Positions 1 to 64,000 of a DNA stretch of 64,000 nucleotides are shown here, piece by piece. The position numbers and the translations under genes were made by a program. The notes under the pieces are model-generated. The model searched no databases, was not told the origin of the DNA, and was given only the letters and a program-made list of their open reading frames with translations. Within the stretch, counting starts at the first letter, position 1; each line of letters begins with the position of its first letter. The stretch comes from Macrostomum lignano (Eukaryota), in the NCBI GenBank assembly GCA_002269645.1, contig NIVC01004039.1, forward strand, positions 1 to 64,000, written 5' to 3'.

Positions 1-47
1 TGTCTGTCTGTCTGTCTGTCTGCTGGCTTTCTGTCTGTCTGTCTGGC

Positions 48-80
<33 letters not shown>

Positions 81-177
81 GGCTTTCTGTCTGTCTGTCT
101 GGCTGTCTGTCTGTCTGTCTGTCTGGCTTTCTGTCTGTCTGGCTGTCTGTCTGTCTGTCTGTCTGTCTGTCTGGCTT

Positions 178-220
<43 letters not shown>

Positions 221-499
221 GGCTTTCTGTCTGTCTGTCTGGCTGTCTGTCTGGCTGTCTGGCTGTCTGGCTGTCTGTCTGGCTTTCTGTCTGTCTGTCT
301 GGCTGTCTGTCTGGCTGTCTGGCTGTCTGGCTGTCTGTCTGGCTTTCTGTCTGTCTGTCTGGCTGTCTGTCTGTCTGTCTGGCTGTCTGGCTGTCTGTCT
401 GGCTTTCTGTCTGTCTGTCTGGCTGTCTGTCTGGCTGTCTGGCTGTCTGTCTGTCTGTCTGTCTGGCTGTCTGTCTACCTGTCTGTCTGTCTGTCTGGC

Positions 500-536
<37 letters not shown>

Positions 537-662
537 GGCTGGCTGTTTGTCTGTCCGTCTGTCTGTCTGTCTGTCTTTCTATCTGTCTGTGTCTGTCTAC
601 CTGTCTGGCTGTCTGGCTGTCTGTCTGTCTGGCTGTCTATCTGTCTGTCTTAGTGTCTGTCT
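1..662. repeat. (TCTG)n microsatellite with TGGC/TTTC variants
   Basis: Direct reading: near-continuous tgtc/tctg units from the window start. Confidence 0.97.
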
Positions 663-1552
663 GACTGTGTAAAAATAAATACAAACAAATACAAATACAA
701 AAAAATCTGTCTAAAAAAATAAATAAAAAAGACTTGTAAAATCGGATTGCGAATTTGCATGCTTAGATATTTTTGTCAAAAAATGACTGCACACATGCGC
801 TCGTAGAGTTACTCTGTTGCTGGACCCAGATACATGATTCCGTGCATATTTCAACGCGATGGAATTGTTATTATATGTTTTGTTATGCTGCTCCTCGCTT
901 CATCCATATTATAAAACTAATTAGTAATGAAGCTTATATTACTAATGTAGCTTTCTCGCTCGCGCGCTCCCATTTTATGCTTATAAATCGCTTGCTGGAT
1001 TATTATTATCTGACTTATTGATACTTGGCTACTTAAATTAGGGTTTAGCTATAATCTTTATTTGTGTTCCTGCCCTAGATAACTGTTCCTTTTGCACTAG
1101 GACTCGGTTCATTGCTGAGCCTGGCGGGTATGGATTACTGTAGATAAAACGGTTAGATAAATTTGAATAGCTAGATGAGTTTAGAATTTTTCGGTGCATT
1201 TTCTGTTTCTTTGTTTTTAACTCCCCTCCCCGTGGAATTTAGCTGATTAGTTTATTGTCTCCGTTGTAATGGAAAACAAATGCTTTTTGTCAAAAATTTG
1301 TTTAATTTCGGTTTCGCAATTTATTGAGATGGTTTGCTATGAACTGTTTGTGTTGTTTTTTCTGTTGTAAATTGTGCTTAGTCTATTGCAATGAACTGTT
1401 TCAAATTTATTTAATAAATAACATAACTGTGACCGTACGGGATTGTATGAGATGTTTCTCTCTGCTGTCGTTATAAAATCATCTTAATTATTGTTTAAAC
1501 ACACTTATTTAACCTTCATTGTTCTTGATTAGTGAATTCTGTTTTGTCTGTC

Positions 1553-2340
1553 TCATTGGGTTGCCGCTGTGTCCCTTCCCAGTGTCTCATTGGTTGCCAC
1601 TGTGTTCCTTCCTAGTGTCCCATTGAATTGCCGCTGTGTCCCTTCCCAGTGTCCCATTGAATTGCCGCTATGTCCCTTCCTAGTGTCCCATTGAATTGCC
1701 GCTGTGTCCCTTCCAGTGTCCATTGAATTGCCGCTGTGTCCTTTCCCAGTGTCTCATTGAATTGCCGCTGTGTCCTTTCCCAGTGTCCCATTGAATTGCC
1801 GCTGTGTCCTTTCCCAGTGTCTCATTGGTTGCCACTGTGTCCTTTCCCAGTGTCTCTTTGGGTTGCCGCTGTGTTCCTTTCTAGTGTCTCCTTGGGTTGC
1901 CGCTGTGTTCCTTTCTAGTGTCTCCTTGGGTTGCCGCTGTGTTCCTTTCTAGTGTCTCATTGGGTTGCCGCTGTGTTCCTTTCTAGTGTCTCATTGAATT
2001 GCCGCTGTGTCCTTTCCAGTGTCTCCTTGGGTTGCCGCTGTGTTCCTTTCTAGTGTCTCCTTGGGTTGCCGCTGTGTTCCTTTCTAGTGTCTCATTGGGT
2101 TGCCGCTGTGTTCCTTCCTAGTGTCTCATTGGTTGCCACTGTGTCCCTTCCCAGTGTCTCATTGGGTTGCCGCTGTGTTCCTTTCTAGTGTCTCCTTGGG
2201 TTGCCGCTGTGTTCCTTTCTAGTGTCTCATTGGGTTGCCGCTGTGTTCCTTCCTAGTGTCCCATTGAATTGCCGCTGTGTCCCTTTCTAGTGTCTCATTG
2301 GGTTGCCGCTGTGTCCCTTTCTAGTGTCTCATTGGGTTAC
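1553..2340. repeat. ~34-bp minisatellite, ~23 copies
   Basis: Unit tctcattgggttgccgctgtgttcctttctagtg with variants; the spurious ORFs 1736 and 1770 are offset by 34. Confidence 0.93.
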
Positions 2341-2947
2341 AGCGCCGTTTTTGTTCACTTCAAAAAAACTGAATAAAGACTCGCTTATGTTTTTAGCTCG
2401 TATGCAAACTAGTCTATAGAATGCGCTTTTATTTCAAGCTGGGTTAGTTTATTTGTCATATTTCATTGCTGCAGGACCTTGCCAAATATTTTCTTAGTAA
2501 TGACCGCTCAAAGGTAGACCAAATTTTAGACTGATTAGAATCTATTCCTTCACTCAGTTTTTTAAACAAACGCAAGATACTACTTGGGATAATTAGCAGC
2601 ATCGGCTTGGGGGGGGGGTTAGCGCGAAAACGAATGCGCGATACTCTACTGCCAATCCTCAGTTAGTAGCAAGTAACGAAAGTGCAGCAGCAGCGGAAGA
2701 ACGACCATGGTAGGGTTGAAGAAGACTGCGCGCCTGTCTATAGCGGAGAAGAGAAAATTGAATTACGAGCTAGAAATATGAGGGCTTTGAAGTTAAAGAA
2801 AATTGCTAATTTAAAATCAGTACACCAAGATTTACTCCCGAAAACATTAGTTAGAAAGCAAGTAATAAGGCTATATGAAAAGTCTGTCGTCCAGAGTAAA
2901 GCGCGATTGCGTTATCGCTAAAATAAAATGGCCAACGCTTGTTGCGC

Positions 2948-3867
2948 TCATTCGTCCTCCTTGCCGCGTTTGATCAGCGTGACAAATTTGTTATAATCCA
3001 ACTTGCCGGCCTGGATTGGCGCCTCCTTCCAGGTCTGCCGGATCTCGTCGTCCGTGAAATTGTCGCCCATGTTCTTCATCAGGTCACGGAAACTGGAATA
3101 TAACAGAATCGATAAAAGGGTGAACGTTTTAGCAACTTTTTGTAGCTTTTGCAACATTTCTACTTGGAAGTCTTTGATGTCTGGCAACTTTCATCTGACT
3201 TAATGATCATCACAGCTGCACTTCAGCGAGCGGGCAACTCACTATTCCTCGTCCAGGAAGCCCGAGTTGGCATCGTCGAACATTTTGAAGGCGTTGCGCA
3301 ATGCGTCCTCCGGATCGGAGCCGGTCAGCCGTTCGCCGAAGATCTGCAGAAACATGGTGAAGTTCAACGGGCCGGGAGACTCCTTCAGCATCTCCTGCAG
3401 CTCCTTGTCGGTTGGCTGGCGACCTGTGCGGGGAACGAACGAGAGTTACTGAAGCATCACAATTAAAGCCTCTGACACAATGAGCTTCTGTGTTCAGCAA
3501 TGACTTACCAAGGGAGGCGTACATGTCCTTGAGGTCCTCGACATCAATGAAACCGTCGCGATTCTGGTCGATCATGGTGAACGCCTGCGTTTGAGAAGTG
3601 GTCGAGTTGTTTACCGAGCTGCGTTCGGATGTCACAAGGACTGACCAATCTCCAAGCAGAAATTTTACGATTTCAAAAGCTCAATGGCTCTGACTAGCTA
3701 TCATTAGATAATTAATTTCAAGTCTATAATAATACTAAGATTCTGAGTCTCAAACAATGATCCCACAACGTACTAACCTCCTTGAACTCCTGCACCTGCT
3801 GCTGCGGAAAGGCGGCGAAAACGTTGGAAGTCGCTCGTTGGGCGCGCTTGCCTTCCTTCTTGCCATC
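2948..3867 (-). CDS. Myosin regulatory light chain (EF-hand); start codon not located
   Basis: Exons (minus) 3867-3778, 3584-3509, 3423-3243, 3092-2948, all GT-AG. Join reads [30 protein letters not shown]|[26 protein letters not shown]|[29 protein letters not shown]...|...[16 protein letters not shown] and DQNRDGFID are hallmark MRLC motifs. Confidence 0.93.
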
Positions 3868-5441
3868 CTGCAATGAAATTCAAAATAATTACGGTGGATG
3901 GATTAAAAGATAATTGGATTTCCAGCTCGTCTCTTTTGGAAATGCTAAGTGGATTCCATTACTCGATGATTAATTTGCTAGCAACGTGTGATGCTATGCC
4001 GGAATGTTAACGCCAAGTGTGTCAAGTGTCACCTTGGCGAACGCAACACGCGAGGGCCATTAAAAATTCGCGTCAGCGACCCCCAGACCCCCGCACCACA
4101 CAGCACTCACATCATCAGCCATTGTCGCTTCTTAGCTTCGCTAGCAGCCAAGAATGTTGCAAGTTCAAAACTGATTTCGCGCTGAAATGTGAAATTATAT
4201 AATGCCAGCCGGTGGAACAGTTGTCTGTCTATCGCGACTGACGACCAATTTTTCCTTAGCTATAAAATTCAATTCGCCTACCTTGAAAGCACGGAGCGGC
4301 CAACAGACGGGGGAGCAGCCTTGGATGGTTTGGGGAGAAATGCGAAATGACCGAGCGGGCGGGACGGCACTGCGAAAAGCCGCGGACACAGTTTTTGTAT
4401 TCCTTGATGCAGTCGGGTCACGTAGCAAACGACCACGGCAAGGTAAAGAAGTCAAGGCAGCCTCACCGGAGGGATGAGAGAGGGGGGTGGTGTTCCGGAA
4501 CTGGGGTTCAGCGGAGGACGAAAGGAAGGATTCAGCCTGGAACTGCGCGCTGACCTTTTATGGTATGGTAAAAAGGCCATTGCACAGGCCCGCTGCCCAT
4601 CTCTGCATCGTTCGACCGCCCCGGCATCGCCAGGAATGCTGATTGATCAATATTGCCTCGCAAGCATGCGGTGCACTGCCGTTGCGTACTTGGGGGGGGG
4701 GGAATAGGGAAATTCTGACAGTACAGCTGCAGAATCGATCCTATTGAAGCCGTGTGTCTGTCTCTATCCCGCAGTTCTAGCTGCTGTTGCGGTTGCGCAC
4801 GCGGTCAGCAGCTGAACTCGGCGCGGAGAGCCTTGTTCCTGCATCCCCGGCCCTCCAGCGAATTCAGCTACACTGGGTGCACTGTGTGAAGTCGGTTGGC
4901 TGAAGCTGCCAAGCTACACAGTAAAGATTCTGCATCGCGCATGGCAGAAAACTGAACTTACATGGTACCAGTGAGAGGATTTCTGCCACGGTTCCGTCCA
5001 CTCGCAGCTTAAACTGAAGGAAATATTCTTTTGCTTGAGATAAAGTCAACTTCCAATATTTCTGTGCTTCTTTGGTTTATTTCTTTCATGTCTCGGTATA
5101 AATTTTACATTGGTACTTAAACACAAAGAATTATTAAACTTTCATTGCTTTCTATTAGCCTCAGAGGGCTTCCACTCTTCATTATAAGCCTTTCAAAGTC
5201 TTCTGTCGATGAGTGGTGATTCAATTCAGTCCTGTATTATATAGAATTTATAGCTCGTCCTTTTTAATAATTCTTAAGCTGTGTTCACTAGCTTTCATGA
5301 AGTTAATTCAATGGTAAGCAACTATTATGGGATGCTTTACAATTACAAACTGGCAAACAGCCAATTAAGGACGTCGTGTCACTCAGGAGGGACATCAAGT
5401 TCAGTCAAGAGGCAACCATGCCATTCATAAAGGACATCGTG

Positions 5442-5900
5442 TCAGTCAGAATTGCCTCGCGAACCATCCCGACGCAGAAGCAGCGCAATCAGTAGCATCA
5501 AGATGAGGCCAAGGAAGCTGAGAAAGGCCATCGTGACGCAAATAATCTTGCCAGCATCGCCGGCTGTCCAGCCTGTGCCGTCGTCTCCGACGTGCCCGTC
5601 TGAGCTGCCTCCTTGGCCGCCGCCGCTGCCGCCGAAGGCGCGGCCGCTTCGCAGCCTCCAGCTGTCGCCGCAGACTCGGCGCAGGCTCCGATTCCAGTCT
5701 GGCGGCAGGTTGGCCGGCGTCTCGCTGCTGCACTCCTCGGCATCGTTACTGCTCAGCCGCTCGCTGGTCCACGGATCCAGTGGTTGAGTCATCAGGGCCA
5801 TTTCGTGCAGGCTGAGCATGGGCAAGTCGCTCTTTGTCATCGTTATGGCTGACTGGCTTTTGTCTGCGTTTAGTCTGTTAGCGGAATACAATTCGGTCAT
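5442..5900 (-). CDS. Putative 152-aa single-pass membrane protein, unknown function
   Basis: GC-rich ATG-started ORF with a Gly-rich linker, a hydrophobic segment IICVTMAFLSFLGLILMLLIALLL and basic RR stop-transfer residues. No family recognised. Confidence 0.45.
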   Translation of the reverse strand: MTELYSANRLNADKSQSAITMTKSDLPMLSLHEMALMTQPLDPWTSERLSSNDAEECSSETPANLPPDWNRSLRRVCGDSWRLRSGRAFGGSGGGQGGSSDGHVGDDGTGWTAGDAGKIICVTMAFLSFLGLILMLLIALLLRRDGSRGNSD

Positions 5901-6725
5901 CAGCAGCCGGTTAACTCCAGTCAGAGACGTGGATCATAATCCTGTGCTGTGAGACGTTGCTGGCAAATATGCAAATTTACATTACATCGGCCGATAACGA
6001 CGTCATACCTCGGCCGAACGTCGGTGCAATGTAAAAGTACGTATCTATCAGCGACGTCGTTAGACGTCGGAAACGTCGGTCGACGTTATCGACGTCGAAT
6101 AAATGTAATTAACTATAAAGTGAGCAAGAATAAAATGAATTCATAAAGCTTACCTTTGCACCTTGAAGCAGAGTTCATTAGCCCATGCACGGCGGTTAAT
6201 GCACTTGACTAATATACAGATCAAGCTGGGGCAGAGGGGACTCTAATTGAGCAGTTCTCATGCGCACTCATGAGCATGCAATGAGCAGATCTAGAGGAAA
6301 GCAAATAGCAATTAATGATTACATGAGTCTATCCGACAATGGAATACAGCCAATGGCCAAGCTCGTCTGCCGATCATGCAGTTCGAATCAGATTGCTCTG
6401 AGCGCGAACGAGGCCGATCTCCTCTCTTCTTCTCTCCTCTCCGGGGTCCCTAATCTCCTTTGCATGGCTGCGTCTGTGCTGCTACTTAATTCCAGATAAG
6501 AATTGTCAAATCCGATGCGCTGGGGCGGCAACTATTTGATCTACGGCGTTAATCCGTCCACGCTTTCAATGCTCTCGTGTCGAGTTGTGTTTGGTAATAA
6601 AAAACCCAGATTTTACCACTGCTACACATGTACCAGCTCGTATGCTACAAATTTTCGGTTTTATCTGCTGCCTTCTGAAAAGTTCCATTTCCAGAATCAT
6701 GACAAGTGCGAACGTAAAATATTTT

Positions 6726-6912
6726 TACTCACTTGGTGTCCGGGCTTGCTCCCTGCGGCTGCTAAGCTTACCTACTCACTTGGTGTCCGGGCTTGCTCCC
6801 TGCGGCTGCTAAGCTTACCTACTCACTTGGTGTCCGGGCTTGCTCCCTGCGGCTGCTAAGCTTACCTACTCACTTGGTGTCCGGGCTTGCTCCCTGCGGC
6901 TGCTAAGCTTAC
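6726..6912. repeat. 47-bp tandem repeat, ~4 copies
   Basis: tactcacttggtgtccgggcttgctccctgcggctgctaagcttacc repeats at 6726, 6773, 6820 and 6867. Confidence 0.92.
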
Positions 6913-7463
6913 GTCTTCAACTGTTAGATTAGGAAGAGGTGCAAATTTTTATCCAGTTGTGTTGCACCAGCATGACACAAGACACACAACACAAGGTAAC
7001 CTGGGCTGGGCCATTATCGTAATAATCGCTTCATCAATATAAAGGCTGTGTGTGACAAGCACAACAGGTTCGCAAAGAACTCAGAGCATGTTTGTTATCT
7101 ATAAAACTATGATTGAAAAGCAGTACAGGTACTTGAAATGCCCAAAGTGCTTTAGAAATAATTTAAACTAACAAGCAGTTTCGAATTGGATTTCCACTAG
7201 AAAAAGGCATTAGTATAAACGATGAATAATTCAGCTGTATTCATGATAGAACGGTTCGTACATGTACATAATAATTATGAGCATATTAAGACACAAAACT
7301 GAAGACTGCTATGCTGATTAAATGAGCATTAATAAAAGCGTATAGAAATGCAAAAAAGCTTGTACTTTTAGTCTCGCGAATCCAGTGTCGATTAAACTAG
7401 CTATTTTATTTACAAATCGATAAATCGATAACAAAATATTGATCAGAGTTGAATCTGGATCAT

Positions 7464-10362
7464 TCAGGCCTTTCCGACTGTTCTCTGCCGCGGCCCCGTG
7501 ACTGAGGGCTCCGCTCCGATCGGCTCCGCCTCTGGCCTGCAAAAAAAACAAAATAAAAAACCTCACTTTTCTCGTTTCAAGTGAATGGCAATAATAGAGA
7601 ATTTGTAGTATAGACGCTACTTTCAATAGAAATAATTTTTTCGAGCTTAACTTAAAATAATAATATTACACAGCAGTAGCAGCACACCTACTGAAGAGCA
7701 CCGAGGGCAGCAGCACACCTACTGAAGAGCCCTGAGGGAAGCAGCACACCTACTGAAGAGCACCGAGGGCAGCAGCACACCTACTGAAGAGCCCTGAGGG
7801 AAGCAGCACACCTACTGAAGAGCACCGAGGGCAGCAGCACACCTACTGAAGAGCCCTGAGGGAAGCAGCACACCTACTGAAGAGCACCGTGGGCAGCAGC
7901 ACACCTACTGAAGAGCCCTGAGGGCAGCAGCACACCTACTGAAGAGCACCGAGGGCAGCAGCACACCTACTGAAGAGCCCTGAGGGCAGCAGCACACCTA
8001 CTGAAGAGCACCGAGGGCAGCAGCACACCTACTGAAGAGCCCTGAGGGCAGCAGCACACCTACTGAAGAGCACCGAGGGCAGCAGCACACCTACTGAAGA
8101 GCCCTGAGGGCAGCAGCACACCTACTGAAGAGCCCTGAGGGCAGCAGCACACCTACTGAAGAGCCCTGAGGGCAGCAGCAACCAGCATGGACCCACACTC
8201 ACTCATCGTCAGGCGCGTCCAAATCGACCAGTTCCGGCGGTTCATCGCTGTCGTCATAATAGTCAGCCTCCGCAGCTGCCGGCGCCGCATCATCGACAAG
8301 ATCATCATCGTCATCTTCGTCATCCTCATCATCATAATCATAGTCATCGTCTCCGTCTGTTTTCTTTCGCCTAGCCCGAGCGGCGGCGGCGGCGGCCTTC
8401 GAACTTGGGGAGCTCTCGCGCAGACAGCAACAGTAAGCAATGAGTAGCACTACCGGTAGTACAACTCCAACTAGCAGCGCCGCCCAAATCCACGGCCTAT
8501 CGTTGGTGGCATCGCGCACCGCGTCAAAAACAGCCTGCAGAGCCGAGTCCTGTTGGCGCTCAGCCTGGCGCTTTATCGACCAAGTCTGATCGGCGAAGGA
8601 GTCGGCTAGCGGCTTGCGATCGACTATCAGCAAATTGTCAAATGCGACGCCTTCAGTCACGGACCAGAGCTCAAAGCCGATGGCACCAATGGGTGAAAAT
8701 TTCCAAGGCTGCTTGTCCACGAACCCATCCGCATTGGCAATCCGGCGGGGTCGCCAGGCGCCTCTGTAGGCCGGATTGTCCACCAATGGCGGAGTCCACT
8801 GGCCACGGTACAGGGGATTCCTCACTTTCGGCCGAGTCCATGGCCCGCAGCCGGGCGCGTCTTTGCACCTTGGAATTCAAAGTGTGAGTGGGTAGGGGCA
8901 CCTTCTGATAGTTGAGAGGTAGAGGCGCCCCTGAAGTAGCTGAGGGTGTAGAGGGGCTCTCTGAAGTAGCTGAGGGTGTAGAGGTGCTCTCTGAAGTAGC
9001 TGAGGGGGTAGAGGTGCCCCCTGAAGTAGCTGAGGGTGTAGAGGGGCTCTCTGAAGTAGCTGAGGGTGTAGAGGTGCCCCCTGAAGTAGCTGAGGGTGTA
9101 GAGGTGCTCTCTGAAGTAGCTGAGGGGGTAGAGGTGCCCTCTGAAGTAGCTGAGGGTGTAGAGGTGCCCCCTGAAGCAGCTGAGGGTGTAGAGGTGCCCT
9201 CTGAAGTAGCTGAGGGTGTAGAGGTGCTCTCTGAAGTAGCTGAGGGGGTAGAGGTGCCCTAAAAGAGTAGCATGAAGAGCACGCATTCACCGGCCTCTCA
9301 CTTGGGATTTTCGATGTGCGCCGGCTGCCAGGCTCCGTCGATGTCGTCATCCCAGTCGGCCGGCTTTTTAGCCGTCGTGTCGGGCACGGTCGGCGGCTCG
9401 TCCAGCAGCCAGCCGGCCGGCACGCTGGCCTGGGCATCGTCGATGAACTCCGACTGCGACTCGTCCCAGTCGGCCGGCCGGACAGCTTTGGGATCTGGGA
9501 TTTTTTCTCGATCATCCCAATCGGCCGGCTTCTGGTCGGTGGAATCGTCCGCATCCGGCGGAGGATTCACTGGCGGCTGGAGGTCCTCCAGAAGGCTGCC
9601 ATTGTTAACTAGCACTTGATCGATATACACTTGGAAACTGTTGTCCGAGCTGACAACCAGAGTGTACAGGTGAGTTCGCTTGTCATTGAAGTAGGCGCTC
9701 AAATCTACTTGAGGCTTTCTGGCGTGTTTCTCTTCTACATTGCCGGTTGCTGGGCAGCGGTGGCGCAGTATAAAGTGCAGCTTGTGCTCCGGGCCGCATT
9801 TGTCAGGCCCGAACATGATAGTGTAGGCTGTCCTGTCAGTGAACTCTGTCAGGTTAAGGCTGGGACTGTCAGTCAGCAGTTTCAGATAGGCGCCGCCGCA
9901 CTCCATGCCGTGCTGGAATTTCACATCGTACTGCAGAACAAATTGCTTGTCGGGCTGGTCGAACACAAATGGCCGGTCGAGCTTGGCCGAGATGGCGTAG
10001 TGCTTTGCTGGACTCTTCATCACGAGAGCGTAGTCGCCCTCGATGGCAGAGCTATCCGGCACCTCTACGGACCACTGGCCATCGTACTTGTCTGCCAGCT
10101 CATCAGAGTCCTTCTTTGACTGGGACAGAACTAGACCATGGTCGGCTGGACTTCCTGGGCCGGGAAAATACTGCGCATAATATGCACCATCTGGTAGCTT
10201 TGGTGGAGCGAATCTTGGCTTGGAGCCTACTGCGGTGGCTGGAGTCGGCTGTCCACTAGCTTTAAAATTATCAGCCTTGTTGATTTTGGTTTCAGGCTTA
10301 TGAGCATGCAGATGAGTACAGAACAAGTAGAGTAGTGCAATAATTGAGTTGTGCCACTTCAT
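7464..10362 (-). CDS. CANX: Calnexin
   Basis: Exons (minus) 10362-9302, 8868-8203, 7536-7464; both introns phase 2, GT-AG. Signal peptide, lectin motifs (HGMECGGAYLKL, YTIMFGPDKCG), P-domain repeats (KPADWD, IPDP, NPKCKDAPGCGPW), TM segment, acidic tail ending GPRQRTVGKA*. Confidence 0.95.
7676..8180. repeat. 31-32-bp minisatellite in calnexin intron 2, ~16 copies
   Basis: Unit gcagcagcacacctactgaagagc(accga/cctga)ggg, with alternating variants. Confidence 0.95.
8918..9260. repeat. 30-bp minisatellite in calnexin intron 1, ~11 copies
   Basis: Unit gtagaggtgccccctgaagtagctgagggt. Confidence 0.95.
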
Positions 10363-11926
10363 TGCCAAGTTTGGATGATCAACTTCACTGTCAATAAATT
10401 CATGAGAAAGGCAAAGATGGAATGAATGCTTTTAATATTAAAAACCGAAGTATATAAAATGGTATGTTATGTACTTGAAATATGAGTTTTTCAATAGAAA
10501 TCAGTAATATATTTGTTTTATCTATTTAAATATTTAAAAAATTATGACTAATACAACACTTACAGTATCATATAGCTATTTCATTTCTATGTTAGCACAT
10601 ATTTTGATGGAATGATTTGTTCAATTGATATAGTCTATAATATTAGTTATTAGTTAATATTGAAAAAATATTCAATTATTAAATTTATAAATTATATAAA
10701 ATTATGTCATCTTATTTTAACATTTCAAAAGTTTGTGACTACAAATTTTAGAGGTTTAGGTATAAAAGGTACCAAAGCCCGAAGTGTATAATGTTAACTG
10801 ATAGACACTCTACCCATCACATCAGATCATTGTATTTGTCTGCTGTAAATTGTAGACAATTGTTGCCAACCCAACTGCAGACACGCGATCAAAAACCAAA
10901 AAGGATTTTTTCGCCTAGCAGGCCGAGGTGTGATTTGCTTGATCTCCTTTCCCAAAAACATAAAGTGGTGAAGATTTTGTATCAGTAAAAGATAATGTAT
11001 TTTAGATAACTAAATGTGTCATTGACTCATTACAGTAGCCGTTTATTGTAGTCTTAAATTACTAGGGGGTTCCAGCAGGGGGTTCCAGCAGGGGGTTCCA
11101 GCAGGGGGTTCCAGGAAAAAAAGCGAAAAATTCAGTAATGTTAAAATTTGTGATCTAAGCTTTTACGCTGCTAGTTAAAAGCCATTTACTTAATTTATAC
11201 ACATTTTGTTTTCTTAAGACTGAGGCACATAATATGTTATGCAATATTGTTCTGGTCAATATAACGTTGTTGTTATAACTTGTAGTATAGTTCTAAATCA
11301 AATGTAAAAAAGAAATTACAAAATTGCAATTGCTAAAATAAGAGTTCGACGAAGGTTAGTTCAGCATCAAATTCTATGCTTTCATGTTTGTAGAGCTTAT
11401 ACATGATGCTATGGTAAGGAAATTATTGTCGGCGTAGAAGTCGGTTCTGTCCAGATCATGTCTAATATACTGCTTCCACTTATCCTTAGGCCTATCTTCA
11501 TGTGTACATTATGTACATGCATTAGGGGCTTTTAGGGCTATCCCACTTTTACCTTTTAGTCTACCTACTACTACCTAGTACCTAAGGCCTAGGCTAGGCC
11601 TATGCTATGGATGGCTATGTGTATAAAATTTTTGTTATAGTGGGACCCTTTCTATTTAAATTTTGTAGGCTTGTAGGTCTTTGTTAATTTTTAAATCTAT
11701 TTTAGGCCCTATTAATAATTTTATAGCATTCCTAGTGCTAATCCACTCTCCCCAAGATGCTGTTTTCTCCACAAATTTGTGGCATGCATGAGGGTTTTTG
11801 GCCCCTGCACTGCGTGCATTATCACGTGCAGTGAGACTTCATGCACAGTGCATATATAAAATTTTTGTATGCAGCTGTGCCATAGCCTCATAGGCCTAGT
11901 CTCAAAGATGTTCCATGCATGCAACC

Positions 11927-12513
11927 CATGGTCAGGAAGGTGCAGCGTGTGCGCCGGAATAACATCCATCAAAATTTTTGTTGTGCGCCGCGTGCGCCGA
12001 GAAAAAAAAATTACTTGTGCGCCGCGTGCGCCGAGAAAAAAAAATTACTTGTGCGCCATGCGCCAAGAAAAATACACTTGAAAAAGCACCATCAAGTATT
12101 AAGTATCTAAATTGAATCAATATCAATGGAAGTTCAAGCAGTTCAATCATAGCTTCTATTTGCAAAATATAAGCAAAAAGACGCAACAAAAGCCGCGAAA
12201 GGCGCAAATTTGTTAAGTTTGTTAAGTCGATTAATGAAATTTGAAATAGAAACAACATTGGAAATAACGACTATCGTATCGACTATCGTTTATTTTATTG
12301 ATTGATTGACATTTAATATACAATATCATTATTATATTGTCACGTACACTGACGTACCTTGTGCGCCATGCGCCGAGCCATGCACCAATGCACCGAGCCA
12401 TGCGCCGATGCGCCGAACCCATGCGCGCGGCGCAGTGAAGTGTGCGCCGTGCGCCGGCAAATTGCTGATTTGCGCCGGAAAATTCCGAGGATTCTACCGT
12501 CTTCCTGGCTGTG
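11927..12513. mobile_element. Putative non-autonomous TIR element (Mutator-like MITE)
   Basis: Imperfect terminal inverted repeats catggtcaggaag / cttcctggctgtg (10 of 13 match). Flanking direct repeat GCATGCAAC at 11917-11925 and 12514-12522 is a TSD of MULE length (9-10 bp). The interior is rich in tgcgcc motifs. Confidence 0.5.
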
Positions 12514-12544
12514 GCATGCAACAAAACTTTTTGACTCTATGGCC

Positions 12545-13575
12545 TATGCCACATGCTGAGATTATTTGGAAATATCATGTGCACTGCATGCTGCATAGGC
12601 CTACCTAAGGCCTTATTTGCATTGTGCACCATATGTGAAGCATTGACTAGGAGGAAAGGGTTGAAAGTGAAAATGTGCTCATATTTTAATAACCACTTTG
12701 CTCTCATGCTTATATAAATGCAGCGAAGCCTATTTAAACAAATTAAATATTTTTTATTGATTGGATTACTTTTTTGTCTTTTTTTGCTACAAAGTAACAA
12801 AAAAAGCTATTATATTATAATTATTTAACAAAAATTTTATAATTAAAATATCAAAAATAATAATTAGAATCAAGATTTTACCAATTAAATTTTTCATAGT
12901 CTAGCTAAATCCAAACCTTTAATTTTATTTTCAAATCTATTTTGCATGTGGCTAATAAGCCTTAAAGCCTTAAAAAATTTCCTGTTAACCTTCTAACTAG
13001 TGTTCTATTATAAGGAGGGTCTATGTGCCATAGCCATAGCCATAAGCAAAATATATGGCTTATTCCAATTCCAATTCTCTATATTCCTTAGCTAGCTGTA
13101 GGGACCCCAATATTACCATATTCCTATATCTAAGTCTATAATACAGTTTACTAAAGTATTTTTGTTTTATTCTACCTGTTTCTAATATTTTTTTAAATTA
13201 ACAACTATGGCTATATGAATCTACAGAATATGACATCAACTACCATATTTCTATAGTTGTAGCTATAAGAGCAGCATATCTACCAAAGGCAATCCATAAT
13301 TGCTATAAGCACCTATTTTACCATAGGCCCCCCTTATTTGTATGCCGCATGCTAAGATTATTTGGAAATATCATATGCACTGCATGCCACATAGGACTAC
13401 CTAAGGCCTTATCTGCATCGTGCGCCATATGTAAAGCATTGACTAGGAGGAAGGGGTTGAAAATGAAAATGTGCTCATATTTTAAAAACCACTTTGCTCT
13501 CATGCTTATATAAATGCAGCAAAGCCTATTTAAACAAATTAAATATTTTCCATTGATTGGATTACTTTTTTGTCT
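12545..13575 (+). repeat. Dispersed direct duplication of ~235 bp (12545-12781 and 13342-13575)
   Basis: The two segments align by eye at roughly 90% (e.g. gattatttggaaatatca...ctttgctctcatgcttatataaatgcagc...gattggattacttttttgtctt). Confidence 0.9.
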
Positions 13576-14893
13576 TATTTGCCAAAGGATCCCATAGCTA
13601 TAGCATTAGCATTTTAGCAATTCTCCCTAAGAGTCATTATAGCATTATAGCAATCTCTTCCAAGCTTTGACAGTGCAGCAATTCCCAAATGAATCTCTTA
13701 ACTTCAACATGACACTTTTTCTATCAATGACCCCCCTTATAAAGAGCCAACAAATAATGTAATTAAAAGTTTTGAATAAACTACATTTACTGTAGCTTCT
13801 GACTTTAGCCTTGATATCTTAGTTATTCTCCCATAAGCTATGTATAGCTATATACCTTGGGCCTAGCCTTAGGAAAAAGTAATTTAGTAAATCCAATGTT
13901 AATAGGCAAAATATAAATTTTACAAATTTTAAAAACAAAAAACAAATAAGGATTTTTTAAACTTTAATTTATAGTGAGGCCTAAGCTAAAAATATTTGTT
14001 TTAATATTGATTATTAATAACTTAGTTTTAACATAATATCAAAATTTACCTATATCTATGATAACTATATCTAATTAATTAACTTTAGTCCCTGCTAAAC
14101 AAACCATAATATGCATTTGGTATAAAAAGTAAAGTAAAGAAAAGTAAATAGTACAATAAAATGTAAATTTTCTTAAATCTGATTGATCCTAATGACTGTA
14201 TAAGTAGGATTTAGAGCTCATTTTGTATAGGAAATGAAAATATCTATCTTAACTTAAACCTTTTAGTATATAACCCCAACCACACAATATACATATATAG
14301 AGCTTTGTTGTTTTTTAGTCTTTGACCTTAAGATATTTAAAAGCTCTCCTTATCTTTCTATTAAAAGTGAAAACATAACTTTAGCTCCCTTCAATATATA
14401 AGTTCTAAGAAATTTGATAGGATAAAAAACCTGTCTTTGGAAAGATTCCAATATCTTCCTACCTCTAGCCAAAAGTATCTTGACCCCTTAAAATAGCTAA
14501 CTATCAATATTTCATATATCTTTACTATGTCTACTTTAGTCATTAAAATATAAAGTTAGTCATTTGATCACTCAAATAACCTCATTCAGTCAATATGATC
14601 TCAAGGAATGCTAGATGGTTTTTATCCCCTTGTATATATTGTAGCCTTCATAGAGCTTCCTAGAGTATTGTATTTTAGTCCTTTATCTTAACTAATTAAT
14701 TTTTACACTGGCTATGGACATTTGCAATTGCATGAATGTCAATACCCACTGCATTGAATAAACAGGCAATTACCAGAGATTATATAATGCTAATTTATCA
14801 TATCCATGCATGCTTAATCATATCTAAACTTGTTTTGCAAATCAAAAATAGCATTGAAAAAGCTTTCCCTATCAGTGAAACTGCACACAATAG

Positions 14894-22421
<7,528 letters not shown>

Positions 22422-22632
22422 CCAAGTTGCTTATATGTTCAGTAATTTTGTTTATCTATTTATGAGTAGTCTGTTGTGCCACATCCTGTGTGTCTCGTTG
22501 CGTAAGTTTTCTCTTGGAGCCGAAATTCTGCTGGTTAAGGGAGGGGGCTTTTTGGGGCTTGATTCTAACGTAATTGTTTTTAATTCAGTTTCTTCTAAGT
22601 TGTCGGGTTATGTATCCGTAATAATTGTCGCC

Positions 22633-23403
22633 GTATCCATGGCAACTATCTCTGTATCAATGGTAACAATCTGGTATCCGTGTAAAAAGAGAACATTTCA
22701 ACCGTAACCTACAGTCTCCGTAACCAAGGTAATGGTTCCCGAATTCATGGTTATGAGTTCCGTAACCATGGTAACAGTCCTGTATCTATGGTAACAAGCT
22801 TCATATCTATGGTAACAAGCTTCATATCCATGGTGACAAGCTTCATCCATGGTAACAAGCTTCATCCATGGTAACAAGCTTCATATCCATGGTAACAAGC
22901 TCTGTAACCATGGTAACAAGCTCTGTAACCATGGTAACAGTCCCCATATCCATGGTTACAATCTCCGTAACCATGGTAACAGTCCCATCCCCATATCCAT
23001 GGTTACAATCTCCGTAACCATGGTAACAGTCCCATCCCGATATCTATGGTTACAATCTCCGTAACCATGGTAACAGTCCCATCCCCATATCCATGGTTAC
23101 AATCTCCGTAACCATGGTAACAGTCCCATCCCGATATCTATGGTTACAATCTCCGTAACCATGGTAACAGTCCCATCCCCATATCCATGGTTACAATCTC
23201 CGTAACCATGGTAACAGTCCCATCCCGATATCTATGGTTACAATCTCCGTAACCATGGTAACAGTCCCATCCCCATATCCATGGTTACAATCTCCGTAAC
23301 CATGGTAACAGTCCCATCCCGATATCTATGGTTACAATCTCCGTAACCATGGTAACAGTCCCATCCCGATATCTATGGTTACAATCTCCGTAACCATGGT
23401 AAC
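22633..23403. repeat. X-box-bearing repeat array 3' of SRP54 (18-21-bp units, then a 47-bp unit x10)
   Basis: 47-bp unit ccatggtaacagtcccatccccatatccatggttacaatctccgtaa. Exact GTAACCATGGTAAC at 22762, 22904, 22925 and every 47 bp from 22967 to 23390. Confidence 0.93.
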
Positions 23404-24495
23404 AGTTATTAGTCACCATTTTCCTAGTTGATGTCAGTATTGTTACGAGAAGAACTCGTGAAAAGTTGTAATATCTGATTGCCTTGAAGCAGAATTTCTT
23501 ACCCCAGTGGCTAAGATGAAAGAAATTAATTCTGAGTTCGTTTTGTTTTTTTGTTTAAACTTGCTTCATTGAATTTATTGAAAAGTGGCGTCCTGCTCTC
23601 TGTGTCATTTCCTCTTATCTGTGCCCTCCAGCGTCATTTGATATTGTGTTCTACTAGACTAACTGAACAGTTGCAGGTATTCTGTCTATCCGGAACGGAT
23701 TTCCGTGGTGAATGGGTTTTGCGGGTCTGTTTAGAGTATGTATATGCATGTCAGAGAGCCAGCTCTCCGCTGCTTTGCCTATCGTATTTTATTACTTTTT
23801 TCATGTGTTTGCCTGCCTACTAATGTAACTGTAAATGGCTACTGTCAGTAGTGTAGCCGGCGTTCATTCTCTCCTATTTTCGCATACTTGACAACATATA
23901 TTCATACTACAGAGCATGCCTTCATCAATTGAGTATGGATTAAGTTTTTTATGGATTCTGTTAATTATAACTCTAATGTGCTTGTACTACTACTTTCTTG
24001 CTGTGCAAACTAAATAGCTTTGTAATCGAGTGAAATCAAAATTTAACTAATTGCATGGCATAACCATCCAGTTGAAATACTGGCGTGTTTCAATTGACAC
24101 ATTCCCGACACAGTTTCTCTCTGGTTGTGTCGCCTGTCAACCTGCAATCAATATTCTAGCTACGGTTCTCTGTCTGCTCAGCTTATCTAACTCGCTTTAA
24201 TTGCCTGCTGGTAGAGATCTCTTGTGCTTTTCATGTTGGCTCACTAGCTGTCCCCCTGATAGAGAGACTTTTTGCCTTGCCCTGTCCGTGTAATTGTCCT
24301 GCTCTCTTGGCGTGATTCAATTATATAATAAACTGATTGCTTCATTCTGTTGGCCCTAAAGATTTCTGCTGGATTCGTGGTTGGATAAATTAAAAATGAG
24401 ATTCTAAGAAAGTGATATTTCTTGTGTTTATATATTTAGGCATTAAACATCCGGGCTCTGCAGCTTTTGACTGCCAGCCACAGTTTCACTGCGAA

Positions 24496-25105
24496 CCTAA
24501 ACCCTCTAACCTAAACCCTACCCTTTAATCTAAACCCTACCCCCTAACCTAAACCCTACCCCCTAACCTAAACCCTACCCCCTAACCTAAACGCTACCCC
24601 TAACCTAAACCCTACCCCTAACCTAAACCCTACCCCCTAACCTAAACCCTACCCCCTAACCTAAACCCTACCCCCTAACCTAAACCCTACCCCCTAACCT
24701 AAACGCTACCCCCTAACCTAAACCCTACCCCCTAACCTAAACCCTACCCCCTAACCTAAACCCTACCCCCTAACCTAAACCCTACCCCCTAACCTAAACC
24801 CTACCCCCTAACCTAAACCCTACCCTCTAACCTAAACCCTACTCTCTAATCTAAACCCTACCCCCTAACCTAAACCCTACCCCCTAACCTAAACCCTACC
24901 CCCTAACCTAAACCCTACCCCCTAACCTAAACCCTACCCCCTAACCTAAACCCTACCCCTAACCTAAACCCTACCCCCTAACCTAAACCCTACCCCCTAA
25001 CCCAAACCCTACTTCCTAACCTAAACCCTACCCTCTAACCTAAACCCTACTTCCTAACCTAAACCCTACTTCCTAACCTAGACCCTACCCCTAACCTAAG
25101 CCCTA
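24496..25105. repeat. 18-19-bp telomere-like C-rich repeat, ~33 copies
   Basis: Unit taacctaaaccctacccc(c); the minus strand is GGGGTAGGGTTTAGGTTA. Confidence 0.95.
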
Positions 25106-25614
25106 CCCGCATCCCTGCTACAGATAAATATCGCTGCATCCAGCAGGACTTAATGTACATGCTAAACTTTCAGGCACTAAACTGTGAATTTCTGTTAGTT
25201 CGTTGAGGAACAAATTTCTCTAATGGCAGTCCCAGTGTGGCAAAGGAAATTGGAATCTTTCTCAGTGCGCAGTTCTAAAATTAGCGGCCGAAGTAAATGC
25301 CGAGACAGACAGTTGTTGATTTTCACAGTTGCAGCGGATCCGCGGAATGCGGCAGCTTGCTTCGGCTATTTGCCGGCAGTTTAAGAGTGACGGCTCTCCC
25401 TCATCTCTCTGCATGGCTAAAGTTGAATTCTTAGCCTCTGAAGGCTGTCCAAATCCCTCAGACAGTTCTTGTCAGAAATGTTACTCCTTTGAAGGCGTGC
25501 ATGCGGTTAAACTGTGATTCGGGCAGTCTTTAAAGCCCTCTCCCTGAAACTGCCGAGGAGAGCTAAAATGATAGGATCTGAAATCTACTGAGGGGGTACC
25601 AGATACAAAGAGGG

Positions 25615-25830
25615 CGCCAGCTACGAAGGGGATTCCAGCTACAGAGGGGGACCAGCTACAGAGGGAGGCACCAGCTACAGATGGGGCACCAGCTACAGAG
25701 GGAGGCACCAGCTACAGATGGGGCACCAGCTACAGAGGGAGGCACCAGCTACAGATGGGGCACCAGCTACAGAGGGAGGCACCAGCTACAGATGGGGCAC
25801 CAGCTATAGAGGGGGTTCCAGCTACAGAGC
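25615..25830. repeat. 18/19-bp alternating minisatellite
   Basis: ccagctacagagggaggca / ccagctacagatggggca. Confidence 0.9.
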
Positions 25831-26337
25831 GGGCACCAGGAATGAGCTCTTATAATACTGAAGTCAGTTTTTGTTTAATACAAAATCAAGCTTGGAATTT
25901 TTTGATATGACTATTTTACGCCCGATTCTTATCACCGGATCTCCCAGACGGAGAAATATACGCGGCACGTGACAAAATGTTTTCGAATGTCCTCTTTTGG
26001 GGCAGTTGAAAAAGTGGTGCGTCAGAGTCAGTTTGGTATGGGTGTACTTTTGCATCTGGGCTAGCTATTTTAAGTAACAGCAAAGGTGAATCCTTCACAC
26101 GTATCTGCAGTTCATTGGGTTCGAAAAGAGTTTGATATTAAATTCCGCCTTAGCTAAGAACTTTCGTTCTGCTGCACTAGAGCGGAAATTAAGCGCGTTG
26201 CTTTCGGCATAACCCGGCAGTGCGCAGTGTCTGACAATTGGTTCGCATCGCATTTCTGGCGTTAAAGTTTTGCTTTTTGAGCTGCCATTACATTTCTACT
26301 CTCAGTTGATAGTGAAATTGGTTTTTCTGATGCCATT

Positions 26338-29300
26338 GGTGCCATTACAGTTGAGGTGGTGCCATTTTAGTTGAGGTGGTGCCATTTCAGTTGAGGTGGT
26401 GCCATTTCAGTTGAGGTGGTGCCATTACAGTTGAGGTGGTGCCATTTTAGTTGAGGTGGTGCCATTTCAGTTGAGGTGGTGCCATTTCAGTTGAGGTGGT
26501 GCCATTTTAGTTGAGGTGGTGCCATTTCAGTTGAGGTGGTGCCATTTCAGTTGAGGTGGTGCCATTTCAGTTGAGGTGGTGCCATTTCAGTTGAGGTGGT
26601 GCCATTTCAGTTGAGGTGGTGCCATTTCAGTTGAGGTGGTGCCATTACAGTTGAGGTGGTGCCATTTCAGTTGAGGTGGTGCCATTTCAGTTGAGGTGGT
26701 GCCATTTCAGTTGAGGTGGTGCCATTACAGTTGAGGTGGTGCCATTTTAGTTGAGGTGGTGCCATTTCAGTTGAGGTGGTGCCATTTCAGTTGAGGTGGT
26801 GCCATTTCAGTTGAGGTGGTGCCATTTCAGTTGAGGTGGTGCCATTTCAGTTAAGGTGGTGCCATTTCAGTTGAGGTGGTGCCATTTCAGTTAAGGTGGC
26901 GCCATTTCAGTTAAGGTGGCGTCATTTCAGTTAAGGTGGCGCCATTTCAGTTAAGGTGGCGCCATTTCAGTTAAGGTGGCGTCATTTCAGTTAAGGTGGC
27001 GCCATTTCAGTTAAGGTGGTGCCATTTCAGTTGAGGTGGTGCCATTTCAGTTGAGGTGGTGCCATTTCAGTTGAGGTGGTGCCATTACAGTTGAGGTGGT
27101 GCCATTTTAGTTGAGGTGGTGCCATTTCAGTTGAGGTGGTGCCATTTCAGTTGAGGTGGTGCCATTTCAGTTGAGGTGGTGCCATTTCAGTTGAGGTGGT
27201 GCCATTTCAGTTAAGGTGGTGCCATTTCAGTTGAGGTGGTGCCATTTCAGTTGAGGTGGTGCCATTACAGTTGAGGTGGTGCCATTTTAGTTGAGGTGGT
27301 GCCATTTCAGTTGAGGTGGTGCCATTTCAGTTGAGGTGGTGCCATTTCAGTTGAGGTGGTGCCATTTCAGTTGAGGTGGTGCCATTTCAGTTAAGGTGGT
27401 GCCATTTCAGTTGAGGTGGTGCCATTTCAGTTGAGGTGGTGCCATTTCAGTTGAGGTGGTGCCATTTCAGTTGAGGTGGTGCCATTACAGTTGAGGTGGT
27501 GCCATTTTAGTTGAGGTGGTGCCATTTCAGTTGAGGTGGTGCCATTTCAGTTGAGGTGGTGCCATTTCAGTTGAGGTGGTGCCATTTCAGTTGAGGTGGT
27601 GCCATTTCAGTTAAGGTGGTGCCATTTCAGTTGAGGTGGTGCCATTTCAGTTGAGGTGGTGCCATTACAGTTGAGGTGGTGCCATTTTAGTTGAGGTGGT
27701 GCCATTTCAGTTGAGGTGGTGCCATTTCAGTTGAGGTGGTGCCATTTCAGTTGAGGTGGTGCCATTTCAGTTGAGGTGGTGCCATTTCAGTTAAGGTGGC
27801 GCCATTTCAGTTAAGGTGGCGTCATTTCAGTTAAGGTGGCGCCATTTCAGTTAAGGTGGCGCCATTTCAGTTAAGGTGGCGTCATTTCAGTTAAGGTGGC
27901 GCCATTTCAGTTAAGGTGGTGCCATTTCAGTTTGAGAGAGGCGCCATTTCAGTTAAGGTGGCGCCATTTCAGTTAAGGTGGTGCCATTTCAGTTAAGGTG
28001 GCGCCATTTTAATTGAGGTGGCGCCATTTCAGTTAAAGTGGCGCTATTTCAGTTGAGGTGGCGCCATTTAAGTTGAGGTGGTGCCATTTCAGTTGAGGTG
28101 GTGCCATTTCAGTTGAGGTGGTGCCATTTCAGTTGAGGTGGTGCCATTTTAGTTGAGGTGGTGCCATTTCAGTTGAGGTGGTGCCATTTCAGTTGAGGTG
28201 GTGCCATTTCAGTTGAGGTGGTGCCATTTCAGTTGAGGTGGTGCCATTACAGTTGAGGTGGTGCCATTTTAGTTGAGGTGGTGCCATTTCAGTTGAGGTG
28301 GTGCCATTTCAGTTGAGGTGGTGCCATTTCAGTTGAGGTGGTGCCATTTCAGTTGAGGTGGTGCCATTTCAGTTAAGGTGGTGCCATTTCAGTTGAGGTG
28401 GTGCCATTTCAGTTGAGGTGGTGCCATTACAGTTGAGGTGGTGCCATTTTAGTTGAGGTGGTGCCATTTCAGTTGAGGTGGTGCCATTTCAGTTGAGGTG
28501 GTGCCATTTCAGTTGAGGTGGTGCCATTTCAGTTAAGGTGGTGCCATTTCAGTTAAGGTGGTGCCATTTCAGTTAAGGTGGTGCCATTTCAGTTAAGGTG
28601 GCGCCATTTCAGTTAAGGTGGCGTCATTTCAGTTAAGGTGGCGCCATTTCAGTTAAGGTGGCGCCATTTCAGTTAAGGTGGCGCCATTTCAGTTAAGGTG
28701 GTGCCATTTCAGTTTGAGAGAGGCGCCATTTCAGTTAAGGTGGCGCCATTTCAGTTAAGGTGGTGCCATTTCAGTTAAGGTGGCGCCATTTTAATTGAGG
28801 TGGCGCCATTTCAGTTAAGGTGGCGCTATTTCAGTTGAGGTGGCGCCATTTAAGTTGAGGTGGCGCCATTTCAGTTTGAGAGAGGCGCCATTTCAGTTAA
28901 GGTGGTGCCCTTTCAGTTAAGGTGGTGCCATTTCAGTTGAGGTGGTGCCATTTCAGTTGAGGTGGTGCCATTTCAGTTGAGGTGGTGCCATTTCAGTTAA
29001 GGTGGTGCCATTTCAGTTGAGGTGGTGCCCTTTCAGTTAAGGTGGTGCCCTTTCAGTTAAGGTGGCGCCATTTCAGTTGAGGTGGCGCCATTTCAGTTAA
29101 GGTGGTGCCATTTCAGTTGAGGTGGTGCCCTTTCAGTTAAGGTGGTGCCCTTTCAGTTAAGGTGGCGCCATTTCAGTTGAGGTGGCGCCATTTCAGTTAA
29201 GGTGGCGCTATTTCAGTTGAGGTGGCGCCATTTCAGTTAAGGTGGCGCTATTTCAGTTGAGGTGGCGCCATTTAAGTTGAGGTGGCGCCATTTCAGTTGA

Positions 29301-29490
29301 TGGGGCGCCATTTCAGTTAAGGTGGTGCCATTTCAGTTAAGGTGGCGCCATTTCAGTTAAGGTGGCGCCATTTCAGTTAAGGTGGCGTCATTTCAGTTAA
29401 GGTGGCGTCATTTCAGTTAAGGTGGCGCCATTTCAGTTAAGGTGGCGCCATTTCAGTTTGAGAGAGGCGCCATTTCAGTTGAGGGGGGCG
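26338..29490. repeat. 20-bp satellite, ~157 copies (3.15 kb), intergenic
   Basis: Unit gccatttcagttgaggtggt, with variants ttaagg, ggcgcc and tttgagagagg. Confidence 0.98.
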
Positions 29491-29854
29491 CCAGCACCAG
29501 AGGCACCAGCACCAGGGGCGCCAGCATCTCTAATAACTACCAATACTAAATAAGTTGGTAATAAAAAATCGCTTGAGTCGCTGCAATGGATTGAGCAACT
29601 GCTCATTAGTTAATAATTCCGAGCTGATATTTTTATTTAGTAGAGACAATTAACTTTTCAAAATGGTAAAATGTTTGTACACGCGCCATGCAGGGGGGGG
29701 ACTGCAGTGTGGCTTCGAATTCTGGCTTTTAAAATAATGTTTTTTTATCGCAAGCAGCAGAACTTTTTCTCCTTGCTGTGGAGTCGCTGTGGGGCCACTA
29801 CTTCAGCTGTGCTGAGTCTTTCAGACTGAATACTGAGGCAAAACTGGGTGGCAT

Positions 29855-31333
29855 TCAATTTCTAGGAAAGCCATCGCGCAGGTCGGCTTGGATGGAGTTC
29901 TTCAGCCAGTCGAACAGCACGCTGACGCGCTGGAACACTCCGCTGTGATAGCCGCAGCCGCGCGGGTGCCCGAAGCTGGTGATGCCGTACAGGTACCAGC
30001 GCTCGGCGCCGTCGGGTGTGCCAGCCGGCTTGTCTGAGCAGAACAGGCCGCCGCCACTGTCGCCGGAGCAGGTGTCACTGCCGGAGGCTGAGGCGCACAC
30101 GTGAGTCAGCGGGTTGATGCGGACGCTGGTCCTGGCGTACTCCTCCTGACAGCGGCTGTTGTCAGTCAGGTACAGCCGGGCCTCCCGCAGCGTCGGCGAC
30201 ATTGGACCGTCTTCGGCTTTGCGGCCTTGCCGACCGAAACCGATGGCGGTGCACATCGTGTTGGTGGGGAGCTCCGACACCCGATGGCGCTCCGGCGGCA
30301 GGCAGGCAAGCTTGACGTGATTGCCGAGCGTCACCGGCCAGTCCAGCTTCAGCAGGGCCACGTCGTACTCCAGGTTGCCGGCCCGGATGCCCGGGTGTGT
30401 GCGGATCTTCACCACCCGCCGTGTCTGCTCGTTCGGGTGTTTTTCACGCGTGTCGTGGTCGCCAACCACTGCGTACACTTGACGCAACCTGTGATTGCCA
30501 ACAACGCAGTGCCTGGCGGTCAGCACGAACTGCGGATGGATCAGGGTGCCACCGCAGATCTGCTGGACACCGCCGTAGCGACGGTTGCGACGGTTGCGCA
30601 CCAGTCTGACCTGCGGGGTGGGTGTGCCATTGTGGTTGGATGGAACTGTCTCTGCTCTCTGCTCTCTCCTCTCTCCTCACATGCTTTCTAGCATGCGGAG
30701 TCAGCGAACTGGGCATGATGGCTTGCCGCCTCGCTGACTGCGGGTCGGCTGATGAGTGTCTGCGGCGCTAAAATGAGTGCCTGCGGCGCTATAGAAGCTG
30801 CAACTACAATCTGCAATCTTAGCTTTATGCATTTTTATACGGCTCAAAGGTGAGTTTCGAATTTTTTGTACTATTAATCGTGGCTTCTCTCAAAACAATG
30901 CAGGTCTAGTGGGGAGATCAAAGGGGTGGGGCAGACTCACGTGCCAAGGCCAGCTGTGCGGCTGCGACTCCACTCCGCCGAAGATTCTCTGCACCACGGG
31001 GTCGCGCCGTTGGCCGCATTCCACAGTGGTCAGATTGATGTTGATCAGGCAGTCCCCGGTGAAGCAGTCCTGCTGCTGGAAGATGTTATTGCAAGGCCAG
31101 AGAAAGTTTTTCGATTCGCAGGTCCGGCGCCTGTACTGCTTGCACTTGTTGGTGCAGAAGCCCCAGGCGTTCCACTCGCCGTAGGTAACGTAAGAGTCAT
31201 AAGCGTAAGCGCCGTCCGCGGCTGCAGAGGTCAGGCAGCAGCAGACGATGAGCATTAGGGCTACGACTAGCTGCGTCAATCGTATTGACGTCGATGCGGC
31301 TGCGGCAGCTGCCGGCGCAAATGCAGTGTTCAT
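29855..31333 (-). CDS. Secreted S1A trypsin-like serine protease with an N-terminal TSP1-like domain, ~382 aa
   Basis: Exons 31333-30941 and 30610-29855 (phase 0). Signal-peptide-like segment; WNAWGFC...C..YRRRTC TSP1-like motif; activation site R|IFGG; triad motifs TARHC, DVALL, DTCSGDSGGG with Asp at the S1 position. Confidence 0.92.
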
Positions 31334-32438
31334 ATTTCTGGTCCTGGAATTATTCCTGGATTTTCGATGCAGGGGATAGCGTACCGCCAAGCCACTACTG
31401 TGGAGGTCGGGAGCGAGGGCAGCTTTGGACTATCGGCCAATATATACACGTAAAGATTGCCGTTCCTTTATCTGTGCCCTGTTGGCCTGCCAGAAATACG
31501 TCAGCTAGGCTATAGCTAGCGCCCAAGCTTTCCTTTCCCTACCATCCCAGTGGCGTCTGCACCGCCAATCCTAAGAAAGATCTGAACGGGGCGCGGGATC
31601 GAAACTGTGTGGCGTCATTTGTTTATATGGCCCCATCCGAATGCGTAAGCGCATGCATGCACAGCCGCCCCCGATCTGCAGATGTTTTGACCTCTACATA
31701 CTGCAGTCAGCCCATCGACCATAGGCAAGACCTACTTGGCAATCAAGCGATATTGCTCTCTGAACGCAAATTATTTTATCTGTTGCAATGAATCATATGA
31801 TCTATTGCAGCTACGAATTTCATGCAAAGAAATTTCCGACTATCAAAGGCAAAAACTTCCGACACACTATATGCCTGTACCTGTATAATATGGGTAAAAA
31901 AGCCTTACAAACACTTCAAAAAAAGAAGTTTTGCATCACCCACAATGAATATACAGAATTTAATTGACTTACACATGTACGATATAAAATTCAATTACAA
32001 GTGTAACTGTAGGTCCCACTTATCTGATAAAAGCAAGCCTTTAGTGTTAGAAAGACCCTGGACCTACTCACTCTTTGTTTTAGTTTTGAAAATGCAAATT
32101 TAAATATTACAAATAGCTAGGATATTATTACTACATGTACATGTAGGCTACATAGTATATAAGGACCTGTACGGTACACATGTATACTGCCGAAGCTGAT
32201 GATCTGCACCTGTATCTAATTATAATGGCATCATGGAACAACAAACTGGGTAAATTCAGAATGTTGCGATGTACATGATGTACAATGCATTATGTATGCG
32301 CTTGTATAATGAAAAGACACCAAACTTAAAACTACAATATACTTAGCTTGCAGTGTGTCAGTGTTATATATTGCATATAGTAACTGCATTATACACTGCT
32401 GTGAAACCTTCCAGTTTGACAAATGGAGATGATCAGAT

Positions 32439-34312
32439 TGATGAGGACGCACTTTTATCCAAATTTCACGCTCGCACATGGGCTCCAAACTGGCTAGCCT
32501 ACTAACAGCAGGCTATGGGCATTTTTCTCCTTTTTTGTAATTTTTCTAGAATTCATACTAGTAGGACTTTTGTAGCTATATGAATCTGCCATACTTGTAG
32601 TTATAATGACATAGGCGCGATTTTTTGCTGCTTTTGGGGTCATAAATCATTGCTTTTGAGCTGGTCTGACAGCCACCTGCGCCTCACTCAGTGTTGAGGC
32701 TGGCGCCAAATGGTCTGAGAGGATGCGGGCGATAGCTTTTTCTCATCATTTTTGACAGGCCATCAGATTTATGAGATCAGGGCCTATTGTTCGTGTTCAC
32801 TCAAGCGTTTGACAGCTTTGACAGCTATGCGTTTTACCCCTAAAAGTACTTTGGGATTAGCGATTAGCGATTCCTCTTCACCATCTTCACTTTCTACTTA
32901 ATTAGAGCTTTCTAATGCATATTTTTCATTAATTTTTGTCATTCCTACGCGAAAGGTCATAAATCATTATGTAGCGATTTTGAGTGAGTTATGACTGCAC
33001 CTGGCGTATTTTTATGGCCTCGAGGGAACTGATAGGATCTTCTGGTCACGTGAGTTTGGGTGGCAACAAGCTCAGCCAATCAGAAAATTCGACGTCAGTT
33101 ATAACTCATAGCCATAACTTATAGCTCAGCCAATCAGCGTCGAGGTGTTCCATTATAACGAATTGCGGTCCAGTTGGCGGCTATTTAAATCGGTGTTTTT
33201 GGCCCGCTCGGACCTCAACCTCCTGGGACCTTGGCCTAACTTAGACCTCCCGGAGCTCGACCGTCGTCTCTTGATCCCCGGATCGCAACTTACCCCGTCA
33301 CCATCAAGGACGAATTCCCCCGGTCGTCAGCAGCGAACATCAAGGTTAAGATCATCACCTGCTAGCTATCTGCGAAGATTGTGACATCAGCATCATCCCG
33401 GGTCTACAGCTGCGAAGCACTAAGCCGATTCGGTCACTGTGGATTACCTGGTCTCCGGCTGTTGAGTTTCTGATTGGTTTGGTGAGAGGCTGCCTAGACT
33501 TGCTTGATTGGGTGATTCCTTATCTGTCCCCTATTTCAGTAGCTGGATTAGGCGCACACATTTGCTCATTTTGTTCAGTAGTGCTGTTGCTGAGGCAAAA
33601 GTCATTCAATAATACTGCTAGTAGTCTGAAACTCCAATTCAATCTGAAGTGTGAAGGGATTTAGTGAGAAGGTTAAATCTGACAGTTATTTTATCGGTTT
33701 TATTTCTTTATTCGCCTATGGCTCAGATGAGTAGCTCGGGTAATGAATCATGCGGTCTCTGAAGTTCGAGGTAGTCTATCATCAGCGCTACGAGAGGCTG
33801 GTTGGCGCGTTGAAAGCCAAAAGTACAACTCCTCGTATTTAGCTATGTATAGTACATGTAACTACCCCATAGTCTCGCCACTGCAAGAATCCCCTGCACA
33901 AGTCCCCTCTGTACCTGCATGGCCAATGCGATCTAGTCCCAGCAGTGTCCCTTATCATCGGCTATGACTTCGAGATTGACAGCTAAAAGGCACTAGTTGG
34001 CAGGTAAGTGCTAAGCCCCCTCTAGTCGGAAGCCCGATTTCGAAAGTTCCGGTTTGGTGAGCCAGGACGCAGGGGCTGGTGGCGGCGGGTTAGTTAATCT
34101 GCGGATTAGCTGATCTCTACCTTCAAAATTCTCCCTGCTTGTCTCTCGCTGTCCCTCTCTTAGCTATAGGACCTAGACTGCTCGCCACAGATCAAGCTAC
34201 CATGTGGCTGACCATCTGACAGGAGTGGGGGGCCAGGACTCTAATTGATTTATTTCTGAGACCTGAGGCCCGAAGGCTTCCACAAAGGAGCCGAAAAGGC
34301 CGAAACCCATCA
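32439..34312 (+). mobile_element. Solo LTR copy A (1874 bp), Ty3/Gypsy-like by TSD length
   Basis: Termini TGATG...CATCA; flanks AGAT/ATAT (4-bp TSD, 1 mismatch); CCAAT at 33076 and 33130, TATTTAAA at 33182; homologous to copy B at both ends; no PBS or PPT in the flanks. Confidence 0.8.
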
Positions 34313-34362
34313 ATATGAATGATGCAGCATTGCGAATTCGCATCATGATGCATGCACATGTA

Positions 34363-37300
34363 ACGAGGGGTGCGCAAAAAGTTTTGGCAACTGGGTTCCC
34401 AATTGCAGATAAATTGTTGGTACATCTTTAAACTCTAAAGTCCTACAATGTAATCACCGCCACGTTCTATGCATTTCTGATGACAATGGATCCATGCCTC
34501 GAAGGCAGCGGGGTATTCTGAAGCTGGCATGGTGTTCAGCTCTGAATTAATGCGGCGAGTCAGGTCTTGGGGCCGCTGAAAATGGCATCCAGCCATGCGT
34601 TCGGTCAGCTTTGGGAAGGCCCAGAAGCCGCAGGGCGCCAAGTCAGGACTGTATGAAGGGTGCGGTATCACCTTGAGCTTGTTATCGGCCAAAAAGCTCG
34701 TTGTCATGGCCGCAGTGTGGCTGGAGGCGTTGTCGTGGTGCAAGTGAATTCTGCCAAGGTTGGCTGCTTTTCCATGACTGAAGCCACGACTATAACCAAA
34801 CCTGGCCAGTAAGCACTGGAAAAGTGCTTACATCGCAGCGAAAACACTGCTGCCTCCTCTCGTCTAAAGGAAAAATAAAAAGAGCCGCCTGCGAACGCGT
34901 GATGCAGTTGACACGCTTTGCTTTGGGGGGCAGTATAGAATGTGGCATTCATGTTCTGTCCATTTGGCCCCATAACAACTGTCTCTGGCCCAGATGCTGA
35001 AAAAGATGACGAACATCTGCGTCCGTGAGCGAAAACCCAGGGCGCATAACAGTTGACGGTCTTCATCGGAACCAATCCAAACCAATTGTTTTGGTTATTG
35101 TTGGAAGTAGTAAAACCACTTCTCGTCACCAGTCACGACACCAGTAATTAGTCGCTTATTGTGCCACCTTCGCCGAAGCATCGCAGAAATTCTTGGCTGT
35201 GATGGGTTCGGCCTTTTTAAGCCTATAGCTTCGGGCCTCAGAACTCAGAAATGAATCACTTAGAACTCTGGCCTCTCACTCCTGTCAGATGGTCAGCCCC
35301 ATGGTAGCTAGACTGTGGGCGAGCAGCAAGGTCCTATAGCTAAGAGAAGACAGCGAGAGACAAGCAGGGAGAATTTGAAAGGTAGAGATTAGCTAATCCG
35401 CAGATTGACTAACCCGCTGCCACCAGTCCGTGCGCCCCGGCTCACCATACCGGAGCTATCGAAATCGGACTTCCGACTAGAGGGGAATTGAATTAACCTG
35501 CCATCTAGTGCCTTTTAGCTGTCTAAATCTCGAAGTCATAGCCGAATAGAAGGGACGCTGCTGGGACTAAGATCGCATTGGCCATGCAGGGACAGAGAGG
35601 ACTTCTGCAGGGGGTTCTTGCGCTGGCGACGAGCCTCTATACACTACTAACTGTACTATTTCTTTACCAAATTCCCAGAAGTACATGTATCAGTACACGC
35701 AACTGCACGCTTTTGGCACTAAATGTGTTAACATGTCGACAGATAGCGATGATGTAGATGTATTTGTTACTTTTGGAGACCTTCTGACTAATATTTATCT
35801 CGTTCTAGCCGCTTAGCTGCCTGCGACCACGCGAAAGCGCCAGTCTGGCACTTAATTCGCATGCTTATCATGATTTCTGAGAACGACTGATTGACTGAGA
35901 ACTGCGCCGCTTCCGGTCCACTCTGACCTCTGCCCCTAGATCTAGCCACTCATGTCAGCTGGTATTGCGAAAAAGAAAGAAAACATTAAGTCTTTAGCTT
36001 CCAGATTATTTAACTTTCTCACTTAATCCGCAATCCTAGACACTTTAGATTGAGTTAGAGCGATGGCTACTTTTAATATTAACTGACACTTCTGCCTCGA
36101 GTTTGGCACACAAAAGCAAGTAAGCAAAAGTGCAAATCCTATCAGACTACCTAGGAAGGGGTCAGACAAAGGGCGCACCCAGTTAAGCAGGTCAAGAAAG
36201 CCTCTCACCAAACCAATCAGAGGACCTATCTGCCGGTAGCCAAGGAATCCACAGAGACCGCAGCGCTCGGATGGGATGCTTAACTGACGAGTGCCGCCGG
36301 TACTCTTCATCTGCCGGTTGTCGTTGCTGCTCTTAGATCACTGCCGGGAAATATCGATGATGCTTCTCAGGGGGAACTTAGCTGCTGAAGCCGGAACGGC
36401 CGGGGGAAGGGGGACCAGACGTCGAAGACGCAGCAGATGCCGAAGGGGCCGTCTAAGACGGGGTTAGGACCGTGCAAGAAGGAAGGTCCAAGCCGGCCTT
36501 TTCGAGCGCGGGTCGAGTTGCCGCCTTTTATAGCTCTCATGCGGCCGATTTGTTATAACGCGCGCCGAATTTTCTGATTGGCTGAGAGCTTTTGATAAAA
36601 TAGGCGCCGAATTTTCTGATTGGTCGAGCCGGGGGCAGTCAGGTCGACTCTGATTGGCTGAGCTCAAGACCCCAAAACCCACCCTACCAGGTGGCCTTCA
36701 GACCCCAGGGAAGATGACAGGTGCGGTCATAAATCATGCGCAAAACATAATAAATGTCACTTGTCTAGACATCCTGGCGCCAAAAGTGACAGCAAAACAC
36801 CCATAAATTAAAAGAAAAAGTAACAGAGCGAGTGGGGAGAAAGCTGGAAAGACCTCTTTGACCCAGACAGGCTGGAGCCAAAAGTGACAGCTAGACCGCC
36901 ATAAATCAATGAAAACAGTGAAAAAGCCGCAAATCTGGGGGTCAGAATGGGGTTGAAACCATTCCTTCCAGACTTAGTGTCGCCCGTCTAGACTGCTAGA
37001 GGTCAATCCGTCGTCTCAAACCCAGACAGTCTGACCTTCAAAGATGCGTAAACAATCCAAAATTAGAATCCTAAGAGAAGTACATTAAGTATTCATCATA
37101 ATTAATAGTGATGGCATAAATTAGTGTAGAACTTACTGGTAGCCTGGATGAGAGAATGGAGAGAGATTCCTAAGCTAGCCTACTGACAGTAGGGGAAAAG
37201 CGCATCGAAGCGAAATGTGCGGTTTTAAGATTGCAAAAAGATGCGTCCTCATCAGCTGCATCGAACCCTCTCCTGCTTCTGCTCTGCTATGAGTGCATGA

Positions 37301-37873
37301 GGCACCCAACGGGCTGTGACCTTGTGGAGGCCAAGATGGTCATGCAGGATGGTTCGGACACTGCCATCAGAAATGCCGATTGTCTGGCTAAGTAAGTGCA
37401 ACGGTGATCGGTGATATTGTTGCGATCTTTGTCCACCAGCTGTTGCACATCTACATGTACATGTTCTGCTGCTCGATCAATGATTGGCCTCCCAGAACGA
37501 CGGCTGTAGGTCATGGAGCGTCGACCAGCACTGACCAATTCAATCCTACGGTCGACGGTATAAAGCTGGGGCCTGATCTGCTACAACTTTGGACTAGCTC
37601 GGCATTTTGGTGGCGTTTTCTCCAAGCTGCGATCGCTTGAAAACATAAAATCTCCACAGATCAGCAGTGATATTTTCCATTTGAAGGCTGAAAACGAGAC
37701 TGTACGTTAATCAAAATGCTCTAGGAAACGAAAAAATCCGTGGAATGAGCTGAAAAATTATGAACAAACGCAAAATTATTACTCATTTCATGAGATAAAA
37801 AAACGGTTGCATTTATAAACATTATTTAAAAAGTTATGAGCTGCAGTTGCCTAAACTTTTTGCGCACCCCTCC
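34363..37873 (-). mobile_element. Decayed mariner (Tc1/mariner) transposon, split by LTR copy B; ~1.45 kb when rejoined
   Basis: ~30-bp TIRs cgaggggtgcgcaaaaagttttggcaactg (34364) and its reverse complement ending 37873, with TA at the flanks. Transposase motifs RSGRP, WVPHAL (N-half 37259-37680), VTGDEKW, HHDNA, YSPDLAPC (C-half 34435-35199). Frameshifted; third catalytic Asp replaced (CGF). Confidence 0.93.
35200..37254 (-). mobile_element. Solo LTR copy B (2055 bp) inserted into the mariner transposase
   Basis: Termini TGATG...CATCA; perfect 4-bp TSD GCTG (35196-35199 and 37255-37258). Removing it rejoins ...RVRCS|QEFLR.... Three CCAAT boxes (36577-36656) and TATAAAAG (36525-36532) on the minus strand. 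Confidence 0.9.
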
Positions 37874-38876
37874 TAGCGTAGTCGCACTGGTTTCTCAAAT
37901 ATCAGTTGCTGCATGATAGCTTGATGCGGTTGGTTTTGATTTTTTTGTGATTGATCCTACTAATCTAAACTGTATGCATGGGGCTGTGTGGGCGGTGATT
38001 ACTTATAATACGCGAACTGTGAATTTTGAATTGTGATAAATGGTACATACGAGCTCGTATTTACATTATATACAGATATTGAAAGTTAAACAAGTTAAAA
38101 AGAGTCACATGAAATTAAATTGCTCCAAGGGTGTAGCAGCGCCCTTAGTCCGCACTTTAGCCGCCATTTTGTACCTATTACGAGTACAGTCTTCCATTAT
38201 CAAATAACCCTACGAACATATAGCTATTTAAAAGTGCGCTGTTGTTTTAAGCCTTAAATGTATTAATTGTATTTTATTATGAACTTTTTATACATAATTA
38301 TTGTTATACCAAAAAATGTTTTTTAGTATTCAAAAATATTTTCTTGTAGTCACGAGGCCTGCCTGCTTCTTTTATATTTGAACATTTATATTTGAACATG
38401 TTGTAAAGGGCCCCGACCTCTCGCTCTCATACCTCGAAAACAAGTTAATGTAAACCTATTCTACGCGACTGTATAAATATATTAACTAAAGTTTTTTTAC
38501 TGAATATTTAAACCTATAATTCAAATTTAGGATCCTAAATATCATATCCTAGAGACTAGAGTACAAGAAATACCTAATAAAGGTTGGAATTCTAATCATA
38601 ATATTATAGTAATTAGTAACATTATATAATTAATTAATTATAAAAATAATTAAACAAACAAAATATAACAAGCTTATTAAAGTATAAACTAGGCCTAGTA
38701 AATTAGGCCTAATTATTAAGATTTGTGCAAGGTTAAACTATTGACAAGTCTTAAAAACAGTAATATATTGGCCCTATAGTATAAAATAGGTAATCTAATA
38801 ATAAAATAGGGCCTATCCCTATAGAATTTTTTTAATTTAATTTAAAAGTAGGCCTATGAATATATAAAGCCAATGC

Positions 38877-39800
38877 TAGGGATGCCAATTCTGATTATTC
38901 TATTAACTAGTTAACCGAAAAACCAGTTTTGGCCCCAGTTTTGGCCCCACAAAAAACCAGGTTTGGTTTTGGTCTGATTTTTTTCACTTATTTTTTATGT
39001 TTTTGTATCATTATATTGCATGTTGTAATTAAAACAAACTATTTCTATATATAGATTTGTATTCAACCCTAATTTACGATTTATAGATTACAATACAAAT
39101 CACAATTTGTAGATAAAATATGTAATATAAAAAGGAATAAGACCTAATCTAATAATCATATCAATCAAATGAACAAAGCAATATGAAATATATCTATTTT
39201 AATATCAAATTATTAACTATTACTTATTGTCATTATTAAATATAATTTTGTTATATGGTTAGATTCTGATTTGATACTTGAACTGACTATGAACTATTAA
39301 GTCTGTGTTGTGTATAGCATACTACATGTTGTTGAAAACTTAAAAGTAAATTTTCTAATTTTTTAAGCAAATTCATTATAATATTATTTATATGGCCTTT
39401 AAACAGTATAATTTCTATTGATAATGAGATAATAAGATAAATCAAGAAAGCAAAGCATGTGTATTAATGCACTAATTTACTTTTTCCAATTAGGGCCTAT
39501 TATCCCATTTTATCTGTTTGCATAGGAAAAAAACTGCCAACCTTAACAAAATTTCCAATCAAAAATGAATAATAAATTGAATGCATCCTTCATTTGGTGA
39601 TAGACAAGTATGCTAAAAAAAGAAAATATGATACAAAATCAATTTCAAGCATATTTTTATGGTGCAAGCATGCTAAATGACCTTTTTGAGTTGTTTGGCA
39701 GCAAAAACTAGTATAAACTGGTTTTAAAACCTGTTTTGGCCAAAAACCAGGTAAAACCAATTAACCAGTTCCACAAAATTGATGGTTTTTGGCATCCCTA
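38877..39800. mobile_element. Putative hAT-family non-autonomous element (924 bp)
   Basis: 11-bp TIR TAGGGATGCCA / TGGCATCCCTA, resembling Ac/Ds termini; subterminal aaaaccag/ctggtttt motifs; degenerate 8-bp TSD gccaatgc / atcagtgc. Confidence 0.6.
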
Positions 39801-40404
39801 ATCAGTGCCAAAGGACTTGCTTAGGTCTTTGAGGGTTAATAAGGTCTATCCTAGGCCTACTCTTTAGTCTTATAACTATAAGCATATAATTATAAATATA
39901 TATAAAATCAAAGTTTTTTTATTTATTAGTATATTTATTAAGATTAAATATTTTTTTAGATTTGTTCTTGTAGCATAAAAGCAGCAAAAAGCTTATTAAG
40001 ATATTTTAATTAAAAATATACCTATTAAGACAAGACTTATAACTTATGGTTTATAAAGCTATAAGCTATTGTTATTAAAACTTACAGATTTTGAACCCAT
40101 TGAATTCTAATCCTTAGAACTATTTTTGCATATATTCTATTTTTGCATATATTCTTATATATATATTTGCATATATATATAAGAAAAATATTCTTATATT
40201 TTTGAATATATTCTTGCATATATTCTTTTGCATATATATTTTATAAGTCATAATCAAACAAATACTTGCTATTAGTAAAGATAAATATAAATATAATAGA
40301 AGTAAATTTGTATTAAATTAAAGTTTGAGATTAGCATTGATCTTGTTAGTTGGTTGAAACTTGAATGATTTATGATAGGCAATTTCTATCTAAAGCATGC
40401 ATTG

Positions 40405-40738
40405 ACAAACTCTGATCTTTGGCTTTTGCTTCTCTCTCTATCCCTTAGGTCCTTTGAAACCTTTCTTATCTCTCATCTTTTATCTCTTATTTCTTGATTA
40501 TTTTCTCTTTCCTCTCTTCTTCCCTTCTCTCTATCTTGTCTCTGATCTCTGATCTCTTTTCTCTTCTTTTATTACTGCTTTCTTATCTCTTCTAATTCCT
40601 TTTTTTCTTTTTCTTCTCATCTCTTCTCTCCTCTTATCTTCTCTCTACTCTTCTATTGTCTCTTGTCTCTCTAAACTACTCTTTCCTACCTTCTCTCTAT
40701 TCTCCTCTCTTATCTAATCTCTACTCTCCTATTCATAC
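40405..40738. repeat. Polypyrimidine (CT-rich) low-complexity tract
   Basis: The plus strand is almost purely C/T with sparse A. Confidence 0.85.
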
Positions 40739-40740
40739 AT

Positions 40741-40893
40741 GCACAACCTTGGGATTCACCCAGCCATTTCTATTGGCAACACACATGTAAGTTGCTATTG
40801 GCTGAGAGCAGTCACGTGACTATTATTCCGTCCAATAGTGACTTACATGTGTGTGTGCCAATAGAAACGGCCAGGTGAATCCCTAGGTTGCGC
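40741..40893. repeat. 153-bp foldback / MITE-like inverted repeat
   Basis: ~61-bp arms (gcacaaccttgggattcacc...ctattgg and ccaatag...ggtgaatccctaggttgcgc) around a central palindrome AGTCACGTGACT. Confidence 0.85.
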
Positions 40894-41525
40894 CCAAGCA
40901 TGCTCCTATTTATCATCTCTCATACACGCACAACTGCTAGCCAATCTGGCCACCATTATTGTGGTGGACCATAAGTAAGTTGCAGAAATGTCCACCCAAA
41001 GAATATGGAAGTAGTAGTAGTACTAATTAGATGAAGAAGCATTTAGCCTTTATTCTGGCCAGATAAGGGAAGGAGACAGGCGGAGGTTGGGGTGGCTGTC
41101 TCGATGACAAAAAACAGACTAACTTTAAAAGTGAATGGCGCCATTCAGAATTAAGTTTGAGACTCGAAATTGTACACGATTGTGTCAAAGTAGTTGATTG
41201 TTTGTGTCAAATTTGAAGAGGATTGGTAAAAGTGAAGCAATGATATTGACGATTTAGTAAAAAACCTGTTTTGAGCAGTTTTTTGCACTTTTAGGTAAGT
41301 TTAAAGGTAGCCTAAGATATTCTCCGTAGTGAGTTTAGGATGGGTGCAAAATGTGGTGTAATTTGGTTGAGCGGTTTGGGAGTCCATAGCGAACAAATTT
41401 GTCCACAGACACAGAGTTTTCATTTTTATAGGTAGAGAAGCTAGTACAATGCTATGCTTTCAGTTCAATTTTTATAGATTATTACAATAGATTCTATACA
41501 TAATTAGCTTTTGCCTAAAACTTTG

Positions 41526-44380
41526 ATGATACAGCTTAGTAACCAGACTACAGAGGGAGGAGCGTGTCTGCTCACTGCTGTGCAGGACTCACTGCGCAGG
41601 GCTGGCTGCAGTAATGGCTCAATCAGCGGCCCAAGCACCTCCCGAGTTCGAAACCCGCTGATTGGCCACCTGCTAGAGCAGCGGCTAGAGTTTGTTCCAT
41701 CGCCTGGCAACTGGGATGCTAAGGTGCTTGAGAAACTAAAACAGCTTGGCGCTACAATACTGACTACTGCAGCAGTTCCTGCTGTGCCGCCTGCTCAACT
41801 ACTGAGCAGCAAAGATTGCCAGGCTGTTAGCGAGGCTCCTAAGAAGCTAGCACAGCCAGTGCAGAAGTCGGACGCCAAGAAGCCGCAGTTCAGTTTTGCT
41901 TCTGTGCAGCTCGACCGGCCCTACCATGGCCAGCCCTGCGGATTCGCCAACGAGGGCAACTATTGCTACATGATCTCAGTGCTGCAGGCGCTCATTCACA
42001 CCGCTCCGTTTGTCAACTTTGCCTGCGAGCACCGGACCGTATCGGCCTGTCGTCAGGTGGACAATCGCGGCCTGTTTAACCAGCATGGGCAACGGCAACA
42101 TCCGGGACACCAGCAGCGGCAGCATCAGCCGGCTCGCTGGTGCGCAGTCTGCGAGCTGGCCGCCTATGCCCAGCGACCAAGCGGCAGCGGCGCCGTCTAT
42201 CCTCGCGCATTCATGGCCAAAGTGACCACCGTGTCGCCAACTTTGCGCCCAAATCGGCAAGAGGACGCGCACGAATTCATGCGCTGCCTGCTGGACTATA
42301 TGGAGCGCAATTGCGGCGGGGATAAGCGCCGATCAGCCGGCTCGCCAGCTGGTCCGATCCGGGTGCTGTTTGGCGGCCGGCTGAAGTCCTCGGTGCTGTG
42401 CACCAGGTGCGGCACAGAGTCGCGCACATTTGAAGACTTCATGGACCTCAGCCTGTGCATCCAGTACAGCTCCAGCCTGGCTGACTGTCTGCGCAAATTC
42501 GTGTCCCCGGATCTGCTCAAAGATTCCAACGCTTATAAATGTGAGAAATGCCGGACTAAAGTGACTGCTAAGAAAAGTTTCAGCATTGCGTCTGGCCCGC
42601 CAATATTAACAGTGCAGCTGAACCGATTCCAGTGGGGCCATAGCAACAAGATCAGCCGGTTCGTGCAGTTCCCCCTCAGCATCGATCTCAGGCCGTACAT
42701 GTCCAAGCCTGGCCGCCCTGTGCACTACGAACTCTACGCGTTGGTTATTCACCAGGGCTCCAGCACCAAGTTCGGGCATTATTATTGTTACGCTAAACGC
42801 GGCAACGCCTGGTGGTCGTTAAATGATTCCTGCGTCGATCGAATCAACGAGTCGCGTGTACTGCAGTCTTGCCCCTATATTCTGCTGTACAAACGGACCG
42901 ATTTGAGTCCCCTGATTGAGTCGTCCACCGTTGCTTCCGCTGCGGCTTCCAGTAACCTGTCTGTTGGAGACGCTAATTCTCTATCCTCGCCGGTTGCCAT
43001 GGCGACTGGCGGCATTACTAAAAGCCAATCGCTTGTCAAGCCAAAACTGGAATCTGCCAACTCGATTGCTATGGCAACAGGAAATGATTCATTTTCTCCA
43101 AAGCGCGCCAAGTACGATCTCACACCCTCCAACTCGGTTGCCATGGTAACCGGCAACGGTCCTTCAGGTCTGTCACAGACGAAGAACCATCAGACATCTA
43201 GCTTGGTTGCCATGGTAACCGGTAACGGTCCTGTAGGCCTGTCGCAGGCTAAGCACAAGCAGGCGCCCTCAAATTCGGTTGCCATGGTAACCGGTAACGG
43301 TCCACAAAGCTTGTCGAGTACTATGTCGCAACCGAAACTTAGTAACGGGCCTCAAAGCCAAGCGCATGCCAAACCCAGATCAGGATCTGCCAATGCGGTT
43401 GCCATGGTAACAGGCAACGGTCCGCTATCCCCGGGGCATACCAAACCAAAACCTACATCTGCTGCTGAGACAACCGTCAACGGGCCGCTAAGCCTATCCA
43501 GCTCTAAGCCACAACCGATGCAGCAACTAGCTCACGGCACCAAAGTTGCCATGGCAGCAGCAGCAGCCGGCTGTCAGCAGATGCGAAACAAGCCTAACAA
43601 AGAGCTGCGCCAATTGATGTCTGCCAGTCCGCGGCGCCCCGACCCGCTTCCGTGGAGCGCTAATTCCTCGCCACAGAAATCGGAGTCTCTGATTCCCAAT
43701 GGTGTGTCCATTAACGGCAGGAAGCGGAAAGTCAGCGACAGTCAATCTTCGGCCAGTTCGTCCCTGTGCGATCAGGTTTGTCTGTTTATTTATTATTGGT
43801 AGACAAACAAACACTATTATAGCGTTATAGGAAATGTTTTGTATATGCTGGAAATAGAATATACCGATAGAAATATGCCTTACCCACTTACTCAGTGAAT
43901 TAGCTATCCGCGACCAACTTTGCTTTACCTTTGCATAAATGCCGTCGGTGATAACCCACTGGGCTAAGCAACCCCAATATATTGCCAATTACTAATAGTA
44001 GAAATGAAAAAAGGGACATTATTGAGGATTGGGAAATGTATTTAAAAATTTCTAGGCTTGTATTTTTTTTCTCCATGGAATATTACTAATGGCGAGATCT
44101 ACTTACAGTACGGTTTGATCAAAGTTATTGTGGGGTTTTTTAGCTATAGGTTTACTGTTGATTAGTAGCATATAATGTAAAAATTATAATTCAGAAATGT
44201 GATAAAAAATTCTCTTTGCAGCTGTCCGCCCAAAACCAATCTGAGCTGGACAACAAAAAGCGAAAGAAAAAAGAAGCCAAACGCAAGCTCAAACTGTTGA
44301 AGCTGCAGCAGAGCTCTGGCAGTGCTGCCAGTCTTGCGAATGGAATCGATTCAGTGGTGTGCAACGGGCACGTCGACTGA
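41526..44380 (+). CDS. USP36: Ubiquitin-specific protease, USP36/USP42 family; start codon tentative
   Basis: Exons ~41526-43775 and 44222-44380 (phase 0). LLEQRLEFVP..LEKLK family motif, Cys box GFANEGNYCYMISVLQAL, QEDAHEF, His box HQGSSTKFGHYYCY...NDS, basic C-terminal KKRKKKEAKRK. Confidence 0.88.
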
Positions 44381-44527
44381 GTGTTTTTGTTTGCTTCAAT
44401 AGTTTTCACATCTTGGACAATTATTTATTTTCATTTGAACATACTCGTCTTCCTTGATTGCAAAACATCAATTAATAAACACTAATTAATACAGCAATGA
44501 TCTAGACAAATTCTGTTCACTCTCCGG

Positions 44528-45066
44528 CTGCCTCCAGCCAGCCGAACCCCCACCCCACTCCCAATGTACACTGCCTCCAGCCAGCCGAACCCCAACCCCA
44601 CTCCCAATGTACACTGCCTCCAGCCAGCCGAACCCCCACCCCACTCCCAATGTACACTCCCTCCAGCCAGCCGAACCCCCACCCCACTCCTAATGTACAC
44701 TGCCTCCAGCCAGCCGAACCCCCACCCCACTCCCAATGTACACTGCCTCCAGCCATGGCCGAACCCCAACCCCACTCCCAATGTACACTGCCTCCAGCCA
44801 GCCGAACCCCCACTTCACTCCCAATGTACACTGCCTCCAGCCATGGCCGAACCCCACTTCACTCCCAATGTACACTGCCTCCAGCCATGGCCGAACCCCA
44901 ACCCCACTCCCAATGTACACTGCCTCCAGCCATGGCCGAACCCCAACCCCACTCCCAATGTACACTGCTTCCAGCCATGGCCGAACCCCAACCCCACTCC
45001 CAATGTACACTGCCTCCAGCCATGGCCGAACCCCAACCCCACTCCCAATGTACACTGCTTCCAGTC
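44528..45066. repeat. 43-45-bp minisatellite 3' of the USP stop, ~12 copies
   Basis: Unit ccagcc(atg)gccgaaccccaaccccactcccaatgtacactgcct. Confidence 0.95.
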
Positions 45067-46164
45067 AGCCAAGTCCTGACCAAGTCTAAATTTTGATTTT
45101 GTTCGAGCAACAAATTAATAAAGTTAGGCAATTTTTTCATGTGCCTTTTACGCGCTATCAAAAAGACAATAAAATTACTCGGAATAAGGACATCAATATT
45201 GTACCTAATACTTGTTACAATTGATTCTTTGCCTAAATAATCACTCATTATGTAATATAGTAATCGATTTTTAATAAACTGACTTCTTAATGGTTCATTT
45301 TGCTTGATCATATGTCACACATGGCAGTCATTGAAAGCTTTATTTTTTGTCTGGTAATTTGGATCTACAATGTTTTTATAACTCCATAGTCATTTACTGT
45401 TTATAAATGAAAAGAAATTACAGGACTGTCACTAATTCTATCCCCGATCAGGTGTCAAGCAGTTTACCTGTCAAGCAGACCTATATTTTCCTAAATTGTA
45501 AAAAAAACCATTTTAACTTATTTTTCCTATTATTCTTGAAGTTTAAAGTTTTAAAGGTTGCTGCCAACGTGTTCTGTTGTATTGCAATTTTTTTTTTAAC
45601 AACTGTGCATAACTCAAGCTTTTGAGCAGTAAATGAATTATTTTAAATCATAAATTGACATCATAATTTTATTTAAAATGGCTTAGATTTAAAGCAGTTT
45701 TAAATAATTTCGATTCACATAAATATTTTTATCATAGTGTTAAAATTTAATAGTTGAAATAGTTCTGGCTATCAATAATTTTCTCTGCTCCTTTCTAACT
45801 AATTTGGTGCCGTGGACCTCACAAAATGCTGATGGGGTTTTTGACACCTTTTCCTGCTTGATTGCTTGGTTTAAGGTTTTTTGTCTGTTATCTTTTATAT
45901 AGCAGCTCCTAGCTAATTTCACGCGTTGCTGCTTCATGTTAGTGCTTTTTGCATTTGTTTTGCCAAAATTATATTTCATTTATCCGCTTCAAGTTTGCTG
46001 GCAGACTGCCGGACGGCGTTCATTGAACTTTTTGGTGTATATTTTGGAGGAATAAAAATTGCTAACCTACTGGGCCTGAGCTCAGTCTGAAGAAATTTGA
46101 GCTTTTGTTCTTTGCATTGGCTTTTTGTTTGATTCTCAAGTCCATATGAAGCAATTAATTATTG

Positions 46165-46866
46165 CCAGTGTCTATCTGCGGTAGCTGAGTGATTGTCAGT
46201 GTCTATCTGCAGTAGCTGAGTGATTGTCAGTGTCTATCTGCAGTAGCTGAGTGATTGCCAGTGTCTATCTGCGGTAGCTGAGTGATTGTCAGTGTCTATC
46301 TGCGGTAGCTGAGTGATTGTCAGTGTCTATCTGCAGTAGCTGAGTGATTGTCAGTGTCTATCTGCAGTAGCTGAGTGATTGTCAGTGTCTATCTGCGGTA
46401 GCTGAGTGATTGTCAGTGTCTATCTGCGGTAGCTGAGTGATTGTCAGTGTCTATCTGCAGTAGCTGAGTGATTGCCAGTGTCTATCTGCGGTAGCTGAGT
46501 GATTGTCAGTCTATCTGCGGTAGCTGAGTGATTGTCAGTGTCTATCTGCGGTAGCTGAGTGATTGTCAGTGTCTATCTGCGGTAGCTGAGTGATTGTCAG
46601 TGTCTATCTGCAGTAGCTGAGTGATTGTCAGTGTCTATCTGCGGTAGCTGAGTGATTGCCAGTGTCTATCTGCGGTGGCTGGGGGATGCTAGTAGGAATC
46701 TGCGGTAGCTGAGTGACGCCAGTAGGAATCTGAGGTAGCTGAGTGACGCCAGTAGGAATCTGCGGTAGCTGAGTGACTCCAGTAGGAATCTGCGGTAGCT
46801 GAGTGACGCCAGTAGGAATCTGCGGTAGCTGAGTGACTCCAGTAGGAATCTGCGGTAGCTGAGTGG
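46165..46866. repeat. 31-bp minisatellite switching to a related 30-bp unit, upstream of STAT
   Basis: cagtgtctatctgcggtagctgagtgattgt x~16, then ccagtaggaatctgcggtagctgagtgac(g/t) x~5. Confidence 0.95.
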
Positions 46867-46977
46867 CAGACAGCTATTCGCATTTGCAGTTTTCAATTCA
46901 CAATGCTGGCTAATTCAAAAAGCCGCTCCGCTCGGCACCGCAGGTTGTGACGCAGCCCAATTGTCATTTTCTGCCTC

Positions 46978-55434
<8,457 letters not shown>

Positions 55435-55446
55435 TTTAAGCTGAGC

Positions 55447-55745
55447 TTTCCAAGCCTCTGCATGTGCGGAATCTCTCCCTAATCTCATGAGAGATTTCCA
55501 AGCCTCTGCATGTGCGGAATCTCTCCCTAATCTCATGAGAGATTTCCAAGCCTCTGTATGTGCGGAATCTCTCCCTAATCTCATGTAAGATTTCCAAGCC
55601 TCTGCATGTGCGGAATCTCTCCCTAATCTCATGAGAGATTTCCAAGCCTCTGTATGAGTATGTGGGGAATCTCTCCCTAATCTCATGAGAGATTTCCAAG
55701 CCTCTGCATGTGCGGAATCTCTCCCTAATCTTAGGTGAGATTTCC
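55447..55745. repeat. 48-bp minisatellite starting ~12 bp after the STAT stop, ~6 copies
   Basis: Unit tttccaagcctctgcatgtgcggaatctctccctaatctcatgagaga. Confidence 0.93.
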
Positions 55746-56337
55746 AATGATCTGATTTGCTTCATTCTGGAATCATGCTTAAGATTTTAAAAAATCCATT
55801 TGGTTTGTTTGGAAATGTTTTAAGAAATAATGAAGATGCTTCAATATTTTTGTATCGTTTTTACTAAAACTTTTTATCTTAACTTTCCAACTAACAGAAC
55901 TTGTATTTTTGGAATTCCCTTCTTCTTAAAAGAACGATCAACACTTCGAGCGCCGTTAGTAACTAGGCAAAATTGTGACGAGTTTTAATTTAGTAGAACA
56001 TTTGGTGCCTGTCTAGTCTAAAATCTGTATTCTATGCCTACATTCGTTTTGCTGGGAAAATGTACTAAAATTCTGTGAATAGCTTTCTTTGTATTTTATT
56101 AGTGTAATAATAGGCACCATCCAAGTGCTATATATTCGTTCATAATGAATGTTTATCAAAAATTCAAAATTGACGCGTTAATTATTTGTTAAACAAGCCT
56201 TCAAGATCTGGGATATATTGCTGAAATTATTATGTACAGTAGCATATATTGTATTGCTGCTTCGCTTGCAGACGCCAAAAAGCTGCAATGAAAAGCCTTC
56301 TCAGTGTAATGCTCATAGATAAGCTCATTTTGGCGCC

Positions 56338-56770
56338 TTCTCCTGATTCTTGAGCACCCTCTCCTGATTCTTGAGCACCCTCTCCTGATTCTTGAGCACC
56401 CTCTCCTGATTCTTGAGCATCCTCTCCTGATTCTTGAGCACCCTCTCCTGATTCTTGAGCACCCTCTCCTGATTCTTGAGCACCCTCTCCTGATTCTTGA
56501 GCACCCTCTCCTGATTCTTGAGCACCCTCTCCTGATTCTTGAGCACCCTCTCCTGATTCTTGAGCACCTCTCCTGATTCTTGCGCACCCTCTCCTGATCC
56601 TCGGGCACCCTCTCCTAATCCTTGAGCACCCTCTCCTGATTCTTGAGCACCCTCTCCTGATCCTCAAGCACCCTCTCCTAATCCTTGAGCACCCTCTCCT
56701 GATTCTTGAGCACCCTCTCCTGATCCTCGGGCACCCTCTCCTAATCCTTGAGCACCCTCTCTTGATTCTT
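56338..56770. repeat. 21-bp minisatellite 3' of the GPCR, ~20 copies
   Basis: Unit ctctcctgattcttgagcacc. Confidence 0.95.
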
Positions 56771-57001
56771 GGGGTAGACCCCCTGCCACCCTCCCTGATG
56801 CTGGGCGTGGGCCGCCCGTCACCCTTTCCTGACCGAACTTTGACGCTGTGACTTCATCTTGAATTCTCTTGAACCCCTTGATTTTCACCTTTTGTATGTT
56901 GACAAATTATTAATTATCAAGTAACTTGTAGCATTCAAAATTTTAAGTCTTCTTATCGTTAAATATTGTTCTTTAAATCATTGGCTGTCCTGTTCAACTC
57001 T

Positions 57002-58833
57002 TTAAGTGCCGGTCACCAAGTCAACGAAACAGCGGCGGAGTCGTCGGCTGAACAGCAGGTACCAGAGCGGCACCAGCACCGTGTTGCAGTAGAACATGAT
57101 GGTGACTGTCTTGTGCACAGCCAGAAATTGTTGGGAACTCTTTTCGGCTGCCTCGGCCAGTAGGCCGGGCGCGCAGGTGACCAGGTAGGGCAGGGTCGGC
57201 AGCAGAAGCAGCAGGAAAGACACCAGGCTGCGCCGGACCGCCTGTCTCAGGCTCACTTGATCTCGGCGCCGTTTCAGCGCCTCTTGATGACTAAATCGGC
57301 GACTGCGGCTGATGTCCGTGAACTGAGGCTGTTGTTGTTGTTGTTGCTGCTGCTGCTGAGGCCACTCGGCTGAGGTTGCCAAACTGAGCCTTCGCGAGTC
57401 TAGCGAAGCCAAGCTCGGCTCGGCTGGCAGCTGCAGGAAGCTGTTCAACTGCATCATCGACGCGTCGCCGCCGCCGCCGGAGATGCGCTGGGGCCGGCTT
57501 AATCTGGCTCGAAAATTGGACTCGCGGTCGACCAAGATGGACACGGACTCCAGTCCGGTCTCGTAGCCAACCCGGACTGGTTGGCTCTCCGGGGACGGCG
57601 ATGTCCTTGCCAACGAGTGCAGAATCGCATAGTAGCCACAGCAAATGTAGGCCACCAGACCCACTACCAGGATGATGAGGAGTGCGTATGAGGCCACTGA
57701 GCCCGCGTTTGTCTCCTTGATCACCTGGTTTTCGTGCTCCAGCCTGTATGGAACGGTTGATTAGCGGTAAAGAGCCGGTAGCTTTGACCTCGAGTCGGCT
57801 TGAACTGCCAAGTCCTCTTTCTAAAGCCAGTTGTTAGCTAATCCATCTAGACCACTCACTGTCCTGTCTGTAGCCCCCCCATCTAGACCACTCACTGCCC
57901 TGTCTGTAAGCCCCCCCCCCCATCTAGACCACTCACTGCCCTGTCTGTGGTCCCATCTAGACCACTCACTGCCCTGTCTGTGGTCCCATCTAGACCACTC
58001 ACTGCCCTGTCTGTAAGCCCCCCATCTAGACCACTCACTGCCCTGTCTGTAAACCCCCTCATCTAGACCACTCACTGCCCTGTCTGTAAGCCCCCCATCT
58101 AGACCACTCACTGCCCTGTCTGTAGCCCCCCCCCCATCTAGACCAGTCACTGTCCTGTCTGTGGTCCCGTCTAGACCACTCGCTGTCCTGTCTGTAGTCT
58201 CATCTAGACCACTCACTGCCCTGTCTGTAGCCCCATTTAGAGTCACACTAGAGAGCACTGAACTACCGCAACTTGCAATGGTGAATGGTGCACCAACCCA
58301 GAGAAGGCAGGCACAGTAAGCGGCAGGAATCTATTCTGCCGGCACTCCGACAGCGGCCTGAACTGCAGCAGCACCAGGAGCGAGGACAGCAGCAGCGACA
58401 GCACCCAGTCCAGCATGAGCAGCTTTCGCACTAACGCCTTCTTCCTGCTCAGCGTCACCTGGAATTGGCCCAGAACCTTGCCGCGGAAGTAGGCAATGCA
58501 GCCGAAGCATATCAGATAGTGAAGCAGGCAGCAGACTATGATAAAACAGCTGAAGGTTTTCAGCACGACCGGCATTAGATTATGACAGGCTCGACGCTCC
58601 AGGCTAACGCGCAGTATGGACAGGCCGATATCCACGCTAAGCAGCAGGTCGATTGCGCAGAAATTCAGCAGCAGACCGTTCGGCGGCGCGTGCAGACAAG
58701 GCGACTTGACAATGGTTAGAATCAGCGCCGAGTTGACTGTCGCTGATAGAACGAATAGCACGGCTAAAACGCTCGTCTCCCCTACTATCATGTCTATTAT
58801 GTGGTGTATTCGATCTGCTTGTTCCGATGGCAA
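57002..58833 (-). CDS. Orphan rhodopsin-class (class A) GPCR
   Basis: Exon 1 ~58833 (first ATG 58791) to ~58298 gives TM1-4: VN in TM1, N..AIDLL in TM2, IAYFR at the DRY position. Exon 2 57743-57002 gives TM5, a long polyQ-containing ICL3, TM6 LPTLPY and TM7 NTVLVPLWY..SRRLR. The donor position is uncertain and must be phase 2. Confidence 0.8.
57845..58232. repeat. ~36-40-bp minisatellite in the GPCR intron, ~10 copies
   Basis: Unit catctagaccactcactgccctgtctgt(aagcccc/ggtcc). Confidence 0.94.
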
Positions 58834-59751
58834 CCTTTGCTGACAGCTGACTAGCTAAAGAGCTCAGTCTGCTAAGATCAGATGCTCAAGCAACGTGGAT
58901 GGCAATCTTCGATCCTCTGCAGTTTAAATTGCGCTTCCTTTATGAGCAGTTGCTTCTCCCAATCCTTTTAACTAATCACAATCTGTTGCGCTGTGCGGGC
59001 GGAATTAGTGCCGAGTTCAGTCGCGCAATCAGATGCTGTTTAAACACAATATCAGGAAGCGATGCAAAGTGGCGGCTGTGGTCTCCTAACTCTTGTGCCC
59101 ACGGCCCCAACGCCACTTCGCCTCTTTCAAGACCGTGTTAACGCTCTCGTGAATAGCGATAAGAGAGTTTGACTGCGGCCAACTCTGCATGTGGGCAGCA
59201 GGTCATGCGCGTTTCATCTCCTTCGTACTCGTACGATAAGTGACTTAGCTGTTTTACTATGTTTAGTTAAACACTGTTGCAGAAACAGCATTACAAAACT
59301 ATTCAATATGATCCGATATAGTATACAGTAGCGTATATAGTATTGTACCTACATGATTTACACCGTGTACTATATGATTTGCTGGTAGAGACCCATGCAG
59401 ATATGATTATTAAGGTCAGCAAATCTTTAAAGAGCATGGTGGTTCCTTAATTTCTTTTAATTCAACAGCATAATGTACGAGTACACAGTATATATGTACA
59501 TTTCGACTGTAACCAAATTAGTTCGTCGAGCACTGACGACCACCCCTGACGCAGCGGCTGCTGTCTGAACTTTCTCAAATCATCACGAACCTGTTGAAAA
59601 AAACATACACTGCTGTCTTGGAGGAAACCCTGTTGATGCACACACTCCATCGCATATTTAAAAAAATGTTTCCAACCCAAGAGAGGACCCGACGACCTTA
59701 TGGCCCTGTGAACCAACGCGGCATCGCCCTTAATTATATGTACATGTACCT

Positions 59752-60045
59752 TGCATGGCCAAGCTGCTCAACACAATCCTTCGAAATGGGCTGCTCCCTG
59801 GGCTTAACCCGCTTCTCAGCCTTCAAATGGCTTCAGACCTGACAGATCATCGACTAACCGTCCTACAGTATACCCACGTACATATATACTGGTACGAGTA
59901 GTCCCCTTGCTCGATCAAGAGCTTGCGAGCCCTAGCTAGCTGCCTCTCAGTGCGATTCTTCGACGAATGCGCCTGTCACTCGTTGGCCACGTCCTCAGAC
60001 GCCACAATAGAGGCAAAGCAAACCCTCTCGCTATAAATGGCTCTG
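59752..60045 (+). mobile_element. Non-LTR retrotransposon (RTE/L2-type) reverse-transcriptase remnant
   Basis: Fragments translate as AKLLNTILRNGLLPGLNPLL / NGFRPDRSST (early RT domain) and LPLSAILRRMRLSLVGHVLR (post-RT C-terminal motif); frameshifted and internally deleted. Confidence 0.65.
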
Positions 60046-62926
60046 CATGACTACCATGCACTGACATCCAGGCCATTGACCCATGTGACTGCCTCTTCTT
60101 GCTCCTCCCAACTCTTCAGAAAGTTGGGTGCGATAGACCGACCCTTCCGTGTCTGAGCAGTGAGCATCTGATCAGCTGATATTATTAATATTATATATTA
60201 ATCAATTGTTAGTTTATGTAGATTATTGACGCCGTATTCTTAAATAAATTTATAAAATTATTCCTAAAACTGTCGTAAAAATACACAGCCTTGACATCTG
60301 TTTAAGTAGTTTTTCTGAAAATTGTTTTACTAAAGATAAGGCTTTGGCTATTTTAAATGTTTATTATTTATTCGAAACGAGTTGCAGCGAGCCTGTCTTA
60401 TCCTGCAGAATCGTTCGTTAAATTCACTGTACGCACATTTTTTAACTATTGACATGAAACTTTCCAAAATTATGCTAAAATTATGCCAACATTTTAAAAA
60501 TGTTTTGGCTATTAAATTTCATTTGTGGGGGGTTGTAAGTTACAACCATATTAATACAAATATCGATGTAACTTTTATTCATTCATCATTTCAAAGTATC
60601 CAAAAATACCTTTTGAACAAGTATTTAATACATCGACTTATATTGGCCGAACAGGCTTTTTGCCAGAGCCAAACTTACTTACTCTACTACTACTAAAAAA
60701 GCTCACAACATAACATGGAACTTTGTGCAGAAGATTTTGACTTTTGAGTGATGTCTGACTTCAGGTAGCCTCTCAGACTGGAACACACTTGGTCTATATT
60801 GCTTTCTGGCGGAGCTGCTGTTCCTGTAGGCTTGTAAATTAGTTTAATAGCTCATTAAAATGCTCGCAATACCTTTGTTTGGCATTGGGAGAAAGATTCC
60901 ATGCTGTAGGCTAACTCGGCAATGTTGCAATTTGTTCAGATTCAGCAGCTCAGCAGCAGGTACAACCTCAGCAGCTGGGATTATAAATGGTTGTGCAGCT
61001 TGACGTCCTGCCATGACTTGCAAAATATTTTATATCTTAAGCAATTCTAGGTTGAGAAACCCCTCACTAAAACTTGCCCAAAAGTGTCTATGGCCTTTTA
61101 GGATGACGTGGCATGACAAGTCAGCATAAATTTAAACCCTCTGTGACACATTGGTGTGTATTCAAAAGTAAAAATAATTATGCGAAACAAACTGCAACAT
61201 TGCTGCTAATGCCTATATCATATTGGTATTCACCATCTCACATACTACCTGCATTTAAAAGCAAAAAATGGGCCTACTATGGATTAAATATTTGGTTTTA
61301 TTTGTTTTTTTTAAACATTTCATGTGTGCCACTATTAGCCTAGCTATCTAGACCTATGACTAGGCCTATTGCCTATTGCCTATAACACTACAAGTTATGC
61401 TATTATTATACTATGTATTAAGCCAAGTCCAGTACTAAGTGCTAGGCACAATTCTAATATTCAGATACTATTATTAGCATGTAATACTTTTTTGTTTTAG
61501 GTATTAGAATATCAAAGCCAATACTTTTTGACAATATAGGAGTTTGTTAGGAACTTTCAAAATAATTTTTAATTTTTTTAATAGTCTAATAGGGCCTAGT
61601 CTAATACTAATATTAATAAAATTTTGTACATTAAAACTATATTGAATAGAATTTTAAAAATTGAACTGGACAAATAATAAAAAGCTATATACTGGCTTTA
61701 ATAATATAATAATATGATAATATACAAAAGGTAAATATCATAATCAATATTATTTATATACTCGGCAACATTGAAAAGTCGCCACTCTATGCGCCAGTGA
61801 GCAATTTCTCTTTGACTTTTCTGAACTAAAAGATACGAGAAAACTGATTGGGGTAGCTTTTATCAGTTCAACCCTAGCACACCGCACTTGCCCAACTTCA
61901 TTCCTCAACCCAAGTAGCTAAGTTGCGTCACTTGCAAAGATTTAGAGAATTTACCTGCACTCTCAAAAGTGGCAACAGCTGACCACAGATGAAATCTTCT
62001 GTGATGGCGACTTTTTGATGTTGCTGAGTATATATAGCTTTTTATTATTAGTCTACTTCAATTTCTAAAATTATGTTTAATATAATTTTAGAAAGTAGGT
62101 AAGGCCTATTTGTTATCATTCTAAGAAAGACTAAAAAGCTAAGTCTTATTTAGCAAAGCCTAATATATTGCTATACTTGCTTATTTCTAAACAACAAAAT
62201 AACTTCTTTGAATCATTAATCAAATTTGTAAAAAGTCAAAAAAGTCAAACTAATAAAATATAACTTTTATTTCATTATAATGCTCTTTTTATAACAGGGC
62301 ACCTTAAGTTTTATTTTAGCTGAAATGGCATATTCCAAAGAGTATACTATATATAAACTCATTGTGTTGATACTTGATATTATTTAAGAAGCTTTCTATA
62401 TGAATACGAATCTTGCTTAAACTTTTTAAATGATTACCATGTTAGAGTCATAGTATTGATAATTTGAAGTCCTAAATTAAGTTTGTCTTATATAGCTATT
62501 TATATATTGCTTTATGGTAATATAAGCATGCTAATAATCTCATTAGATTTATTGCTTTATAATACAGTTGTTCATACACAGACCTTTTTACATATAATGG
62601 TTTAAATCTAAAGTAAGTTTAAACATAAGTCTAAAAGAACTTAAACTTGATGAAAGAAACTGAAACTATAGGGCCTAAGGGAAATTGGTATATGTCTTAC
62701 AAAATGCAAACTGTCTGTAATTTTTTTATAAGATGCTATAAAATAATACTTACACTTGATCAATTGTGGTGCCATAATTTGCTTTTAACTTCACTGCCAC
62801 AGAAGAATTATTTTTGTTTTTTTACTTTGCCATTTTTGAGCCTTCAATTTTTTTAAGCAACAATATCTGAACTTTCTACTTCAAGTAGCGCAAATCCTTG
62901 TTGCCCTCCTGACTAGCACTAGTTAG

Positions 62927-64000
62927 CCGCCGCGCATCGTACAGTTGCACAGTCAGCAGGCGGGTCGCCATGCAGCGCCCGTTCGGCGCGAGTGCCGCCG
63001 CCTCCCCAACCGCCGTCCAGGCGACTGCATCTTCGCCAGCTTCAACCGCGGTGGCTCCCGCCACCTCACCGTCAGCAGCAACATCAGGCGGTTGCGCGCA
63101 TTCATCAGCACCCTGCCTCCGCCAACTTGACGACGACCACTCTGCCAGGCAGTCGGGCCGCCGTGTCTGCCGGCAGTCCGACCCGGGTTGCGCCGCAGGG
63201 CGAGGAGAGCCTCCAATCGGGCCTGGCCTCTCTCAGCCCGCCGGCAGAGCCGCGTCCCCAGCCGCCGCTGCTGTCTAAACTGCTGCCGAGGCTTTCCCTC
63301 CCCTGACCCGGCCGAGGACAAAGTGGTGGCCTCCGCTACTCACGTGTTCCTGTCCGAGTCCGTGCCAGTGCAGGGCCGGCGCGGCTCGCAGCAGTTGCCG
63401 CCAAAGAGTCCGAAAAGTCCCCGAAGTCCCCGGCCGCCAAAAGGGGCCGCAGCGGCAGCCGCAGCTCCCTACCAACCTGCCGTTGCTTCTCCTGTGGCTT
63501 CGCCGCAGCAGCAGCAACAGCAGCCGCAGCAGCATCAGCTCCTTGGACCGCCTGCTAGTCCCACTACTGGTCATCAAAGTCTTCAGCATCAGCAGCATCA
63601 CGACCAGCAGCAGCAGCAGCAGCAGCAGCATCACGACCACCAGCAGCAGCAGCAGCAGCATACTTACGCTGTACCCTACGCAGGCCAGTTTCTGCAGCAA
63701 CAGCTTCAGCAGCAGCAACAGCAGCAGCTCGGCAGCCGTACCCGCTCCCATCCAAACCTGCTCAACGATTATGTAAACGTTGTGGACGCCTCGCCAGATA
63801 AACCGCCGCTGCCTCATCAAGGCGGTCAGCCTCCGCTTCCGCCGCCTCTTCATCCGTCTCTCCAGCATCCGCACCATCATCAGCATCATCATCAGCACAA
63901 TCAGCATCCGGACTCCTCAGGCGCGGCGCTGCACTCGCTCCGGCTTCAACTGGAGGCTGCGCAGTCGCGTGCCAGCCGAGTGGAGCTGTTGGAACGCGAG
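62927..64000 (+). CDS. Q/P/H-rich protein, incomplete (runs off the window); 5' part and start uncertain
   Basis: The frame from 63131 is open to the window end: ...DPAEDKVVASATHVF...polyQ...SRTRSHPNLLNDYVNV...PPLPPP...HHHQH...LRLQLEAAQSRASRVELLERE (start of a coiled coil). It is absent from the ORF track because it has no stop. The upstream frame 62992-63306 joins via a 1-nt shift at the C-run 63300-63303. Confidence 0.55.

Follow-up and report, generated by a model that had tools for sequence, protein, structure and literature searches.

A coding minisatellite with X-box-like cores in a USP36/42-like deubiquitinase gene from Macrostomum lignano

Introduction

Intragenic coding variable number tandem repeats (VNTRs) situated in disordered regions are known from MUC1, PER3, exon 3 of DRD4 and the FLO/ALS adhesins of yeast, and the Jeffreys-type concept of minisatellites is that of families with a common core. 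At the protein level, the tandem SUMO-interaction motifs (SIMs) of RNF4 are an array of short linear motifs in a disordered tail; the strict SIM pattern is psi-x-psi-psi or psi-psi-x-psi, where psi is V, I or L at three of four positions. At the DNA level, the X-box promoter elements bound by RFX proteins (the targets of DAF-19, dRfx and RFX1-8) are single and promoter-proximal, and belong to ciliary or MHC-II genes. The X-box consensus is GTNRCC-N0-3-RGYAAC, with GTTRCY as the monomer, i.e. the half-sites are inverted (PMC10530576). Transcription factor motifs that overlap codons, with a claimed effect on codon choice, have been described as duons or exonic enhancers (PMC4745165).

Here we analyse a repeat of Macrostomum lignano that touches on all of these systems. 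The window, that is, the whole stretch of 64,000 nucleotides under analysis, is 100% identical to contig NIVC01004039.1, which is L004 among the four assembled copies of the locus. We favour its interpretation as an ordinary coding VNTR, with the X-box as an incidental or, at most, an unproven feature, and give this reading a probability of about 0.7.

Results and Discussion

The host gene

The repeat lies in a large exon on the forward strand (41511..43775), the open frame of which is unbroken over 763 codons in the ORF listing; the following intron opens at GT 43776. The exon encodes a UCH catalytic domain at full domain length (PF00443, 2.8e-54; residues 143-460, about nt 41937-42890), with the Cys and His boxes of USP36/USP42-type deubiquitinases (peptidase C19), and the catalytic columns C152, H414 and H423 are invariant in the alignment. 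The best protein matches are M. lignano BOX15_Mlig028393g1/002344g2 and UniRef entries named “USP36”; the names of the matches mix USP36 and USP42, and assignment to a USP36/42-like class rests on these names together with the domain. The remainder of the exon 3' of the UCH domain encodes the tail. AF2 predicts the catalytic core confidently and gives the tail a pLDDT below 50, without secondary structure, so that the preliminary description, which spoke of a USP36 coding sequence with a disordered tail, is borne out for a gene of USP36/42 type. The genes of the window are an EF-hand, a calreticulin-family, an SRP54, a trypsin-like, the USP36-like, a 672-aa “SH2” and a GPCR-like gene.

Similar tails could not be found outside the gene's own cluster in an exhaustive search of 1.84e9 representative proteins, which was adopted because a word-indexed search with the tail was uninformative, missing even P0001 (98% identical). 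The sole other match of the exhaustive search, P0128 (E=3e-4), is a repeat protein of metagenomic origin with no X-box in its DNA, and was rejected as a chance hit.

An in-frame tandem repeat of variable copy number

The imperfect tandem repeat spans 42984..43571 on the forward strand, and codon register defines seven units, starting at 42984, 43056, 43128, 43197, 43269, 43389 and 43536. All unit lengths are multiples of three, the reading frame stays open, and the repeated peptide core is S-N-S-[VI]-A-M-[VA]-T-G-N-G-P. A decayed unit (GCT GCT GAG ACA ACC GTC AAC GGG CCG, encoding AAETTVNGP; forward strand, 43461..43487) is identical to the intact core at 18 of 27 nt, its X-box gone and its N-G-P retained, and a further N-G-P without the core is read from the codon-register alignment at 43344-43352.

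The same gene is found in contigs L001, L002 and L003, which are 94-99% identical to the window, with nine units as against seven. TRF reports a period of 69-72, with 2.5 copies in the window and 4.5 in the other three contigs. The extra units of these contigs have spacers 100% identical to that of unit 4, and cores that are mosaics of other units. Spacers had been described as diverged almost beyond recognition; this is overstated, given that units 3-5 align with 76% identity in TRF and that three adjacent units of the other contigs share 100% identical spacers. Every one of the non-coding minisatellites flanking the gene also differs in copy number among the same contigs.

The array is young and variable in copy number. 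Its head-to-tail units with lengths that keep the frame open, its copy-number difference at one locus, its position in an unstructured tail and its lineage specificity are those of a coding VNTR. It is unlike the known examples in that its units are strongly diverged outside a core of 9-12 residues, two being core-less, and in that the four assembled copies could be either alleles or duplicated chromosome blocks; such blocks are contained in the M. lignano assembly (PMC5730564).

Fit of the units to the X-box consensus

All seven 14-mers of the preliminary description were located, in frame on the forward strand of the exon's 3' half and with core spacings of 72/72/69/72/120/147. Four of them are exact GTTGCCATGGTAAC cores (43137, 43206, 43278 and 43398, spanning 43137..43411), i.e. 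perfect 14-bp X-boxes with a 2-nt spacer that also match the monomer GTTRCY in both halves. Three of these four run, as had been noticed, into an overlapping zero-spacer site, GTAACC-GGYAAC (43146, 43215 and 43287). Units 1 and 2 (42993..43078) are of an older V/I-A-M-A-T type: the core of unit 1, GTTGCCATGGCGAC at 42993, conforms to the consensus when read on the minus strand and not otherwise, and that of unit 2, ATTGCTATGGCAAC at 43065 (with GTTGCT in other contigs), fails to fit. The core of the last unit, GTTGCCATGGCAGC (43545..43558), which encodes V-A-M-A-A and lies 46 nt upstream of the peptide L-R-Q-L-M-S-A, fails likewise. The description of the array as matching the canonical RFX consensus can therefore be kept for five of the seven units on at least one strand (four of them perfect), a fit far above chance, and has to be dropped for 43065 and 43545. 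With up to two mismatches, the 14-mer has 40 matches in the window compared with 0.35 expected from shuffles, all except one of them inside the coding array or an array at 22.6-23.4 kb, and every consensus match in the window belongs to the coding array or to this second array on the SRP54 side.

These sites might be functional RFX dimer sites, acting as an exonic enhancer or other element, with selection on DNA on top of that on the peptide. Four units speak for such a role with the exact consensus and both monomer halves, and the three further units have one good half-site. However, known X-boxes differ from this array in number and position: here the candidate sites are repeated inside the 3' coding exon of a deubiquitinase and are not promoter-proximal, there is no promoter near the array, the start of the downstream gene is more than 3 kb away, and no ciliary or RFX-type neighbour is present among the genes of the window. 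Two of the seven units are off consensus, and the zero-spacer sites decay, being absent from units with ACA and ACT/AAT. In the assembled copies the first base of the motif is polymorphic or lost (GTT to ATT, V to I; GTT to CTT, V to L), and these changes keep the hydrophobic residue class while abolishing the G that the consensus requires. Searches of the literature found no paper about M. lignano RFX sites, which also speaks against this role, and none about X-box minisatellites. We consider RFX binding with selection on the DNA improbable.

Selection on the peptide, and codon choice

Nei-Gojobori counts over six VAMVT-type units, the other haplotype included, give pS 0.55 and pN 0 for the T-G-N-G-P codons and pS=0 for the V-A-M-V codons, while pN/pS is 0.05 for the whole core compared with 0.63 for the spacers. 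T-G-N-G-P varies at synonymous sites only, and the peptide itself must therefore be selected: the peptide core is under purifying selection. It had been proposed instead that the DNA motif is what is constrained, with the peptide as a by-product. This is not supported by the T-G-N-G-P counts, nor by the two further occurrences of N-G-P without the X-box or the V-A-M part, by the variation between seven and nine units, by the loss of the motif's G to A or C with retention of V, I or L, and by the fixation of the codon GGT in the same way as GTA.

Codon choice within the motif is nonetheless one ground for adding selection on DNA to that on the peptide. None of the three synonymous sites of the 14-mer varies among the six units, as against eight of ten comparable flanking sites, although this contrast (nominal p 0.008-0.06, depending on the null) is post hoc and based on three sites in related, non-independent copies. 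Resampling of codons for the given peptide, which supposes independent codon choice, yields on average about 2 X-box sites in the tail, compared with 8 observed. Synonymous positions of the motif had been described as fixed, which is true of the VAMVT units (GTT, GCC and GTA in 4/4 here and in 6/6 with the other haplotype), and not of the older VAMA units, where GCT and GCG occur at Ala codons. These older units retain 7/9 of the motif's synonymous-site bases despite their unrelated spacers. Codon preference was rejected as the cause of the fixed GTA, which is a rare codon (7% of Val); descent fits instead. GGT, also rare (4% of background Gly) and outside any X-box, is likewise fixed in 6/6 units, and so shared descent accounts for the fixed codons. 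The array resembles duons in that a transcription factor motif overlaps codons and an effect on codon choice has been claimed, and differs in that the motif is a predicted site, its codon signal amounts to three sites in related copies, and the encoded peptide can be shown to be under selection.

The paralogue and more distant homologues

The array is absent from the paralogue P0002/P0003, and the 23.7 kb of the paralogue locus have no match to the X-box consensus. The paralogue tail does hold ATTGCAATGGCAAC, one mismatch from unit 2 and in a different reading frame. It sits 48 nt before the motif L-x-Q-x-M-S-A, a tail anchor that a pattern search found to be common to the two genes, the corresponding distance in this gene (L-R-Q-L-M-S-A; forward strand, 43605..43625) being 46 nt. 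Retention of an X-box-like 14-mer in another frame would favour a role of the DNA itself, but half of ATTGCAATGGCAAC can also be explained as in-frame G-N-G homology, with a left half that matches by chance. Synonymous divergence between the paralogues has reached saturation (pS 0.70), and local alignment shows no general DNA homology between their tails; the best local match, a (GCA)n run, was discarded, being equalled by 12/300 codon shuffles. No X-box is found in three distant USP36 homologues (S. mekongi and two Logan transcripts), a point against the RFX reading.

A second array and the structure of the core

A non-coding minisatellite with a similar core lies about 20 kb away, downstream of SRP54 (forward strand, 22633..23407), beginning 212 nt past the stop codon of the last SRP54 exon (21918-22421, SRP_SPB domain). 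It has about 33 units of ~21 bp, organised into 47-bp higher-order units, with the core [GA]TA[TA]C[CT]ATGGT[AT]AC, and thirteen units are exact GTAACCATGGTAAC. A second X-box array within the window would be in keeping with RFX binding, and the core of about 10-14 nt that the two arrays share, the rest of the unit differing, recalls Jeffreys-type families. Unlike those families, the likeness is confined to two arrays within the window: tandem arrays number 27 and make up 27% of it, and the other 25 have unrelated units without an X-box-like core. The array near SRP54 is ordinary-looking as non-coding minisatellites go; simple and tandem repeats account for 15% of the M. lignano genome (PMC5730564). 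A system of X-box arrays at the 3' parts of housekeeping genes, as had been suggested, is conjectural beyond the two arrays of these 64 kb.

The shared core could point to a property of DNA structure. The near-palindrome CCATGGTAAC / GTTGCCATGGTAAC, whether protein-bound or not, would be prone to slippage or recombination, seed arrays and be preferentially homogenised. Its presence in two independent arrays in 64 kb with variable spacers, the mosaic units with their recombined cores and spacers, the variable copy number, and the long hairpins into which cores of adjacent units pair (z=-3.2 in a fold with RNA parameters) are all compatible with this. Against it, the 25 arrays that lack the core mean that this genome forms arrays without it. 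Homogenisation would moreover be limited to about 15 nt, and usual conversion tracts are longer than this. The amino acid conservation of T-G-N-G-P would be left unexplained, and we regard a structural cause as doubtful, to much the same degree as RFX binding.

The same pairing has been considered at the level of RNA, where it could shape the mRNA and thereby affect translation, stability or internal splicing, ATG/GTAAC being similar to a 5' splice site. The predicted fold is stable (MFE z-score -3.19, with 0/100 shuffles equally stable), but any array of near-palindromes yields such stability automatically, and covariation and transcript support are absent. The gene model P0122, which appears to splice inside the array, is an artefact that masks a 1-nt deletion in L003. 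A role in RNA thus seems very improbable. GCCATGG as repeated internal starts in Kozak context, and ATG/GTAAC as internal 5' splice sites, were set aside for want of transcripts.

The broadest form of the case for DNA is that X-box-like palindromes are functional elements at the DNA level in M. lignano, RFX-bound or as recombinogenic minisatellite cores, that are kept within coding sequence and across the frame change of the paralogue and dictate part of the protein repeat. This is unlikely, if somewhat less so than its particular versions. Points counted against the VNTR reading are the invariant synonymous sites of the motif, the 7/9 bases in the older units, ATTGCAATGGCAAC of the paralogue and the second array.

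Origin and possible function of the repeat

Under the coding VNTR that we prefer, a unit of ~24 codons would have been duplicated in tandem in a USP36/42-like deubiquitinase specific to this lineage, within its intrinsically disordered C-terminal tail. Unequal recombination or slippage would still add, remove and shuffle units, as in the non-coding minisatellites that abound in this genome, with selection holding the core S-N-S-V-A-M-V-T-G-N-G-P while the linkers between cores drift. The DNA that encodes V-A-M-V-T would be an X-box by coincidence, about two X-box matches in the tail being expected from the peptide at the codon usage of this gene, and the identity of codons among copies would be due to common descent and homogenisation. 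We infer that the X-box is incidental and that the core is a binding motif, most likely a short linear motif whose repetition would give the tail multivalent binding to a putative partner; a separate DNA code beside the peptide is possible.

A SUMO-type beta-strand interaction is a candidate, as a lead only. Like SIM arrays, the repeat has a hydrophobic V-A-M-V flanked by Ser/Thr, seven to nine copies, variable linkers and a position in a USP36-type disordered tail, but V-A-M-V, with Met at its third position, misses the strict SIM pattern. Human USP36 is a SUMO ligase (PMC10164564); a comparable repeat was not found in human USP36 in the searches made.

As matters stand, this is one further tandem repeat within a gene, in a genome that is exceptionally rich in repeats. 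It cautions that a peptide repeat can generate and multiply a palindromic transcription factor motif, and that identical codons across tandem copies are non-independent evidence of constraint. If the DNA-element reading were true, the locus would offer a clean example from nature of how a DNA element, structural or bound by a transcription factor, constrains the sequence of a protein, and since transgenesis works in M. lignano (PMC5730564), synonymous recoding could test this directly. The conserved peptide S-N-S-V-A-M-V-T-G-N-G-P is, in addition, a candidate for a new interaction motif in an enzyme of USP36 type.

A tandem coding repeat in a USP36/42-like deubiquitinase

The array occupies 42984–43571 on the forward strand, within a single open frame (41511–43802, with a splice donor after 43775) whose best protein match is Macrostomum lignano BOX15_Mlig028393g1. 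Over 22.8 kb the window aligns at 100% identity with contig NIVC01004039.1 (assembly GCA_002269645.1). Named relatives of the exon's protein are of the USP36/USP42 type, and a full UCH (peptidase C19) domain at residues 143–460 is modelled confidently by AF2. In the same model, tail residues 481–755 lack secondary structure and their pLDDT is under 50; with no alignment depth over these residues, this is weak but consistent support for disorder.

Protein comparisons show that the repeat is lineage-specific. The paralogous proteins P0002 and P0003 (63% identical in the best local alignment, covering about 45% of the query and mainly the catalytic domain) carry no such array, and HMMER, run exhaustively against 1.84 billion representative proteins, returned only the protein's own cluster and one marginal match. 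The latter is an unrelated metagenome protein.

The array keeps codon register: its seven units are 23–49 codons long, every length being a multiple of three, and each begins S-N-S-[VI]-A-M-[VA]-T-G-N-G-P. Units 5 and 6 are each double. The second half of each keeps N-G-P-x-S, but in one of them the V-A-M part is missing altogether and in the other there is a decayed copy, AAETTVNGP (43461–43487). Three other contigs of the assembly, 94–99% identical overall, encode the same gene with nine units. The spacers of the two extra units are 100% identical to that of unit 4, while their cores, with ACT-GGC-AAT, are like that of unit 3, and the units are therefore mosaics. In one of these contigs, L003, the array (about 11770–11915) carries a frame-breaking 1-nt deletion, which the deposited gene model P0122 masks with a 143-nt “intron”; either the assembly is wrong here or the copy is a pseudogene. 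The M. lignano assembly holds duplicated blocks of at least 95% identity, and tandem and simple repeats account for 15% of the genome (PMC5730564).

We give a probability of about 70% to a mechanism in which the coding repeat arose by tandem duplication and would still be unstable, the conserved core would be a short linear peptide motif displayed seven to nine times in a disordered tail, and the X-box, the RFX dimer site, would be a by-product of the V-A-M-V-T codons passed to all copies.

Minisatellite surroundings

In its behaviour the coding array resembles the neighbouring non-coding arrays. The window contains 27 minisatellite arrays, making up 27% of its sequence, and copy number differs among the four contigs for every array near the gene, including the intronic or intergenic arrays at 44528–45070 (12.4 versus 9.4 copies), 46161–46865 (23 versus 11–13), 52135–52759 (19.8 versus 20.8 versus 24.8) and 53968–54689 (39 versus 43).

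GACAG/CTGTC is present in 7 of the 27 consensus units, and there are long tetranucleotide runs of (TGTC)n (1–668), (ACAG)n (48153–48330 and 51438–51501) and (GACT)n (53252–53601). At 24501–25108 the 19-bp unit ACCCCCTAACCTAAACCCT recurs about 32 times; it resembles degenerate telomeric CCCTAA hexamers in an internal location. An inverted repeat pair (33874–34275 and 35229–35629, each about 400 bp and about 950 bp apart), with reverse-strand matches in L003 at about 87%, could represent a foldback or the remains of a transposon.

X-box matches and selection on the peptide

The preliminary description read the unit cores as canonical RFX sites under constraint as DNA. All seven 14-mers (starting at 42993, 43065, 43137, 43206, 43278, 43398 and 43545) were found with the spacings and positions it claimed, and three zero-spacer sites lie at 43146, 43215 and 43287. 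Against the published consensus, GTNRCC N0-3 RGYAAC (PMC10530576), canonical status holds in part: four of the seven are perfect, those at 43065 and 43545 fail, and that at 42993 fits on the minus strand only. Every one of the 25 consensus matches across the 64 kb lies in the coding array or in an array at 22.6–23.4 kb, and chance does not account for the pattern.

The further claim that the peptide is a mere by-product is contradicted by Nei-Gojobori counts over six V-A-M-V-T units (four from the window and two from L001, a nine-unit contig). pN/pS is 0 in T-G-N-G-P (pS 0.55, pN 0), 0.05 in the whole core V-A-M-V-T-G-N-G-P (pS 0.33, pN 0.017) and 0.63 in the spacer (pS 0.53, pN 0.33), and there is therefore purifying selection on the peptide. 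Nor is rare-codon fixation peculiar to the X-box. GTA, 7% of valine codons in non-repeat parts, is fixed in six of six units, as is GGT in N-G-P (4% of glycine codons), which lies outside any X-box; rare codons are fixed inside and outside the X-box because of descent from one unit. The TCG preceding the motif retains its G in all units. Independent codon resampling from the peptide alone gave about 2 X-box sites on average versus 8 observed, with 0 of 20,000 resamples reaching 8, in a test that wrongly takes copies as independent. As for the supposedly fixed synonymous positions, three V-A-M-V sites are invariant in the six units, but older units have GCT and GCG.

The first motif codon of unit 2 reads ATT in the window, where the other contigs have GTT; CTT occurs inside the 14-mer in one of the extra units of the nine-unit type. 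These V/I/L exchanges are informative: they suit a hydrophobic peptide position, yet abolish the G1 that the consensus requires. Units with ACA or ACT/AAT lack the overlapping zero-spacer site. Several observations speak against the 14-mers being functional RFX sites, one form of a DNA-level reading. They lie within a 3′ exon, the next gene starts over 3 kb away, and none of the window genes is ciliary; the X-box is also absent from USP36 homologues in Schistosoma mekongi and two transcript assemblies. No literature tying RFX to such arrays was found. RNA folding of the array is strong (z −3.2), an automatic result of repeated near-palindromes.

Hints of a DNA-level effect

The DNA-level reading overall, in the form of RFX binding or of a structural or recombinogenic core, has roughly one chance in four. 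Synonymous sites vary in 0 of 3 cases in V-A-M-V versus 8 of 10 comparable surrounding sites, giving p = 0.035 (hypergeometric), 0.06 (two-fold sites excluded) or 0.008 (naive) for three sites in related copies, spotted post hoc. ATTGCAATGGCAAC, one mismatch from unit 2, occurs in the paralogue tail (L005, the paralogue locus, at 12355), 48 nt upstream of L-L-Q-F-M-S-A in P0002; the window gene's last unit lies 46 nt upstream of L-R-Q-L-M-S-A, a peptide common to both paralogues. An equally close match arose in 0.08% of codon shuffles of the paralogue tail, and a scan of about 175 kb gave no other. Synonymous sites between the paralogues are saturated (pS 0.70), and their tails otherwise have no significant DNA similarity. 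The frame over ATTGCAATGGCAAC differs from the window's V-A-M-A-T and reads N-C-N-G-N, in a (GCAATK)3 hexamer run, GCAATGGCAATTGCAATGGCAAC (L005 12341–12368), that contains it and encodes N-G-N-C-N-G-N in the P0002 tail. An in-frame alternative aligns G-N-G-S with G-N-G-P-S, so that the right half-site would be peptide homology and only the left half is left to chance. The homeologue P0003 has N replaced by S in the region of the run.

The second array (22633–23407) is a non-coding minisatellite of about 33 units of about 21 bp, beginning 212 nt past the SRP54 stop. Its core is [GA]TA[TA]C[CT]ATGGT[AT]AC, the exact X-box match GTAACCATGGTAAC occurs in 13 copies, and its 3′ part has 47-bp and 94-bp higher-order units. 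A rough estimate, not a calculation, puts the probability that 2 of the 27 arrays would have an X-box core by chance at well below 1%; this coincidence, too, was spotted post hoc.

An SRP subunit gene adjoins each USP36-like paralogue, the paralogous gene lying directly 3′ of SRP72 (L005 1–8697) and the window gene about 19 kb downstream of SRP54 (21918–22421).

Meaning of the repeat

We infer a linear-motif function for the core peptide. Human USP36 has SUMO ligase activity (PMC10164564), which makes a SUMO-type beta-strand interaction a lead, although V-A-M-V fails the strict SIM pattern. The idea of a dual code is already known from exonic transcription-factor sites and is not established for this array, which belongs to a known kind, the intragenic VNTR.
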